Source: a bacterium
GTDB lineage: Bacteria > Patescibacteriota > Minisyncoccia > Moranbacterales > DUUL01
DNA length: 64,000 bases
Direction: 5' to 3'
Assembly: GCA_018675685.1 (NCBI GenBank)
Contig: JABGXP010000014.1
Location: 17,288 to 81,287 of the forward strand
The translations under genes were made by a program, and so were the position numbers. The notes under the pieces are model-generated. The model had not been told where the DNA came from and made no database searches. It worked only from the letters and a program-made list of their open reading frames with translations. Numbering within the stretch: position 1 is the stretch's first letter; the number at the start of each line of letters is the position of its first letter. Below, piece after piece: positions 1 to 64,000 of this stretch.

Positions 1-159
1 GGAATTCTAACTCGAGGGAGAATGACGAGAAAGGATTATACAAAGCAATCGATCATAACTGCTCTTATCCATCTGGAAAACGCCGAACTTTATTAATGGA
101 TAATCTGAGGTGTTGTGTGTTTTATGTTAAACATAGTTAAGCTGAAATTATATTCTTGC

Positions 160-165
160 TATAAT
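160..165 (+). promoter_or_regulatory. Candidate extended -10 promoter element (TGcTATAAT) upstream of mutM
   Basis: TG at 157-158 followed by TATAAT at 160-165, about 50 nt upstream of the mutM ATG; no good -35. Confidence 0.3.
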
Positions 166-215
166 AAATCCTAATTGCTAAGATGCTAGAACTTTAAGTA
201 ATTAGATAAGAAAAG

Positions 216-1082
216 ATGCCCGAACTTCCAGAAGTGCAAACAGTTGTTGATGATTTAAAAAAAGCGATTGTCGGTGCTACAATTGTGAGCTTCGATTCTT
301 TTTGGAAGAAAAACGTTGCTTGTGGTGTGCAGAAATTCAAAAAAGAGGTGGTTGGGAAGAAAATAGAAGATATCCAAAGAAGAGCAAAATTTATCATATT
401 TAAACTAGAAGGTGACAGTGTAATTATTCTGCACTTGCGAATGACCGGGCAATTGCTTCTAGAAAAAAGCATTTCAAAGTCCAAAAAAACAACTCTACTG
501 CCGAAAAAAAAATACATTCGACATAAATGGGAGTTGAAGAAAAACGATGAAGAATATAATTTATTATTTCATGATATTCGTAAGTTTGCCACGGTTGATT
601 GGACGGACAACATAGGAAACTATAAAAGCTTTAAAAAACTAGGAGTGGAACCATTTTCGGATGAGTTTACGGTAGCTAAGCTTGCTGTTATTTTGAAAAG
701 TAAAAGAACAATTAGGAGCGTTCTCTTAGACCAACAGTTGATTGTTGGAATTGGGAATATATATGTAAGCGAGATTCTCTTTGGAGCTGGAATTTATCCC
801 GGAAGATTGGCTGACTCTCTAACTAAGCATGAAATCAGTGAGTTATATGAAAAAATTATAACCATTTTAAGTAGAGCGATTACCCTTAGGGGAACAACAT
901 TTAGCGATTATCGTGATTCCGAAGGAAAAATTGGTGGTTTTCAAAACTTCCTGAAAGTGTATAATAAAGAGGGCAAACAGTGTGAAAAAAGAGGATGCAC
1001 GGAGATAATTCAGAAAGAAGCCTTAAATCAAAGGAGTTCGTTTTGGTGTGCCGAGTGTCAAAAAAGTATAAAAAATTATTAG
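216..1082 (+). CDS. mutM: Formamidopyrimidine-DNA glycosylase (Fpg/MutM)
   Basis: ATG at 216; N-terminus MPELPEV (catalytic Pro2-Glu3 after Met removal); H2TH region; C-terminal CxxC...CxxC zinc finger (CEKRGC...CAEC). Confidence 0.9.
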   Translation: MPELPEVQTVVDDLKKAIVGATIVSFDSFWKKNVACGVQKFKKEVVGKKIEDIQRRAKFIIFKLEGDSVIILHLRMTGQLLLEKSISKSKKTTLLPKKKYIRHKWELKKNDEEYNLLFHDIRKFATVDWTDNIGNYKSFKKLGVEPFSDEFTVAKLAVILKSKRTIRSVLLDQQLIVGIGNIYVSEILFGAGIYPGRLADSLTKHEISELYEKIITILSRAITLRGTTFSDYRDSEGKIGGFQNFLKVYNKEGKQCEKRGCTEIIQKEALNQRSSFWCAECQKSIKNY

Positions 1083-1119
1083 TTAAACAGAAACAAAAAA
1101 AATTAATCAAGATCAACAA

Positions 1120-2337
1120 ATGCCAGATAATATTTCAGGTGGAATGTATCGACCACCAGTTAGACCAGTTAGCGACTCTTTAAAAAATCAGAACAGCAAA
1201 CAAAACAAGAAGAAGATAAGCCCCATTTTTTTCTTCTTAGCGATAGTTTTATGTGTTATTGGCTTTGTCGTATGGAAGGTATACCGAGCTATGGAGGAAA
1301 GGAAAATGGGGGAGCAGATAGAGGTTATTAGCGACCCAAAGGAGGTAATAAAAGAATATCCCACTGCTAACGTTGAAGATGTTAGTCCAATCTCAGGAAT
1401 TGCTTGTGACAATTGGAATAAGAGAGCTTTTGCTGTGATGCAACCATCTGATGTTTCTGCTCGACCACTTGCCGGTTTTTCTCAGGCCGACATGGTCATT
1501 GAAATGCCAGTTCTTCCGAGTGGCAAACCAAGACTCATGGGTGTTTATATTTGTGAAGGTCCTGAAGAAGTTGGTTCATTAAGAAGTGCAAGACATGACT
1601 TTTTGCATCTTGCAAAAGGGTTGGACGCAATTTTGGTCCACTGGGGTGGCTCACAATTTGCAAAAGAAAAGTTGAATGAGGGTTTGGTTGAAAATGTAAA
1701 TTGCAACAATGATGGTGGAAAATCGGCAGCCCAGTATTGTTTTAGGAAAGAGGGTTTTGCAAAGGGCGTTGACAGTGGTTATGCCAAATTTTCTAAAATC
1801 TTAGAAGGTGCTAAAAAATTTGGCTATCGAGCTGAAAATGAATTTTCAGGGTATGCTCATCAAGGAGAAGCACCAGTTGCTGACAGAATTGACAATGGAC
1901 TTTTGAAAGTAGGGCTTGATTCTTCTTCTGGAGATTTTTATGTTGAATATGAATACGACAAAGAAACAAATTCATATCTGCGACTCTGGGCAAAAAAAGA
2001 AGATGTAGATAGGAACAATGGAAAGAGAATTGCTCCTAAGAATGTGGTTGTGTTGATTGCATCTCAGGAAATTATGATGGACGATAATAATTCTGTCTAC
2101 AACAATGTGCAGCTCGGAGATCCTTGGTATGATGAAAGCGATTCAGGTGAAGCATTTTATTATTTTAATGGACAAGAAAAGCGTGGTAAGTGGAAAAAAG
2201 ATAAAACAAGAATGGATTCGAAGATGTTGTTCCTGGATCAAAACGGAAATGAAATCAAGTTTGTTCCAGGTCAAATTTGGGTTGAAGTTCTTGAGCCTGG
2301 ACGAGCGTTGAAATGGATAACTGACGAATCATTGTAG
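1120..2337 (+). CDS. DUF3048 (YerB-like) membrane-anchored/secreted protein
   Basis: N-terminal basic region plus a single TM. The segment RAFAVMQPSDVSARPLAGFSQADMVIEMPVLPSGKPRLMGVY...VGSLRSARHDF matches the conserved DUF3048 N-domain pattern of B. subtilis YerB. Confidence 0.6.
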   Translation: MPDNISGGMYRPPVRPVSDSLKNQNSKQNKKKISPIFFFLAIVLCVIGFVVWKVYRAMEERKMGEQIEVISDPKEVIKEYPTANVEDVSPISGIACDNWNKRAFAVMQPSDVSARPLAGFSQADMVIEMPVLPSGKPRLMGVYICEGPEEVGSLRSARHDFLHLAKGLDAILVHWGGSQFAKEKLNEGLVENVNCNNDGGKSAAQYCFRKEGFAKGVDSGYAKFSKILEGAKKFGYRAENEFSGYAHQGEAPVADRIDNGLLKVGLDSSSGDFYVEYEYDKETNSYLRLWAKKEDVDRNNGKRIAPKNVVVLIASQEIMMDDNNSVYNNVQLGDPWYDESDSGEAFYYFNGQEKRGKWKKDKTRMDSKMLFLDQNGNEIKFVPGQIWVEVLEPGRALKWITDESL

Positions 2338-2383
2338 TTTTGAAATAGTTGGATTTGCAAGGGGTTTAGTATTAAGAATCGAA

Positions 2384-3358
2384 ATGATCAAATTCTATTT
2401 TGGAAATGAAAAATATTTAATTTTTCATAAATTTCAAGAACAAAAAGCAAAATTTAAGCGCGAGAACCCCAATGCACATATTGGTGAGTTTGATTTTGAG
2501 CAAGTCACAGATCTGAATCAAGTTAGGGAAGAACTTGTTTCGGGAGGTGGCTTGTTTTCATCTGAGAAAAGTATAATTCTCAAGAACGTTGGCAGTTTAA
2601 ACTCATTGGAACAAGAGCGACTTTTGGAGATGTTAAAAATATCAGAAGTTAGTGAAGGTGATGAATTAATTGTTTTCATTGTGTTGCTTGGCAAGGACAA
2701 GCTTCAAAGCAAACTGAAAGGTTTTTTAACCAGAAAATCCAAAAGGAATATTGAAAGCATTGAATTTAAAAAGAAAAAAGAAGCAGAAGTGAAAGAATGG
2801 GCTATCTCTGAATTAGAGAAAAGAAGTGATGCAAATGTTGGGATTGAAAAAAAGGGTTTGAATGAATTAGTTTTAATGATGAATGGAGATCTGTGGAGAA
2901 TTAGCAATGAGTTGGATAAACTTATTTGTTTTGTAGAGAAAGGAAAAATTGATTCAGAGGACATTCAAAGGCTTTGTAGCGGAGAAATTGAGGCAGGAAT
3001 CTTTGATTTGGTTGATGCGATTGGAGCAAAAAATCTTGAAAGAGCGATGACATTAAAAAATCGCCTAATTACTCAGGGTGATAATGAATTTTTTATATTT
3101 TCAATGATAGTTTCTCAAGTCAGAAATCTAATCAAAATTTCTGATTGTGTCACAAAAGGTATCAGTAAATCAGATCAGATTGCAAAACTGTGTAGAATCC
3201 ATCCATTCGTTGTAAAGAAAACTTTAACACAATTAAGAAGCTTTCCAATAGAGAAGCTTCGCCTTACCTATAAACTAGCGACAGATATTGACAGAGAGGC
3301 CAAAAAAGGACAACGTGACATGAAGGAAGCTCTCGATTATTTTATTGCAAAGATATAG
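2384..3358 (+). CDS. holA: DNA polymerase III delta subunit
   Basis: 324 aa. N-terminal MIKFYFGNEKYLI and the overall clamp-loader delta (HolA) architecture. Sits directly upstream of xseA. Confidence 0.7.
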   Translation: MIKFYFGNEKYLIFHKFQEQKAKFKRENPNAHIGEFDFEQVTDLNQVREELVSGGGLFSSEKSIILKNVGSLNSLEQERLLEMLKISEVSEGDELIVFIVLLGKDKLQSKLKGFLTRKSKRNIESIEFKKKKEAEVKEWAISELEKRSDANVGIEKKGLNELVLMMNGDLWRISNELDKLICFVEKGKIDSEDIQRLCSGEIEAGIFDLVDAIGAKNLERAMTLKNRLITQGDNEFFIFSMIVSQVRNLIKISDCVTKGISKSDQIAKLCRIHPFVVKKTLTQLRSFPIEKLRLTYKLATDIDREAKKGQRDMKEALDYFIAKI

Positions 3359-3375
3359 TTTTTAAAAGTATAGAA

Positions 3376-4572
3376 ATGAGTGAGATTATAGACAGAATCC
3401 CAACATTTTCAGTTTCTCAGTATGTTGGTTTTATCAACAATTTGACAGCCGCTGTGCCAGTTCTAGTTGAGGGAGAAATAAGTAACTTCAGAGATATTCC
3501 CGGAAGAAATTTTTGTTATTTTGATATTAAGGACAAAAATGCTGTTGCAAAATGTTTCCAAGGGTTTTGGCACAGTAAGAAAGTTGCACTTGAGAATGGT
3601 GCGACGGTGAAGATTTTTGGCAACCCAACCTTGCAGAAAAATGGCTCCTTAGTAATTGATGTAAGGGAGGTTTTTTTGATTGGTGATGGAGCTCTAAGAA
3701 AGCAATACCAGGAGCTTAAAGAGCGACTTGAAAAAGAAGGATTGTTTGGTTTAGAGTTTAAAAAGGAAATTCCCATTTTTCCAATTTCCATTGGCCTAAT
3801 CGCTGGGAAAAACTCTAGCGCCTACCACGACGTAGTGACTGAGATTTCTGAACGATGGGGAAATGTAGAGATCTTTTTTCATGGGGTAAAAGTCCAGGGT
3901 ATTAATGCTAGAAAAGAGATTGTGCAGGCAATTAGATATTTCAATAGACGACAAACAGTTGATGTTTTGATTGTTGCGAGAGGCGGTGGGAGTATGGAGG
4001 ATCTACAAGCTTTTGATTCAGAGGATGTAGTGAGAGAGATTTTTGCCTCTAAAATCCCGACTATCAGTGCAATCGGTCACGAAGATCATTGGACGCTTGC
4101 TGATTTTGTTGCGGATGTACGAGCAAAAACACCCACAAAGGCAGCACAGATTGCTGTGCCTGACCGAGATGAAATTTCAGATAAATTAGATTTTTTTTCA
4201 ACAAGAGTCAAAGGTTTGGTTCAAGCCAAGTTGAGCGAAGCGAAAATAAATGTAAATACTCTAAATGATAAACTACGGACGAAGATTGAGGATAAATTAG
4301 CTAGAATTAGACAGGACATTAAGTTTCAGCAAGAATCGCTTACAGTTATTGTAAAAAAGAACATAGAAGATAAGCGAAATAGACTTGAAAATCTTTGCAA
4401 AATGCTCGGAGCATTAAACCCCGAAAGTATTTTAAAGAGAGGGTACGGCGTTGTGCAAAAAAAAGGCAAAAGAATCACCGATATTGATGAAGTGAAAGTA
4501 GGGGATGAAATTTCAGTGAGGTTGCAAAATGGAGAAATAAGAAGTAAAATACAAGAAGTGAGAAGTATTTAG
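3376..4572 (+). CDS. xseA: Exodeoxyribonuclease VII large subunit
   Basis: N-terminal OB fold; catalytic core GGGSMEDLQAFDSEDVVREIFASKIPTISAIGHEDHWTLADFVADVRAKTPTKAA; C-terminal coiled coil. Confidence 0.9.
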   Translation: MSEIIDRIPTFSVSQYVGFINNLTAAVPVLVEGEISNFRDIPGRNFCYFDIKDKNAVAKCFQGFWHSKKVALENGATVKIFGNPTLQKNGSLVIDVREVFLIGDGALRKQYQELKERLEKEGLFGLEFKKEIPIFPISIGLIAGKNSSAYHDVVTEISERWGNVEIFFHGVKVQGINARKEIVQAIRYFNRRQTVDVLIVARGGGSMEDLQAFDSEDVVREIFASKIPTISAIGHEDHWTLADFVADVRAKTPTKAAQIAVPDRDEISDKLDFFSTRVKGLVQAKLSEAKINVNTLNDKLRTKIEDKLARIRQDIKFQQESLTVIVKKNIEDKRNRLENLCKMLGALNPESILKRGYGVVQKKGKRITDIDEVKVGDEISVRLQNGEIRSKIQEVRSI

Positions 4573-4608
4573 TTATAAAACAACAATGCGAGGCATTAAA
4601 TGTAAAAA

Positions 4609-4803
4609 ATGGTAAAAAAAACAGAAAGCTTCGAGGGTTTATTTAAGGAGATTCAAAAAGCAGTTGAAGATCTTGAGCAAAACAAACTTTCGGTTGACAA
4701 CGCAATGGAGAAGTATCAAGAGGCAATAAAAAAAATTGCTACAGCTCGAAAAATAATAGATAAAATGGAGACAAAAATTAGTGAAATTTCTGTTAAGCAA
4801 TAG
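4609..4803 (+). CDS. xseB: Exodeoxyribonuclease VII small subunit
   Basis: 64-aa helical protein FEGLFKEIQKAVEDLEQNKLSVDNAMEKYQEAIK, immediately downstream of xseA. Confidence 0.85.
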   Translation: MVKKTESFEGLFKEIQKAVEDLEQNKLSVDNAMEKYQEAIKKIATARKIIDKMETKISEISVKQ

Positions 4804-4830
4804 GAAGGTTAAAAGTTTTAAGTTAATAAT

Positions 4831-6333
4831 ATGGGAAAATATCGTCCAACAATTGGAATGGAAGTTCATGTTGAACTTGCAACAAAGAGTAAGATGTTTT
4901 GTGGGTGTAAGAATGGGATGGGGCAAGAAAAAAGTCCAAATAAAAATATTTGTCCAGTTTGTACTGGTCAACCAGGCGCAATACCAGTACCAAATGCACA
5001 AGCAATTGAATTTACAATTCAGGCTGGTTTGGCTTTGGATTGTCATATCGCAAAAGAGTCTAAATTCGACAGGAAAAATTATTTCTATCCAGACTTGCCG
5101 AAAGGTTATCAAATTTCTCAATTTGATAAACCGATTTGCTCTCGTGGTAGCTTGAAGTTTACGCTTAAGAGTGATGATGGAACTGTGGTGGGGACTGAAA
5201 AAGTTGGAATTACAAGGATTCATCTCGAGGAAGATACTGGAAAATTGGTTCATGAAGGTAAAAACACATTAGTCGATTTCAATCGAGCTTGTGTGCCACT
5301 TATGGAACTTGTAACAGATCCGGATATCAACTCTGCTGCAGAGGCAAAGCGTTTTTGTGAAGATCTAAGATTACTTTTTAGATATCTGGGAATTTCTCCA
5401 GCTGATATGGAAAAGGGGCAGATGCGTTGCGAGGCTAATATTTCTTTGTATGAAGTGGGAAAGGATCCACTCTCAGGAACCAAGGTTGAATTGAAGAATT
5501 TAAATTCTTTTAGAGCTGTTGAGCGAGGAATAGAATATGAGATTGAAAGACAAACAGAGGTTTTAACAAGTGGTGGTGTTGTTCACCAAGAAACAAGAGG
5601 TTGGGATGAGAAAAAAGGAAGAACCTTTCTTCAGAGAAGCAAGGAGGATGCACATGACTATAGATATTTTCCAGAACCAGATATTGCTCCATTTAAATTG
5701 GAGGAGTCATATGTGGAATTGTTAAGAGAAAAATTGCCAGAGCTTCCAACAGAAAAAAGAAATCGATTTGTAGAGCAATTTGGTTTAAAATTAGAAAATG
5801 CTAGCATTTTGGTTGTGAATAAGGAATTGGCTGAATATTTTGAAAATGTCGCCAGTGAGTTGGAAAATTGGATGAAAGAAGAAGGGCACAGCTTTAATGA
5901 AGAGGATACGAAGAAACTCTTTAGGCTCGCTGCTAACTATATTCTCACGGAACTTTCTAGGAGAATTTCAGATACTGAGGGAGGAATGAAAGATTTTAAA
6001 ATTTCAGCGGAGAATTTTGCAGAACTTATTAAAATTGTATACGAAGGGGAGATCAATTCATCTGCAGCACAGACAGTACTCGGAGTGATGTTTGAAACCG
6101 GGGCTGATCCATCTCATGTCGTTGAAGAAAAAGGCTTAGCGCAAACCTCAGATGAGGGTGAACTAGGAGATATTATTGAAAAAATTATTACAGATAATTC
6201 TGGTCCGACGGAGGACTATAAAAATGGGAAGGAGAATGCAATTAAATTCTTAGTGGGGCAAGTAATGGCTGCTACTAAAGGCTCAGCAAACCCACAAGTT
6301 GTGAAAAAGGTGTTGATGGAGAAATTGAGCTAG
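4831..6333 (+). CDS. gatB: Asp-tRNA(Asn)/Glu-tRNA(Gln) amidotransferase subunit B
   Basis: N-terminus MGKYRPTIGMEVHVELATKSKMFCGC; the CxxC-containing GatB catalytic domain; C-terminal GatB/YqeY domain. Confidence 0.95.
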   Translation: MGKYRPTIGMEVHVELATKSKMFCGCKNGMGQEKSPNKNICPVCTGQPGAIPVPNAQAIEFTIQAGLALDCHIAKESKFDRKNYFYPDLPKGYQISQFDKPICSRGSLKFTLKSDDGTVVGTEKVGITRIHLEEDTGKLVHEGKNTLVDFNRACVPLMELVTDPDINSAAEAKRFCEDLRLLFRYLGISPADMEKGQMRCEANISLYEVGKDPLSGTKVELKNLNSFRAVERGIEYEIERQTEVLTSGGVVHQETRGWDEKKGRTFLQRSKEDAHDYRYFPEPDIAPFKLEESYVELLREKLPELPTEKRNRFVEQFGLKLENASILVVNKELAEYFENVASELENWMKEEGHSFNEEDTKKLFRLAANYILTELSRRISDTEGGMKDFKISAENFAELIKIVYEGEINSSAAQTVLGVMFETGADPSHVVEEKGLAQTSDEGELGDIIEKIITDNSGPTEDYKNGKENAIKFLVGQVMAATKGSANPQVVKKVLMEKLS

Positions 6334-6424
6334 CAGAACCCTCAATATGTTCAGTCGTATACCAGCTTATACCGTAGAACTAAAAAGCTTTTTGAAGAAT
6401 TTGAATAAAAGTTAAAATAAAAAA

Positions 6425-6958
6425 ATGGAAAATCAAAACCAAACAGGGGAAGAAGAGGCTTTGGCTAAACCTAGAAGCGAAGATTTTTTGGATAGTAATA
6501 AGAAGTTGCCGCAATCAACAAGCCATCAGGATGATGGGAAAAAAAACGTAGCTTTTAAACAAAAAACTCATAAAGATTTGCACGCGGAAAATGCCGAATT
6601 CCAACAAACAATGCATTCTCAAAATGCAAAACAAGCATATTATATTCCAGACGGTGTCCCAGATGAATTAGTAGAAGATCTAAGCGGATCAAAAGCCAGA
6701 TCAAAGGGTATTATCTCAATTGTTTGCGCAGTGATTTCTCTGGTATTTTTCCCTCCAGTTTTTGGTTTTATCGGAGTATCTTTCGGAGTGAAAGCGAGAA
6801 AATTAGGAGCCAAAACACTCGGGTCAGTTGGAATTATTCTTTCCTCGGTGTTTATGGGCGTTGGAATTGCATTAAGTAGTTGGTATTTCAATTCCGAAAA
6901 AGCAAGTGGAGAGGAACTTATAGGCGGAACAGTTGGTTTGTTTTTGAAACTTTTTTAA
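6425..6958 (+). CDS. DUF4190-like small membrane protein
   Basis: Polar Q/K-rich N-terminus, then two hydrophobic helices (GIISIVCAVISLVFFPPVFGFIGVSFGVKARKLGAKTLGSVGIILSSVFMGVGIA). Preceded by the A-rich start context TAAAATAAAAAAATG. Confidence 0.45.
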   Translation: MENQNQTGEEEALAKPRSEDFLDSNKKLPQSTSHQDDGKKNVAFKQKTHKDLHAENAEFQQTMHSQNAKQAYYIPDGVPDELVEDLSGSKARSKGIISIVCAVISLVFFPPVFGFIGVSFGVKARKLGAKTLGSVGIILSSVFMGVGIALSSWYFNSEKASGEELIGGTVGLFLKLF

Positions 6959-6973
6959 TTTCAATTTATAGAT

Positions 6974-7780
6974 ATGTCTTGGATGATATTTATAGTTTAT
7001 TTTGTTGTTGTGATTTTGCCAGTTGTTTTTTGGTTTAAGTTTTTTCGTCATCAAGACAGAGCTGAGCCTGAACCGAAGAAGCTGCTTTTTAAAGTATTTC
7101 TTGGTGGAATCCCAGTTGTGGCACTTGCTAGTGTCGCCGAAGGTATTTTGGAAGGAGTTTTTTTTCCTCAAATATCAACCAAATTAGCAGAAACAGTAGG
7201 AGGAGGCATTCAAGATTTCGTAGGTTCACCCGAACAACTTTTTGGCTTTTTGGCTATATATTTTTTAGCTGGTCCAGTTGAGGAGTTCATGAAGTTTTTT
7301 GTTTTAAAACAATTAGTGTATCGAAAGATTGCCTTCAATCAGGTTGCGGATGGTTTGATTTATGCAGTGACAATTGCACTTAGCTTTTCTTTAATTGAAA
7401 ATTCAATTTACTTTTTCAATATATTAGATGAAATGTCGCTTTCTTTTGATTTTATCGCTATTGTGGTAATTCGTGGGGTGATAACAACAATGTTACATGT
7501 GTTAGCTGCGGCAATTATGGGTTTGTATCTTGGACGGGCAAAATTTGCTAAGAAGAATAAAAAGAAACTTATAGTCAAAGGAGTTGTCATCGCGGCAATG
7601 GTTCACGGAACTTATAACGTTGCAATCTTCCTTTCTTTTGGGATGTTGGTTAATATTTTTTTACTAGCAGTTTGTTTTAGATATATCATGAGAGAACTAA
7701 AGACGGAAGAATCACGCATGGTTTGGCGTCTGGTTATACCAAAAGAAGAAGTTATAAGCTCAGACAGTGAGTTAGGATGA
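6974..7780 (+). CDS. PrsW-family intramembrane metalloprotease
   Basis: Multi-TM protein with PrsW-like conserved motifs (GPVEEFMKF; SLIENSIYFF; HGTYN). Confidence 0.55.
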   Translation: MSWMIFIVYFVVVILPVVFWFKFFRHQDRAEPEPKKLLFKVFLGGIPVVALASVAEGILEGVFFPQISTKLAETVGGGIQDFVGSPEQLFGFLAIYFLAGPVEEFMKFFVLKQLVYRKIAFNQVADGLIYAVTIALSFSLIENSIYFFNILDEMSLSFDFIAIVVIRGVITTMLHVLAAAIMGLYLGRAKFAKKNKKKLIVKGVVIAAMVHGTYNVAIFLSFGMLVNIFLLAVCFRYIMRELKTEESRMVWRLVIPKEEVISSDSELG

Positions 7781-7939
7781 ACAGTGCTATAGGAAAAATA
7801 AAAAGAATAGCCGAGAGCTCTTTTTTCGATAGATAAATTAAGTAAAAAATAAAAAAGATTCCTAATTTTTTTAGGTTGAATTTTTTGTATAGCTAAGCTA
7901 TAATTGGAGCAACTATTAAAAATTAGTAAAGCCAAGAAA

Positions 7940-9772
7940 ATGTTTACAGCCGATGAATTGAGGGAAAAGTATCTGGAGTTTTTTAAAGAAAAGAATCATG
8001 CCATTATTCCTTCAGCCTCAATTGTTCCAGAAAATGATCCAACAACACTTTTTATCACGGCTGGAATGCACCCCTTGGTGCCATATCTAATGGGCGAAAA
8101 ACACCCGCAAGGAACACGTCTTGTGGATACTCAAAAATGTATTCGCACGATTGATATTGATGAGGTTGGTGACACTACCCACCATACATTTTTTGAGATG
8201 TTGGGAAATTGGTCACTTGGGGACTATTTTAAAAAAGAGGCAATCGCTTGGAGTTGGGAATTTTTGACTGACGAAAAGTGGCTTGGATTAGATAAAAATC
8301 GAATTGCCGTTTCTGTTTTTGAGGGAGAAAACAAAGGGAAGGACAATGAAATTCCTTTTGACAAGGAGGCGTATGGAGTATGGAAGGAAATCTTTGAAAA
8401 AAATAATTTACCAATAGAAAGAATTACTCGACTTGATCGAGAGGCTAATTGGTGGGGACCAGCAGGAGAGACAGGCCCTTGTGGACCAGACAGTGAAATG
8501 TTCTATTGGGTTGGTGACGAAAAGAATGTCCCAGAAAGCTTTAATGATGATAATGATTCGTGGGTTGAAATTTGGAACGATGTCTTTATGGAGTATCACA
8601 AAAATGAAAAAGGCGAATATGTGAAGATGGAAAAACAAAACGTGGACACCGGAATGGGGCTTATCCGAGTCCTAGCAGCACTTAACGGTTTGGACGACAA
8701 TTATAAAACAAGTTTGTTCGTGCCGATCATTGAGAAAATAGAGAAACTTTCTGGTTTTGAATATGGGGATGGAACGGATGAAGAATGTGTTCAGGAGAAA
8801 GGTCAGTGTTGGGTAGACACTAGAAAATCAATGCGAATTATCGCTGATCATATCAAGGCTGCAGTCTTTATGATTGCTGATGGCGTGGAGCCGGCTAATT
8901 CTGACAGAGGTTATATCTTGCGACGGTTGATTAGACGGGCTGTGAGACAAGGGCATGTGATTGGAGTTGAAGAGAATTTTACAGTTAGTATAGCAATCGT
9001 TGTCCAGGGGTTATATGAAAATATTTTCCCAGAAGTGCTGAACAAAAAAGTTTTAGCGGAACTAGAGAAAGAGGAAGAGAAATTTAGAAAAAGTCTTGAA
9101 AATGGTTTGAAGAAATTCGAAAAAGTTAAAAGTGGTTTAACAGGGAAAGTAGCCTTTGATTTATTTCAAACATATGGATTTCCGATTGAAATGATCAAGG
9201 AAGAAGCCAAATTAAAACAAATTAAGTTTACTGAAAATGAAGAGAGGGAATTTGAGGCGGCACTTAAAAAACATCAAGAGCTTTCAAGAACAGCATCTGC
9301 TGGAATGTTTAAAGGTGGCTTGGCTGACACAGGAGAAGAGACGAGGCAATTGCACACAGTAGCTCATTTGATGCTTTCAGGGCTTCGAAAAGTTCTTGGG
9401 GAGCACGTGCATCAAAGAGGTTCTAATATTAATGGTGAGCGGGTTCGTTTTGATTTTTCGCATGGCGAGAAAATGACGGATGAGGAAAAGAAGGCAGTTG
9501 AGAATTATGTAAATGAGGCAATCGAGGCAAAAATTCCTGTTCAAATGAGTGAAATGAGCGTTGACGAAGCGAAAACAAAAGGTGCAGAAGGTGCATTTGA
9601 GAATAAATATGGAGATGTGGTTAAAGTTTTTGCAGTTGGTGAGTACTCGACGGAGATTTGTGGAGGACCACATGTTGAAAATACTGCTGATATCAAGGGT
9701 AGATTTAAGATTAAAAAAGAACAAAGTTCAAGCAGTGGAGTGCGGAGAATAAAAGCTATTTTAGAGAGATAG
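7940..9772 (+). CDS. alaS: Alanine--tRNA ligase, short form without the C-terminal C-Ala/DHHA1 region
   Basis: The track ORF starts at a TTG at 7904; the ATG at 7940 gives MFTADELREKYLEFF, aligning with AlaRS N-termini. Class II catalytic core; editing domain with HTVAHLM...H and GGPHV motifs; the ORF stops right after the editing domain. Confidence 0.9.
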   Translation: MFTADELREKYLEFFKEKNHAIIPSASIVPENDPTTLFITAGMHPLVPYLMGEKHPQGTRLVDTQKCIRTIDIDEVGDTTHHTFFEMLGNWSLGDYFKKEAIAWSWEFLTDEKWLGLDKNRIAVSVFEGENKGKDNEIPFDKEAYGVWKEIFEKNNLPIERITRLDREANWWGPAGETGPCGPDSEMFYWVGDEKNVPESFNDDNDSWVEIWNDVFMEYHKNEKGEYVKMEKQNVDTGMGLIRVLAALNGLDDNYKTSLFVPIIEKIEKLSGFEYGDGTDEECVQEKGQCWVDTRKSMRIIADHIKAAVFMIADGVEPANSDRGYILRRLIRRAVRQGHVIGVEENFTVSIAIVVQGLYENIFPEVLNKKVLAELEKEEEKFRKSLENGLKKFEKVKSGLTGKVAFDLFQTYGFPIEMIKEEAKLKQIKFTENEEREFEAALKKHQELSRTASAGMFKGGLADTGEETRQLHTVAHLMLSGLRKVLGEHVHQRGSNINGERVRFDFSHGEKMTDEEKKAVENYVNEAIEAKIPVQMSEMSVDEAKTKGAEGAFENKYGDVVKVFAVGEYSTEICGGPHVENTADIKGRFKIKKEQSSSSGVRRIKAILER

Positions 9773-9803
9773 GAATTTTTTGAGGATAATTATATATAAA
9801 AAT

Positions 9804-11021
9804 ATGCAAAAAATAATCACAGACGAAAAGAAGATTGACCAGCTACTTGAACGAGGAGTGGAAAATGTTTTCCCTGACAAGGAAGCTCTAAAGAAAAAGC
9901 TCATGAGTGGTGAGCGGATTCGTTTGTATTGTGGTTATGATCCAACTGCCAATTCGCTTCATATTGGAAATGCCATTACAATCAATAAACTTTCTCAGTT
10001 TCAGGAGTTGGGACATGAAGTTATTTTTTTGGTTGGAGACTTTACCTGTATGATTGGCGATCCAACCGACAAACTAGCGACTAGGAAAAAGATGACACGA
10101 GAAGATGTTTTGGAAAATGCCAAGGACTATCAACTTCAAGCTAGTGGATACCTAGCTTTTGACGGTGAAAATCCAGCTAAAGTAATGTATAACAGTGAGT
10201 GGAATGACAAATTGACTTTCAAGGAGCTTATTGAGCTTTCTTCGAACTTCACTGTTCAGCAAATGATTCAACGTGATATGTTTCAAAATCGCTTAAAGGA
10301 AGAGAAACCAATTCATTTACATGAATTTTTATACCCTCTAACACAAGGATATGACAGTGTGGCAATGGATGTTGATTTGGAAGTTGGCGGAAATGATCAA
10401 ATGTTCAATATGCTTGCCGGGCGAACTTTGCAAAAAGCGGTTAATGACAAAGAGAAGTTCGTTCTAACCCTGAAGCTTTTAGCAGATGACAACGGAAAGA
10501 AAATGGGTAAGAGCGAAGGAAATGCAGTTTTCTTAAATCAATCACCAGAAGATATGTACGGAAAAGTAATGAGCTGGGAAGATGGAGTGATTGTGCGTGC
10601 TCTTGAGCTTTGTACAAAAATTTCAATTTCTGAAATTGAAGAAATCACAGAAGCTTTGAAGGACGATAAAAATAATCCACGAGATCAAAAAATGCGATTA
10701 GCTTTTGAATTGGTTAAGATTAATTGTGGTGAAAAAGAAGCACAAAGAGCGCAAGAACATTTTGTGCGTACAATTCAAAAAGGTGAAGCTCCAGAGGATG
10801 TTATTGAAATTCAATTAGCGGTTGGAATAAAACTTTTGCAGGTTTTGGTTGACGAAAAAATGGCAGAAAGCGGAGGAGATGCAAAACGAAAAATCAAACA
10901 AGGGGGAGTGAAGCTCGATGACATTGTTGTGAATAATTTGCAAAAAGAAATTGCAGCTGAGGACAATGGAAGAATTCTGAAAGTAGGGAAAAGAGACTTT
11001 AGAAAGATTTTAGTGAAATAG
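9804..11021 (+). CDS. tyrS: Tyrosine--tRNA ligase
   Basis: The ATG at 9804 (MQKIITDEKK) aligns to TyrRS N-termini. HIGH motif as YCGYDPTANSLHIGN; KMSKS as KMGKS; C-terminal S4-like domain. Confidence 0.9.
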   Translation: MQKIITDEKKIDQLLERGVENVFPDKEALKKKLMSGERIRLYCGYDPTANSLHIGNAITINKLSQFQELGHEVIFLVGDFTCMIGDPTDKLATRKKMTREDVLENAKDYQLQASGYLAFDGENPAKVMYNSEWNDKLTFKELIELSSNFTVQQMIQRDMFQNRLKEEKPIHLHEFLYPLTQGYDSVAMDVDLEVGGNDQMFNMLAGRTLQKAVNDKEKFVLTLKLLADDNGKKMGKSEGNAVFLNQSPEDMYGKVMSWEDGVIVRALELCTKISISEIEEITEALKDDKNNPRDQKMRLAFELVKINCGEKEAQRAQEHFVRTIQKGEAPEDVIEIQLAVGIKLLQVLVDEKMAESGGDAKRKIKQGGVKLDDIVVNNLQKEIAAEDNGRILKVGKRDFRKILVK

Positions 11022-11107
11022 CACCTCGGGCTTAAGTTTTTCGGAGAAAAAACTTAAAATATAATTAAAAAACTGGCTTAAAATAACAAATAGTTATAGT
11101 TCAAATT

Positions 11108-12154
11108 ATGCAAAAAGAAACAATTGAAAAACTTAGAGAAACTGCAACCGGTGAATTAGAAAAAGCGAATTCATTAAATTCCCTTGAAGAGTTGAGGGTG
11201 AAATATTTGGGTCGGAAAAGTGAGTTTATCGGAATTTTACGTGGTTTGAAGGACCTAAGTGTTGAAGATAAGAAAGTTATTGGCCCTTTAGCTAATCAGG
11301 CTAAGATTGAAATCGAGTCAGGAATTCAAACAAAAATAACTTTTATTGAACAGCAAGAAAATGATGCGAAGGAATGGATTGATGTCACTCTCCCAGGCGA
11401 AAAAGAGAGAGTTGGTTCCATGCACGTGATTTCTCAAATTCAAAAGGAAATTGAAGACATTTTTATTTCTATGGGATTTGAAATTGGCGATGGTCCAGAA
11501 ATTGAAACAGAATGGTATAATTTTACAGCGCTAAATGTTCCAGCCGATCATCCAGCACGGGATATGCAAGATACTTTTTGGCTGAAACAGTCGCAGAAAA
11601 ACGAAAATAATAAAGAGGAGAAAATTTTACCAAGAACACAGCTTTCTCCGGATCAAATTCATTACATGCAATCACACACGCCTCCATTTAGAGTGATTGT
11701 ACCAGGGCGGGTATATCGAAATGAATCGACTGATGCAACACACGAACATACCTTTCATCAATTTGAAGCACTAGTTGTGGGGGAGGATATTTCGGTGGCA
11801 AACTTTAAGAGTATTGCACAAACATTTTTTTCAAAATTCTTTGGAAAAGAGCTCGAGATTCGTCTTCGACCGGGATACTTTCCTTTTACGGAACCTAGTT
11901 TCGAGTTTGATATTTCTTGTACAGTTTGTGGCGGTCAGGGTTGTCGATCTTGTAAAAACACAGGTTGGCTCGAAGTTGGTGGATGCGGAATGGTTAATCA
12001 ACGTGTTTTTGAGAATGCTGGATATGAAAGAAACAAATGGCAGGGCTTTGCCTGGGGCTTTGGAATGGAAAGATTAGCTATGATGAAATATAAAGTTGAC
12101 GACATTAGATTGTTTATGAGTGGAGATTTGCGTTTTTTAAGACAGTTTAAATAA
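11108..12154 (+). CDS. pheS: Phenylalanine--tRNA ligase alpha subunit
   Basis: Class II catalytic motifs (FRVIVPGRVYRNE; GWLEVGGCGMV; FAWGFGMERLAM). Confidence 0.95.
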   Translation: MQKETIEKLRETATGELEKANSLNSLEELRVKYLGRKSEFIGILRGLKDLSVEDKKVIGPLANQAKIEIESGIQTKITFIEQQENDAKEWIDVTLPGEKERVGSMHVISQIQKEIEDIFISMGFEIGDGPEIETEWYNFTALNVPADHPARDMQDTFWLKQSQKNENNKEEKILPRTQLSPDQIHYMQSHTPPFRVIVPGRVYRNESTDATHEHTFHQFEALVVGEDISVANFKSIAQTFFSKFFGKELEIRLRPGYFPFTEPSFEFDISCTVCGGQGCRSCKNTGWLEVGGCGMVNQRVFENAGYERNKWQGFAWGFGMERLAMMKYKVDDIRLFMSGDLRFLRQFK

Positions 12155-12170
12155 AAACTAAAATAAAAAA

Positions 12171-13229
12171 ATGAATCAAGAAAATCTTTCCAAAAGAATT
12201 AATCAACCGGAAAATGTCTCTAAAGAGAAAAGCAATCCGGCATTTCATCTTTTTCTCTATTTGGTATCATTTTTGTCACTTAGTTTTTTAGTTGCAGGAA
12301 TTTTGATTTCAATTCACCAAGCAATTAACAAGTTCATCCCCGATTCATTGGATTCTAGCTATTTTGATAATGATGCGATTAAATTTGGCTTATCTGCACT
12401 TATTGTGACGATTCCACTTTATTATGGAATTTTATTTTTATTGAACAGGAAACTTGAAAGAAAAGAAATTCCAGCCGACTCCTTGGTACGAAAAACCATC
12501 ACATATTTAGCATTAGTTGCTTTCTCAGCAATGGCAATTGGGAGTCTCGTTTCAATTATGTATAGTTATTTTGACGGTGAAATAACAACCAGATTTGTGC
12601 TTAAGGCACTTTCTTTTTTGTTTGTTTCCACTTTCTTCTTTGGCTTTTATTTTTGGGAAATCAGACGTTCGGAATTTTTCAAGAGCATGTTTATGAACTT
12701 TTTCATAGCTTCTATAGTGATCGCTCTGGCTTCAATGGTTCTGGGATTTTTTGTTATTGATAATCCAACGACAGCTAGGAATAAAAGAATTGACAATGAG
12801 CTGATTCAAAATATGAGCGATGCTGGTAGGAAGATCAATTTAGAATTTAAGGGGCAAGATGAATTTAATCAAGGTCTTTCAGTAAGACAATCCCAACGTG
12901 ATAAAATGATTTTGGAAATGGCTAAGAATGGAAATACTCCAGAAGAAATTGAAAAGGTTGTAAATAAGTTTTATGGGGGAGACATGATCGGAAAGTTGCC
13001 AACTAATCAGGAAATGAACGGAAAAATTGATAAGAATGTTGTCTATAAGACAAAAGAGGGAAGTTTCTATGAGTTATGTGGGGATTTTAAAATAGAAAAT
13101 AAAACAGGTGGCAACAACTGGAATTCAAATGGAGATAAATGGGCTCATCCAGCTGGAAATCATTGTTTTGTATTTGATGCAAAAGACAATGCATACAATA
13201 ATTATCCAATTCAAATGAAAGTTAATTAG
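12171..13229 (+). CDS. Hypothetical polytopic membrane protein (DUF5671-like N-terminus) with C-terminal soluble domain
   Basis: At least five hydrophobic helices in the first ~200 aa, then a polar C-terminal domain (…GDFKIENKTGGNNWNSNGDKWAHPAGNHCF). Inserted between pheS and pheT. Confidence 0.45.
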   Translation: MNQENLSKRINQPENVSKEKSNPAFHLFLYLVSFLSLSFLVAGILISIHQAINKFIPDSLDSSYFDNDAIKFGLSALIVTIPLYYGILFLLNRKLERKEIPADSLVRKTITYLALVAFSAMAIGSLVSIMYSYFDGEITTRFVLKALSFLFVSTFFFGFYFWEIRRSEFFKSMFMNFFIASIVIALASMVLGFFVIDNPTTARNKRIDNELIQNMSDAGRKINLEFKGQDEFNQGLSVRQSQRDKMILEMAKNGNTPEEIEKVVNKFYGGDMIGKLPTNQEMNGKIDKNVVYKTKEGSFYELCGDFKIENKTGGNNWNSNGDKWAHPAGNHCFVFDAKDNAYNNYPIQMKVN

Positions 13230-13260
13230 TTTCTAAGATATAATAAATTTAGTTTTAATT

Positions 13261-15648
13261 ATGAAATATTCCTATAAGTGGTTAAAAGAGTTAAGTGGAA
13301 CAAAGAAGAGTTCTAAAGATTTAATGGAGATGGTTGGACTTAAGGGTTTTGAACTAGAAGGCTCCGAAGAATTTGCAAAGAGATATGACAAATTTATAGT
13401 GGGTGAAATTTTAGAATTTCATCAACATCCGAATGCTGATAATTTGAGACTTGTTAGGGTTGGGCTTGGTAAGGAAGAAGAGACCCAAGTTGTCTGTGGT
13501 GCTACTAATTTTGAAGTTTGGGATAAAATCCCCGTTGCTCTTATTGGAGCTGTTGTGCCAAAGAGTAAGATGAAGATTGAAAAGGTTAAACTCAGGGATG
13601 AATTTTCTGAAGGGATGCTTTGTTCGGAGGATGAACTGGAATTAGGAAAAGACAGTGGAGGGATTATGATTTTAGATGAAAAATTAAAAGTAGGAACGCC
13701 AATCGTAGAAGCACTGGAGTTGGATGATGTTATTATCGATTTTGATGTGTTACCAAACCGTGCCCATGATTGCTTGAGTCACATTGGAATGGCACGAGAA
13801 ATCTCTGTAATGGAGGGATCTAAAATGAACGACGCATACATAAAACTTCCGAATGAAATATCCAGTGACGGAATTGAGATTGATATACAAAATCGAGAAG
13901 CTTGCCCAAGGTATATCGGAGCGATTTTGGACAATATAGTTATTGGGCCATCTCCAAGATGGATGCAATTACGCTTAATTGCTAGTGGTATGGAGCCAAT
14001 AAATAATATTGTTGATATCACGAATTATGTAATGCTCGAAACAGGAAGTCCCTTGCATGCATTTGATTTTAATAACATCGCTAATAGTGATGGTCTAGTG
14101 AAAATTATCGTGAGGAATGCAGTAGGTGACGAGAAAATGATGCTATTAGACGGGAAGGAAATTGAGTTAGACGAGAATGATCTTTTAATTACTAATGAAA
14201 AGCAAGGCTTGGCGCTGGCTGGAGTAAAGGGAGGACTGGATTCAGGAATTGCTATCGGAACAAATAAAATTGTCTTAGAGGCTGCAAATTTCAAGGGTTT
14301 TGACGTGAGGAAAACACGGCAAAGACACGCACTTTCAACTGAAGCGCAAATTCGCTTTGAAAAAGGAATTTCACCAAAACTTGCTGAATATGCAGCAGCA
14401 AGAGCGTTGGAACTTTTAGAAGAATATGCAAATGCTAATGTTGTTGCTATTAGCGATGCTGATTTTTCTAGTAACGATTTGCAAAAACAAATCTTTAAAT
14501 TTGATTACACACGAAGACTCTTAGGGGAACACGTTGCAAATGATAAGATGAGTGAAATTATTTCAAATCTTGGATTTAAGATTGAGAGCGAAGACGAGGA
14601 AGGGTTCGAAGCAAGTGTGCCATTTTGGCGCTTGGACATTGAGGGAAGCGCTGATTTAGTTGAAGAGGTTGGAAGAATTGTTGGTTATGGCAATATTAAA
14701 GAGGTTCCAATTATTGAAAATATTGCGCCAGCAAACATCAATAAGTCACGAGTATTTGAATGGGAGTTAATCAGACAAATGAATGGACTTGGATTTGATG
14801 AGGCTAGACTTTATTCTTTTTATAGCAAAAAAGACGCAGAAAACTGTGGAATTGATACCGATCATTTTGAAATAGAGAATCCCTTAAGTGAAGAACTGTC
14901 CTTGATGAGAATCTCTCTTGTCCCTAATTTGCTTAGGAGTGCAAGTGAAAATGCAAAATATCTTGCTGATTTTTCGATTTTTGAATTGGGAAGAGAATAT
15001 CTTAAAAAAGGAGAAGAAAGAGTGGAGCGGAGGAAAATTTCAGGTGTTTATTTTAATATTGCGAAAAAAGATACTGAACTTTTCTATGTCTTAAAAGGTA
15101 AGGTGGCAGCATTATTACAGAAAAACATTGATGGAAAAATTGAGTTTATTGTCCCTTTAAACTGGAGTAATGGAATTTACCATCAAACAAGGACTGCGGA
15201 GATTATTGTTAATGGTGATAAAGTTGGAATCTTGGGGCAGGTTAACAAGGCTGTAGCTAGGAAGTTTAGTATCAAGAAGCCCGTTGTTGTTTTTGAGATT
15301 GATATTGAGAAAATTGCACTGGCAGTGAATAGCGAAAAGATTTTTCAGCAAATTGAAAAATTCCCAGTAGTTCTTCGTGATTTATCAATGTTTATTGACT
15401 CAAAGAGACAATCATCTGAAATTGTGAAGATAATTGAAATAGCTTCAGGCGAAAGCTTGAAGGAGATTGAATTATTTGATGTTTACGATGACAAGGATAA
15501 TAATAGAAAGTCTTTAGCGTTTCATTTAGCGTTTAGCAAGAAAAATGCTACACTTGAAAGTGAAGAAGTCGACATTGTGATGAATAAAATTATCTTAGCC
15601 CTTGAAAAAGAAAAAGTTCAAGTTAGAAAGAAAGAAGAACAAAGTTAA
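13261..15648 (+). CDS. pheT: Phenylalanine--tRNA ligase beta subunit
   Basis: 795 aa; N-terminal tRNA-binding (Myf-like) domain; B3/B4 and B5 regions; C-terminal FDX-ACB-like domain. Confidence 0.95.
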   Translation: MKYSYKWLKELSGTKKSSKDLMEMVGLKGFELEGSEEFAKRYDKFIVGEILEFHQHPNADNLRLVRVGLGKEEETQVVCGATNFEVWDKIPVALIGAVVPKSKMKIEKVKLRDEFSEGMLCSEDELELGKDSGGIMILDEKLKVGTPIVEALELDDVIIDFDVLPNRAHDCLSHIGMAREISVMEGSKMNDAYIKLPNEISSDGIEIDIQNREACPRYIGAILDNIVIGPSPRWMQLRLIASGMEPINNIVDITNYVMLETGSPLHAFDFNNIANSDGLVKIIVRNAVGDEKMMLLDGKEIELDENDLLITNEKQGLALAGVKGGLDSGIAIGTNKIVLEAANFKGFDVRKTRQRHALSTEAQIRFEKGISPKLAEYAAARALELLEEYANANVVAISDADFSSNDLQKQIFKFDYTRRLLGEHVANDKMSEIISNLGFKIESEDEEGFEASVPFWRLDIEGSADLVEEVGRIVGYGNIKEVPIIENIAPANINKSRVFEWELIRQMNGLGFDEARLYSFYSKKDAENCGIDTDHFEIENPLSEELSLMRISLVPNLLRSASENAKYLADFSIFELGREYLKKGEERVERRKISGVYFNIAKKDTELFYVLKGKVAALLQKNIDGKIEFIVPLNWSNGIYHQTRTAEIIVNGDKVGILGQVNKAVARKFSIKKPVVVFEIDIEKIALAVNSEKIFQQIEKFPVVLRDLSMFIDSKRQSSEIVKIIEIASGESLKEIELFDVYDDKDNNRKSLAFHLAFSKKNATLESEEVDIVMNKIILALEKEKVQVRKKEEQS

Positions 15649-15724
15649 AAGTAATTTCTTAAAAAAGACAGCTAGGGGTTCTGCTAAATTTGCAATTAAT
15701 TGTCATTTGAGAAAATTCTCTAAT

Positions 15725-16957
15725 ATGAAAAATAAAAAAAGAAAACACGAAAAAGATTCCTATAACACCATTGAAGAGGCTGTAGCGGCTATCTTCCTTA
15801 ATAAAAAAGATCGAAAAAGAATGTTTTCAGTTCTTTTTTCGCTGTCTTTGGTTGGAGCTTTGATCGTTCTGACTGGGACACACTTTCTCTTGAAACAGCA
15901 AGCGGTGATAGATCAGAATAGCGATATTGATTGGAAGAACCAGCATACATTTGCTAGGCAGTTGAAGGGTAAAACAGAGCTGATCGGTGATGATGAAAGT
16001 CAGGAAAAAAATCAAAGCAGTGAGGTGGATAAAGAGGAATACATTCAAAACAGTTTTAAGAATGATACATTAGAGGTATTTTTCTTAGGAGATTTAATGC
16101 TCGATCGTTACAATAGGGAGCTAATGGAACGAAAGGGAGACGGATGGATGACAGAAAGAGTCCGACATTTATTTTTGGAGAAGGACTTAAATGTTGCAAA
16201 CTTGGAAGGTCCAGTAACAACGGATCAATCTGTTTCTGTGGGATCCGAGGAAGGTGTGAAGAATAACTTTATTTTTACATTTGACCCAGACGGAACTAGA
16301 AACTTTCTTCAAGATAACAAAATTAATCTTGTTAATTTAGGAAATAATCATATTTTGAATTTTGGTAAAAAAGGCTTCACTCAGACGAAAAAATTCCTAT
16401 CTCAAAATAACTTTGGATATTTTGGAGATATCAGTGGTGAAGACGATATTTTTATTGAAAAAAATATCAATGGAATAAAAGTCGCCTTTATTAGTTATAA
16501 TCAATTCAGTGGAAATGGTTTCGATGAAATTAAAAGAAAGGTAGAGGATTTGGAAAAACTAAATGATCTGACTATTGTCTATGCTCATTGGGGGAGTGAA
16601 TATGAGCTAGAGGAGAATAAGCAGCAAAGAGAAGAAGCCCATGAATTTATTGATGCAGGAGCTGACCTTATCATTGGCTCTCATCCACATGTAGTTCAGC
16701 CCGTTGAAATGTATAATAAAAGGGCCATTTTTTATTCTTTAGGCAATTTTATTTTCGATCAATATTTTTCAGAAGATACGATGGTTGGATTGGGAGTGAA
16801 TGTTTCTATAGCAAAAACTAAAGAGCTGGATTTCACTCTTACCCCATTGCAATTGCAAAGAAATGGACAAGTTGATTTTGCAACCGATGAGCAAGAGAAT
16901 AAACTATTGAATAGAATTTTAAAGTCCAAAGAGACTAGAGCTGAAATGTCTTTGTAA
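15725..16957 (+). CDS. CapA/PGA_cap-family metallophosphatase (poly-gamma-glutamate synthesis protein-like), membrane anchored
   Basis: The track ORF overlaps the pheT end; the first ATG past the overlap is 15725, with a later ATG at 15821 also possible. Signal anchor MFSVLFSLSLVGALIVL; CapA motifs FLGDLMLDRY, NLEGP, NLGNNH, YAHWGSEY, GSHPHVVQ, SLGNFIFDQ. Confidence 0.7.
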   Translation: MKNKKRKHEKDSYNTIEEAVAAIFLNKKDRKRMFSVLFSLSLVGALIVLTGTHFLLKQQAVIDQNSDIDWKNQHTFARQLKGKTELIGDDESQEKNQSSEVDKEEYIQNSFKNDTLEVFFLGDLMLDRYNRELMERKGDGWMTERVRHLFLEKDLNVANLEGPVTTDQSVSVGSEEGVKNNFIFTFDPDGTRNFLQDNKINLVNLGNNHILNFGKKGFTQTKKFLSQNNFGYFGDISGEDDIFIEKNINGIKVAFISYNQFSGNGFDEIKRKVEDLEKLNDLTIVYAHWGSEYELEENKQQREEAHEFIDAGADLIIGSHPHVVQPVEMYNKRAIFYSLGNFIFDQYFSEDTMVGLGVNVSIAKTKELDFTLTPLQLQRNGQVDFATDEQENKLLNRILKSKETRAEMSL

Positions 16958-17043
16958 CCCTTGTTTTTATAGCCAGAAAATCGATGACTACAGAATTTTC
17001 TGGGCCATTTTTTTTATAGCAACTCTTATTTTTGATAAAAAAA

Positions 17044-17078
17044 GGTCTTCGCCAGGAGGATTTCCGGCGAAGACCAGG
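17044..17078 (-). terminator. Rho-independent terminator for the minus-strand two-gene cassette
   Basis: Perfect 10-bp stem GGTCTTCGCC/GGCGAAGACC with a short loop; read on the minus strand it is followed by a T-run (plus-strand aaaaaaa just upstream). Confidence 0.6.
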
Positions 17079-17157
17079 TTCGGGACTTCAGATGATGATT
17101 GGTTGTATTGTGTTTGGTGGTTTGTTTTTAAATCCGCCGACCCAAGCTGGCTCCAGT

Positions 17158-17637
17158 CTAGGCTGCGGCGATCTGGATGGTTTCAAACCCAAAGGCGTAG
17201 GCGATGGTAGCAACAATTTCGGCAGGTGCCAACCCTCTTTTTTTACCGGTGCTCACTGCGCCAGGTTCATTATCCCTTGTCGTCTGCAAAAGCAAGATAC
17301 TGTCTACCATGATGACTGTCATAAGGTTTGCGTTGTCAGTCATGGAAAAGTTCGCGACAAAATCATTGGTGGAATTCGTAGCTCCAGCCTCTGGAATGTC
17401 CACGGCCTGTGCATCGGCAACTGTTGTCATCAGCGTATTTAAAGAAGAGTCACTTCCGGATAGAGTGGGATTCGTAAGCCCAGCCCCAACACCGGCAGAG
17501 TCAATGGTAAACATAACAGGCGTGTATGCTTTTGCATCCATTTCATCAATGGAGGACGCGATAGCAACACTAAATGAAGTGATCAGGAAAACAAGTGCGA
17601 TACCAAGAGGCATCAGGAATTTGCCAAGCTTTTTCAT
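17158..17637 (-). CDS. Hypothetical small exported protein (signal peptide), in a GC-richer cassette
   Basis: The ATG at 17637 is preceded by AAAGGAGG with 8-nt spacing. MKKLGKFLMPLGIALVFLITSFSVAIASS is a Sec-type signal peptide. The mature part is Thr/Ser/Ala/Asn-rich. Confidence 0.55.
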   Translation of the reverse strand: MKKLGKFLMPLGIALVFLITSFSVAIASSIDEMDAKAYTPVMFTIDSAGVGAGLTNPTLSGSDSSLNTLMTTVADAQAVDIPEAGATNSTNDFVANFSMTDNANLMTVIMVDSILLLQTTRDNEPGAVSTGKKRGLAPAEIVATIAYAFGFETIQIAAA

Positions 17638-17909
17638 GGGCAAAACCTCCTTTGTTTTCTGTGCGGTTAACATTTTTTGAAAATACGATTGCCAAAAAAA
17701 TACATCATCTCTGAAAAGAACCATTTCTATATAAGCATATTTTTTATTACGCTGTCAAGAAAGTGGCTATTTAAAAAAAGAGGCACTCCCGTCGTGATAT
17801 TTTCGACAAGAGTGCCAACGGTTCTTCGTGACAGTTTCCATTGCGAACCCATGTTCGCTTTTAATATACTTATTCCACTTTACAGTTCAACGTACTATTT
17901 TGCTTCAGA

Positions 17910-18275
17910 TCAGATGTCAATGATCTTGGGCTTTTTTGGACAAATCCAGGCTTCAGACTCACTTTCAGGATCCATTTCAGAATTACCAGGTTCTTGAAGA
18001 AAAAGTTTTCTAACTTGGAATCGTCCCAGATTCACCTCATCTGCTTCAATGACCAAATCTGCATTGCGGATCAAACCAGACCACATCGGCTCACTCAAAT
18101 CATTTTCATCTACAACGCTGTTTACTGTCGAGGTATTTGCCCCATCATTCAACAGGTCGTGTGCAGAAATAGCTTTTGAATCACCAAAAACTTGTTGTGG
18201 TTTGGAGTTGGTGTTACCAACGGAACTAAAATAAAACAGTGTGACTACAATGGCCACGATTAGAGTTATTTTCAA
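17910..18275 (-). CDS. Hypothetical small membrane-anchored/exported protein, first gene of the GC-richer cassette
   Basis: TTG start at 18275 with AAGGAG 8 nt upstream. N-terminal hydrophobic anchor MKITLIVAIVVTLFYF, then an acidic polar domain. Confidence 0.45.
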   Translation of the reverse strand: MKITLIVAIVVTLFYFSSVGNTNSKPQQVFGDSKAISAHDLLNDGANTSTVNSVVDENDLSEPMWSGLIRNADLVIEADEVNLGRFQVRKLFLQEPGNSEMDPESESEAWICPKKPKIIDI

Positions 18276-18435
18276 GGTTGTACTCCTTTCCCTTACTAAA
18301 GGGTCTTAAACCGCCAAATGTGAAGAACCGTTAGATTAATTTAAGCATTACTCTTTGATTTTGTCAATAGTTTATAAAAAAGAAGGATACTATATAATTA
18401 GAAGAGTGAGTTTAAGATGTTTAAAAGTCAAAAGG

Positions 18436-19128
18436 ATGGATTTGCCAAAAATTATTGTTGAGAAGGAACTTGCAGAAAAAGGAGTGAAGATTGTACTTGG
18501 AGTTGATGAGGTAGGTAGGGGCCCGTTAGCAGGACCAGTTGTTGCTGCTGCAGCTTGGGTCAACCCTTTGTTTTTGGAGAAAGATTTTGAGAAAAGAAAC
18601 TTAGTCCGTGATAGTAAGAAATTGAGTGAAAAACAAAGAGCTGAAATTTGTGAATATATCCTAAAGAGTGACGATTTCGTGATAGGGATTGGAGAGGTAT
18701 CTCACAGAACAGTTGATAAAATCAACATATTAAATGCTTCATTACTCGCAATGAAGATTGCAGTTGAAGACGTGATGGAAAAATTTGACCAAACAAATCA
18801 CTTTTCAAAGCAGACTGAAAATCTAAAGAGCTGTTTATTGGTAGATGGGAATCGTGAAATTCCTAAAATGAAAATGAAGCAAAGATTGTTTTCGAAAGGT
18901 GACGCTAGAATTTTTTCAATCGCTGCAGCCTCTATTTGCGCTAAAGTTTATCGCGATGAATTGATGCAAGAGTATCACAAAAAATGGCCTCGTTTTGGTT
19001 TTGATACCCACAAGGGGTATGGAACTAAAAAACATATGGATGCTTTGCAAAAAGTTGGTCTGTGTCAAATCCATAGAAAAAGCTTTGGTCCAGTGAAAGA
19101 TCTACTAACAGAGGCCCTGAAGCCTTAA
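18436..19128 (+). CDS. rnhB: Ribonuclease HII
   Basis: ATG at 18436 (MDLPKII), in frame with the longer track ORF; the GVDEVGRGPLAGPVV motif and the DSK motif. Confidence 0.9.
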   Translation: MDLPKIIVEKELAEKGVKIVLGVDEVGRGPLAGPVVAAAAWVNPLFLEKDFEKRNLVRDSKKLSEKQRAEICEYILKSDDFVIGIGEVSHRTVDKINILNASLLAMKIAVEDVMEKFDQTNHFSKQTENLKSCLLVDGNREIPKMKMKQRLFSKGDARIFSIAAASICAKVYRDELMQEYHKKWPRFGFDTHKGYGTKKHMDALQKVGLCQIHRKSFGPVKDLLTEALKP

Positions 19129-19135
19129 AAGGTAA

Positions 19136-19161
19136 TAAAAAAACACTAAAAAGTGTTTTGT
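19136..19161. terminator. Bidirectional hairpin terminator between rnhB and tRNA-Leu
   Basis: Stem AACACT / AGTGTT with an AAAA loop, flanked by an A-run on one side and a T-run on the other. Confidence 0.5.
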
Positions 19162-19245
19162 GTGCCTCGGGAGAGAATCGAACTCTCACAGTATCACTAC
19201 TACACGATTTTGAGTCGTGCGCGTCTACCAATTCCGCCACCGAGG
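19162..19245 (-). tRNA. tRNA-Leu (anticodon CAA), type II with long variable arm
   Basis: The minus-strand sequence GCCTCGGTGGCGGAATTGGTAGACGCGCACGACTCAAAATCGTGTAGTAGTGATACTGTGAGAGTTCGATTCTCTCCCGAGGCA folds as a cloverleaf: 7-bp acceptor, D arm GCG/CGC, anticodon stem CACGA/TCGTG with loop CTCAAAA. It aligns closely with E. coli tRNA-Leu(CAA). CCA is not encoded. Confidence 0.85.
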
Positions 19246-19414
19246 CATTGCAATCTAAACCTAATAATATACAAGCAGAGTGATTCTGTCAATTCTCCTA
19301 AAAGGTAAGTTTCTAGTATTGCAAAAAGCATTTCTTTGTGTTATTGTGGGTGCAGTCCAAAAGTGACTTTTGGGCATTCTTAGTTATTATGGATAAAAAG
19401 TTTAAGTTAAAGTA

Positions 19415-19627
19415 ATGGCAGTACCAAAGCAAAGGCATAACAGAAGTCGAACACGAAGAAGACGAGGCGGACATGACAAACAAAAAGCTATTTCTTTTGT
19501 TAAATGTTCTAATTGTGAAAAGGAGATCGAAGCACACAAGCTTTGCCCTTTTTGTGGTTCATTTAAAGGCAGAGAGGTTGTAAATATGACAGCCAAAGTA
19601 AAAAAAGTCGAAAAGAGCGATAAATAA
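19415..19627 (+). CDS. rpmF: 50S ribosomal protein L32
   Basis: MAVPKQRHNRSRTRRRRG N-terminus and a CxxC...CxxC zinc ribbon. Confidence 0.9.
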   Translation: MAVPKQRHNRSRTRRRRGGHDKQKAISFVKCSNCEKEIEAHKLCPFCGSFKGREVVNMTAKVKKVEKSDK

Positions 19628-19682
19628 AACTTTTTTTCTTGTTTCTTTTAAAATTTTATATTTGCGTTAACACAAATCAACT

Positions 19683-20330
19683 ATGGGGAGCAGACATCTT
19701 TCACGTTCAATAGCAATGCAAAGTCTTTATGAATGGGACTTTAACAATGTTTCCGACAAGGGAATGGAGGCAATTTTGCGAAATAACCTTAAAGAATTTG
19801 GTTCAAATGTAGACGACGACAGCTTCACCAGGAAGCTTGTTTTTGGAATTTTAGAAAAGAGGGAAATAATTGATCCTATTATTGAAAAGTGTGCACCGGA
19901 ATGGCCTCTTGCTCAAATTACAATTGTTGATCGAAATGTTTTACGTCTAGGAATTTATGAGTTGATGTTTGGGAGCTATGATGAGGCTCCACCGAAAGTT
20001 GCTATCAATGAAGCAATTGAACTTGCGAAAGCCTTTGGCGGTGAAAGTAGTGGAAGATTTGTAAATGGAGTTCTAGGAACTGTTTATCGCGAAATGGGAG
20101 AGCCTATGAAGGAGGATTCAACTGAAGATGGGAAGATACGTCGAGAAAAAGTTTTGGGCGTAGAAACAGACGACCCAAAGAAGAAGGCTACCAAAAAAAC
20201 AAAAAAAGCTGTTGTCCAAGAAGAGAAAAAGGCAAAAAAAGAAAAGAAGGATGATGGAAAAAAGGCGAAGAAGGTTGTGAAAAAAGTTAAGAAAGAAGAA
20301 AAGAGGATTGATGCTAGTGATAAAGAATAA
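19683..20330 (+). CDS. nusB: Transcription antitermination factor NusB with a ~75-aa lysine-rich C-terminal extension
   Basis: The NusB core runs through the ALYEW-like helix region to ...GVLGTVYRE; the tail is KKKATKKTKKAVVQEEKKAKKEKKDDGKKAKKVVKKVKKEEKRID. Confidence 0.85.
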   Translation: MGSRHLSRSIAMQSLYEWDFNNVSDKGMEAILRNNLKEFGSNVDDDSFTRKLVFGILEKREIIDPIIEKCAPEWPLAQITIVDRNVLRLGIYELMFGSYDEAPPKVAINEAIELAKAFGGESSGRFVNGVLGTVYREMGEPMKEDSTEDGKIRREKVLGVETDDPKKKATKKTKKAVVQEEKKAKKEKKDDGKKAKKVVKKVKKEEKRIDASDKE

Positions 20331-20441
20331 ATAGTTTAGCACAAGAACAAAAAGGAAATGTTTAATCTTTAAAATAGCACTAAAACGGAAGGTATGAAAT
20401 TTTTCATGGTTTCCATTTGAGGGCTTATAAACAATTGAAAA

Positions 20442-21137
20442 ATGGAAAAAATTAAGAAACTTGCGAAAAAAATAGAAATAGAATTTGATAATATAGAGCT
20501 TCTGCAGGAAGCAATGACTCATCGTTCATATCTCAATGAACACAAAGACTACAAGTTTGATCAAAATGAGAGGATGGAGTTCTTGGGTGACGCAGTCTTA
20601 GAGTTGATAGTCACAGAGCATTTATATTTGAATTATGGAAATCCAGAAGGGGAGCTTACTAATTGGAGAGCATCTTTGGTAAAAGGAGAAATGCTTGCTT
20701 TTGTTGGTGATGAAATTGGAATCGAAAAATATCTATTGATGTCAAAAGGAGAAAAACGAGACACAGGGAAAGCCAGGCAATATATTCTAGCAAATGCAAT
20801 GGAGGCAATTATTGGAGCTATTTATCTTGATAAGAGTCAGGGGTATGATAGTGCTAAAAGGTTTATTGAAAAATGGATCATCGTTAAATTGCCAGAAATT
20901 CTTAAAACAAAAAGCTACTTGGACCCAAAGAGTTATTTTCAAGAGAAAGCCCAAGAATTTGAGCAGACCACTCCTCACTATGAAGTTTTGGAAGAATGGG
21001 GCCCTGATCATGAAAAAATCTTTTTGATGGGAGTGTTTTTGGGAGATGAAAAAGTGGCAGAGGGGAAGGGTGACTCTAAACAAGAAGCTCAACGAACTGC
21101 TGCAGAAAAAGGACTTGAAGCAAAAAATTGGAAATAA
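20442..21137 (+). CDS. rnc: Ribonuclease III
   Basis: RNase III signature ERMEFLGDAVLEL and a C-terminal dsRBD. Confidence 0.9.
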   Translation: MEKIKKLAKKIEIEFDNIELLQEAMTHRSYLNEHKDYKFDQNERMEFLGDAVLELIVTEHLYLNYGNPEGELTNWRASLVKGEMLAFVGDEIGIEKYLLMSKGEKRDTGKARQYILANAMEAIIGAIYLDKSQGYDSAKRFIEKWIIVKLPEILKTKSYLDPKSYFQEKAQEFEQTTPHYEVLEEWGPDHEKIFLMGVFLGDEKVAEGKGDSKQEAQRTAAEKGLEAKNWK

Positions 21138-21180
21138 TAGTTTGAAAATCAAAACCCAATAGTTTATTTCGAAAGGAAAA

Positions 21181-21216
21181 AGGGATTGTCTTGAAATTAA
21201 GACAATCCCTTTTTAG
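21181..21216. terminator. Bidirectional rho-independent terminator (rnc on plus, small Cys ORF pair on minus)
   Basis: Perfect hairpin GGGATTGTCTT-gaaatt-AAGACAATCCC followed by TTTTT on the plus strand; the minus-strand ORF stop lies 18 nt away. Confidence 0.7.
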
Positions 21217-21233
21217 TATCCAGATAGGGTCTT

Positions 21234-21386
21234 TTACGCAAAGCTTTTCCTTGCTTTGTAGGGGCAGTTATGACATTTACTGCCAAGGGATCCTTTGATT
21301 GCAAGTTTTCTTTTTTCGATGCAATTCGGACTTCCTGGTTCATGAGGGCAGTCCTGTGGTTTTCCATTTGCCATAATGGACTTCAT
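21234..21386 (-). CDS. Hypothetical 50-aa cysteine-motif mini-protein (MKSIMANGKPQDCPHEPGSPNCIEKRKLAIKGSLGSKCHNCPYKARKSFA)
   Basis: Below the 60-aa cutoff of the track. The ATG at 21386 is preceded by GGAGG at 9-nt spacing. Four Cys (C-x9-C ... C-x2-C). Its start overlaps the stop of the upstream ORF as ATGA. Confidence 0.45.
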   Translation of the reverse strand: MKSIMANGKPQDCPHEPGSPNCIEKRKLAIKGSLGSKCHNCPYKARKSFA

Positions 21387-21586
21387 AAATAAAATCCTCC
21401 TTGTTTCCTAGTTTGTTTCTTATTGGGACAGTTGTGACATAAACTATCTTGTAGTTTCATTGCCTGTCGTTGTCTGTTTGTGCAAGCTTTGCCATCTAAC
21501 TTTAGGCAACACCTTCGAATCTTTATTTTTTGACCACGAAGGCGGTTTATTACATTGTGGACAGGGAAAACTGGTGTGACTTTCAT
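21383..21586 (-). CDS. Hypothetical 67-aa cysteine-motif mini-protein, upstream paralog (…SLCHNCPNKKQTRKQGGFYL)
   Basis: The ATG at 21586 is preceded by AAGGA. It shares the CHNCP motif with the downstream mini-ORF. Its TGA stop overlaps the next ATG (translational coupling). Confidence 0.4.
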   Translation of the reverse strand: MKVTPVFPVHNVINRLRGQKIKIRRCCLKLDGKACTNRQRQAMKLQDSLCHNCPNKKQTRKQGGFYL

Positions 21587-21820
21587 TTTGAATCCTTTGT
21601 AAAAGATTTTTGAGGAACTTTTTATTTATTAGATTATAGCACGTTTTTTATTAAATGTAAAGGGTTGAGAATACAATTATTTCATTCAATGGAAAAAGAT
21701 TATTTTCCGTTGTTAAGAGAGGTTTATTGTAGTATAATGCAAGAGTATCAATGAAATTTTGTCTTGTTTGCACAAAATTTTGTTTTATTGAAAATAAGGA
21801 ATAAAAAGAAAGAGAAAAAA

Positions 21821-24139
21821 ATGTTTTTAAAAAAGCTTGAAATTATTGGCTTCAAATCGTTTGCCAAAAAGACTTCTTTGGATTTTTCTCAAACAGGGAT
21901 TTTGAATGGTGAGAAAAAAATTGGAATCTCTGCGATTGTCGGTCCCAATGGAAGCGGCAAATCGAATATTGCAGATGCTCTGCGTTGGGCAATGGGAGAA
22001 CAATCCATGAAATATTTGCGAGGAAAAAAGACCGAGGACATTATCTTTGCAGGAAGCGGAAAAAAAGCGAAATTAGGGAGTGCACAAGTTTCGATTTATT
22101 TGGATAATTCTAAGAAACAAATTCCGCTAGAATTTGATGAGGTTGTTATCACTAGAAAAGTATACCGAAATGGTGAAAGTGAATATTTAGTAAATGGTGC
22201 CAAAACGAGATTGATTGATATTGTTGATTTGTTAGCAAGGGCAGGTATTGGACAGCGTAGTTATTGTATTGTGAACCAAGGAATGGCTGATCAGATTTTG
22301 AATGCAACTCCAATTGAAAGACGAGCGATGCTTGAGGAAGCGGCTGGTGTAAAGGAGTTTCAAGTTAAAAAACAGCGAGGACAAAGAAAGTTAGTGAGTA
22401 CAAAAAACAATCTAGATAGAGTGGAAGGACTTTTGCTCGAAATTGAACCGCATCTTAGATTATTGAAACGACAAAGTACAAGAGCTCAAAAAGGAGAGAT
22501 TTATCGAAATCAATTAAGAGAAAAACAACATTCTTTGTATGGTTTTTTGTGGCACGGACTTTTTGATTCTGTGAAAAAAGCTCAAGATATAAAAAGTGTA
22601 ACTGAACATGAAGTTGCAGAATTGCAAAAAGAAGTTAGTAATATTGCGGATGAATCACAGAAGGAGTCTAAGAATAAAATTTCTTTACAAGGAGAGATAA
22701 ACGAATTGGAAACAACACAAAGAGAGGTAAATCAAGAACTCAATATTCTTGAGAGAAAACTGATTATTGCTGAGGGCAAGTTAGCTTTGGAAAAGGAAAG
22801 AGCGAGAGATATTCGTCTCGTAGAAGTTATTCCGATGGGAGTCAAGGTTATTAAAACAAGACTCTCTGAAATTAAAAATCAGCAGGAAAAACTAATTAAG
22901 CGAATTGAAGGTGTTGATGATTTGAAACAAATTCAAGAAATCAAAGAATATGCACGAGCAATCTCAATGGAAATGTATGACTTATATGAAGCTGTTGTGA
23001 GAGGAAAGATGGAGAAGAAGAAGCCACAAGAGGAGATACAGAAACAAAAATCCATCAATTTAAAAAAAGCTCATTTCATCATGGAGGAAATAAAGGAGCT
23101 GAAAACCCAAAAGGCTAGTGCGGAAGAGAACCTTAGAGGGAAACAAAAAATAATCACCGAGCTTATCGGGAAAGATCAAAAAGAAAGAGGACTATCAATA
23201 GAATTAGAAGACAAGCTTAGGCGTGCTAGATTTGAATTAGATAGGAAAAAGGATCTTTTGAATGAAGCTAGAATTGAGCTTGCAAAAAATGAGGTAAAAG
23301 AAGAGGATCTAAGCGCTAGAATCAGATCAGAAATGCGTATTAGTCCGGAGAAGCTTGAATATAATAAGGAGTCTATCGATATTGCAAAATGTGACAAAGA
23401 TATCAACCGATTGAAATTTCAGTTAGAACAGATTGGGGGAATTGATGAAGCGATTATTGAAGAATATAAAGAGACTGATAAAAGATATAATTTCTTGTCA
23501 AAAGAATCTCAAGATCTACATGAAGCGATGAAGCGATTAAAAAAGGTTATTCGAGAAATGGATTTAAAAATAAAAGATGAATTTGAGGAAGCTTTTGTTT
23601 TTATCAATAAAGAGTTTGCAAAATACTTTAAAATTATCTTTAATGGTGGAAAAGCAAAGCTTGAAAAAATTGAAATTACGAAAATAAAACGTTCTTCACA
23701 AGAAAAGGAAAATAAGGAAAACTATACAGAAAACAGCTCTTTCGAAGCTGAGGAAGAGAAGGAGGATAAACAAATTGGAATTGAAATTTTCGCTGAACCA
23801 GCAGGAAAGAAAATAACAAATCTCGGCATGCTTTCTGGCGGTGAAAGAACTTTAACCTCAATAGCAATGCTCTTTGCAATTATTTCATATAATCCACCTC
23901 CATTTGCGTTCTTGGATGAGATTGAGGCTGCTCTTGATGAGGCTAATTCAAAGAGGTTTAGCAAAATCCTCAATGAGCTTTCAGGAAAAACTCAGTTTGT
24001 ACTTATTTCGCATAATCGGCAAACAATGAGAGAAGCAGCATTGCTTTATGGTGTCACAATGGGAGATGACGGGATTTCGAAGTTATTATCAGTTAAATTG
24101 GACCAAGTGGGGCTTGCTGGAGAGATAAAAAAGAATTAA
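21821..24139 (+). CDS. smc: SMC-family chromosome segregation ATPase (short coiled coil)
   Basis: The track ORF starts at a TTG at 21764; the ATG at 21821 gives MFLKKLEIIGFKSF. Walker A GPNGSGKSN; long coiled coil; C-terminal signature LSGGERTLTSIA and Walker B FAFLDEIEAALD. About 770 aa, which is short for SMC. Confidence 0.8.
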   Translation: MFLKKLEIIGFKSFAKKTSLDFSQTGILNGEKKIGISAIVGPNGSGKSNIADALRWAMGEQSMKYLRGKKTEDIIFAGSGKKAKLGSAQVSIYLDNSKKQIPLEFDEVVITRKVYRNGESEYLVNGAKTRLIDIVDLLARAGIGQRSYCIVNQGMADQILNATPIERRAMLEEAAGVKEFQVKKQRGQRKLVSTKNNLDRVEGLLLEIEPHLRLLKRQSTRAQKGEIYRNQLREKQHSLYGFLWHGLFDSVKKAQDIKSVTEHEVAELQKEVSNIADESQKESKNKISLQGEINELETTQREVNQELNILERKLIIAEGKLALEKERARDIRLVEVIPMGVKVIKTRLSEIKNQQEKLIKRIEGVDDLKQIQEIKEYARAISMEMYDLYEAVVRGKMEKKKPQEEIQKQKSINLKKAHFIMEEIKELKTQKASAEENLRGKQKIITELIGKDQKERGLSIELEDKLRRARFELDRKKDLLNEARIELAKNEVKEEDLSARIRSEMRISPEKLEYNKESIDIAKCDKDINRLKFQLEQIGGIDEAIIEEYKETDKRYNFLSKESQDLHEAMKRLKKVIREMDLKIKDEFEEAFVFINKEFAKYFKIIFNGGKAKLEKIEITKIKRSSQEKENKENYTENSSFEAEEEKEDKQIGIEIFAEPAGKKITNLGMLSGGERTLTSIAMLFAIISYNPPPFAFLDEIEAALDEANSKRFSKILNELSGKTQFVLISHNRQTMREAALLYGVTMGDDGISKLLSVKLDQVGLAGEIKKN

Positions 24140-24158
24140 CAGATTTAAATTTTCGAAA

Positions 24159-24989
24159 ATGAAAAAACATAAAGAAGGCGAGGGTATAGAGACAAGAGAA
24201 TATGCTGGTTTTTTATTTAGACTTGCTGCTTTTGCTATTGATTTTTTGGTATTAGTTTTAATTTCAGTTGCTACAGCTATTGTTTTCACAATCGTTATAA
24301 ATCTTGCGAGAATTAATTTCGACATAGAAGTCATTTCTAGTTTTGTTGGTTTTTTGATTAATGCTGGATATTATGTGTTTATGACTTATCGATATGAAGC
24401 AACGTTCGGGAAGAAACTTTTTGGTCTTAGAGTAAAAAGTCATGATGATGAGGGGTTGGATATCGGAACAGTAATTGTTCGTGAAGTGGCTGGTAAATTT
24501 CTCTCAATAATGTCTTTCGGCCTGGGCTATCTTTGGATTTTCTTTGATAATAAAAAACAAGGGCTTCATGACAAGCTTGCAAAAACAGTTGTTTTAGTTG
24601 ATAAAGGAAGCAATGTCGCAAAATGGAAAGCCTTTCTTGTTGCGGGAGTTTTTTCAGTTTTCTTCATATGGTTCTCGGTTTGGATCACACTAGGAGTATT
24701 AGATGAGGATTTTCAAGATGGAATAAATCGAGGAAACGTAGTTTTACTTGTCAAAAGAACTCTAGTTTCTGCAAAATTGTGTGTTTCTGAAGGGAATAAT
24801 ATTATGAATCCAAAAAGCAATCAAAATGGCGGTGGAGATATTTGTGACGAAGCAATTGGGATGAAATGGCCAAGTTTAGGTGGAGGCTATGAATATGGGG
24901 AGATTAATAACAGTTATATTTTCATAAATAAAGCGGAAATTCCAGATACTAAATGTGAAATTATGAGTGGAGAGTGTAATTTGGAGTAA
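24159..24989 (+). CDS. RDD-family membrane protein with a ~110-aa Cys-containing C-terminal extension
   Basis: The RDD core (RLAAFAIDFLVLVLI ... RYEATFGKKLFGLRV ... GLHDKLAKTVV), then an extra TM and a soluble tail with four Cys. Confidence 0.65.
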   Translation: MKKHKEGEGIETREYAGFLFRLAAFAIDFLVLVLISVATAIVFTIVINLARINFDIEVISSFVGFLINAGYYVFMTYRYEATFGKKLFGLRVKSHDDEGLDIGTVIVREVAGKFLSIMSFGLGYLWIFFDNKKQGLHDKLAKTVVLVDKGSNVAKWKAFLVAGVFSVFFIWFSVWITLGVLDEDFQDGINRGNVVLLVKRTLVSAKLCVSEGNNIMNPKSNQNGGGDICDEAIGMKWPSLGGGYEYGEINNSYIFINKAEIPDTKCEIMSGECNLE

Positions 24990-25143
24990 GTATGGTAATT
25001 AAGGAGTAGTTATAAATATGTCTGTTTGAAGAAATCAAAAAATCTGATAGAATGTTATTATATTTTTAGTTATTAAAACTAGAATTAAGAATATGTGGAA
25101 AAGCTTTTCTTTTTGGAATTTACATATAGGCAATAGCCTTGTA

Positions 25144-25500
25144 AGAATGAGGATTATAAAAGGATTTTTAATGCTTATTATAATCAGTCTTTTTGTGATT
25201 AAGATGAAGTATGATCTTAATAAGGCAGAACAAATGTGTGAAGGTCCGGATTGTGTGGAAATTAACATTTCTTTTTTGGCACCCCCCGACTATATAAAAG
25301 GTGTTGATAAGCGAAAATATCAGTGGGTCGAGATTTATAAAAAAGATTCCAAGAAAGTTCTTTATAAAAGATATTTCGATAATCAAAATAGGATAATTTT
25401 TTTGGTTGAGAAGGGCGAATATTATATAAAGAGTGATAATAAAGACCAAGAAATAAAAGAAATTTCGGTCAAGGGTAAAAAAGAGCTAATTCTGCAATAA
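25144..25500 (+). CDS. Hypothetical small signal-anchored protein
   Basis: ORF 25093-25500; the likely start is MRIIKGFLMLIIISLFVIK, a hydrophobic N-terminus; the lysine-rich soluble part has no recognisable motif. Confidence 0.3.
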   Translation, partial: RMRIIKGFLMLIIISLFVIKMKYDLNKAEQMCEGPDCVEINISFLAPPDYIKGVDKRKYQWVEIYKKDSKKVLYKRYFDNQNRIIFLVEKGEYYIKSDNKDQEIKEISVKGKKELILQ

Positions 25501-25524
25501 TAGATAGTAAAAAAATAACAAGGA

Positions 25525-25974
25525 ATGAAAATCGAAAAGTTTAGAGAGGAAATAGAACTTGAACACAGAGTTTTAATTGGAGAAAGGGAGTTTGAAATAT
25601 TGGAAATTGTACATTTCCAATTAGATGACGGAACTGTTTATACAAAATTGTTTTTGGAGGACGGATATGTCCTAGCTGATGATGCAGAGCAGGATGTTTA
25701 TATTCTTGTTGAAGACGTTAAAACTGACTTCATCAAACCTTTTCCGGAACTTCTAGAATTTGACTCAAAGCGATTCACCTTTCAGTACAGTGCGAATGCA
25801 AAGGCAATTGAGGTTTCAGGAGAAGAGATTTTTGCCAAAGGTGATATGGAGAAATTTTGGGATTATGAATCCAGGGATGGGAGTTATTTAAGTTTGGGAA
25901 TTGTAGGGAAGACAGGAAAGAGAATGGATTTGTGTGGAAGAATTGTTCAAGAAGACGAACTGGAATTAGTTTAG
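25525..25974 (+). CDS. Hypothetical acidic cytoplasmic protein
   Basis: 149-aa ORF with no recognisable catalytic motif; compact spacing to the neighbouring genes. Confidence 0.4.
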   Translation: MKIEKFREEIELEHRVLIGEREFEILEIVHFQLDDGTVYTKLFLEDGYVLADDAEQDVYILVEDVKTDFIKPFPELLEFDSKRFTFQYSANAKAIEVSGEEIFAKGDMEKFWDYESRDGSYLSLGIVGKTGKRMDLCGRIVQEDELELV

Positions 25975-25992
25975 ATTTTTTAAAATTTCGAA

Positions 25993-26685
25993 ATGGAAAA
26001 AGCTAAAATTTATATTATCGGGACACCGATTGGAAACTTAAGTGACGTCACTTTTCGTGCGATTGAAACTTTAAGTGAAGTTGATTTAATTTTATGTGAA
26101 GACACTAGAGTGACAGCAAGGCTTCTTAATCGATATGAGATCAAGAAACCGCTTCTATCTTATCATCAGCAAAGTGGTTTAAGTAAAGTGGATAAGATTA
26201 TTGACCTCCTAAGGGAAGGGAAAAAGTTGGCGCTTGTGACAGATGCAGGGACCCCCGGAATATCTGATCCAGGGAATGAACTTGTTGCAAAGATACTGGA
26301 AGAATTTAAAGAGGATGTTTGTGTTATCCCAATTCCTGGTGTCTCAGCTATTACAGCCCTTGCTTCGGTTGCTGGGATTGATTTGTCAAAATTTGTTTTT
26401 TTAGGATTCATTCCCAACAAAAAAGGAAGGCAGACTTTCTTGAAAAAAGCAATTAATGCTTGCTTCCCGGTACTTTATTATGACTCACCTTATCGTTTTA
26501 TGAAGAATCTAAAACTTTGCAAAGAACTTTGTGAAGAACTAGGGGTTCACAAGAGGATGATTGTAGGAAGGGAGTTAACTAAAATTTTCGAAGAAATTGT
26601 CCGGGGTGATTTAGATGAAATTGAAGAATATTTTTTGAGTAAGGACGGCAAAATCAAGGGTGAATTTGTTGTGATTTTATATTAG
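25993..26685 (+). CDS. rsmI: 16S rRNA (cytidine1402-2'-O)-methyltransferase
   Basis: IYIIGTPIGNLSDVTFRA and LILCEDTRVTARLL, the tetrapyrrole-methylase-like fold typical of RsmI. Confidence 0.9.
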   Translation: MEKAKIYIIGTPIGNLSDVTFRAIETLSEVDLILCEDTRVTARLLNRYEIKKPLLSYHQQSGLSKVDKIIDLLREGKKLALVTDAGTPGISDPGNELVAKILEEFKEDVCVIPIPGVSAITALASVAGIDLSKFVFLGFIPNKKGRQTFLKKAINACFPVLYYDSPYRFMKNLKLCKELCEELGVHKRMIVGRELTKIFEEIVRGDLDEIEEYFLSKDGKIKGEFVVILY

Positions 26686-26752
26686 AAAATAGCGGTTGAT
26701 TTTTGTTGATTTTTGCGATAGAATGGGGATAAATAATAAGTTGGAAATTTAT

Positions 26753-27646
26753 ATGAAAATAATTCAAAAACGAAATAAGTTCTTTGTACTATCGGCTATA
26801 CTTATGATTGTAAGTTTTGCTTTGATTTCTACCTGGGGACTGAAGTTGGGAATGGACTTTGTTGGTGGGACCAAACTAACCTTGAAGTACGAGGAAGGTG
26901 TTCCGACCAATGATGAGATCAGTGAGCAATTAAAAGAGCTTGAACTTGGAAGTTTAACAATTCAAAGTTCAGAGGAGAACACAGTGTTTGTTAGATTTGT
27001 AACAGGAGAGAATGATGAAGAGGTTCTGAACAGTGTTCAGGAGAAGCTGAAGGGTGCTCGAGAGGACTTATTGGTTGAAGAAGTCTCATATATAAGCTCA
27101 ACAGTTTCTGGGGAATTGAAATCTAGAGCCCTAACGGCAATTATTTTTGCAGTAGTGGGGATCGCCTTGTATGTAGCTTGGGCGTTTAGAAAAGTTTCTC
27201 ATCCAGTTGAAAGTTGGAAATACGGGATTGCTGCTGTTGTTGCTCTTGCGCATGATACTTTGCTTACAGTGGGACTCTTTTCTGTCCTAGGACACTTTTA
27301 TGGCATTGAAGTTAATATTCCATTTGTAGCAGCTCTTTTGACGATCCTAGGGTACAGTGTTAACGATACGATAGTTGTTTTTGACAGAGTTCGGGAGAAT
27401 TTGAATAAATCTGGAGCAAAAGATGACTTTGAAGAAACAGTGAACACCTCAATTAACGAATCATTGACCAGGTCAATCAACACTTCTTTGACCGTGGTTG
27501 TTGTTCTTACAGCAATTATTTTATTTGGCGGAGAAAGTATTCAGTCATTTTCAATCGCACTTCTAGTTGGAATTGTCCTTGGAACATATTCATCAATCTT
27601 TATCGCCAGCGCACTGATTGTTGAAATTTGGAAAAAAAGGAATTAA
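26753..27646 (+). CDS. secF: Protein translocase subunit SecF
   Basis: The ATG at 26753 (MKIIQKRNKF) is in frame within the track ORF. GMDFVGGTKL motif and six TM segments; the C-terminal half matches SecF (YSVNDTIVVFDRVREN). Confidence 0.85.
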   Translation: MKIIQKRNKFFVLSAILMIVSFALISTWGLKLGMDFVGGTKLTLKYEEGVPTNDEISEQLKELELGSLTIQSSEENTVFVRFVTGENDEEVLNSVQEKLKGAREDLLVEEVSYISSTVSGELKSRALTAIIFAVVGIALYVAWAFRKVSHPVESWKYGIAAVVALAHDTLLTVGLFSVLGHFYGIEVNIPFVAALLTILGYSVNDTIVVFDRVRENLNKSGAKDDFEETVNTSINESLTRSINTSLTVVVVLTAIILFGGESIQSFSIALLVGIVLGTYSSIFIASALIVEIWKKRN

Positions 27647-27682
27647 AAGAAGAAAAGCTGAAATAAAAGATAAGAAAAAAAA

Positions 27683-28819
27683 TTGAAAATTGCGATAGTT
27701 CACGACTATTTGGTTCAGTACGGGGGAGCGGAAAGGGTTCTTGAAGCGATTTGTGAGATTTGGCCCCAGGCACCCATCTATACACTGTTACATGACAGTG
27801 ATCTTGTGCATAATAAATTTGATGACAAGGTGATCAGAACTTCTTTTTTGCAAAAAGTTCCTTTTGCTAAAAAGAACCATAGGATTTTCCCACCACTTAT
27901 GATGCTTGGAATTGAACAGTTTAATCTTGACTATTATGACGTTGTTCTATCTGATTCTTCTAGCTTCGCCAAAAACTTAATCACCAATTCTGACACATTA
28001 CATATTACATATTGTCACACACCAATGCGTTATGGATGGGATGATTGTCAATATTATACTCAAGAATTTAGTTTTCCAGGAATTGTTAAGAAAGTCGTTC
28101 CACCTCTCATGAACTACATTAGATTGTGGGATTTTTTTGGCTCATATGGAGTGGATTCTTTTATTGCCAATTCTAATTTTGTTGCGACAAGAATTAAAAA
28201 ATATTATCATCGAGACTCATACGTAATCAATCCTCCTGTGAATGTTGACGATTTTCATATCTGCAAAAAGGAGGAACTAGGTGATTATTTTTTGATGGTT
28301 GGCAGAATGATGAAGTACAAGAAGATGGATCTTGTGATTGAAGCTTTTAATGAAATGAAATTGCCCCTCAAAATTGTCGGGCGTGGAATGGAGAAGGAAT
28401 ATCTAAGTGAAATAGCAGGGCCAACAGTTGAGTTTATGGGAAGAGTCTCAGACGAAGAATTGCGCGATATTTATGCTAAGGCGCAAGCATTTATCTTCCC
28501 CCAAGAAGAGGATTTTGGGATTGTTGCGATTGAGGCACTAGCTTCTGGAAGACCATTGATTGCTTTTAAAGGAGGGGATGTAGTGGAGCATATCCAAGAG
28601 GGGAAAACAGGTGTTTTCTTTAAGCAGCAAACTAAAAAGAAAGTGATAGCCGCTGTCAGAAAATTTCAATCCATTGATTTCGATGGAGAATTCATTCGTT
28701 CGACTTCATTGAAATTTGAAAAAGAGAATTTCCAGAAAAAAATTAAGGATTTTATTGAAAGTAAGAGAGAAGATTTTGTTAAGGAAAAAGAGTTTGTTAA
28801 TAATAAAAATATTAAATAA
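27683..28819 (+). CDS. Glycosyltransferase family 4 (GT-B, retaining)
   Basis: C-terminal nucleotide-sugar binding motif EDFGIVAIEALASGRPLIAF; about 380 aa. Confidence 0.8.
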   Translation: MKIAIVHDYLVQYGGAERVLEAICEIWPQAPIYTLLHDSDLVHNKFDDKVIRTSFLQKVPFAKKNHRIFPPLMMLGIEQFNLDYYDVVLSDSSSFAKNLITNSDTLHITYCHTPMRYGWDDCQYYTQEFSFPGIVKKVVPPLMNYIRLWDFFGSYGVDSFIANSNFVATRIKKYYHRDSYVINPPVNVDDFHICKKEELGDYFLMVGRMMKYKKMDLVIEAFNEMKLPLKIVGRGMEKEYLSEIAGPTVEFMGRVSDEELRDIYAKAQAFIFPQEEDFGIVAIEALASGRPLIAFKGGDVVEHIQEGKTGVFFKQQTKKKVIAAVRKFQSIDFDGEFIRSTSLKFEKENFQKKIKDFIESKREDFVKEKEFVNNKNIK

Positions 28820-28826
28820 AAAACAG

Positions 28827-29888
28827 ATGAAGACGTTAAAAGGACTTGACTTGAAAGATAAGAGAGTTGTGTTAAGAGCTGAATTTAATGTGCCTACGAG
28901 CCAAGGTAAAATTGATGATGACACCAGGATTAAGAAGGCTGTCTTAACAATTAATCATATATTATCTCAAGAAACAAAAGCTTTGCTGGTTATCGCTCAT
29001 ATAGGGAGACCAGGGGGAAAAAGAGATGAAGAATTTTCAAATAAAATAGTTCAAGGCAGATTGCAGGAACTAACCAAAAGAGAAGTTGAAATAATCGAAG
29101 ATGTTGGTGAAATTGATGCTGTGCTAAAGAGTGCTGATAGTAATAAAATTTATTTGTTGGAAAATATCCGTTTTTGGGAAGAGGAGGAAGGTGGTGATGA
29201 AGCTTTCGGAAAAAAAATCGGAGAACCCTTCGATGTGTATGTAAACGATTGTTTTTCAACAAGCCATAGAGCACACGCTTCTTTTGTTTGTGTTCCTAAA
29301 TATACACGGGAAAAATGTATGGGGCTGCTTTTCGAAGAAGAGTATTCAAATTTAAGCAAGGTTAAAAATGATCCAGAACACCCGGCCGTGATGGTTATTG
29401 GTGGTGCAAAAATTGCTACAAAATTGCCTGTTATTGAGAATATGATTCGAATCTATGATAAAGTTTTAGTTGGTGGAAGAATCGCCAATGAAGCGCTCGA
29501 TGAAAAACTTGATCTTGGTGAAAAAGTTCTATTGCCAACAGACTTCAATCCGAAAGGAAAGGAAGATGAGCGGTTGGATATTGGTGATGAAACAATTAAG
29601 GAATATATCAAAGAAGTTGAGAATGCCAAGACGATTGTTTGGAATGGTCCACTTGGAAAATTTGAGGATGAGGAAGCATCAGAAGGAACAAAATTGGTTT
29701 GTCGAGCGATCGCCCAAAATGAAGAGGCACTGCAAGTGATTGGTGGTGGAGAGACGTTAGAAGCTGTCAGTGAATTTAGTGATTTTTCACACTTTGATTA
29801 TGTCTCAATGAGCGGAGGGGCAATGCTCGAATATCTTTCGGGAAAAACCTTGCCTGGAATTGAAGCTCTGGAGGATCGCGAAGAGTAA
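28827..29888 (+). CDS. pgk: Phosphoglycerate kinase
   Basis: The ATG at 28827 (MKTLKGLDLKDKRVVLRAEFNVP) matches the PGK N-terminus. Hinge and C-domain motifs (GGAKIATKL; NGPLGKFE; GGGETL). Confidence 0.9.
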   Translation: MKTLKGLDLKDKRVVLRAEFNVPTSQGKIDDDTRIKKAVLTINHILSQETKALLVIAHIGRPGGKRDEEFSNKIVQGRLQELTKREVEIIEDVGEIDAVLKSADSNKIYLLENIRFWEEEEGGDEAFGKKIGEPFDVYVNDCFSTSHRAHASFVCVPKYTREKCMGLLFEEEYSNLSKVKNDPEHPAVMVIGGAKIATKLPVIENMIRIYDKVLVGGRIANEALDEKLDLGEKVLLPTDFNPKGKEDERLDIGDETIKEYIKEVENAKTIVWNGPLGKFEDEEASEGTKLVCRAIAQNEEALQVIGGGETLEAVSEFSDFSHFDYVSMSGGAMLEYLSGKTLPGIEALEDREE

Positions 29889-29899
29889 ATCCCCTATGA

Positions 29900-29927
29900 T
29901 TGACACTATTTTGCGGTCTGATAGAAT
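29900..29927 (+). promoter_or_regulatory. Sigma70-type promoter for speH
   Basis: TTGACA, a 16-nt spacer, then TAGAAT, about 45 nt upstream of the speH ATG. Confidence 0.5.
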
Positions 29928-29972
29928 TTAACCAACTTCTTTTTTTGAATGAAAATATTCTGAAATAATTAA

Positions 29973-30350
29973 ATGCAAAATCAAAACGCAACACATGTTA
30001 TTTTTGATGTGAGTTTTGAGCACTTTCCGATTGAACTAGAAAGTGCTGATTTTTGGAAGAAATTGGGCAAAAAAGCCCTAGAGAAAGGTAATTTCTCTGT
30101 AATGGGCGGTGCAATGCATAAATTCGACCCAGCCGGAATGTCTGGCTTTTGGCTCTTATGTGAATCACATCTTTCTTTTCATACTTGGCCAGAAGAAAGA
30201 CGAGTTTTTATCGATCTTTTTTCTTGTGGTGATGAGAACCGAACAAAAAAAACCATTGATGAGTTAATAAGGGGATTTGAGAGAATAAATGGAGTAGTTG
30301 AGAGGAGGAATGATTTGAAAAGAGGATATGTTTATGAAAGTGAAGAGTAG
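29973..30350 (+). CDS. speH: S-adenosylmethionine decarboxylase proenzyme (class 1B, SpeH-type)
   Basis: LLCESHLSFHTWPEE contains the ES-H-S self-processing site of pyruvoyl AdoMetDC; 125 aa, typical of SpeH. Confidence 0.85.
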   Translation: MQNQNATHVIFDVSFEHFPIELESADFWKKLGKKALEKGNFSVMGGAMHKFDPAGMSGFWLLCESHLSFHTWPEERRVFIDLFSCGDENRTKKTIDELIRGFERINGVVERRNDLKRGYVYESEE

Positions 30351-30407
30351 TTTTAACTAAAACTGTTTATTGCGAGAACTTTTTAACTGCTAGACACTTG
30401 AAAAAAC

Positions 30408-30436
30408 AAAAAAAAGGTTGTATTATGTAGAAGTTT
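30408..30436 (+). promoter_or_regulatory. Sigma70-type promoter for tRNA-Gln
   Basis: TTGAAA, a 17-nt spacer, then TATTAT, ending about 27 nt before the tRNA 5' end. Confidence 0.5.
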
Positions 30437-30463
30437 TCTTAAACAGTGTCAATATTTGAAAAT

Positions 30464-30534
30464 TGGGGAATCGCCAAGTGGTAAGGCACTGGTTTCTGGT
30501 ACCAGTATCGGGGGTTCGAATCCCTCTTCCCCAA
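30464..30534 (+). tRNA. tRNA-Gln (anticodon CUG)
   Basis: TGGGGAATCGCCAAGTGGTAAGGCACTGGTTTCTGGTACCAGTATCGGGGGTTCGAATCCCTCTTCCCCAA folds as a cloverleaf: 7-bp acceptor, anticodon stem CTGGT/ACCAG with loop TTCTGGT, T-loop TTCGAAT. It is near-identical in architecture to E. coli tRNA-Gln(CUG). CCA is not encoded. Confidence 0.85.
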
Positions 30535-30752
30535 CAAATAATAATAAAACACCCTTTAATGAGGGTGTTTTATTATTATCCTTGTTTGGAAATGAATTCG
30601 AACGGACAGCAGCAAGCGGAGCGAGCGCCGATGGATGCGATAGCATTCAGCGCTGTCCTGGACAACGAAGGCGAAACGAAGTGGAGACGAGGCGAGAGAA
30701 TCGTATGAAACTGAGAGATTGCTAATAGAAAGATGATATCTTCCCCAACAAA
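30525..30752. repeat. Exact 14-bp direct repeat TCTTCCCCAACAAA at 30525-30538 (tRNA-Gln 3' end) and 30739-30752, bracketing ~200 bp that includes a GC-rich segment
   Basis: Exact match seen in the sequence. The first copy spans the tRNA acceptor 3' strand plus discriminator, as in tRNA-associated att sites. Confidence 0.6.
30544..30572 (+). terminator. Hairpin terminator after tRNA-Gln
   Basis: AACACCCT-ttaatg-AGGGTGTT followed by TTATTATT. Confidence 0.55.
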
Positions 30753-30760
30753 AAAATAAA

Positions 30761-30796
30761 TAGAACGTACTATAGAACGTTCTATAGTACGTTCTA
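30761..30796. promoter_or_regulatory. 36-bp perfect palindrome of TAGAAC/GTTCTA half-sites
   Basis: TAGAACGTACTATAGAACGTTCTATAGTACGTTCTA equals its own reverse complement. A further GTTCTA lies at about 30800. It sits between the att-like repeat and the rbp promoter. Confidence 0.5.
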
Positions 30797-30905
30797 TTTT
30801 GTTCTATCTCGAGAAGAATTTAAGTGGATATCAATGACAAGTGATGTAAGAGTTTCCAGTCTAGCTAATAAAAAGCATTATTACCGAGACAATTTTTGAA
30901 AGCCC

Positions 30906-30934
30906 TTGACTTTTCTCTCTAATAAGTGTATAAA
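30906..30934 (+). promoter_or_regulatory. Strong sigma70-type promoter for the RRM RNA-binding protein gene
   Basis: TTGACT, a 17-nt spacer, then TATAAA(T); about 110 nt upstream of the ATG. Confidence 0.55.
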
Positions 30935-31045
30935 TAATCATCAGTAAGATTACTCTTTCTCTTTCCTTGCATACAAGAACATGTAAGCCCAAAAGAATAG
31001 ATGTTCGGTCGGCTTGCTTATTTAAATCAACACAAGGAAAATATC

Positions 31046-31327
31046 ATGGCAAAAAAACTATACGTAGGTGGAATTTCATATGACACTACTACAGATGCTC
31101 TTAAAGAGTTGTTTGCACAGGCTGGAACAGTTGACGATGTGGTAATTATCACAGACAGAATGACTGGTCAGTCAAAAGGATTTGGTTTCATTGAAATGGG
31201 ATCAGATGAAGACGCTACAGCTGCTATTGAAATGTTCGACGGAAAAGAAATTGACGGTCGATCAGTAACAGTAAACGAGGCTCGTCCTCGAGAAGAACGT
31301 CCTCGAAATGGTGGCGGACGATACTAA
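31046..31327 (+). CDS. RRM-domain RNA-binding protein (glycine/arginine-rich tail)
   Basis: ATG at 31046 with AAGGA upstream. RNP2 LYVGGI and RNP1 KGFGFIEM motifs; C-terminal RPREERPRNGGGRY. GC-richer codon usage, consistent with high expression. Confidence 0.85.
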   Translation: MAKKLYVGGISYDTTTDALKELFAQAGTVDDVVIITDRMTGQSKGFGFIEMGSDEDATAAIEMFDGKEIDGRSVTVNEARPREERPRNGGGRY

Positions 31328-31352
31328 TTTTTAGTATTTTCGAAACTTAAAA

Positions 31353-31378
31353 AAAATCCCCTTCGGGGGATTTTTTTG
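31353..31378 (+). terminator. Rho-independent terminator of the rbp gene
   Basis: AAAATCCCC-ttcg-GGGGATTTTTTTG. Confidence 0.75.
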
Positions 31379-31390
31379 TTGGGTGAAAAA

Positions 31391-31425
31391 TAAAAGATCA
31401 CTGGCTGTGACCAGTGATCTTTTAT
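31391..31425. terminator. Second hairpin, probably the terminator for the minus-strand ATP-grasp gene
   Basis: AAAAGATCACTGG-ctgt-GACCAGTGATCTTTTATT, a 13-bp stem flanked by A/T runs on both sides. Confidence 0.6.
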
Positions 31426-31443
31426 TGACTTAGAGGTAAGTTT

Positions 31444-32319
31444 TTACTTAACCAAGCATTTTATTTGAGAAGATAGAAATTCGTATGCGCCATCAACTTC
31501 AGTTGTTTTTGAGCTAAGACCTGGGAATCGATTGATTTCCATAAGGTAGGGTTTCTTTGTTTTTTTGTCTATAATTATATCTGAACGTGACCACTCTAAT
31601 CCAATCGCTTTGCTGGTTTTTAGGGCCATTTGTTTAATTTTAGTCGGAATGTTCACAGGATCAATAAATACTTCTTCTGCGCCATTGCAAGTGTTATTTC
31701 TGAACTCACCTTCAGAAGGGTAGCTTTTTTCTCCCGACACTACTTTTCCATTCACAACCATGATGCCCCAATCATAATCATTCGGGACATATCTTTGCAG
31801 TAGATATTTTTTATATTTAGGTAATTTCTTCATTTCTTCAAGTAACTCCTCCTTTGTATTAACGAGTACGGAATGCGCCCCTCTTGAGCCTTTTGTGTCC
31901 TTTATAACTAAAGGATAACCACATACTTCTTCAATTTGAAAAAGGTTTTTTTGAAGATCCTTATTTCCCATAAACAGAGTATCAGGAACATCAATACTGT
32001 TTAGAGCAAAAATCATATGATCAGTTACTTTAGATGTACCTTTTTCTACGTAGGTACAAGGAGTACCAGAGTCTTTTAGATAAAGTTTAATAGCATAGGC
32101 AAGATCGCGAGAAGTCCACGAGGAAGAAAGCCAAACGAAAGAAAAATCCTTTAAGTCTACGCCTTTATGCAAAATTGCAAGATGTTCATTTTGGAAGATA
32201 AATTCCAGATCTTTGAATGCTCCTTCTGTTAGTTCAACAGCAAAGGGAAATTTTTTTGCTACTTGCTCTATATTTGCAACTGCTGGCAATACTAGTAATT
32301 TCAATTTTTTTTCTTTCAT
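31444..32319 (-). CDS. ATP-grasp family ligase (RimK / alpha-L-glutamate ligase-like)
   Basis: 291 aa with ATP-grasp elements (GYPLVIKDTKGSRGAHSV; EEMKK; LLQRYVP; the C-terminal LMEINRFPGLS Mg/ATP region). The substrate cannot be assigned. Confidence 0.65.
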   Translation of the reverse strand: MKEKKLKLLVLPAVANIEQVAKKFPFAVELTEGAFKDLEFIFQNEHLAILHKGVDLKDFSFVWLSSSWTSRDLAYAIKLYLKDSGTPCTYVEKGTSKVTDHMIFALNSIDVPDTLFMGNKDLQKNLFQIEEVCGYPLVIKDTKGSRGAHSVLVNTKEELLEEMKKLPKYKKYLLQRYVPNDYDWGIMVVNGKVVSGEKSYPSEGEFRNNTCNGAEEVFIDPVNIPTKIKQMALKTSKAIGLEWSRSDIIIDKKTKKPYLMEINRFPGLSSKTTEVDGAYEFLSSQIKCLVK

Positions 32320-32621
32320 AATAAATAGTGTTTTTTAATAAAAAAAGCCTTATTTGGCTTAACTATCCACAATTTTCATGATTGAAATGGACTAATACTC
32401 CTTCCACAAAATGCTTCAAATAAGATGTTGATTCTTAATTATATACTTTATTTTGAATTTTGTAAAGGCCTGTTCTTTTATCAAAGCTTTATTGCTAGGG
32501 AAGGAAGATTGTTTTTTTCCTATAATTTTTGGTATAGTTAGAGAATATAATTGTCTGTTGAATTGAACTTTGGTGTTTGAAAGACAAAAGATTTAGATTG
32601 TTTAAAAAATAAATCAAAAAA

Positions 32622-33485
32622 ATGAGCTGGTTTTCTTTTGTAATTTTTTCAATTTTTGCACTCGCGTTTGCAGAGTTATCTCAACAGAAACTTTTGAATT
32701 TGAAAAATGGTTTTAATGAAAGGGCGAGTGCCGTTTTAACTTTTGGCTTCCAATTTATTTTAAGCATCCCATTGGTTTTTATTTTTGGGCTTGATGATGA
32801 AATTTTTTCAATCTTTAGAACCTCTGTTTGGCAGCAAGTATTATTTGGGACATTCATTGCATCCTTTGGAATGGTTTTGTATTTAAAAAGCTTTAAAGTT
32901 AAAAATATAAGTTTTTCAGCTATTTTGATTTCATCTTCTGCGATTATTTCAACATTTTTAGGTATTTTATTTTTTTCGGAGTCGGTTACGGGGTTGAAGT
33001 TTTTTGGGATTTTCTTGATTCTAGCCGCTGTTGTTGTTGTGAACTTTAAAAATGCTGACATTGAAAAAAACCACATCTTTGGTTTATTTGCAGGCTTGAT
33101 TTTCGGAGTGGCTTTTACGATTGATAAAAGCGTCATGCAAGACATCCAACCCCTGGTGTATATTTTTTGGAGTTTTCCTCTGATTTCGATTTGGGGATTA
33201 TCATTTGGTTATAAAAAAGTTACATGCTCAATAAAAGGGAAAAAGTTTAGCGCTTACAAGCCGATAGCAATATCAGGAATAGGATATTTACTTTTCAACA
33301 TTGCCACTTTTAGCGCATACCATGCTGGCGGAGAAGTCGGGCGAGTAGATGCTATCAACACTACCTATATTTTCATTATAATTCTTTTTGAATATTTCTT
33401 TTTAAAGAGTAAGAGTGGAGTTAAAAGAAAACTCATCGCCACATTTTTGGCATTTTTGGGAATTTTGTCGTTAGGAATAATTTGA
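32622..33485 (+). CDS. EamA/DMT-family transporter (10 TM)
   Basis: 287 aa, two repeated 5-TM halves, no soluble domains. Confidence 0.5.
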   Translation: MSWFSFVIFSIFALAFAELSQQKLLNLKNGFNERASAVLTFGFQFILSIPLVFIFGLDDEIFSIFRTSVWQQVLFGTFIASFGMVLYLKSFKVKNISFSAILISSSAIISTFLGILFFSESVTGLKFFGIFLILAAVVVVNFKNADIEKNHIFGLFAGLIFGVAFTIDKSVMQDIQPLVYIFWSFPLISIWGLSFGYKKVTCSIKGKKFSAYKPIAISGIGYLLFNIATFSAYHAGGEVGRVDAINTTYIFIIILFEYFFLKSKSGVKRKLIATFLAFLGILSLGII

Positions 33486-33559
33486 GAATAAGCTCCATTT
33501 AAAGCTAATAGGGGGGGGTAAAAAAACTGCCAATTGGAGGCAGTTTTTTTAAATAAGCA

Positions 33560-34996
33560 CTAGAAATCATTCCAAAGCATTTGATTTGTGATTTCATGAT
33601 GGTAGATGATTTCTGATCTTTTCACCTTCGCCCCGAGTTCTTTTGGGCTTCTGTCTGCTGCCGCTTGTTTGAATTGGATGTATTTATTTTTTGTTTCTTC
33701 GCCAATGATTTTCGTGGTGAATTCACTGGAGCGAAATATTTTAATAGCATCATTAATGTTCCCTGGAAGATAACTAAGTCTTTCGCGCTTATTCTTTTCT
33801 TTTTGCAATTTCCTTCCTTCAGTTATTGTTTTTAAAACTGTAAAAGCGACGAGATAGGGATTTGCATCAGGGGCGACACTGCGTATTTCTATGCGAGCTG
33901 TTTCTTTATTGAAAGTAGGGATTCTAACCATTGACCCACGATCTTTTGAGGAAACCTTGATTTGATTTGGTGCTTCAAAGGCAGGATCCAACCTGCGATA
34001 GGAATTCACACTTGAGTTTAGGATTAAGCTTATTTCCTGAGCATGATTTAATATTTTTGAAATTCCATCCCAGGCAGTTTTAGAAAGGGAGTCCTTCCCT
34101 TTTTTATCAAAGAAAATATTTTTACCGTCCTTTTGTAGGGAGAAATTAAGATGCATCCCACTTCCATTGATACCAGAAATTGGTTTTGGAAGGAAGGTAG
34201 CAGTCATTTGCATATTAGCAGCAATTTGACGACAGACAAGCTTGTAGAGTTGAATTTTATCGCAAGCTGAAAGTGCATCAGAGTAGGAAAAATTTAATTC
34301 AAATTGAGACGGCGCAACTTCCGGGTGGTCTTTTTCATTTTGAAAAGCCATTGCTCTTTGAGCCTCAGCCGCTTTGTCGATAAACATTTTCAATTTATCC
34401 AGTGGTAAAGAGTGATAATACCCACCGCTGGAAATCAGTTTGAACCCTTTGAATACATTGTAATGTTCCTCTGCTTCCACTCCATCAACAACAAAGCCTT
34501 CTACTTCAGCTGAAACAAATCCAATAATATTCCTTTTCCTCGACAATTGATTGGAGTATAACCCTAACATTCCTCTGAAATCTGAAGGGTGAGGTTTTTT
34601 GTCGTTTGTTAAGATGAAAGCGAAAATAATAATTTTCCCTGATCCAAAGATATCAGCAGGGAGGTGCCGCAGTGTTGGCCAGTCGATTTGAAGTCGCAAA
34701 TCAGACTCTTTTAGAGAACTAAATCCTCGAATAGATGATCCGTCAAAAGTAAGATTATCAGCAGACTTCAGGAGGAAAGCTTTATCGTAATCTAGCATAT
34801 GGAAACGACCTTCAATATCAGAAAAACAAATTGTCACAGCCTTAATTCGTTTCTCTTTTTTGAGGTACATGCGGTATTCCGTCTCAAGTTCTGCAGGCGA
34901 TGTCGTCTTTGCTTTTTTAACTGCTAAGAGATTCATCTTCTCAAGCTGATCGTAGGGAATTTCAAGAAAATTCCGTAATTTGTTTTTAATTTCCAT
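33560..34996 (-). CDS. Glutamine synthetase-family enzyme (GlnA-like; possibly a gamma-glutamyl-amine ligase)
   Basis: GS beta-grasp FDGSSIRGF; catalytic motifs EVAPSQFE and KPISGINGSGMHLNFSL (GS ATP/ammonium signature); NSYRRL; SMVRIP. Confidence 0.8.
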   Translation of the reverse strand: MEIKNKLRNFLEIPYDQLEKMNLLAVKKAKTTSPAELETEYRMYLKKEKRIKAVTICFSDIEGRFHMLDYDKAFLLKSADNLTFDGSSIRGFSSLKESDLRLQIDWPTLRHLPADIFGSGKIIIFAFILTNDKKPHPSDFRGMLGLYSNQLSRKRNIIGFVSAEVEGFVVDGVEAEEHYNVFKGFKLISSGGYYHSLPLDKLKMFIDKAAEAQRAMAFQNEKDHPEVAPSQFELNFSYSDALSACDKIQLYKLVCRQIAANMQMTATFLPKPISGINGSGMHLNFSLQKDGKNIFFDKKGKDSLSKTAWDGISKILNHAQEISLILNSSVNSYRRLDPAFEAPNQIKVSSKDRGSMVRIPTFNKETARIEIRSVAPDANPYLVAFTVLKTITEGRKLQKEKNKRERLSYLPGNINDAIKIFRSSEFTTKIIGEETKNKYIQFKQAAADRSPKELGAKVKRSEIIYHHEITNQMLWNDF

Positions 34997-35109
34997 TTTT
35001 TATATTAAATTAGTTATTATTTAATATAAATTATATCATTTTTATTTTAAAAAGCAAAAAATCCAATCAACATGTAAGTTGAAAGGATTTTTTGAAAAAA
35101 CGGGAAGGA

Positions 35110-36903
35110 TTATTGTTTTTTTCTCTTTGCTTGAACTCTGTCGTTTTCGGTTAGATATTTTTTTCTCAGCCGAATGCTTTTTGGTGTGACTTCCAGGTAT
35201 TCATCTTCATTCATCACGCTCATACCTCTTTCTAGCGATATCTCAACTGGTGTTGTGAGCTTGAGTGCCTCATCTGAACCAGAAGCTCGCATATTCGTAA
35301 GTTGTTTCCCTTTAATTGGATTAACGGTCATATCAGCTCCAGCAACAACACTCCCGATTACCATACCTTCGTAGACTTCAGTTGCAGCAGGGATATATAG
35401 GCTACCACGATTTTGAAGAGAAAAAAGTGAAAAACCAAGAGCTTTTCCAGTTTCTTTTGAAATCATTGAACCAACTTGATTTTTTTGAATGTTTCCCACG
35501 TGTGGTCTAAAACCAACAACTCGAGTATATAGGATTCCTTCACCTTTTGTATCAACAACAAAATCGTTTCGATACCCAAGCAATCCACGAGTTGGAATTT
35601 CAAAGATAATCCGAGTCGAAGAATTTTTTGTTTCCATAAACATTAAAACCCCAGCTCGTTTTTGAAGCTTCTTAATAACACTACCACTCATATCTTCTGG
35701 TACTGAAATTGTTACTTCTTCAAAAGGCTCAAGTTTCTGGCCATTTTCTTCTTTTATAATAATATGTGGTTGTGAAATTTGAATCTCATATCCTTCTCGT
35801 CTCATATTTTCAAGTAGAATTGCGATGTGCATTTCACCCCTTCCATATACCTTAAAAGCATCTCCAGCAGAGAAGTCAACCTTAAGTCCAACATTAACTT
35901 CTAGTTCTTTCTCTAGTCTTTCACGAATCTGTTGCCCTGTTATAAAAGTTCCTTCTCGTCCAGCGAAAGGTGAGTTGTTGATCAAAAAATTAAGAGAGAT
36001 TGTTGGTTCATCTATTGAAATTGCCGGCAGAGTTTCAATATTTTCGTTTTCACAAAGTGTTTCACCAATACTAATATTGGGAAGTCCAGCTATCATAATG
36101 ATATCACCAGCACTTGCCTCTTTTACTTCTTTTTTCTCCAATCCATTGAAAGTGAAAAGTTTTGTAATTTTTCCCCTTCGAACAGTTCCATTAATATTTT
36201 TGATCATTATTTGAGAGGCAGTACGAATTGTCCCAGCATAAATTCTGCAAATTGCAAGTCTTCCGAGGAAGTTGTCATATCCTAAGTTGAAAGATTGAGC
36301 ACGCAACTCCTCTGCGGCAAGATTGTCGCCTGAGGCCGATGGAACTTCCGCAATAATTGTATCAAGAATTGGTGAGAGATCTTTCATTTCATCATTAAAA
36401 TCCTTTTTTGCAAGACCTTCTCGTGCAATTGAATATAGTATTTTGAAATCAAGTTGTTTGTCGTTTGCTCCAAGATCTAAAAAGAGTTCATAAATCATTT
36501 CCTCCACTTCCTCTACTCTGGCAGCTGGTTTATCAATCTTATTAATTATCACGATTGGTTTTAGTCCAAGTTCGAGTGATTTTTTTAAAACAAATTTCGT
36601 TTGTGGCATTGGGCCTTCTTGTGCATCAACGACAAGAAGCACGGAGTCAATTGAACGCAAAACTCGCTCAACTTCGCTTCCGAAGTCGGCATGTCCTGGA
36701 GTGTCCACGATATTAATCTTCGTATCTTTGTAGATAACAGAAGTATTTTTAGAGTATATTGTGATTCCACGTTCTTTCTCAAGTGCATCAGAATCCATAC
36801 TAACTTCCGAAGTGGACATCCCTGTCTGTTGCATTAATGCATCAGTTAGGGTTGTTTTCCCATGGTCCACATGGGCAATGATTGCAATATTTTTGATTTC
36901 CAT
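35110..36903 (-). CDS. typA: Translational GTPase TypA/BipA
   Basis: The ATG at 36903 gives [24 protein letters not shown]1-G4 motifs; domain order as in EF-G-like proteins plus the BipA C-terminal domain. The track's longer ORF adds an implausible N-terminal extension. Confidence 0.9.
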
Positions 36904-37102
36904 AAAAAAGTAAAACCGTTCCTTTGAGAAACGGACAAAATTAAAACATAAAATTAAATCTGTAACTATATAAGTAATACTATATTTTAGAGCAAATGTC
37001 AATGTGTTTTGACAGTTAGTATTTTCTTATTGGGAAAAAATAAAAGATCCCCACCGCTATTTTAGAGGCGAGGATCTTCAACCTTAGATTGAATCCCTGT
37101 GA

Positions 37103-37396
37103 TTAGGCGACTGCATCGGGCAATAAATCCTCTTTACATTCAAAGAGCTCCCCGGTTTCCGTATTTTCTACCCACAAAGCAGGAGTTCCTTTCTTTTTCC
37201 TTTTTGTGCATGGTGCGATTTTGCATTCACCACAACAAGTCGGCGCCACCCCGAAGACAATGACCTCGTAGCCTGAACTAAGGGATATGCAATTTCCAGG
37301 TAGGAGGTTGGTAAAAGGGATACATGCCTCAAGCGAAACATCGAATTCGCGAGTTCTTTTGTCGGTACAAAGTCTTTGAACTAAATTTCCTGACAT
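37103..37396 (-). CDS. Hypothetical 97-aa cysteine-rich protein in a GC-richer patch
   Basis: The start MSGNLVQRL at 37396 has AAAGGAG 8 nt upstream. Cys pattern C-x19-C-x11-C-x21-CC-x2-C-x4-C; family not recognised. Confidence 0.4.
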   Translation of the reverse strand: MSGNLVQRLCTDKRTREFDVSLEACIPFTNLLPGNCISLSSGYEVIVFGVAPTCCGECKIAPCTKRKKKGTPALWVENTETGELFECKEDLLPDAVA

Positions 37397-37635
37397 AAGT
37401 CGTTTCTCCTTTCTAAAAGTGGTTGTGGGAATGAACCGATACATCTCTTTTCATTGAGAGTTTTTTATTTAAACACAAAAATGAAAAGTAAGCAACTCTA
37501 TCGTATGTATTTTATTTTTTATATGCTATAATTTCATACAAATAAGAGTGAAAACAAAATCAGCAAAAAACGTATATATAGATTGTATACACAATTAAGA
37601 CAAAAGCATAAGCAATTAAAAATTAAAGAAAAAAA

Positions 37636-38277
37636 ATGAAGAAAAGAAATGCAATTATCGCAATTGCAACTTTCGCATTGTTCGGTGGTACTTTATTAGC
37701 TCAAGCTGCAATGTTGACGTCAGAAGAACGAGAAGCCTTAAGGGTAGAGAGAACTGAATTGAGAGACGGCATGAAAGAAAATAGAGCTGAGCTGAAAGAA
37801 GACCGAAAAGAAAACCGAGAACAAATAAAAGAGGAAAAAAAGGAAAAAAGATGCGAAAGAATTGAGAATAGAATTCAAACTAGAATCAAGCGTTACGAAA
37901 ACAAACAAGAACAACACAAGAATGTTTTTGGGAAATTAGTGACACGAGCCAATGGAGTGGTAATAAAACTAAAAGCAAGAGGTCTTGATACTTCAGATTT
38001 GGAAAGTGATCTAACGACATTAAAAGCTAAGGTGCAAGAATTGGAAGAAGAGCACAAAAATTTCATTGAAGGTTTGGATGCGACTGAGACAGTCGCTTGT
38101 GGTGGGTCAAATGGAGAATTCAAAGAAAAATTGGGCGAAGCACGCAAGATGTCTTCCGAAGTGCACACAAAACTACAAGCCGTAAGGGACTATTACAAAA
38201 CAACAATAAGAGCTGATATCTTGGAGTTGCGGAAACAACTCAACAAAGAAGCCAATGAAGATCAAGAAGTGGAATAA
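37636..38277 (+). CDS. Hypothetical secreted coiled-coil protein
   Basis: Signal peptide MKKRNAIIAIATFALFGGTLLAQAA, then a highly charged E/K/R-rich helical sequence. Confidence 0.5.
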   Translation: MKKRNAIIAIATFALFGGTLLAQAAMLTSEEREALRVERTELRDGMKENRAELKEDRKENREQIKEEKKEKRCERIENRIQTRIKRYENKQEQHKNVFGKLVTRANGVVIKLKARGLDTSDLESDLTTLKAKVQELEEEHKNFIEGLDATETVACGGSNGEFKEKLGEARKMSSEVHTKLQAVRDYYKTTIRADILELRKQLNKEANEDQEVE

Positions 38278-38321
38278 TGTCCCAGATCAATTTAAGTAGT
38301 TTTAATATTTTTTATAAAAAA

Positions 38322-38648
38322 ATGCTAAAAAGGAATAAAAAAAATGCGTTGATATTGGCCTTCTTTGTCTTACCTTTTGTACTCTCTGCTTGTGGAAATA
38401 CAAAGAAAAAAACAGACGTAAGCACACAAAGCCAAACAAAAAATGGTGCTGAAATGGTCAATGAGCAAAGTGAAACAAGGGAGCAGCTAGTTCCAAGTGA
38501 TAAAATGGAATTTTCTGATCCTGGTGATGATGAAATTGGTAAAGAGATTAAAGAAATGGATGATCTTTTGAACCAAACAACTCCTAGCGAGTATAGCGAG
38601 GATGACTTAACGGACGCTGTTATCGAAAATGATGTCGAGTTGAAATAA
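38322..38648 (+). CDS. Hypothetical lipoprotein (lipobox LSAC), acidic
   Basis: ORF 38277-38648; the likely start is MLKRNKKNALILAFFVLPFVLSACG; acidic C-terminal half. Confidence 0.45.
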   Translation: MLKRNKKNALILAFFVLPFVLSACGNTKKKTDVSTQSQTKNGAEMVNEQSETREQLVPSDKMEFSDPGDDEIGKEIKEMDDLLNQTTPSEYSEDDLTDAVIENDVELK

Positions 38649-38683
38649 AAAGCTCTTAAAGACGCAGAAAATTATTTGTTAAA

Positions 38684-38712
38684 AAAGACCTCGCACAGAG
38701 CAAGGTCTTTTT
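38684..38712 (+). terminator. Hairpin terminator after the lipoprotein gene
   Basis: AAAAGACCTCGC-acagag-CAAGGTCTTTTTTTG. Confidence 0.55.
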
Positions 38713-38759
38713 TTGTGTGGATAAATAAAGTATACTAAGGTTAAATTGAAATAAACTGT

Positions 38760-40718
38760 TTGAATATTAAAATAAAAAATATGTTAAAATTTTTTGTAAA
38801 AGTTTTTTGTATAAGCATTCTAAGTATCGGAAGTTTTTTTGTGTTCTTGCAAAAAGCACAAGCAATTGAAAATCGAGGTGCTTTTGTAATTACAAATTTC
38901 GATGTGGGAATTTTTGTTAAAGAAGATACTACAATCGAAGTGGAAGAAATTATCGATGTTAACTTCTCCCAAAAAAGACATGGGATTTATCGAAAGATTC
39001 CTGTTCGATATAAGGATGATAATGGTTTTAAATACAACATGAAATTAAGAGACGTCTCCGTGACAAATAGAAGAGGCGAGCATCTTGATTTCAAACAATA
39101 TAATGAGGGGAGTGAAGTTGTCTTGCAGATCGGTGATGCCGACGTAGAGATTTTTGGAGATGTGCAGTATGTGATCAGTTATACAATTCAAAGAGGCATG
39201 CGCTTTTTTGATGATCATGATGAAATTTATTGGAACCCAATTGGAGTGGGTTGGCCCACAAAAATCTACAATGCCTCCAGTACTGTTTATTTCGAGGAGA
39301 GAATTAATTCGCTTGAAGAAAATAGCCTTTGTTTTACTGGAGGTTTTGGATCGCTGAAACAGGATTGCACAATAAGTGCTATATCTTCAAGTGAAATTGA
39401 GTTTAATGCAAGTGGAGTATTAAATGAATATGAAGGACTAACAATTGCTGTTAATCTTCCGAAGGGCTTGGTTGAGCAGCCGACAAAAAAAGATTATTTT
39501 TTTATGTTTCTATTAGACAACTGGGCTTTTGCAATTCCAATATTAGCTTTTTTTGGGATGTTTTATTTGTGGCATTTTCGTGGTAAAGAACTGGACTTGG
39601 GGAGAGCAGTAGTGACTCAATATAGCCCCCCCGATAATCTGACTCCTGGAGAAGTGGGATATTTAATAAAAGAGCGATATTCCCATAAGTTCGTTGCTGC
39701 TGATATTGTGAATCTGGCAGTAAAGGGATACTTAGAGATTCGTGAGATTGAAATAGAAGGACTCCAAATATTAAAGAGCTTGAATAATCTTTCGAGCAAA
39801 GTTATTGGGAGGATAAGGCCTATTGTTATTATGGTTTTGATGGGGATAGCGGTCTCCTTTGCAGTACCCCTCGCAGCAGAAGGCACTTCAGTTTTTTCGA
39901 TTATCTTTTCGATCGCATTTTTTGGGATATTTATTTCTATTCTTTTGGGTAAAAATAAAAAACTATTTAAAAATAATACTGTGGGAAAAATGTGCGATTA
40001 TGAATTAGAGAATAAAAAGGATTGGACAAATACTAAAGAATTAACATTGCACGAAAAAAGATTATTGAAAGGTTTATTTGCAAGTAAGATTCTTGGTAAG
40101 GTTAAGCTTTCTGATAAAAAGAAGTTCTATACACATGTTGGAATCGCCACTAAGAAAATCGATGAACAAATTAAAACAAGAGAGTATTTTGAAAAATCGA
40201 CAATCAACAGTAAGGTCCTATACGTAGTATCGGGAGTTTTAGCTGGTTTTGTAATGTTCGTTATTGGAAGTATCACACAGAGATTGGATTTTTTTCTTAG
40301 TGCAATTGCAACAGCAACAGTTCTGATTAGTTTTGGACTTTTAATGTCAAAGAAGACGAAGAAAGGCATCAAGTCATATTGGAATGCGAAGGGGTATGAA
40401 CATTATATTGATGTTGCTGAGCGATATCGAGCAAAGTTCAACGAAGAAGAGAATATTTTCGAGAAAAATCTACCATTCGCAATGGTCTTTGGAAATGTTG
40501 ATAAATGGGCAAAAGCATTTGAGGGAATAACCAAAGAGTCTCCAAGTTGGTATCATTCAAGAACTCCAATTTCATCTTTTAGAGCAGTATCTTTCGCGAA
40601 TTCTTTGAACGATGGTTTTGCATCAGCTGCAAATTCAGCATCAACTTCTCCTAGTTCCTCTTCTTCAGGTGGATCTTCAGGAGGCGGAGGAGGCGGAGGA
40701 GGCGGAGGAAGTTGGTAG
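38760..40718 (+). CDS. DUF2207-family membrane protein with C-terminal Ser/Gly-rich tail
   Basis: Signal peptide. N-terminal beta-rich domain (FVITNFDVGIFVKEDTTIEVEEIIDVNF...RHGIYRKIP); several TM helices; the tail SSSSGGSSGGGGGGGGGGSW. The ATG at 38781 with an A-rich leader is an alternative start. Confidence 0.6.
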   Translation: MNIKIKNMLKFFVKVFCISILSIGSFFVFLQKAQAIENRGAFVITNFDVGIFVKEDTTIEVEEIIDVNFSQKRHGIYRKIPVRYKDDNGFKYNMKLRDVSVTNRRGEHLDFKQYNEGSEVVLQIGDADVEIFGDVQYVISYTIQRGMRFFDDHDEIYWNPIGVGWPTKIYNASSTVYFEERINSLEENSLCFTGGFGSLKQDCTISAISSSEIEFNASGVLNEYEGLTIAVNLPKGLVEQPTKKDYFFMFLLDNWAFAIPILAFFGMFYLWHFRGKELDLGRAVVTQYSPPDNLTPGEVGYLIKERYSHKFVAADIVNLAVKGYLEIREIEIEGLQILKSLNNLSSKVIGRIRPIVIMVLMGIAVSFAVPLAAEGTSVFSIIFSIAFFGIFISILLGKNKKLFKNNTVGKMCDYELENKKDWTNTKELTLHEKRLLKGLFASKILGKVKLSDKKKFYTHVGIATKKIDEQIKTREYFEKSTINSKVLYVVSGVLAGFVMFVIGSITQRLDFFLSAIATATVLISFGLLMSKKTKKGIKSYWNAKGYEHYIDVAERYRAKFNEEENIFEKNLPFAMVFGNVDKWAKAFEGITKESPSWYHSRTPISSFRAVSFANSLNDGFASAANSASTSPSSSSSGGSSGGGGGGGGGGSW

Positions 40719-40765
40719 TTGATTCAAGCTTCTGTAGTCAAATTGCTAAAACGCAAACTTTTTTT

Positions 40766-40822
40766 GTTACTCTCGTAAGTAATAGATGGGAGTATGATTC
40801 GTGAAAAAGTAACTGTGTTACT
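40766..40822. promoter_or_regulatory. Two GTTACT-type inverted repeats upstream of the ABC efflux operon (candidate operator)
   Basis: GTTACTctcgtaAGTAAT at 40766-40783 and the perfect palindrome AGTAACtgtGTTACT at 40808-40822, followed by TATATT; about 30 nt upstream of the macA-like ATG. Confidence 0.3.
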
Positions 40823-40854
40823 ATATTTTCTTTTTTAAAAAATAAATTAAATCG

Positions 40855-42096
40855 ATGAGTCAGGTGAAAGAGATTGGAATGTGGTTGTGGGGAAACAAGA
40901 TTAAAGCATTACTACTACTGGTGCTTGTTGCGGGTAGCTTTTATTATTGGCAACAAAAGCAGAAAACTGCAGAATCCCTAGCGAACAATAAGATCAAGAA
41001 AGCCGTTGTTCAAAAAAGAGACATTGAAGTATTAGTTTCTGGTAGTGGACAAGTGCAACCAGCGAGTCAGGTTGATTTGCGACCCCAAGTGGCTGGTGAT
41101 GGTACCGATGTTACCTCTGTTGAGGTTGAAAATGATCAAGAGGTGAAAGAGGATGATATTATCGCAATACTAGACACGGAGGAGGCTTCGGAGTCAATAA
41201 GAGACGTGAACCTGGAACTGGAATCTTTGCAAATCAGAAAAAAGCAAATCGAAGATGAAAATTATCGAAAAACAACAGAGGACACAAGAATAAGACAGAT
41301 CCAAGAGATTGAAATGCGACAAAAATTGAATAAATTAGCAGATGCAAGAAAAAATCTTCAAGATTATTATATCAAAGCTCCATTCGACGGGATTGTGACT
41401 GGGCTTGATTTTGAATCTGGTGACTCTGTGTCTAGGGATGAGATTCTGGCCTCGGTTATTACTAAAGAAATGGTTGCCAAGATTTCGTTAAATGAGATTG
41501 ACGCTGTAAAGGTGCTAAAAGGTGCTAAGGCAAAATTAACTTTTAGTGCCCTAGAAGGAGTTGAAGCTAGTGGAAGTGTTGCCAAGATGGATACAATTGG
41601 AGAAGTGAGTCAAGGAGTGGTTTCGTATAATGCGGAAATTTCTTTTGATGCCAGTAATGTTTTAGGGCTAAAACCTGGGATGAGCGTAGAAGTCGAGATT
41701 ATAATTGCTGATAAACGAGATGTGCTAACTGTTCCTGTTTCAGCGGTCCAATCGAATCCAAGAGGTAAAAATTTTGTGATGGTTATTTCGGAGGATTTTT
41801 CTTTAGAGAATATGTTCGATGATACGAATTCCGTAGACAAGAATAATAAGAGTGGCGATGAAAAAACTAAAGGAGCTAGAATGCCAGAGGGTGTAAAGCG
41901 AGTTTTAGTTGAAGTTGGTATTTCAGATGATGTGATGATTGAAATTTCAGGTGAAATTTCCTCAGGAGAAATTGTTTTAACACAAACACTTCAATCGTTA
42001 ATGAGCAATATTAATTTAAAGGAAGGAGAAACTGAGAGTTCGAGTAAGAGTTTGATTCCAATGGGAAAAGGAATGGGTGGCGGAAAACGAAAATAG
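40855..42096 (+). CDS. Periplasmic adaptor (membrane fusion protein, MacA/HlyD family)
   Basis: N-terminal TM anchor, coiled-coil hairpin, beta-barrel/lipoyl domains; immediately followed by the MacB-type ATPase and permease. Confidence 0.75.
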   Translation: MSQVKEIGMWLWGNKIKALLLLVLVAGSFYYWQQKQKTAESLANNKIKKAVVQKRDIEVLVSGSGQVQPASQVDLRPQVAGDGTDVTSVEVENDQEVKEDDIIAILDTEEASESIRDVNLELESLQIRKKQIEDENYRKTTEDTRIRQIQEIEMRQKLNKLADARKNLQDYYIKAPFDGIVTGLDFESGDSVSRDEILASVITKEMVAKISLNEIDAVKVLKGAKAKLTFSALEGVEASGSVAKMDTIGEVSQGVVSYNAEISFDASNVLGLKPGMSVEVEIIIADKRDVLTVPVSAVQSNPRGKNFVMVISEDFSLENMFDDTNSVDKNNKSGDEKTKGARMPEGVKRVLVEVGISDDVMIEISGEISSGEIVLTQTLQSLMSNINLKEGETESSSKSLIPMGKGMGGGKRK

Positions 42097-42126
42097 TTTT
42101 AGTGTTTTATTAAATAACTCAAAGAA

Positions 42127-42813
42127 ATGATAGAGTGTAAAAATTTAGTTAAAATATATAAAAATGGTGAGAACAGGACTTGGGCGTTGAAAGGAATTTC
42201 TTTTAAGATTGAAAAAGGTGAATTCGTTGCGATTATGGGTCCGTCTGGAAGCGGAAAATCGACACTGATGCACATCATCGGAGCACTCGACAATCCTACA
42301 AAAGGAGAATATATGTTGGAAGGAAGAGATGTTGCCAAGCTCTCGGATGATCGTTTAGCTGAAATTCGAAATAATAAAATTGGTTTTGTATTTCAATCTT
42401 TTAATTTACTTTCCAGAGCTACAGTAATAAGAAATGTAATGTTGCCACTTTTGTATAATAAAGTTAAAAAAAGCCAGCGAACAAAGAGGGTAGAAGAAGC
42501 CTTGAACGCTGTGAATTTAGATCCTAATCGCTGGGATCATCTTTCAAACCAGCTTTCTGGTGGACAAATCCAAAGAGTCGCAATTGCGCGAGCACTAGTA
42601 AATCAGCCATCTTTAATTTTAGCAGATGAGCCAACTGGAAATTTAGATACAAAAACAGGTGCAATGGTGATGAACACATTTAAGAAATTAAACAGAAGGA
42701 AGGGTCACACAATTATTCTTATTACCCACGAGAAAGAGGTAGCGGAACATGCTGACAGGATTATTCATATTCGAGATGGAGGGATTGAAAAAGATGAGAT
42801 TATTAGAAAATAA
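42127..42813 (+). CDS. ABC transporter ATP-binding protein (MacB/LolD type)
   Basis: Walker A GPSGSGKST; signature LSGGQIQRVAIARAL; Walker B ILADEPTGNLD. Confidence 0.9.
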   Translation: MIECKNLVKIYKNGENRTWALKGISFKIEKGEFVAIMGPSGSGKSTLMHIIGALDNPTKGEYMLEGRDVAKLSDDRLAEIRNNKIGFVFQSFNLLSRATVIRNVMLPLLYNKVKKSQRTKRVEEALNAVNLDPNRWDHLSNQLSGGQIQRVAIARALVNQPSLILADEPTGNLDTKTGAMVMNTFKKLNRRKGHTIILITHEKEVAEHADRIIHIRDGGIEKDEIIRK

Positions 42814-42829
42814 GCACTAAAAAGGAAAA

Positions 42830-44053
42830 ATGAAGTTTGCAGATTTAATTTATGAAACTTTTACTTCAATCACAACCAATAAGGTCCGTTCAAGTTTAAC
42901 AATCCTAGGGATTGTGATTGGAATTGCCTCCGTGATTGTAATGATTGCAATCGGAAAAGGAGCTCAAAGTAGCATCGAGACCGAGATTGAGAAAATTGGC
43001 TCGAATCTTTTAATGATTAGACCAGGAGCACAAAGAGGTCCAGGACAACATGTAAGTCAAGGGCAGGGGTCTTCTCAATCCTTAAAAATGATAGACGTGG
43101 AGTTGATAGAAGCAAATATTGAAGCTGCTAAGGCTGTAGCCCCTGTTGTCACGGAGAAATATCAAATCATTGCAGCTGGTGAAAATACAAAAACTTCTAC
43201 CACAGGAACAACACCAAATTATACTGAAATTAAGAGCATTGCAATCGAAGAAGGGACTTTTTTTACTGACAAGCAAGTGGCGAAAATTTCAAAAGTTGCT
43301 GTTTTGGGTCCCGACACAGCCGTGGATCTTTTCGGTGAGGGTGTTTCCGCTGTTGGAAAAAAAATAACAATCAATGGTGTTATTTTCACAGTGCTTGGAA
43401 CAACTGTTTCTAAGGGAGGTTCTGGCTTTGGAAGTCAAGACGATGTTATTTATATACCAATAACAACTGCTCAGCAATATTTAGTTGGCAACGATTATCT
43501 TTCAACGATTGAAATCAAGGTTAATTCGCAAGAGGAGATGACTGGAGCTGAGAGTGAAATTGAAGTTTTATTGCTCGCAAAGCATGGCTTTGATGATATC
43601 GAAGATGCTGATTTTAGTATCATGAATCAAGCAGATATTATCGAAACAGCATCATCTATAACTGGTACACTGACAATTTTACTGGGTGCTGTTGCTGGAA
43701 TTTCACTTGTGGTAGGTGGAATCGGAATTATGAACATGATGCTAACAACAGTGACTGAGAGAACTCGCGAAATTGGACTTCGAAAGGCAATTGGTGCAAA
43801 GGCTGATGATGTTACGAAGCAGTTTCTTTATGAATCAATTGCATTGACTTTTTTTGGTGGGACAATCGGGATTGTTTTGGGATATGGAGTTGCTATTGGA
43901 ATTAAACAATTTACGGGACTAGAAACAGAGGTTTCTGGTTTTTCAGTTGCACTAGCTTTTGGAGTTTCGACCTTAATCGGGATTGTCTTCGGATATTATC
44001 CGGCTAAAAGAGCTGCAAAACTCAATGCTATCGAAGCTCTTAGGTATGAATAG
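42830..44053 (+). CDS. ABC transporter permease (FtsX/MacB-like, 4 TM with large periplasmic domain)
   Basis: N-terminal TM, ~230-aa periplasmic domain, then the C-terminal FtsX 3-TM bundle (TERTREIGLRKAIGA). Confidence 0.85.
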   Translation: MKFADLIYETFTSITTNKVRSSLTILGIVIGIASVIVMIAIGKGAQSSIETEIEKIGSNLLMIRPGAQRGPGQHVSQGQGSSQSLKMIDVELIEANIEAAKAVAPVVTEKYQIIAAGENTKTSTTGTTPNYTEIKSIAIEEGTFFTDKQVAKISKVAVLGPDTAVDLFGEGVSAVGKKITINGVIFTVLGTTVSKGGSGFGSQDDVIYIPITTAQQYLVGNDYLSTIEIKVNSQEEMTGAESEIEVLLLAKHGFDDIEDADFSIMNQADIIETASSITGTLTILLGAVAGISLVVGGIGIMNMMLTTVTERTREIGLRKAIGAKADDVTKQFLYESIALTFFGGTIGIVLGYGVAIGIKQFTGLETEVSGFSVALAFGVSTLIGIVFGYYPAKRAAKLNAIEALRYE

Positions 44054-44083
44054 TTTCAATTTTAAGTTGGAGTAAATATAAAA

Positions 44084-44124
44084 AATCCCTTTGGGCTTCA
44101 TTAGTTGTTCCTAAGGGATTTTTT
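44084..44124. terminator. Bidirectional hairpin terminator
   Basis: AAAAAATCCCTT-(loop)-AAGGGATTTTTTAT between the convergent genes. Confidence 0.5.
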
Positions 44125-44431
44125 ATATTTTAAATTTTTCTATTGCAAGATAGATTCTAGTCAACTCTTCTTCTACCTCAGGCGTTTCATAATCTGCGTT
44201 GTGTGCTGTTTGTCCAGCATGTCTTGTTTTTGCTTGATCTAGATGGAGGTCAAAGATTGTTTCATCGGAAGCTTCTTTAAGATAGAGATGAAAACGGGGA
44301 TAATGATGAGCGGTTAATTTTCGTACATAGCTAGTTTTGCCAGAGATCCTATCTTGAATTTTAAGATATCCGGAGCGACGAAGCATCATAGCTGGTGTTT
44401 GCGAGAATTTGTTAGGTAATCTAAATTTCAT
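44123..44431 (-). CDS. Hypothetical protein
   Basis: The track ORF starts at a TTG that overlaps the divergent CAP gene start; the first ATG is at 44431 (MKFRLPNKF). No recognised motif. Confidence 0.3.
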   Translation of the reverse strand: MKFRLPNKFSQTPAMMLRRSGYLKIQDRISGKTSYVRKLTAHHYPRFHLYLKEASDETIFDLHLDQAKTRHAGQTAHNADYETPEVEEELTRIYLAIEKFKI

Positions 44432-44504
44432 ACATTTAATTTGAGAAAGAAGTTTCAGCGTGTTAAAATAGGAATAGTTAATATAAAAGAATGTCAATTT
44501 TTTA

Positions 44505-45359
44505 ATGTCGAAAAGAGTTTCCAAAGAGATTAGTTTGATTGCACTAGCATTGCTGATTTTTACCGCGGTGAAATTTTTTGATATTCACATTAAGCAATTT
44601 GAAGAAGTCCACCCTTTTGAAATGGTCGAAACTGGCGTTGTTCATAATGAACTTATCGAAAACAAGGAGTTGGTTCAAGAGAATAGTTTCGATGGAACTG
44701 AGGATGATATTATCAGATTAACAAATGAATTTAGAAAAGAAAAGGGGTTAGATATTCTAATTAGGAACGAAAGTCTAATGGAATCCGCAAAACTTAAAGC
44801 AGAAGACATGAAAAGTCAGGAATATTTCGCTCACGTTTCTCCAGATGGGGTTGAACTTTGGAACCTTGTTCAGCAAGTAGGCTATAGTTACTCGGTTATC
44901 GCTGAAAATATCGCTGAAGGATATTTTTCAGCCGAAAGCGTGGTTGATGCCTGGATGGATAGTGAAGGGCACAGAAAGAATATACTGTCGGTTGAACTTG
45001 AAGAAATAGGAGTTTCAGTGTTAGAGATTAAGAACAAGGAAGAGAGAAAGAGTTATGTTTTAGTTCAACATTTTGCGGCTCCTCAGAAAGAGCTTGATAG
45101 AAAACAAAGCATAGAAGTTGTTTGTGACCAAAAAGTGAAGAAGAATTGTAAGAAGATTGAAAAGAAAAAAGAAGAATATCGGGAATTAGTCAAAGAACAA
45201 GATAAAATAATCGACAAGGCTGAGAAGGAAGGTTTCTCTAAAAAAGATCTAATTGATTTATATGACAATCTAAAGGATTTAAAGGAGATCAGAGATCAGT
45301 ATAAAGAATTTTCTGATGGATGTGAGACATATATCAATAAATGTGATCGATGGGAATAG
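44505..45359 (+). CDS. CAP/SCP (PR-1-like, YkwD-type) domain protein, membrane anchored, with C-terminal coiled coil
   Basis: N-terminal TM; CAP motifs (RLTNEFRKEKGL ... HVSPDGVELWN ... AENIAEGY ... WMDSEGHRKNIL); K/E-rich tail. Confidence 0.7.
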   Translation: MSKRVSKEISLIALALLIFTAVKFFDIHIKQFEEVHPFEMVETGVVHNELIENKELVQENSFDGTEDDIIRLTNEFRKEKGLDILIRNESLMESAKLKAEDMKSQEYFAHVSPDGVELWNLVQQVGYSYSVIAENIAEGYFSAESVVDAWMDSEGHRKNILSVELEEIGVSVLEIKNKEERKSYVLVQHFAAPQKELDRKQSIEVVCDQKVKKNCKKIEKKKEEYRELVKEQDKIIDKAEKEGFSKKDLIDLYDNLKDLKEIRDQYKEFSDGCETYINKCDRWE

Positions 45360-45440
45360 TTTGGTTTGTAAAAAGTTGATAAATTAAGTATACTTAAAGA
45401 AGTTTAAGGGGCAAGATAATTCAAAATAATACTCAAAGGA

Positions 45441-45809
45441 GTGATAAAAAAAATATTAATCGTCGAGGACGATCCAATGTTAGTTGAAATTTACAGTAAA
45501 AAGTTCATAAGTGATGGATTTGATACTGACACAGCTATTAGTGGGGCAGAGGCTGAAAAAAAGATCTTGGCTGGCAAATTTGATCTTGTTTTACTCGATC
45601 TTGTTTTACCAGAAGCAGATGGCTTCGAAGTATTGAAGAAGATTAAAGAAGACCCAGCGGTTCGTGATACGAAAGTTGTTGTTTTTTCAAACCTTTCTCA
45701 ACAAGAAGACAAAGAAAAGGCTGCATTACTTGGAGCGGATGATTTTTTGACAAAATCTGATTACACCCCAGGGGAAATTGTAGAGCATGTAAAAGAAATG
45801 TTGAAGTAG
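45441..45809 (+). CDS. Single-domain response regulator (CheY-like receiver)
   Basis: GTG start at 45441 immediately after AAGGAG. ILIVEDD; phospho-acceptor in VLLDLVLPEADG; the conserved K in FLTKSD. No output domain, and no kinase gene nearby. Confidence 0.7.
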   Translation: MIKKILIVEDDPMLVEIYSKKFISDGFDTDTAISGAEAEKKILAGKFDLVLLDLVLPEADGFEVLKKIKEDPAVRDTKVVVFSNLSQQEDKEKAALLGADDFLTKSDYTPGEIVEHVKEMLK

Positions 45810-45946
45810 GTTCGGATAAAGAACCTTGCTATTAAGAATAGAATTAGCTATTGTGATAAGATTCAAAGGCTTTTTGAGCTGGTTGGACGTTGAGTGTCTT
45901 ATATTCAATACTAGAAAAATTAGAAAAATTAAGAAATTATAAAAAT

Positions 45947-47737
45947 ATGTTAAGGACACACACTTGTGGACAATTGAGGGAATCTGAAATTGGTGAAAAA
46001 GTTATTTTGACTGGGTGGGTGCATAGAAGAAGGGATCACGGAGGCGTGATTTTTATTGACTTGCGAGATCGATATGGCCTAACTCAAATTAAATTTGACC
46101 CAGCAATCAATAAAGAAGCACATACAAAAGCAGATAAATTAAGGAGTGAATGGGTTGTAAAAGTAGAGGGAATAGTTTCTGCTAGGCCAGATGATATGTT
46201 GAATGAGAAATTGAAAACGGGAAAATTAGAAATTGAAATTTCTAATTTAGAAGTCTTGAATACATCCAAGACCCCGCCATTTGAATTAATTGAAGAAAGA
46301 AACGTTGAAGCAAATGAAAGTCTCCGTTTGAAGTATCGTTTTATTGATCTTAGAAGACCTAAGCTCCAAGAAATGCTAAGGGTTCGCGATGAAATTATTC
46401 GGCACATGAGAGAATATTTTCATGCAAGAGATTTCAGGGAAGTCCAAACACCAATTCTTGCAAGTTCTTCACCGGAAGGCGCAAGAGATTGGCTTGTTCC
46501 TTCAAGGATTTATCCGGGTAAGTTTTATGCATTACCTCAAGCTCCTCAACAATTCAAACAACTGTTAATGGTCGGTGGTGTTGATCGATATTTTCAAATT
46601 GCTCCGTGTTTTAGGGATGAAGACCCTCGAATGGATCGTCACTTTGGGGAGTTTTATCAACTTGATATGGAAATGAGTTTTGTGGAGCAAGATGATATTT
46701 TTCAAACAATGGAACCATTGATGATCGAATTAACAAAAAAGTTTTCAAGAAAAGAAATTATCAACCTACAGGAGAATGGGAGGTTCCAACAAATACCTTG
46801 GAGGGAGGCAATGACGAAATATGGTAGTGATAAACCAGACTTAAGATTTGATTTTGAAATCCAACCAATATCTGAGCTCGTGAAAGATTGCGGATTTGGA
46901 GTATTCGCGAATGTTATTGAGGCACAGGGAGTTGTTCATGCAATGAAGATTGATAGCGGGGGAGAAAAATTTTCCAGAAAGGACATTGATGAATTGACTG
47001 AGTTAGCTCAGAGCAAGGGTGCAAAGGGATTAGCGTATATTGTCGTAAAGGAGGGCGGAAAACTACAGTCCCCAATAGTTAAATTCTTAGGAGACGTTAT
47101 TTGCAAGAAAATAATCAATAAACTGGAAGCAAAAGATGGTGATATTATTTTCTTTGGAGCAGATAAATGGAGAACTGTCTGCGAAAGTCTCGGGATTGTT
47201 CGGAATGAATGTGGCGTAAGACTTGGTTTGAAAGATTCTAATAAAGCCGCGTGGCTTTGGGTTACTGATTTTCCAATGTATGATTATTCTGAAATCGAAG
47301 AAGGTAAGATTGATTTTGCACACAATCCATTCTCAATGCCGCAAGGCGGAATGAAAACTTTAGAAGAAAAAGACCCTTTTGAAATTGTTGCATATCAATT
47401 TGATTTTGTTTTAAATGGTTTTGAGCTTACAAGTGGGGCAATCCGAAACCACAAGCCTGAAATTATGTATAAAGCATTTAGCATCGCTGGATATTCAAAA
47501 GAGGAAGTTGACGCAAAATTCGGGCATATGATTAGAGCATTTGAATTTGGTGCACCACCACACGGAGGTAATGCGCCTGGGATCGACCGTTTGATAATGG
47601 TGTTGAATGATTGGAGCTCAATTCGTGATATCTATGCTTTTCCGAAGGATGGGCAAGGTAGAGATGTGATGTTGGATGCTCCAAGCGAAGTCGAAAAGAA
47701 GCAACTCGATGAATTGCATATCCAAATAAAGAAATAG
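45947..47737 (+). CDS. aspS: Aspartate--tRNA ligase
   Basis: The ATG at 45947 gives MLRTHTCGQLRESEIGEKV. N-terminal OB anticodon-binding domain; class II motifs (FYALPQAPQQFKQLLM; GGNAPGIDRLIM); GAD insertion present. Confidence 0.95.
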   Translation: MLRTHTCGQLRESEIGEKVILTGWVHRRRDHGGVIFIDLRDRYGLTQIKFDPAINKEAHTKADKLRSEWVVKVEGIVSARPDDMLNEKLKTGKLEIEISNLEVLNTSKTPPFELIEERNVEANESLRLKYRFIDLRRPKLQEMLRVRDEIIRHMREYFHARDFREVQTPILASSSPEGARDWLVPSRIYPGKFYALPQAPQQFKQLLMVGGVDRYFQIAPCFRDEDPRMDRHFGEFYQLDMEMSFVEQDDIFQTMEPLMIELTKKFSRKEIINLQENGRFQQIPWREAMTKYGSDKPDLRFDFEIQPISELVKDCGFGVFANVIEAQGVVHAMKIDSGGEKFSRKDIDELTELAQSKGAKGLAYIVVKEGGKLQSPIVKFLGDVICKKIINKLEAKDGDIIFFGADKWRTVCESLGIVRNECGVRLGLKDSNKAAWLWVTDFPMYDYSEIEEGKIDFAHNPFSMPQGGMKTLEEKDPFEIVAYQFDFVLNGFELTSGAIRNHKPEIMYKAFSIAGYSKEEVDAKFGHMIRAFEFGAPPHGGNAPGIDRLIMVLNDWSSIRDIYAFPKDGQGRDVMLDAPSEVEKKQLDELHIQIKK

Positions 47738-47767
47738 ACACAATACGAACTTTATTAGAAAAATAAA

Positions 47768-48964
47768 TTGCTCTTGAAAGTGGCACAAAAAAACAAAAGA
47801 AAATCTATAAAAAAATTGACGTTGATAAACCTAATAGCATTAATGCTTGGTTTACAGCTAGGATTGACTGCATACATCATCTCTACCTTCTTAGAAAAAC
47901 AAGTTGGTGAAAAAGCTGTTGGTTTACTTTTTTTGCTTGGATATCTAATTTCACTGTATGCTTTGATAAAACTGCATACCTTGATTAGAGGGATAGGGAA
48001 ATCACAAACATTTTTTCTTTTTGTGGCTATTACCTGGATTTCATTGCTTGGAATGGGAGCTTTTTGGTTTCACCCAGTAGCTATTTTATTTGCGGTCTTT
48101 TTCTTAGTTGGTGGGTCGATACTTTGGGCAGCTCTTGATGTTTTAATTGAAACTTATTCTGAAGATAAAACAACAGGAAAAACGAGGGGTTTATTTTTAA
48201 CAATTTTAAATACGGGAGTTATTATTGCACCTCTTATCTCAACCTGGTTGGTCCAAACTTACGAAAATGGATTTCAACTAGTTTTTTATACAGCCTCCTT
48301 TTTTGTTTTCATCCCTTTAATTATATTGGCAATATTTTTCTCTGAACGTAAATGTCACTTGGAAAAGAGAAGGAAAGATTTTTCAATCGTCAAAGAACTC
48401 TTAGAAAAAAAAGATGTTGCGAGGATTTACTGGGTCGCATTTTTATTAGATTTATTTTATGCAGTGATGGTTGTTTATACTCCAGTTTATTTGCTGAGTA
48501 TAGGACTTGATTGGCTGGAGATTGGAAAAATTTTTGCAGTAATGCTAATCCCTTTTGTTGTTCTGCAATACCCCCTCGGACTTATTGCTGATAAAAAAAC
48601 AGGAGAAAAAAACTGGCTTATTGCCGCTCTTGTTGTTATGTCTGTTTCAACAATAAGCATTGGATTTATAGACGTGCCTCATATTGGGACTTGGATGTTA
48701 ATATTATTATCGACTAGAATTGGAGCTGCTACTATTGAAGTCATGAGGGACACTTATTTCTATAAGAAGATTGGGCCAAAAGATATCGAGTTGATGGATT
48801 TTTATAGAACAACAAAGAGTCTGTCATATATCATTGGAATGCCAATCTTTAGCCTATTGTTGTTGTTTTCTCCCCTAAATTATGTTTTCATTGTCCTAGG
48901 AACTGTCATTGGAGTGGGAGTTATCCCTTTGTTTAAACTAAAAGATACTGAAGTTTCTAAATAA
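47768..48964 (+). CDS. MFS transporter (12 TM)
   Basis: 398 aa, two 6-TM halves separated by a central cytoplasmic loop (ERKCHLEKRRKD). Confidence 0.65.
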   Translation: MLLKVAQKNKRKSIKKLTLINLIALMLGLQLGLTAYIISTFLEKQVGEKAVGLLFLLGYLISLYALIKLHTLIRGIGKSQTFFLFVAITWISLLGMGAFWFHPVAILFAVFFLVGGSILWAALDVLIETYSEDKTTGKTRGLFLTILNTGVIIAPLISTWLVQTYENGFQLVFYTASFFVFIPLIILAIFFSERKCHLEKRRKDFSIVKELLEKKDVARIYWVAFLLDLFYAVMVVYTPVYLLSIGLDWLEIGKIFAVMLIPFVVLQYPLGLIADKKTGEKNWLIAALVVMSVSTISIGFIDVPHIGTWMLILLSTRIGAATIEVMRDTYFYKKIGPKDIELMDFYRTTKSLSYIIGMPIFSLLLLFSPLNYVFIVLGTVIGVGVIPLFKLKDTEVSK

Positions 48965-49245
48965 ACACACCTAATCTTGGTGCTAGCGTACTTCTTATCC
49001 CTATGTTTTTTGACTAAAGCTTAGCTGTATCTGAGCCACATTCATTTTTATTGATAGTATGTTTGTCTTAAAGCTTATTATTTCAGCTGCACTCTCACTT
49101 CTGCTTAGAAAGTAGAGTCTGGAATTTAAGAGAATCTAAAAAGCACAAAAAGAAGAAAGTCTTTATAAATTTGAATAGATTTGTTATAATTGCATAATAT
49201 AGAAGTTTTTTAAGAGAGTAACTTTAGTCAAAAGAAAAGAATCCA

Positions 49246-49977
49246 ATGTATCAAATTAAAACAAAAGACTTTGAGGGCCCATTGAATTTGCTATTGGTGC
49301 TTTTTGAAAAACAAAAGTTGGACGTCACAAAAGTTTCCTTAGTACAAGTTGCTGATGACTACCTAGCTTTTATTGAAGACGGAAAGAGTGCTGACTTAGC
49401 AAACCTTAGTGAGTTTTTTTTAATAGCTTCTTCGTTACTTTTGATAAAATCTAGGGCACTCTTGCCACTGTTCGAGTTTTCAGTGGAAGAAGAGGAAGAA
49501 ATCAAGGACCTGGAAGATAGGTTGAAAGAATATCAAAAATTTAAACAGGCAGCAGAAAAAATAGAAAGCGTCTATAAACTTAGGAGGGTTTGCTTCTCGA
49601 GAAATCCACGAATAAAATTAAATATTAATTTTATTTCTCCGGAAATTGATCCTGAGAACCTAGGAAAATTATTTGTGGGAGTTTTAAGTGAGATCCCAAC
49701 AAAGAAAGAATTGGCGCAGCAAGTAATGGAAGAAGTTGTAAGTCTAGAGGAAAAAATGCTTCATTTGAAACATTCTATTGAAAAGAGGGCAAAAACAGCT
49801 TTTGAGGAGACTGTCTCTGGGGCAAAGGATAAAATTGAAGTAATCGTTACTTTTTTAGCAATGCTTGAGATGATTAAGCAAAAAACAATCATTGTTTCAC
49901 AAAAACAATTGTTTGGCGAGATTATATTGCAAAACATGGCAGAGGAAATGCCAAAGAGGCAGCGAATGAAATCTTAA
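49246..49977 (+). CDS. scpA: Segregation and condensation protein A
   Basis: FEGPLNLLLVLFEKQKLDVTKVSLVQVADDYLAFIE; kleisin N- and C-terminal winged helices. Confidence 0.85.
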   Translation: MYQIKTKDFEGPLNLLLVLFEKQKLDVTKVSLVQVADDYLAFIEDGKSADLANLSEFFLIASSLLLIKSRALLPLFEFSVEEEEEIKDLEDRLKEYQKFKQAAEKIESVYKLRRVCFSRNPRIKLNINFISPEIDPENLGKLFVGVLSEIPTKKELAQQVMEEVVSLEEKMLHLKHSIEKRAKTAFEETVSGAKDKIEVIVTFLAMLEMIKQKTIIVSQKQLFGEIILQNMAEEMPKRQRMKS

Positions 49978-50001
49978 AATATTTAAGTTGAAAATGTGAT
50001 T

Positions 50002-50559
50002 ATGAATGAGGAATGCGCAAAAATTGAAGCAATTTTATTTGCTTGTGGTGAACCTGTGAGATTTGAGAAATTGGCAGATTTTTTGAAAATTTCAAAAAAA
50101 GAAACGGAAGACGAAATAGGGAAATTGAAAAGTTTTTACCGTGATAATAAAACTGGCTTGCAAATTCTGACTAAAGTCAATACAATTCAATTAGTGTCTG
50201 ATGCGAGATTTGGTGAAGAAATTGCAAAATTTTTGGATAAGAGAATAAACGAGCCTCTTACGAAAGCGGCAATGGAAGTTTTATCAGTGATTGCATATCG
50301 TGGACCAATAACTAGATTGCAAATTGAGCACATCAGGGGCGTCAACTGTAGTTTTATGATTAGAAACTTAGCAATAAGGGGATTGATTGAGAGGGGAGAA
50401 ATTCCAATCAGTTCTCGCTCCTATCAATATCAGGTAAGTTATGATTTCCTCAAAAGCATGGGTTTTGAGGAAATTGCACAGTTACCAGACTATGAACTGT
50501 TAAGTAAAACAGAACTTCAGATTAAAGAGGATAGAAATGAAGAGGGGTCGAATAAATAA
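50002..50559 (+). CDS. scpB: Segregation and condensation protein B
   Basis: The track start at 49996 is a GTG; the ATG at 50002 gives MNEECAKIEAILFACGEPV. Tandem winged-helix ScpB pattern. Confidence 0.85.
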   Translation: MNEECAKIEAILFACGEPVRFEKLADFLKISKKETEDEIGKLKSFYRDNKTGLQILTKVNTIQLVSDARFGEEIAKFLDKRINEPLTKAAMEVLSVIAYRGPITRLQIEHIRGVNCSFMIRNLAIRGLIERGEIPISSRSYQYQVSYDFLKSMGFEEIAQLPDYELLSKTELQIKEDRNEEGSNK

Positions 50560-51656
50560 TGAATTTGAAAAAAAGGGGAATGGAATCAAAAACTAATCTA
50601 GTCAATTTCATAAGTGCAACGCTGATTTTAATTTCCGCGTTTGTTTGGTTTAGCTTTTTACCTAGTGTTTCAGCTTGGAGGGAAGCAAAGTTTTCAAATT
50701 TAAAAATTACCGGAGAAGAAGAGAAGGATAAAAGACAGTTGGATTTAAGTAAAGTTAGCAAGGAACGAGAAAAAGACGGAAAAGAGTTTATGACATTCGA
50801 TCAACTAGTGGTATCTGTCCCCGAAGCTCCCGTTAAAGATAAAAGTTTTGGTGAGACGTATATGAGAGCAAGAAGCTCAATCGCTATAGATGCTAATGCG
50901 GGGACAATACTGCATTATCAAAATGGAAATCGGAGAATGGCAATTGCTTCTTTAACAAAGGTTATGACAGCAATCGTGGCAATTGAAAACATTAAGGATC
51001 TGGATAGCGAAATTGTTACTATTGACGAAGAAAGTAGATTTACTGATGGAACTAAGGTTGGGTGTCCTCGAAGTGGGTATTGTATTTCAAATAGATTGCA
51101 AGTTGGAGAAGAAATCAGTTCCAGGGCTCTTCTTGAAGCAATGTTAATGAACAGCGCAAATGATGCCGCGGTGGCGATAGGAAAGCATATTGCTGGTTCC
51201 CAGGCTGAATTTGCAGATATGATGAATAAAAAGGCTCGAGAAATTGGATTAAGCGATACAAATTTTTGCAATCCTTCTGGGCTTGATGAAGAGAGTAAAC
51301 CAGGAGGTTGTTATTCAACGGCATATGACTTTGCAAGAATTTCTGCATATGCTTTAAAACATCCCTTGATTTGGGAAATTATGAAATATGAAACGAAGGA
51401 CATTTCCTGCGTTAATGGAACGATCTCCCATAAAATTATCAATACAGATCTTTTATTGGGGCAACTACCAAATGTTGTTGGCGGAAAAACCGGATTTACA
51501 TATGAAGCAGGAAAATCACTAATGATGGCTGCTCATCATCCGACTGACCAAAATGCAAAAGTGATTGTAGTCGTTTTGGATGATAATCATCGTTGGGAGG
51601 ATATGAAAAAAATGTTCACTTGGGTTTTTGGAGCGTATAATTGGCCAAAAAAATAA
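50559..51656 (+). CDS. D-alanyl-D-alanine carboxypeptidase (S11 / PBP5-like)
   Basis: SxxK motif as ASLTK; SxN as SAND; KTG as KTGFT; N-terminal TM anchor. Confidence 0.85.
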   Translation: MNLKKRGMESKTNLVNFISATLILISAFVWFSFLPSVSAWREAKFSNLKITGEEEKDKRQLDLSKVSKEREKDGKEFMTFDQLVVSVPEAPVKDKSFGETYMRARSSIAIDANAGTILHYQNGNRRMAIASLTKVMTAIVAIENIKDLDSEIVTIDEESRFTDGTKVGCPRSGYCISNRLQVGEEISSRALLEAMLMNSANDAAVAIGKHIAGSQAEFADMMNKKAREIGLSDTNFCNPSGLDEESKPGGCYSTAYDFARISAYALKHPLIWEIMKYETKDISCVNGTISHKIINTDLLLGQLPNVVGGKTGFTYEAGKSLMMAAHHPTDQNAKVIVVVLDDNHRWEDMKKMFTWVFGAYNWPKK

Positions 51657-51659
51657 TAT

Positions 51660-52760
51660 ATGATTCTTGCACAAATTCAAACAATTCCAGAAGTATTAGC
51701 AATTTCTAAGGTTTTAATTCTTGCTCTGTTGTCTTTTACTTTAGCGATGGCACTGACACCTCTTCTGGCACACTTTTTATATAAATATAAAATTGGAATT
51801 CAAATTAAAGAAAAGTCAGTCTCGGGTGAAAAACTTTCATATGTTAATAAGATGCACGCTCATAAGAGCGGAACGCCGACAATGGGGGGAATTTTGATTT
51901 GGGGAACAGTTTTCTTTTTAGCCACAACAATGTATTTTCTTGCTCCTTTTTTATCTGAAAAACTACAATGTGTTTGGCTTGGAAGGTTGGATTTTGTGAG
52001 CAGAAGTCAGACTTGGTTACCATTGTTTGCACTTGCTACAACAGCAATGCTGGGTCTTGCTGATGATTGGATGAGTATTAAGAAGATTGGTTCCAATAAG
52101 GGCGGCGGAATGAGATTCGCTTGGAGATTCGCTTGGATGATTGCGATTTCGTTACTTGGAGCTTGGTGGTTCTACAATAAGCTTGGTTGGGATACAATCC
52201 ATATTCCTGCCATTGGAGACTTTATTATAGGTCTTTGGTACATCCCTTTGTTTATTTTTGTGATTGTTTCTACTGCAATTTCTTCAAATGAAACAGATGG
52301 ATTGGATGGTTTGAACGCGGGAATCTTAGCACAAGCTTTTGTTGTTTTTGCAATAATCTCTGTCTTTCAAGACAAGATGAACCTAGCAGCTTTTTGCGCC
52401 GTTGTCGCAGGTTCGATAGTGGCATTCTTATGGTTTAATTTTTATCCAGCAAGGTTCTTTATGGGTGATACAGGTGCAATTTCCTTAGGCGCTACCTTAG
52501 GAGTTGTTGCAATCTTAACTGATTCTGTCATTGCGCTCCCTTTTGTTGTTAGCATTTATTGTTTTGAATCAATTTCCGTTGTGATTCAAATGTTTTCAAA
52601 AAAGTTTTTCAAAAGAAAGGTTTTTTTGGCGGCGCCTATTCATCATCATTTTGAGGCGAAGGGTTGGCATGAAACAAAAGTTACAGTGAGGTTTTGGATT
52701 ATCAATGCAATTATTGGACTAGTCGGTTTGATTATTGGAATTGTTGGTTCTGGATTATAA
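51660..52760 (+). CDS. mraY: Phospho-N-acetylmuramoyl-pentapeptide transferase
   Basis: ADDWMSIKK, NETDGLDGLNAG, GDTGAISLGATLG, APIHHHFE motifs; 10 TM. Confidence 0.9.
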   Translation: MILAQIQTIPEVLAISKVLILALLSFTLAMALTPLLAHFLYKYKIGIQIKEKSVSGEKLSYVNKMHAHKSGTPTMGGILIWGTVFFLATTMYFLAPFLSEKLQCVWLGRLDFVSRSQTWLPLFALATTAMLGLADDWMSIKKIGSNKGGGMRFAWRFAWMIAISLLGAWWFYNKLGWDTIHIPAIGDFIIGLWYIPLFIFVIVSTAISSNETDGLDGLNAGILAQAFVVFAIISVFQDKMNLAAFCAVVAGSIVAFLWFNFYPARFFMGDTGAISLGATLGVVAILTDSVIALPFVVSIYCFESISVVIQMFSKKFFKRKVFLAAPIHHHFEAKGWHETKVTVRFWIINAIIGLVGLIIGIVGSGL

Positions 52761-52793
52761 AGAGGTGCTAGAATTTAAAATAACTTTAAAAAG

Positions 52794-53738
52794 ATGAAGT
52801 CAAAAGAAAAGCTTTTATCGATAGTTGTTCCGATATATAACGAGGGTGAGAACGTAGAGAAGTTGCACCAGGAGGTTTTGTCTGCAATAAAAAAAAATAA
52901 GCTAAATGCCGAAATTATCTTTGTTGATGATGGAAGTTCTGATAATACAGTCAAACTAGCAGAGAAATTAACGCCGTTGAGATTGATTGTCTTTCGGAGA
53001 AATTTTGGACAGACAGCTGCTATGGATGCTGGGATAAAAGCTGTTAAAGGTGAAATTGTTGTCACGATGGACGGCGACTTGCAAAATGATCCCAACGACA
53101 TTCTTTTGCTTCTAGAGAAGATGGACGAGGGCTTTGACATTGTTTCTGGCTGGAGAAAGAACAGAAGAGATCCTTTCATGAAAAAACTTCTTTCTCGGGG
53201 AGCTGATAAGTTGCGAAAAACCTTAATTAATGATCAAATAAATGATAGCGGTTGCTCCTTAAAAGCTTATAAAACAGAGTGTTTTGAGAATGTTGATTTA
53301 TACGGCGAGATGCACAGATTTATTCCAGCAATTTTGAAAATTAAAGGTTTTAAAGTGGGGGAAGTAGTTGTGAGCCATAGACCAAGGATAGCAGGCGAGA
53401 CAAAATACACCTACACACGACTTGCAAAAGGACTTTTGGATTTAATCGGAGTTTGGTTTTGGCGAAAATATGCAAATAGACCACTCCATCTTTTCGGAGG
53501 AATTGGTTCGATTATGGGGTTTGTGGGAACACTAATCCTAATTTGGATGGCAATTGAAAGGGGAATCTTCGGCAATCCAATTGGTGATCGAATTTGGCCA
53601 GTGATCGGAGTACTATTTGTGGTTCTGGGAATCCAATTTTTTGTATCAGGAGTGATTGCAGATATTGCGGTAAAGACCTATTACACAGCAAAAAAAGAAA
53701 CCGTTTATCTAGTAAAAGACGTGATTGAAAATAAATAA
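52794..53738 (+). CDS. GT2 polyprenyl-phosphate glycosyltransferase (GtrB/DPM1/ArnC-like) with two C-terminal TM helices
   Basis: LSIVVPIYNEGENV, FVDDGSSDNT, MDGDLQNDP; C-terminal hydrophobic pair. Confidence 0.85.
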   Translation: MKSKEKLLSIVVPIYNEGENVEKLHQEVLSAIKKNKLNAEIIFVDDGSSDNTVKLAEKLTPLRLIVFRRNFGQTAAMDAGIKAVKGEIVVTMDGDLQNDPNDILLLLEKMDEGFDIVSGWRKNRRDPFMKKLLSRGADKLRKTLINDQINDSGCSLKAYKTECFENVDLYGEMHRFIPAILKIKGFKVGEVVVSHRPRIAGETKYTYTRLAKGLLDLIGVWFWRKYANRPLHLFGGIGSIMGFVGTLILIWMAIERGIFGNPIGDRIWPVIGVLFVVLGIQFFVSGVIADIAVKTYYTAKKETVYLVKDVIENK

Positions 53739-53803
53739 AGATTCAGGATAGAAAGAATTTCAGTACCCATGGCTGCAGCTATGGGTACTTTGCAGCTCTT
53801 CTC

Positions 53804-53832
53804 TTGAAAAGTAGCCAAAAGTACGCTATAAT
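53804..53832 (+). promoter_or_regulatory. Consensus sigma70 promoter (TTGAAA-17-TATAAT) upstream of small membrane gene and gyrB
   Basis: TTGAAA at 53804-53809, a 17-nt spacer, TATAAT at 53827-53832. Confidence 0.55.
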
Positions 53833-53913
53833 GTAGCTAGTTGATTTTGAAAAACATGAAAGAAGATAGCGAAAACAAAATCACGTGTTTAAGAAATAAA
53901 TTGCATAAATAAA

Positions 53914-54300
53914 ATGTCGATAGGAGCATTTCTTTGGGGGATGCGGCTTATTTTGTTGATTGGATTTATGGGGGCAGTCGGAATGATTTTTTCGTTCGCT
54001 CCATATTTTGATGCAAAGTCGCTTGAAGTAAACTATTTTGTGATAGGATTATTTTATTTATTTCTATTCCTATTTTTAATGGGAATGTTTTCACTTTTCC
54101 TATTCAAACTCAAGGGTTCTAGTGGAAAAGATGATGAAATAAAAACCAATGTCAGAGTTTCATTCCGCCAAGGCTTTTTTCTTAGCGTAATGGTACTGAT
54201 TCTTTTGCTGTTGCAAAGTTTTCGTGTTTTAGTTTGGTGGGATGGTCTTTTGGTTGTAGGAGCAGTCTTAATGGCAGAATCATATTGTTTAGTTAGATAG
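53914..54300 (+). CDS. Hypothetical small membrane protein (4 TM)
   Basis: 128 aa, four hydrophobic segments, upstream of gyrB. Confidence 0.4.
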   Translation: MSIGAFLWGMRLILLIGFMGAVGMIFSFAPYFDAKSLEVNYFVIGLFYLFLFLFLMGMFSLFLFKLKGSSGKDDEIKTNVRVSFRQGFFLSVMVLILLLLQSFRVLVWWDGLLVVGAVLMAESYCLVR

Positions 54301-54348
54301 AAATTTATCGATTTTAATTAATAAGAAGGGGTGTAATAAAAAGAAAAA

Positions 54349-56343
54349 ATGGTACAGAAAGAAAGATCAAGTAAAGAATATACCGCGAAGTCTATCCAAG
54401 TCTTGGAAGGATTGGAGCCGGTTCGAAAGCGTCCAGGGATGTATATCGGTGGAACATCGCTCGAGGGTTTACATCATTTGATTTGGGAAATTGTTGCGAA
54501 TTCGATTGATGAGGCAATGGCGGGGTATGGAAAATACATAGAAGTTGTTATCGGTAAGGATAACATGGTCACAGTTTCGGATAAGGGTCGTGGGATCCCA
54601 GTTGATAAGCATAAACAGACAGGATTAACAGCTCTTGAAACAATCTTTACAAAACTGCATGCAGGAGGAAAATTTGGTGGAGACAATACCGGATATAAAG
54701 TTTCCGGAGGTTTGCATGGTGTGGGTGCTTCAGTGGTTAATGCACTTTCCGTGATGACTCGAGCTGAAATTCACAAGGGTGGGAAAATTTGGGTACAAGA
54801 GTATTCGAAGGGAATAACACTTGCAAAAGTCCAAGCTGTTGGAAAAACTGATAAAACCGGATCTATTATTTCATTTGTACCAGACCCAGAAATTTTTCCA
54901 GAAATTGAATGGAGTTGGAAAACAGTCGTTGATTATCTTAGACAACAGGCATATTTAACAAAAGGGGTTCACTTCAAACTAGTTGATGAGCGTTTTGAGG
55001 ATCCAAAACAAAATCAAAGTATCGGTTTTTGTTTCGATGGAGGAATCCGCTCTTTTGTGCAATTTGCAAATCGCAAGAAAGATATCGTAAATCCAACAAT
55101 TTTCTATGTTGAAAAAGAAAAGGATAATATGATTGTGGAAGTTGCAATGCAATATCAAGATACTTTCAAGGACAAAGTCTCTTCTTTTGCAAATAATATA
55201 CCAACAATTGAAGGTGGGATGCATGAAACCGGCTTTAGGTTTGCGCTAACAAGAACAATCAATGATTACGCTAGAAAAAATAATATTCTAAGAGAAAAGG
55301 AGAATAATCTAACCTCAGACGATGTACGAGAAGGTTTGACGGCTGTGGTTTCTGTGAAGTTGCAAGACCCACAATTTGAGGGACAGACAAAATCAAAGCT
55401 TGGAAATTCAGAAGCCAGAACGATTACTAGTTCGGTTGTTTCTGAAAGCCTTATTGAATATTTTGAAGAAAATCCACAGGATGCGAAGATGATTATTATG
55501 AAAGGGTTGATTTCTGCGAAAGCCCGACTTGCTGCAAAGGCTGCAAAGGATGCTGTTGTGAGAAAAGGAGTTTTAGAGGGTATGACTCTTCCAGGAAAAC
55601 TTGCAGATTGTTCTTCGAGGGATGCTTCAAAGACAGAATTATATATTGTAGAGGGAGATTCTGCTGGTGGAAGTGCAAAGCAAGGAAGAAACAGGAGAAC
55701 ACAAGCAATTTTGCCATTAAAGGGAAAGATTTTGAATGTTGAGAAGGCGAGATTGGATAGGATGCTTGCTTCTCAGGAAATTAAGTCGCTCGTGATTGCA
55801 TTGGGTGCAGGGATTGGTGATCAGCTTAATTTTGACAAACTGCGATATCATCGGATTATTATCATGACAGATGCCGATGTCGACGGTTCTCACATTAGAA
55901 CACTCCTTTTGACTTTGTTCTATCGTCATTTTGAAGAATTGCTAAAACGTGGATATATTTATATCGCTCAACCACCTTTATTCCAAATCAAAGAAGGAAA
56001 AAAAGAGCATTATGTTTATACAGACGAGGAAAAAGAACGTGTTTTGAAAGAAATTGCAAAAAGAAAAGGCGCTTTGGTTGATGGAGAGATTGATGAAGAA
56101 AATGAAGAATTTAAGAAGATTGCTGGAGTTGGAATTCAACGATACAAGGGTCTTGGGGAAATGAACCCAACACAACTTTGGGACACAACAATGAATCCAG
56201 AAACTCGTGTAATGTTGCAAGTTTCGATTGAGGATGCCGAAAAAGCAGACGAAGCTTTCACGGTCTTGATGGGTAGCGAAGTTGCACCAAGGAAGAAGTT
56301 TATTCAATCTCATGCAAATAAAGTCCAAAACTTGGATGTCTAA
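54349..56343 (+). CDS. gyrB: DNA gyrase subunit B (type IIA topoisomerase B subunit; ParE not excluded)
   Basis: GHKL ATPase motifs (GLHHLIWEIVANSIDEAMAGYG; GLHGVGASVVNALS); TOPRIM EGDSAGGSAK; the PLKGKILNVEKA motif. Confidence 0.9.
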   Translation: MVQKERSSKEYTAKSIQVLEGLEPVRKRPGMYIGGTSLEGLHHLIWEIVANSIDEAMAGYGKYIEVVIGKDNMVTVSDKGRGIPVDKHKQTGLTALETIFTKLHAGGKFGGDNTGYKVSGGLHGVGASVVNALSVMTRAEIHKGGKIWVQEYSKGITLAKVQAVGKTDKTGSIISFVPDPEIFPEIEWSWKTVVDYLRQQAYLTKGVHFKLVDERFEDPKQNQSIGFCFDGGIRSFVQFANRKKDIVNPTIFYVEKEKDNMIVEVAMQYQDTFKDKVSSFANNIPTIEGGMHETGFRFALTRTINDYARKNNILREKENNLTSDDVREGLTAVVSVKLQDPQFEGQTKSKLGNSEARTITSSVVSESLIEYFEENPQDAKMIIMKGLISAKARLAAKAAKDAVVRKGVLEGMTLPGKLADCSSRDASKTELYIVEGDSAGGSAKQGRNRRTQAILPLKGKILNVEKARLDRMLASQEIKSLVIALGAGIGDQLNFDKLRYHRIIIMTDADVDGSHIRTLLLTLFYRHFEELLKRGYIYIAQPPLFQIKEGKKEHYVYTDEEKERVLKEIAKRKGALVDGEIDEENEEFKKIAGVGIQRYKGLGEMNPTQLWDTTMNPETRVMLQVSIEDAEKADEAFTVLMGSEVAPRKKFIQSHANKVQNLDV

Positions 56344-56392
56344 AGTTGAAAAATTTAGGTTGAGTATTTAGATAAAAACTAAAAAATAAAAG

Positions 56393-56758
56393 ATGAAAAT
56401 AAAAAACAAAATCATTCCCATTTGTTTAATCGTTGTCATTGCAATATTAGTTAAAAATTTTGAAGGCTTGGTCTCTGGTGAAATAGTGCATAAGTTTTTG
56501 AAAATGATAATTTTTCCAGAAAAATTTGAAATAGTTTTTTCAGTTCTACAATTGATTTGTGTAATCTTTTTTCTTCTAAGTGTGCTTGTTTCAATAATTT
56601 CTGGCCCAATGTATTTTTTTGTGAGAAAAGACATTGTAAAATCTAAGATGGTGAAAAAATATATTAAATATTCAGTATTAGGTCTTTTCGGGTCTTTTGC
56701 TCTGTATCTATTAGTAATTTTGATAAGAATTTTTGTTTTTGGTGGTACATTGCAATAA
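56393..56758 (+). CDS. Hypothetical 3-TM small membrane protein (paralog family with 56818 gene)
   Basis: Shares the segment FF(V/R)RKDI(V/E)K(S/E)K between TM helices with the next ORF; A-rich start context. Confidence 0.45.
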   Translation: MKIKNKIIPICLIVVIAILVKNFEGLVSGEIVHKFLKMIIFPEKFEIVFSVLQLICVIFFLLSVLVSIISGPMYFFVRKDIVKSKMVKKYIKYSVLGLFGSFALYLLVILIRIFVFGGTLQ

Positions 56759-56790
56759 TATTCATAGTTTTTTATAATTTTACTAGTCTG

Positions 56791-56848
56791 TAATATTAAA
56801 AATTAAAATAAAAAAAAATGAAAGTAGCCATTAATGATTTTGGTTGGA
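56791..56848 (+). repeat. Duplicated copy of the gap 5' leader plus first ~10 codons (compare 57176-57233)
   Basis: taatattaaaaattaaaataaaaaaa(aa)ATGAAAGTAGC(C/T)AT(T/A)AATG(A/G)TTTTGGT(T/C)GGA is near-identical between the two loci. Confidence 0.6.
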
Positions 56849-57171
56849 CAGTGAAAGCAAAAATGATAATTTTAGGCGCATTGTTTATTTTTCAGGCTAA
56901 GGTTGCAAATGCGAGTATCACTTTAGACCGGCTCTTTGAGTATACATGGTTTGAGTCGGCATTTCATATCATGCAATGGGCACTTTTAATTTTTTTATGC
57001 ATTTTCTCCCTTCTAACATTTGTTTTTGCAATATCGTTAATTTTTTTTAGAAAAGACATTGAAAAAGAAAAGTTCATAAGAGGTAAAGCATTAGTTGCTG
57101 CTATTTCTTCTGTCATCTTAAGTTTTATTTATGCATTTACTACATTTCTAGCACCAATGATTAGTAATTAA
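56818..57171 (+). CDS. Chimeric small membrane protein: gap-derived N-terminus (MKVAINDFGW) fused to a 3-TM paralog of the 56393 gene
   Basis: Its first ~30 nt of coding sequence and the upstream leader duplicate those of gap, with the GxGxxG motif destroyed (G to D, R to W); the remainder is hydrophobic and carries the FFRKDIEKEK motif. Confidence 0.45.
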   Translation: MKVAINDFGWTVKAKMIILGALFIFQAKVANASITLDRLFEYTWFESAFHIMQWALLIFLCIFSLLTFVFAISLIFFRKDIEKEKFIRGKALVAAISSVILSFIYAFTTFLAPMISN

Positions 57172-57200
57172 TTTATAATATTAAAAATTAAAATAAAAAA

Positions 57201-58199
57201 ATGAAAGTAGCTATAAATGGTTTTGGTCGGATTGGGCGACCTGTGTTGAAGATTTCACTGGAGAATCCCAATGTTGAGGTTGTAGCAATCAATGATCTGG
57301 GGGAGCTGGAAACTCTTGCATATCTCTTGAAATATGACACTTCTTATGGTGTTTATTCAAAAGACGTACAAATTAAAGATGGAAACCTAGTTGTGAATGG
57401 AAAGGAAATCAAGGTTTTCAGTGAAAGGGACCCCAAAAAGCTTCCTTGGAAGGAATTGGGTGTTGACGTGGTGTTTGAGTGTACAGGCATCTTCAAGGAC
57501 CGAGAGAGTGCTTCTGCACATCTTGATGCTGGAGCAAAGAGAGTTTTGATTTCAGCTCCAACGAAAGATAAAAGTTTAAAGACTATAGTTTTGGGTGTAA
57601 ATGAAAAAGAGATTATGGATGGTGACCAAATTCTTTCGATGGCATCTTGTACTACAAATTGTATTGCTCCAATTATGAAAGTATTGGAGGATAAATTTGG
57701 AATCGAGAAGTCACTGATGACAACGATCCATAGCTATACTTCAACACAGTCGCTTATTGATGGACCTTCAAAGAAAAAGCTTCGAGAAGGGCGAGCAGCA
57801 GCTCTTAATATCATTCCTTCAACAACAGGGGCTGCGATTGCTGCAGGAAAAACAATTCCAGCATTGAATGGAATTTTTGACGGGATGGCTTTCAGGGTTC
57901 CAACTGCGGTTGGCAGTGTGAGTGATGTTGTTGCTGTCTTGAAAAAAGATGCGACAGAAGAAAAAATAAATGAAGCACTTGAAGAAGCTTCAAAAGGAGT
58001 GATGAATGGAGTGATGCTTGTAACAGATGAGCCACTTGTTTCACATGATATTGTTGGAAGCAGTTATTCTGTGATTGTTCAGAAAGAACTTACAAAGGTC
58101 GTGGGAGGGAATATGGTGAAAATTGTAGGATGGTATGACAATGAATGGGGATATTCAACAAGATTAGTTGATTTGGCGGTCAGATTGTTTCATAAGTAA
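57201..58199 (+). CDS. gap: Glyceraldehyde-3-phosphate dehydrogenase (type I)
   Basis: MKVAINGFGRIGR Rossmann motif; catalytic SCTTNC; 332 aa. Confidence 0.95.
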   Translation: MKVAINGFGRIGRPVLKISLENPNVEVVAINDLGELETLAYLLKYDTSYGVYSKDVQIKDGNLVVNGKEIKVFSERDPKKLPWKELGVDVVFECTGIFKDRESASAHLDAGAKRVLISAPTKDKSLKTIVLGVNEKEIMDGDQILSMASCTTNCIAPIMKVLEDKFGIEKSLMTTIHSYTSTQSLIDGPSKKKLREGRAAALNIIPSTTGAAIAAGKTIPALNGIFDGMAFRVPTAVGSVSDVVAVLKKDATEEKINEALEEASKGVMNGVMLVTDEPLVSHDIVGSSYSVIVQKELTKVVGGNMVKIVGWYDNEWGYSTRLVDLAVRLFHK

Positions 58200-58216
58200 A
58201 AAACAACAATACATAT

Positions 58217-58429
58217 ATGAAAGTCATTATAGAAAATTTTGGCAGACTCGTACCTTTTATTTTATTTTTGTTTAGTACAATATTTTTTGTGACGTATACG
58301 TTAAAGTGGCTAATGTCAAATAAAGATTCTCAACAGGCCAGGAAGTTCATGCTCTACATATTGTTTTCAGCAATGGGATTTTTAGTCTCAATGATTTTTG
58401 CTGTTTTTATAATGTTTGAGAATAATTAG
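58217..58429 (+). CDS. Short hydrophobic ORF with gap-like N-terminus (MKVIIENFGRL); possibly the degenerate core of a gap remnant
   Basis: Its N-terminal ~35 nt resemble the gap start, and it is followed in the gap frame by the 3' gap fragment. Confidence 0.3.
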   Translation: MKVIIENFGRLVPFILFLFSTIFFVTYTLKWLMSNKDSQQARKFMLYILFSAMGFLVSMIFAVFIMFENN

Positions 58430-58500
58430 GATAGGATGATAATGAATGGGGATATTCAACAAGATTAGTTGATCTTGCTGTGAGATTGTTTCATAAATAA
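58425..58500 (+). pseudogene. Duplicated 3' fragment of gap (…DDNEWGYSTRLVDLAVRLFHK*), about 90% identical to 58124-58199
   Basis: atgaatggggatattcaacaagattagttgat...agattgtttcataaataa versus the real gap 3' end; in-frame remnant with an internal stop. Confidence 0.55.
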
Positions 58501-58730
58501 TTTATGTTTTAAGTTTAAGAAAAAAGTTTGTTGTATTCTTATATGCAACAAACTTTTTCTTTTTAGTGTGGCTCTTATCTCTTGCAATAAATCTTCAAAT
58601 GCTTCATAGTTAAGGTGCTAGAGGAAGAAAATGATACTTAAGGGAAGTGTTATTTTTTTGATAAAAAAGAGCTATGCAAATAGCCTAGTCTTAAATAAAA
58701 GAGAATTGAGAAATAAATTACAAAGTTTTT

Positions 58731-60131
58731 ATGAATTTGAAAAATAAAAAAGTTACAGTAATGGGAATCGGTCTTCATGGTGGAGGTGTCGCGATGATTT
58801 CTTGGCTATCTAAACAAGGTGCCCGTGTTTTTGCAACTGACAAAAAAACAGCAGAAGAATTGAAAAATTCATTGGAGAAGATAGAGAAATTGAAAAATGT
58901 TAAAATTATTACAGGACAGCATCGAATGGAGGATTTTACTCATGTTGATTTAGTGATTAAGAATCCAGATGTTTCTTGGACTAATAAATACATCAAGGCT
59001 GCGTTAGAGAGTAAAGTGCCCGTTGAGATGGATTCCAGTTTGTTTATGAAGCTTTGTCCCACAAAGAATATAATAGGTATTACAGGGACAAAAGGTAAAA
59101 CTACTACGTCGCTTATGATTGCGCATATCCTTGAAGAGGCCGGGAAACATGTTGTTAGAGTTGGTATTGGGCAAGAAGCTGTGATAAACAAACTTGCACA
59201 AATCAAAAAAGATTCCTGGGTTGTTTTTGAGCTGTCTTCTTGGAGATTAAGTGCTTTGGAGCAGATCAAAAGAAGTCCACGCATTGCTATTGTAACAAAT
59301 ATTTTTCAAGATCATTTGAATCGTTATAGCTCAATGGAGACATATGTTCTAGATAAAGAAAAGATTTTTCGTTTTCAAAAAGAGGAGGATTTTCTTATTT
59401 TGAATTATGATCAAACGGAATACTTTGAAGAATTTTCCCAACAAGCAAAAGGAAAAATAGTTTCTTTTACAAAAAATAATGAGACAACCCTTCATGGTTT
59501 GTTTGTTGATAAAGAAAAAATTAAATATAAATCCGAAGAGAAAGAAATTGAGTTGTTTGAGGTCAAGGATATGGCACTGAGAGGAAAGCACAATCTTTCC
59601 AATGCACTTGCTGCAAGTGCCGCCGCTATCTTGGTTGGAGTCTCGGAACAAACTATTAAAAATGCAATTTCGACTTTTTCTGGTGTGAAGCATAGACTGG
59701 AGTATATTGGGAAGAGAAATGGTGTTGCTTATTACAATGACACAACAGCTACGACCCCTGAATCTGCAATTGTTGGGATAGAGTCGTTTTCTCGTCCAAT
59801 CCATTTAATTTGTGGTGGGTCTAACAAGAAATTGGACTTGCGACCACTCGCGCGAAAAATTGCAATGGATGAAAATGTAATCTCAATCTCACTTTTAAAA
59901 GGTGGGGCAACTGAAACTCTAATTAAACTTCTTAGAGAATTTGATGGAGCATCTAAAAAAATCAGGGGACTTTATGATGAAATGAAAAATGTTGTGCATG
60001 ATTTATACACAAATTCAAAAGAAGGGGAGATTGTTCTTCTTTCTCCTGGATGTGCTAGTTTTGGAATGTTTGTGAATGAATTTGACAGAGGAGAGCAGTT
60101 TCGAGAAGCAATTAAAGAAATTGAGAAGTAG
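58731..60131 (+). CDS. murD: UDP-N-acetylmuramoylalanine--D-glutamate ligase
   Basis: N-terminal Rossmann VTVMGIGLHGGGVA; P-loop GITGTKGKTTT; Mur ligase central and C-terminal domains. The ATG at 58761 is an alternative start. Confidence 0.9.
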   Translation: MNLKNKKVTVMGIGLHGGGVAMISWLSKQGARVFATDKKTAEELKNSLEKIEKLKNVKIITGQHRMEDFTHVDLVIKNPDVSWTNKYIKAALESKVPVEMDSSLFMKLCPTKNIIGITGTKGKTTTSLMIAHILEEAGKHVVRVGIGQEAVINKLAQIKKDSWVVFELSSWRLSALEQIKRSPRIAIVTNIFQDHLNRYSSMETYVLDKEKIFRFQKEEDFLILNYDQTEYFEEFSQQAKGKIVSFTKNNETTLHGLFVDKEKIKYKSEEKEIELFEVKDMALRGKHNLSNALAASAAAILVGVSEQTIKNAISTFSGVKHRLEYIGKRNGVAYYNDTTATTPESAIVGIESFSRPIHLICGGSNKKLDLRPLARKIAMDENVISISLLKGGATETLIKLLREFDGASKKIRGLYDEMKNVVHDLYTNSKEGEIVLLSPGCASFGMFVNEFDRGEQFREAIKEIEK

Positions 60132-60192
60132 TAAATTTCGATAAACACAATGATATAAGTAGAACACTTAAAGATTAAATATTGGAAAATAA

Positions 60193-61248
60193 ATGAAAAA
60201 AATAATAGGAGCTCTCGCTATCAGTATCCTTTTCTTTTCAATAGTAGCACTTTGTGGATACAATTGGATACGGGGCGGTGCGTTTGAAAGTACGGTAAGC
60301 GAGTCTAATATTTTGCAAAAATTTGAAATTAAAGAAGGCGAGGGAGTAAAGGTCATTGCAAAAAACCTTTTCAAGGAAAAACTAATAGAAGAAGAGAATT
60401 TCTTTCTTTACTATATTTGGAAGACAAAGAAAGGAAGCGGATTGCAAGCTGGTGTGTACGAGCTTTCCCCTGATATGATTATCCCTGATATTGTGGACAA
60501 GTTTACTGACGGAAAAATTAAAGTAGAAGTTTTAAAGCTAACTGTCCCAGAAGGATTTACGAATAAGAAAATCATTGCACTTTTACGAGAAAAAAAACCT
60601 GAAATTTCTGATGAATTTGAAAGTATTATCCAATGCAAATGTTTAAGCACTCAAAATTGTGAGTGTGATAAATTCAGCAAAAAGTATGATTTTTTAGCTG
60701 AAATTCCTGTCGGAGTTGATATGGAGGGTTATCTTTTCCCTGATACTTATTTTATTGACAAGGAAGAAACGGGGGCAACATTGGTAAGCAAATTTTTGAA
60801 TAATTTCAAAAACAAAATTGATGCCGATTTAACTAAAAAAATTGAGCTAAGTGGAGAAAGTTTATATGAAGTTATTACATTGGCTTCGATTGTAGAAAGG
60901 GAAGTTCCAACGGAAGAGGATGCAAAAATGGTGGCAGGAGTTTTTAGAAACCGTCTTCAAGTTGGAATGGCACTGGAAAGCTGTGCAACGCTAGCATATT
61001 TTCAAGGGGTTGATAAACGCCAATTTTCCTTTGAAGACACTAGAGTTGAATCTCCATATAATACGTATATAAATCCAGGGCTTCCACCTGGACCAATTTC
61101 GAATCCAGGCCTAACTTCTATTAAGGCGACAGTCAGTCCAACTAATTCAGACTATATTTTCTTTTTGTCTGATTTTAAAACAGGGGAAACTGTTTATTCA
61201 AAGACACTAGCCGAGCACAATTTAAACAAAGATAAGCATGGGTTGTAA
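60193..61248 (+). CDS. mltG: Endolytic murein transglycosylase MltG (YceG-like)
   Basis: N-terminal TM; YceG domain motifs (LASIVEREV; GVFRNRL; ESCATLAY; GLPPGPISNPG). Confidence 0.85.
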   Translation: MKKIIGALAISILFFSIVALCGYNWIRGGAFESTVSESNILQKFEIKEGEGVKVIAKNLFKEKLIEEENFFLYYIWKTKKGSGLQAGVYELSPDMIIPDIVDKFTDGKIKVEVLKLTVPEGFTNKKIIALLREKKPEISDEFESIIQCKCLSTQNCECDKFSKKYDFLAEIPVGVDMEGYLFPDTYFIDKEETGATLVSKFLNNFKNKIDADLTKKIELSGESLYEVITLASIVEREVPTEEDAKMVAGVFRNRLQVGMALESCATLAYFQGVDKRQFSFEDTRVESPYNTYINPGLPPGPISNPGLTSIKATVSPTNSDYIFFLSDFKTGETVYSKTLAEHNLNKDKHGL

Positions 61249-61257
61249 GAATTGATT

Positions 61258-62382
61258 ATGACATTTAGAGTTAGTCAGTTTGCAAAATTTGATCTAATTT
61301 CTATTGTAGCAATGACCTTTTTGATTGCTACTGGGCTTATTGCAATTTTTTCTCTCTCTTTGGAATCAGAGAGAGTTGGTTTTAATAATTTTGAAAAACA
61401 AACCATTCATGTTGCGATTGCAATAGTAACTTTCATAGTTTTTAGTTTAATTGATTATCGAATTTGGAAAAGCCATAGCGGTAATTTATATTTAATCGGA
61501 ATCATTCTTTTGGCAGCAGTTCTTTTTTTAGGAGATAATATCCGTGGAACATCCGGTTGGTTTAAATTGGGGTTCTTCAATGTTCAACCGGTGGAGCTTA
61601 TGAAATTAGCATTGATTATTGCGCTTGCGCGTTATTTTTCTCAGATTAAGCCTTTACTGATTTCTTTTAAGCATATTCTGATTTCATTTTGTTATGTTTT
61701 AATTCCAGTTTCGTTAGCTGCTAGGCAGCCAGACATGGGATCTGCTGTTGTGATGATAATGATTTGGTTTGCAATGGTTCTGCTTTCTGGAATTAATAAA
61801 AAATATATTTTTGGTATTGTCGTGACAGGTTTACTGGTAATTATTTTTGGATGGGGGCTTTTCCTAAAGCCATATCAAAAAGCAAGAGTGCACTCATTTT
61901 TGAGTCCAGGAAGTGATCCCTTGGGTGACGGATATAACGTCATCCAGTCCATGGTTGCAGTTGGATCAGGTGGAGTGCATGGAAAAGGAGTAGGGCATGG
62001 TTCGCAGAGTAAGTTGAACTTTCTTCCAGAAAAACATACGGATTTTATATATGCCACAATAGCAGAGGAAAGAGGTCTTATTGGAACGGGTATTGTAATT
62101 GGACTCTTCGGAGTTTTATTGTATCGTCTAAGGGTAATATACAAAGCATCAAGAGATTTATTTGGTAAATTCGTAGTCGGAGGCGTCACTATGGTTATTT
62201 TTTTCCAAGCTTTTATAAACATTGGAATGAATATTGGGATTATTCCCGTTGCAGGACTTTCCTTGCCATTCTTGAGTTATGGAGGAAGCTTTATCGTTGT
62301 AACACTAGCTTTTATGGGGTTAGCTCAAAGTGTTTGGATTAGAAGGCTCAAAAGTGACAAAAATTCAAGAATATTAGGATAA
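61258..62382 (+). CDS. ftsW: SEDS-family peptidoglycan glycosyltransferase FtsW/RodA
   Basis: The track start at 61252 is a TTG; the ATG is at 61258. 10 TM; conserved SEDS motifs (FQPVELMKLALI; GSGGVHGKGVGHGSQS; TDFIYATIAEE; LPFLSYGGS). Confidence 0.85.
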   Translation: MTFRVSQFAKFDLISIVAMTFLIATGLIAIFSLSLESERVGFNNFEKQTIHVAIAIVTFIVFSLIDYRIWKSHSGNLYLIGIILLAAVLFLGDNIRGTSGWFKLGFFNVQPVELMKLALIIALARYFSQIKPLLISFKHILISFCYVLIPVSLAARQPDMGSAVVMIMIWFAMVLLSGINKKYIFGIVVTGLLVIIFGWGLFLKPYQKARVHSFLSPGSDPLGDGYNVIQSMVAVGSGGVHGKGVGHGSQSKLNFLPEKHTDFIYATIAEERGLIGTGIVIGLFGVLLYRLRVIYKASRDLFGKFVVGGVTMVIFFQAFINIGMNIGIIPVAGLSLPFLSYGGSFIVVTLAFMGLAQSVWIRRLKSDKNSRILG

Positions 62383-62400
62383 CTATTTAAACCAAAAAAA

Positions 62401-63465
62401 GTGATAAAGCGCAAAAAAACAAGACATATATTAATTGGCAATGTTGGGGTTGGAGGAGATGAACCAGTTAGGGTTCAATCTATGACCAATACTGATACTC
62501 GCAATGTTAAAAAAACTGTTTCACAAATTAAAGGACTTGAAAGGGTTGGATGTGAAATTGTAAGAGTTGCGGTTCCCGACATGGAAGCTGCTAAAGTTCT
62601 TTCGGAAATAAAAAAACAGATTTCCATTCCACTGGTTGCAGATATTCATTTTTCTGCTGATTTAGCCTTGGAAGCTATTCGTCAAGGAGTTGATAAAATT
62701 CGGATTAATCCTGGGAACGTGAAGCCTATAGAAAAAATAAAAGAAGTTGTATTAGCCTGTAAAAAGAAGAAAATTCCTATTAGAATTGGGGTTAATGCAG
62801 GCTCTTTGGAACAAGAAATTTTAGAGCAATATAAGGGCGAAGCAACCGCAAAGGGAATGGTTCAATCTGCAATTAAACACATTACAATCTTAGAGGAATT
62901 GGGTTTTGAAGATATTATGATTTCCCTTAAAGCATCTGACATTGAAAGAACGGTTGAGGCATATCGAGAGTTAAGTGAAAAAGTTAACTACCCCTTGCAC
63001 GTTGGGGTTACTGAAGCTGGCACAAAATTTCGAGGAACTGTGATGAGTTCTATCGGTATTGGAACTTTGCTTTATGCTGGAATTGGAGACACAATCCGTG
63101 TTTCATTGACGGATGATCCCACAGAAGAAATCCCTGTTGCATGGGAAATTTTATCAGCACTTGACCTTCGACATCGAAAGCCCACAGTAACAAGTTGCCC
63201 GACTTGCGGAAGAACAGAAATTGATTTACTGAAACTAACAAAAGAAGTTGAAAAATTAGTTGAGAAGTTTCCTAGGAAACTTCATATTGCTGTGATGGGC
63301 TGCATTGTTAATGGTCCAGGAGAAGCTAAAGAGGCAGACATTGCAGTAATTGGAGGCAAGGGGGTTGGTTTAATTTGTCGTAAGGGTAAGATACTAAGGA
63401 AAGTTAAAGAAAGGGACTTATTAACTGAATTTAAGAAAGAGCTAGAGAAGGAGTTTAAAAAATAA
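62401..63465 (+). CDS. ispG: 4-hydroxy-3-methylbut-2-en-1-yl diphosphate synthase (flavodoxin)
   Basis: GTG start. VRVQSMTNTDTRNV, TIM-barrel domain, and the C-terminal 4Fe-4S domain CPTCGRTE…GCIVNGPGE. Confidence 0.9.
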   Translation: MIKRKKTRHILIGNVGVGGDEPVRVQSMTNTDTRNVKKTVSQIKGLERVGCEIVRVAVPDMEAAKVLSEIKKQISIPLVADIHFSADLALEAIRQGVDKIRINPGNVKPIEKIKEVVLACKKKKIPIRIGVNAGSLEQEILEQYKGEATAKGMVQSAIKHITILEELGFEDIMISLKASDIERTVEAYRELSEKVNYPLHVGVTEAGTKFRGTVMSSIGIGTLLYAGIGDTIRVSLTDDPTEEIPVAWEILSALDLRHRKPTVTSCPTCGRTEIDLLKLTKEVEKLVEKFPRKLHIAVMGCIVNGPGEAKEADIAVIGGKGVGLICRKGKILRKVKERDLLTEFKKELEKEFKK

Positions 63466-63484
63466 TTCATTATCAAAAAACAAA

Positions 63485-64000
63485 ATGGAATGTAAGGTTG
63501 CTAAGACTGCTGGTTTTTGTGGAGGTGTTAAAAAGGCCTTTTTAATGGTGCAAGAAGAATTTAAAACAAAACCAGAAAATGGAAGGATCTTGATCTTTGG
63601 TTCACTTGTGCATAATGAAAATGTGATGAAAATTATCAATGGAATGGGTATTGTGAAAATAGATTCCTTGAATGAAGTAGGAAGTGGCGACATTGTGATA
63701 ATCACAGCCCATGGTGCTGGCAGGAAGGTTTTTGAGGAAATAGAGAGACGAGGTGCGACAAGCTTTAATGCAACCTGCCCTAAGGTTTCAATGGTGCAAG
63801 ATTGTGCTAAAAAATATTACGAAAAAGGATTTGAAATTATAATCTTTGGAAACAGAGAGCATAAAGAGGTTAGAGGTATCAACGGTTGGTGTGAAAATAA
63901 AGCCAGGATCATTCCAGATTTCAAGGAAGTAGCAGCTTTAATTAATGAGATCAGAGCTAAGAAGATTAAAAAACCAATTTTATTGATATCGCAAACAACT
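63485..64000 (+). CDS. ispH: 4-hydroxy-3-methylbut-2-enyl diphosphate reductase, 5' partial (runs off window)
   Basis: MECKVAKTAGFCGGVKKAF; …ITAHGAG…; TCPKV…; open to the window end, so absent from the ORF track. Confidence 0.85.
   Translation, partial: MECKVAKTAGFCGGVKKAFLMVQEEFKTKPENGRILIFGSLVHNENVMKIINGMGIVKIDSLNEVGSGDIVIITAHGAGRKVFEEIERRGATSFNATCPKVSMVQDCAKKYYEKGFEIIIFGNREHKEVRGINGWCENKARIIPDFKEVAALINEIRAKKIKKPILLISQTT

Follow-up and report, generated by a model that had tools for sequence, protein, structure and literature searches.

In the window analysed here, a 64-kb stretch of DNA, the intact gap gene (type I GAPDH) stands between partial copies of its own two ends. Its leader, start codon and first 10 codons are repeated upstream, where they now begin a small membrane-protein gene (orfB), and its final 74 nt are repeated downstream, behind a second small ORF (orfC). 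The repeats are fixed among conspecific contigs and absent from relatives, the outer copy on each side adjoins the flank that gap ancestrally had there, and the bodies of both inserted ORFs lack similarity to gap. We suggest, at a probability of roughly 55%, that small membrane-protein cassettes were stacked around gap through recombination, unequal or illegitimate, in which copies of the gap leader acted as guides. The region contains the following features.

56367..56395, + strand: L1, oldest gap-leader copy, adjoining the gyrB stop and now ahead of orfA (consensus match)
56393..56758, + strand: orfA, 121 aa, predicted 3-TM protein (ORF, codon usage, 3 hydrophobic segments)
56750..56778, + strand: predicted sigma-70-like promoter, TTGCAA-17-TATAAT, at the end of orfA (consensus scan, 10/12)
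56791..56848, + strand: outer 5' repeat, copied gap leader, ATG and codons 1-10, now the start of orfB (self-comparison, blastn)
56818..57171, + strand: orfB, 117 aa, chimeric, gap codons 1-10 plus orfA-family body from codon 11
57176..57233, + strand: inner 5' repeat, functional gap leader, start codon and codons 1-10 (self-comparison, blastn)
57201..58199, + strand: gap, type I GAPDH, 332 aa, intact (Pfam)
58126..58199, + strand: inner 3' repeat, functional final 74 nt of gap with stop (self-comparison, blastn)
58217..58429, + strand: orfC, 70 aa, 2 hydrophobic segments, gap-like first 11 residues (ORF)
58427..58500, + strand: outer 3' repeat, pseudo-3' end of gap without a start codon (self-comparison, blastn)
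58521..58558, + strand: intrinsic terminator, 16-bp stem and T-run, the ancestral gap terminator

Copies of the gap ends and the genes attached to them

Pfam recovers gap at full length, with Gp_dh_N (E 4e-41) and Gp_dh_C (E 9e-58) both over their gathering scores. Comparison of the region with itself, which had been proposed for delineating the repeat copies, returned two significant direct repeats, the sole ones of at least 35 nt and above ~85% identity in the window. At the 5' end, blastn-short aligned 56791-56844 with 57176-57227 (90.7% identity, 54 nt, E 1.3e-12); by eye, the full repeat spans 56791-56848 and 57176-57233 with a 2-nt indel in an A-run (~91%), which bears out the original prediction that the gap leader and first ~10 codons had been copied upstream. 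The ~90%-identical copy of the gap 3' end that had been reported downstream was likewise recovered, with 58427-58500 matching 58126-58199 at 89% identity over 74 nt (E 3.7e-19). Such similarity might have been expected to vanish once A-runs were set aside. The coding portion of the 5' repeat (ATG plus 10 codons), however, is the same in both copies at 27/33 nt, the highest value among the 1230 ATG-started 11-codon stretches of the window, the best unrelated one reaching 21; the match is therefore more than A-runs. This ranking and the blastn-short E values rule out chance or low-complexity similarity for the 5' and 3' repeats. An extension of the 5' repeat upstream past the TATAAT box, by way of a 16-nt deletion, rested on an ambiguous alignment and was dropped.

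The two outer copies have diverged from gap in different ways. The 5' one carries 4 private substitutions within its 30 coding nt (GCC, ATT, GAT, TGG). The 3' one, read in the gap frame, gives LG, a stop, DDNEWGYSTRLVDLAVRLFHK and a second stop, the first stop reflecting a change from TGG to TAG; this frame is +1 relative to orfC, and the copy lies immediately 5' of the terminator, in the ancestral position.

The gap leader is short, A-rich and without a Shine-Dalgarno sequence. It is conserved in all orthologues examined, among species ~20% apart in coding DNA, and here it occurs three times, at 56367-56395, 56791-56820 and 57176-57203. When the window is compared without gaps to the 29-nt clade consensus of the leader (TTTAAATAAAAATTAAAAAACAAAAAATG), the first of these, L1, matches best, with 4 mismatches; its position after gyrB is that of the gap leader in insert-free relatives. 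The A-rich leader is also partly a generic motif of the genome, which weakens the case for every leader being a gap-leader copy. Rfam gave no covariance-model match at E ≤1 within 53000-61000. The orfC body matches the leader in inverted orientation, which we took as A/T-rich chance.

The predicted promoter recurs ahead of gap in a related species (L084); promoter-like sites are no more numerous in the region than in shuffled sequence. Because the promoter at 56750-56778 lies outside the 58-nt repeat, the duplicated part is the untranslated leader with the start, and not the promoter. The view that a small membrane-protein gene took over the expression signals of gap thus holds on the 5' side for leader, start and 10 codons, but not for the promoter. 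An A-rich initiation region precedes each of orfB, gap and orfC. The terminator at 58521..58558 is the sole terminator-like site in 56200-58800, with none between orfB, gap and orfC; in orthologues a hairpin stands ~16-60 nt past the gap stop, and the distance from the outer 3' copy to the terminator matches. From this layout we infer that gap may be embedded in a promoter-orfB-gap-orfC-terminator operon, whose orfB-gap-orfC transcript is predicted to end at this terminator.

We consider orfA to be the founder of a local small-membrane-protein family. Its codon-usage log-likelihood is 0.21 per codon in frame 0 and negative in the other frames. Codon usage is coding-like in orfB too, which begins MKVAINDFGW, with residues of the GxGxxG motif altered (G7D, R10W), and continues with three hydrophobic segments (residues 16-34, 57-75 and 93-111), in agreement with its earlier description as a gap-start fusion with a broken Rossmann motif and a 3-TM remainder. 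BLASTP placed residues 45-88 of orfB on residues 45-88 of orfA (E 4e-5), and at the DNA level the best in-frame ungapped identity, 43%, peaks exactly with codon 11 on codon 11, a value reached by 3/3000 codon shuffles. On these alignments, orfB is a diverged paralogue of the adjacent orfA, in exact register from codon 11. A recent tandem duplication of orfA as the source of orfB was rejected, the body identity being 43% against 90% for the repeats.

For orfC, the picture differs between peptide and DNA. Its N-terminus, MKVIIENFGRL, is the best non-gap match in the window to MKVAINGFGRI (BLOSUM62 score 36, next unrelated 23), so that the gap-like start claimed for it stands at the peptide level. 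The claimed likeness at the DNA level is unsupported, since 21/33 identical positions (64%) are tied with an unrelated site and local alignment of 58200-58426 with gap scores no higher than shuffles. The body DNA is 46% identical in frame to orfA from codon 55 and 44% to orfB from codon 55, identities that unrelated TM genes did not attain in any of 694 in-frame comparisons (codon-shuffle p ~0.003); the body probably belongs to the orfA family from codon 55. The codon-usage signal of orfC is weak (0.08 per codon), and a 3-sequence family HMM missed orfC and found no further member in 108 loci.

Database searches returned few relatives. No homologue of orfB was found in a word-indexed library of 5.8e9 proteins or, by exhaustive phmmer, in one of 1.8e9; orfC is an ORFan, with no homologue in the library of 5.8e9. 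Neither ORF has a donor or homologue among 15 billion public proteins or a relative in the IMG/VR viral data, and all three ORFs gave sub-threshold noise only against Pfam, NCBIfam, PHROG and PADLOC. In JGI metagenomes, relatives of orfA came from the L084 species again and nothing further.

The bodies between the repeats are also not gap sequence. At the repeat offsets their ungapped identity to gap is 26.6% (56849-57175) and 23.8% (58200-58426), against a background of 27%. Local alignments on both strands were equal to shuffles, by which we rejected the bodies as a frame-shifted or inverted gap core, and neither orfB nor orfC has a Gp_dh match in Pfam. In line with the original proposal, the arrangement is not a simple tandem duplication, while the suggestion of a decayed gap paralog fails on this background-level identity and on the kinship of orfB, and probably orfC, with orfA.

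These data bear on a history in which a gap unit from leader to stop was amplified to at least three tandem copies and the flanking copies were then hollowed out through deletion or insertion, so that only an N-terminal stub would remain upstream and, downstream, a "mini-gap" of N- and C-terminus. The repeat boundaries do coincide with the ends of such a unit (5' at the leader, 3' exactly at the stop codon), the gap-like peptide of orfC and the gap 3' end follow in the right order, and both repeats are similarly diverged (~9-11%). We nevertheless regard it as quite unlikely: the bodies retain no gap similarity on either strand and match the orfA family instead, and tandem gap copies occur in no relative examined. 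Moreover, 64% for the N-terminal codons of orfC against 89% for the 3' fragment indicates different ages and thus at least two events on the 3' side, which is hard to obtain from one copy of a single age.

The gap locus in relatives and in the population

Close relatives were found by protein search and contig look-ups; a GTDB genome scan with gap gave no close relative, as universal GAPDH motifs swamped its output. The gap orthologues are 79-91% identical at the amino acid level and share the gyrB-gap-murD synteny. A comparison of this region among relatives, suggested at the outset, was informative: the gene order is kept in 8 species-level relatives, and both coding-end repeats are absent from them. 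No intermediate genome was found. The spacers of the relatives are empty or hold a NUDIX gene, a 115-aa TM ORF, a minus-strand MamF_MmsF gene, an 88-aa ORF or 113/115-aa ORFs. Since the small genes differ between species, the spacers between gyrB and gap and between gap and murD are insertion hot spots; cassette content varies from species to species, and few genomes carry the orfA family.

The most direct comparison is with L084, which is colinear with the window from gyrB through orfA and the spacer to the outer 5' copy and then continues at the inner copy. The window is thus longer by ~327 nt and by a second copy of 53-58 nt, and its outer 5' repeat runs on from the orfA spacer exactly as the genuine gap start does in L084. 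Both 5' copies have xGG at codon 10 and both 3' copies have AGA, derived states that no orthologue shows (at the latter codon the orthologues have AAA, AAG or AAT). Because these shared substitutions are window-specific, we assign both duplications to this lineage. A separate insertion was seen on comparing L083 with L100, where an orfA-like 115-aa ORF is accompanied by a 33-nt leader duplication; judged by this comparison, the gain in L083 is an independent event. The capture pattern that had been postulated is thus a recurrent one, with orfA and the 115-aa ORF of L083 likewise lying behind gap-leader copies.

Within the species, the locus is base-identical (100%) in at least 23 long contigs of up to 242 kb from independent assemblies. 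These at least 23 contigs were read per look-up, out of 31-75 index blocks; they represent several assemblers and samples, and their sources include ENA, JGI, NCBI and Logan. No contig has orfA in an orfB-less context, JGI metagenomes gave 0 matches to an orfB-less recombinant allele, and alleles with the unit excised or the site empty were not found in the population.

An assembly artefact at the repeat, a caveat attached to the original prediction, can be practically discounted. It is true that contigs of several assemblies break within gap, at 57343-57575. These breaks coincide with a polymorphic 85-nt tract (20 SNPs in the gap genes of otherwise identical strains), which explains them, and not with the repeats, and the architecture is the same in all of the contigs just described.

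The 85-nt tract also suggests that short-patch recombination is ongoing at the locus, as does an orfA segment that is 91-97% identical to L084. In the latter species orfA is a pseudogene, and its DNA identity to the window is 87-97%, against ~80% in the flanks; the segment looks as if it had been exchanged between the species recently.

A possible history and its alternatives

In the history that we favour, members of one family (orfA, orfB, probably orfC, and the 115-aa ORF of L083) would have been stacked in the two spacers beside gap, with copies of the gap leader guiding unequal or illegitimate recombination. As the leader and ATG segments would have been paired in register, orfB would be composed of gap codons 1-10 and an orfA-type gene joined at codon 11. 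The junctions would lie inside the gap coding sequence, past codon 10 on one side and ahead of codon 311 on the other. Because gap is presumably indispensable and one intact copy is required, only events that duplicated the cut end would have persisted, each leaving an outer scar on its side of gap: the outer 5' copy would have become the leader, start and N-terminus of orfB, and the outer 3' copy would persist as 74 dead nucleotides, with orfC on one side and the former gap terminator on the other. No microhomology or other signature was established at the junctions. The cassettes may have originated within the genome or have been brought in by transformation. Since the bodies are mutually only ~43-46% identical while the gap-end repeats are ~90% identical, no cassette can be a recent copy of another, which leaves import from unsampled donors or, alternatively, gene conversion that keeps the repeats alike.

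A larger role for gene conversion is conceivable, if unlikely in our judgement. An old orfA-orfB-gap array, perhaps with orfC, would then have had the start of orfB overwritten by conversion from gap, which would also keep the 3' fragment gap-like, and relatives such as L084 would have lost orfB through deletion between the repeats. Bodies at 43-46% beside repeats at ~90%, the kept register of orfA and orfB and the conversion-like 85-nt tract segregating in gap all agree with this; a deletion across the 58-nt repeat would give the exact L084 arrangement, and concerted evolution also yields shared derived states. However, such a history requires the separate loss of orfB, orfC and the outer 3' copy in 8/8 relatives, and the species itself has yielded no orfB-less allele. 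Conversion of 30 coding nt without homology at the far end would still call for an illegitimate step, and the first arrival of the gap 3' fragment behind orfC is left unexplained.

The cassettes might instead be mobile in their own right. Units made of a small-ORF body and a gap leader or gap end would, lacking an integrase, excise as circles through their direct repeats and re-insert in Campbell fashion by homologous recombination at the conserved gap leader or ends, also across species after DNA uptake. The host's homologous recombination would then act on gap leader or end as the sole "attachment site", and a cassette would always land under the expression signals of the highly expressed gap gene and regenerate an intact gap. 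The repeat-body-repeat structure is what a single crossover of a one-repeat circle is expected to produce, and related ORFs have been inserted beside a leader three times, in 2-3 lineages. The conservation of the leader across species ~20% apart in coding DNA would fit as well, as would the apparent recent exchange of the orfA segment. Against this stand the failure to find an excised or empty-site allele in the population, the lack of a second copy or homologue of orfB and orfC in any library searched, a leader homology (26-33 nt) that is marginal for RecA-mediated recombination, and the unexplained origin of the first repeat-body unit. We hold enzyme-less mobility of this kind to be very unlikely.

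Classical mobile elements fit less well still. Remnants of site-specific integrative elements, one in the gap 3' end (as e14 in icd) and one in the 5' end (as Rac in ttcA), each having brought a replacement gene end and then been mostly deleted, would explain how a gene can stay intact while direct copies of its end bracket an insert, as with the 163-bp icd' fragment of e14 (PMC6379469). The inserts here, however, are only 327 and 227 nt with one small ORF each, contain no integrase, phage or defence family, have no viral relatives in IMG/VR, and are paralogues of the neighbouring chromosomal orfA; that two separate elements decayed to equally tiny size at both ends of gap is improbable, and we give this origin scant credence. 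As for a transposon or MITE, no inverted repeat pairs the insert ends and no other copies occur in the 64-kb window; the duplications of 58 and 74 nt exceed the range of transposon target-site duplications (2-15 bp). Integron cassettes would carry attC-like inverted repeats, none of which was seen at the cassette ends, and there is no integrase among the neighbours, which are gyrB, murD, yceG, ftsW, mraY and similar genes.

Known systems and meaning

It had been stated that no described system has this architecture; analogues do exist, both in gene-end duplication of the icd/e14 type and in tandem paralogue clusters whose moving unit spans two ORFs. [quoted passage not shown] The stretch 56849-57233, with the orfB body, the leader and gap codons 1-10, is a unit of the same type. 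Here, however, the role of the conserved segment falls to the leader and start of a housekeeping gene unrelated to the paralogues instead of a central region of theirs, and there are only 2-3 members.

Insertion of e14 in icd leaves a 163-bp icd' fragment, and Rac lies at the 5' end of ttcA (PMC6379469). The likeness lies in an insert within a gene end, a second copy of the end that keeps the gene intact and a pseudo-fragment beyond the insert; the differences are that no integrase or prophage is present here, that the inserts measure 227-327 nt and that their ORFs are paralogous to a chromosomal neighbour.

Homology-facilitated illegitimate recombination and transformation-induced merodiploidy offer a further comparison: one homologous anchor combined with an illegitimate or alternatively paired end adds DNA beside the anchor, and short mosaic imports are a typical outcome of transformation (PMC3240628; Johnston et al. 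2013, PMC3784515). By analogy, the 85-nt tract may be such an import. The experimental merodiploid duplications are 100-900 kb long with IS-repeat borders, in contrast to the 58-74 nt found here.

Chimeric genes can be born by partial duplication, when a new ORF captures the leader, start and first codons of an established gene. The present case differs in that the donor is an essential glycolytic gene of a reduced genome and that the capture is in register with the start of a paralogue.

On present evidence, then, the locus records an instructive, local rearrangement history, in which chimeric genes arose by local recombination, and it is not a new kind of system. Were the cassettes mobile by homology alone, this would be a new way for genes to move, and a very simple one. 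The flanks of gap emerge as a hot spot that differs between species, with recombination tracts of ~60-90 nt active at the locus, and the short A-rich leaders of these organisms, which lack a Shine-Dalgarno sequence, may serve as portable homology for unequal recombination. We thus suggest that the region offers a clean, datable natural case of new small membrane-protein genes gaining expression in a reduced, uncultured genome of the CPR/Patescibacteria type, by being joined to the leader, start and first codons of an essential gene that is itself rescued by duplication of its cut end.

Repeats at both ends of gap

The small ORFs orfA, orfB and orfC lie around gap, the type I GAPDH gene; orfA and orfB are predicted membrane proteins.

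Features of the gap locus (window coordinates)
54349-56343, gyrB
56393-56758, orfA, 121 aa
56750-56778, predicted promoter TTGCAA-17-TATAAT, outside the 5' repeat and common to the window and the related locus L084
56818-57171, orfB, 117 aa
57201-58199, gap, 332 aa
58217-58429, orfC, 70 aa
58427-58500, gap 3' fragment, 74 nt
58521-58558, intrinsic terminator
58731-60131, murD

The original prediction was correct overall in what it observed: a second gap start at orfB, a gap-like start of orfC and a second gap 3' end are all present. The two copies of the 5' repeat (outer 56791-56848, inner 57176-57233) agree at ~91% and differ by a 2-nt indel within an A-run (blastn-short E 1.3e-12); in the coding part alone, the ATG plus 10 codons, 27 of 33 positions agree. 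This is the highest value among the window's 1230 stretches that begin with ATG (next unrelated one, 21), so the match is independent of low-complexity A-runs. The copies of the 3' repeat (inner 58126-58199, outer 58427-58500) share 89% identity along their 74 nt (E 3.7e-19). Apart from these two pairs, the 64-kb window has no long direct repeats of high identity. Read in the gap frame, the outer 3' copy has TGG changed to TAG, has no start codon and lies +1 out of frame relative to orfC, and is thus a dead fragment. The start of orfC had been described as gap-like at the DNA level; the likeness holds for the peptide, MKVIIENFGRL being the best non-gap match to MKVAINGFGRI (score 36; next 23), but not for the DNA, where only 21 of 33 positions agree and local alignment of the orfC region to gap is no better than shuffles.

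An assembly error at a repeat, also raised in the original prediction, is refuted by independent contigs. Looking up gap, orfA, orfB and orfC by exact protein gave at least 23 contigs each, from 30-75 index blocks, with the same gene order throughout; the contigs carrying the locus are up to 242 kb long and stem from assemblies of ENA, JGI, NCBI and Logan, and the fetched loci are 100% identical to the window over 56.3-58.7 kb. Contigs of six assemblies do end or start inside gap, at 57343-57575, but these breaks coincide with an 85-nt tract (57350-57434) that segregates and differs by 20 substitutions, of which 18 affect third codon positions and two change amino acids (S53P and R76K). The breaks reflect strain polymorphism rather than repeat collapse. 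An artefact has practically no chance. Outside this tract, loci of the same species from three other samples match the window at 100% along 3.6-5.5 kb. The tract resembles a short stretch of mosaic DNA imported from a ~20% diverged gap allele and segregating in the population.

Variable spacers and the age of the duplications

The nearest named gap homologues come from Patescibacteria/Moranbacteria-type MAGs. In eight species-level relatives, whose gap is 79-91% identical in amino acids and ~74-82% in nucleotides, the order gyrB-gap-murD is always kept, while the spacers on either side of gap differ in every relative examined; both are hot spots.

Spacers flanking gap in related species (locus; gyrB-gap spacer; gap-murD spacer)
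L085, L086, L087, L101, L103, L105; only 40-60 nt; various
L087; 40 nt; 88-aa ORF, soluble, unrelated
L102, L103; about 40 nt; 115/113-aa membrane ORFs
L100; NUDIX gene; end of contig
L083; NUDIX gene and 115-aa TM ORF; MamF_MmsF gene, minus strand
L084; pseudogenised orfA; no called gene

The membrane ORFs of L102 (1728-2075, 115 aa) and L103 (5353-5694, 113 aa) are homologous to each other (E 5e-10) and have no detectable homology to orfA, orfB or orfC. The variable gap-murD spacer has its downstream edge at a block (58575-58626, CTCTTGCAATAAATC..CAAATGCTTCATAGTT) that is 88-90% conserved upstream of murD in L084, L086, L087 and L103, with unalignable spacer around it, and is probably the murD promoter. 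Immediately upstream of gyrB lies a 128-aa multi-TM ORF (53914-54300) with no family assignment; it is kept in every relative examined, with equivalents in L083-L087, L101 and L103, and its similarity to orfA is weak and non-significant (E 0.007).

No copies of the gap N-terminal codons or 3' end were found in the relatives examined, which makes the repeats peculiar to the species of the window. L084 is colinear with the window through gyrB, orfA, a 32-nt spacer and the outer 5' copy to 56844, and its alignment picks up again at 57176, in the inner copy; compared with L084, the window thus has ~327 nt extra plus a duplicated 53-58 nt. On the other side, the terminator stands ~20 nt after the outer 3' copy, as far as the hairpins of orthologues stand from their gap stop, and there is none after the functional gap stop. 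Substitutions common to both copies of each repeat occur in no orthologue: codon 10 is CGG/TGG in the two 5' copies vs CGA/CGT, and the fifth codon from the protein end is AGA in both 3' copies vs AAA/AAG/AAT. The duplications are thus younger than this lineage's separation from the relatives sampled, or else homogenisation has since made the copies alike. Of the two 5' copies, the outer one shows four substitutions of its own over 30 nt, among them G7D and R10W, by which the Rossmann motif is destroyed; the inner one shows zero, as expected under purifying selection on gap.

Origin of the inserted bodies and the leader

The original prediction had considered a decayed gap paralogue. This does not hold, since the bodies, the small-ORF sequences between the repeat copies, are 26.6% and 23.8% identical to gap at the repeat offsets, which is background, and local alignments on both strands do no better than shuffles; amplification of gap followed by decay is, on these figures, an unlikely origin of the repeats. 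Instead orfB resembles orfA (BLASTP E 4e-5, residues 45-88 on 45-88), with an ungapped DNA identity of 43% that peaks exactly at codon 11 against codon 11 (background 27.5 ± 2.7%; reached by 3 of 3000 codon shuffles). orfB is a diverged paralogue of orfA, and thus consists of gap codons 1-10 joined in register to an orfA-type gene. For the orfC body (58250-58426), in-frame identity is highest against codon 55 of orfA (46%) and of orfB (44%), values that none of 694 in-frame comparisons with T-rich membrane genes of other kinds reaches (codon-shuffle p ~0.003), and the body shares an [R/N]KD loop between two hydrophobic segments; it is probably of the same kind, and only probably because a three-sequence HMM misses it. 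Codon usage is gene-like for orfA and orfB and gives a weak signal for orfC. Neither orfB nor orfC has homologues besides themselves in a library of 5.8e9 clusters, or relatives in IMG/VR; exhaustive phmmer of orfB against 1.8e9 representatives found only itself, and no matching family was found in Pfam, NCBIfam, PHROG, PADLOC or Rfam.

An A-rich, Shine-Dalgarno-less leader of 26-29 nt, TTTAAATAAAAATTAAAAAACAAAAAATG, precedes gap in all orthologues despite a ~20% difference in coding DNA. Its best ungapped consensus match in the window is not at gap but at 56367-56395 (4 mismatches), directly after gyrB and before orfA, the site of the gap leader in insert-free relatives; the window therefore has three leader copies, before orfA, orfB and gap. 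An independent second case of leader duplication is found in the related species of L083: where L100 has the NUDIX gene followed directly by leader and gap (1127-1203), L083 has a 115-aa ORF related to orfA (E 4e-6) inserted after the ATGAAA of gap, and 33 nt of its leader are duplicated at 94% identity (3542-3573 and 3974-4006). The 85-nt spacer after this ORF holds (ATAAAG)n-like repeats. The leader is partly generic, as related motifs (TTTAAATAAAAAYTAAAATAAAAAAATG and variants) at 6400-6427, 12146-12173, 32605-32624 and 37619-37638 precede genes for DUF5671, EamA and two hypotheticals; the motif has 9 matches in the window vs 1.0 expected, and most window genes are without an SD-like sequence.

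Recombinational capture of the gap leader and N-terminal codons, as originally proposed, is supported; duplication of a promoter is not, since the predicted promoter lies outside the repeat and the duplicated part is leader plus start. A perfect TATAAT (57175-57180), with no recognisable -35, precedes the gap ATG by 21 nt and begins one base before the inner repeat, overlapping its start; gap may have kept its own promoter or may rely on read-through from orfB.

Proposed stacking of small genes around gap

We suggest, with a probability of about 0.55, a family of mechanisms in which unequal or illegitimate recombination piled up small-membrane-protein cassettes around gap. Copies of leader plus start would provide the pairing, which would account for the in-register junction of gap codons 1-10 with orfA-type codons from 11 on, the serial leader copies and the recurrence in L083. 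As gap is presumably indispensable, a junction inside its coding sequence would be retained only with the cut end duplicated, giving the outer scars; the product would be a predicted operon of promoter (56750-78), orfB, gap, orfC, pseudo-3' end and old terminator.

Short-tract recombination is demonstrably active at the locus, on the basis of the 85-nt mosaic tract and of the orfA segment (91-97% identical to L084, flanks ~80%). Over 56417-56800 vs L084 3571-3975 identity is 87-97%, with gyrB and gap on either side at only ~80%; the L084 copy of orfA is frameshifted and no longer has its ATG. The pattern suggests that the orfA cassette passed between the species not long ago, or that both acquired it recently. 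Mobile cassettes driven by homology are an unlikely reading. Neither transposon or MITE features (TIRs, short TSD) nor integron features (attC, IntI) were found at the inserts.

The bodies have diverged by ~55% and the repeats by ~10%, for which import from unsampled donors and concerted evolution of the repeats are the options; the latter, as an old array with gene conversion, is a less likely variant. The orfC N-terminal codons are 64% and the 3' fragment 89% identical to gap; they differ in age, which bears on the number of steps on the 3' side.

[quoted passage not shown] Duplication of a gene end is also shared with e14, which leaves a 163-bp icd' fragment in icd, and with Rac, which sits in ttcA (PMC6379469); because the defining integrase or element is absent from the inserts, the locus is not a member of that class, and decayed integrative elements are highly improbable. 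By analogy, homology-facilitated illegitimate recombination and transformation-induced duplication (PMC3240628, PMC3784515) are plausible mechanistic relatives.

Of the original interpretation, then, the capture of leader and N-terminal codons finds support, while the decayed paralogue and the assembly error do not. The locus represents known kinds of rearrangement in a new form rather than a new system; its modest interest is that of a clear example, from an uncultured organism with a reduced genome, of small genes becoming chimeric and of recombination guided by a leader.
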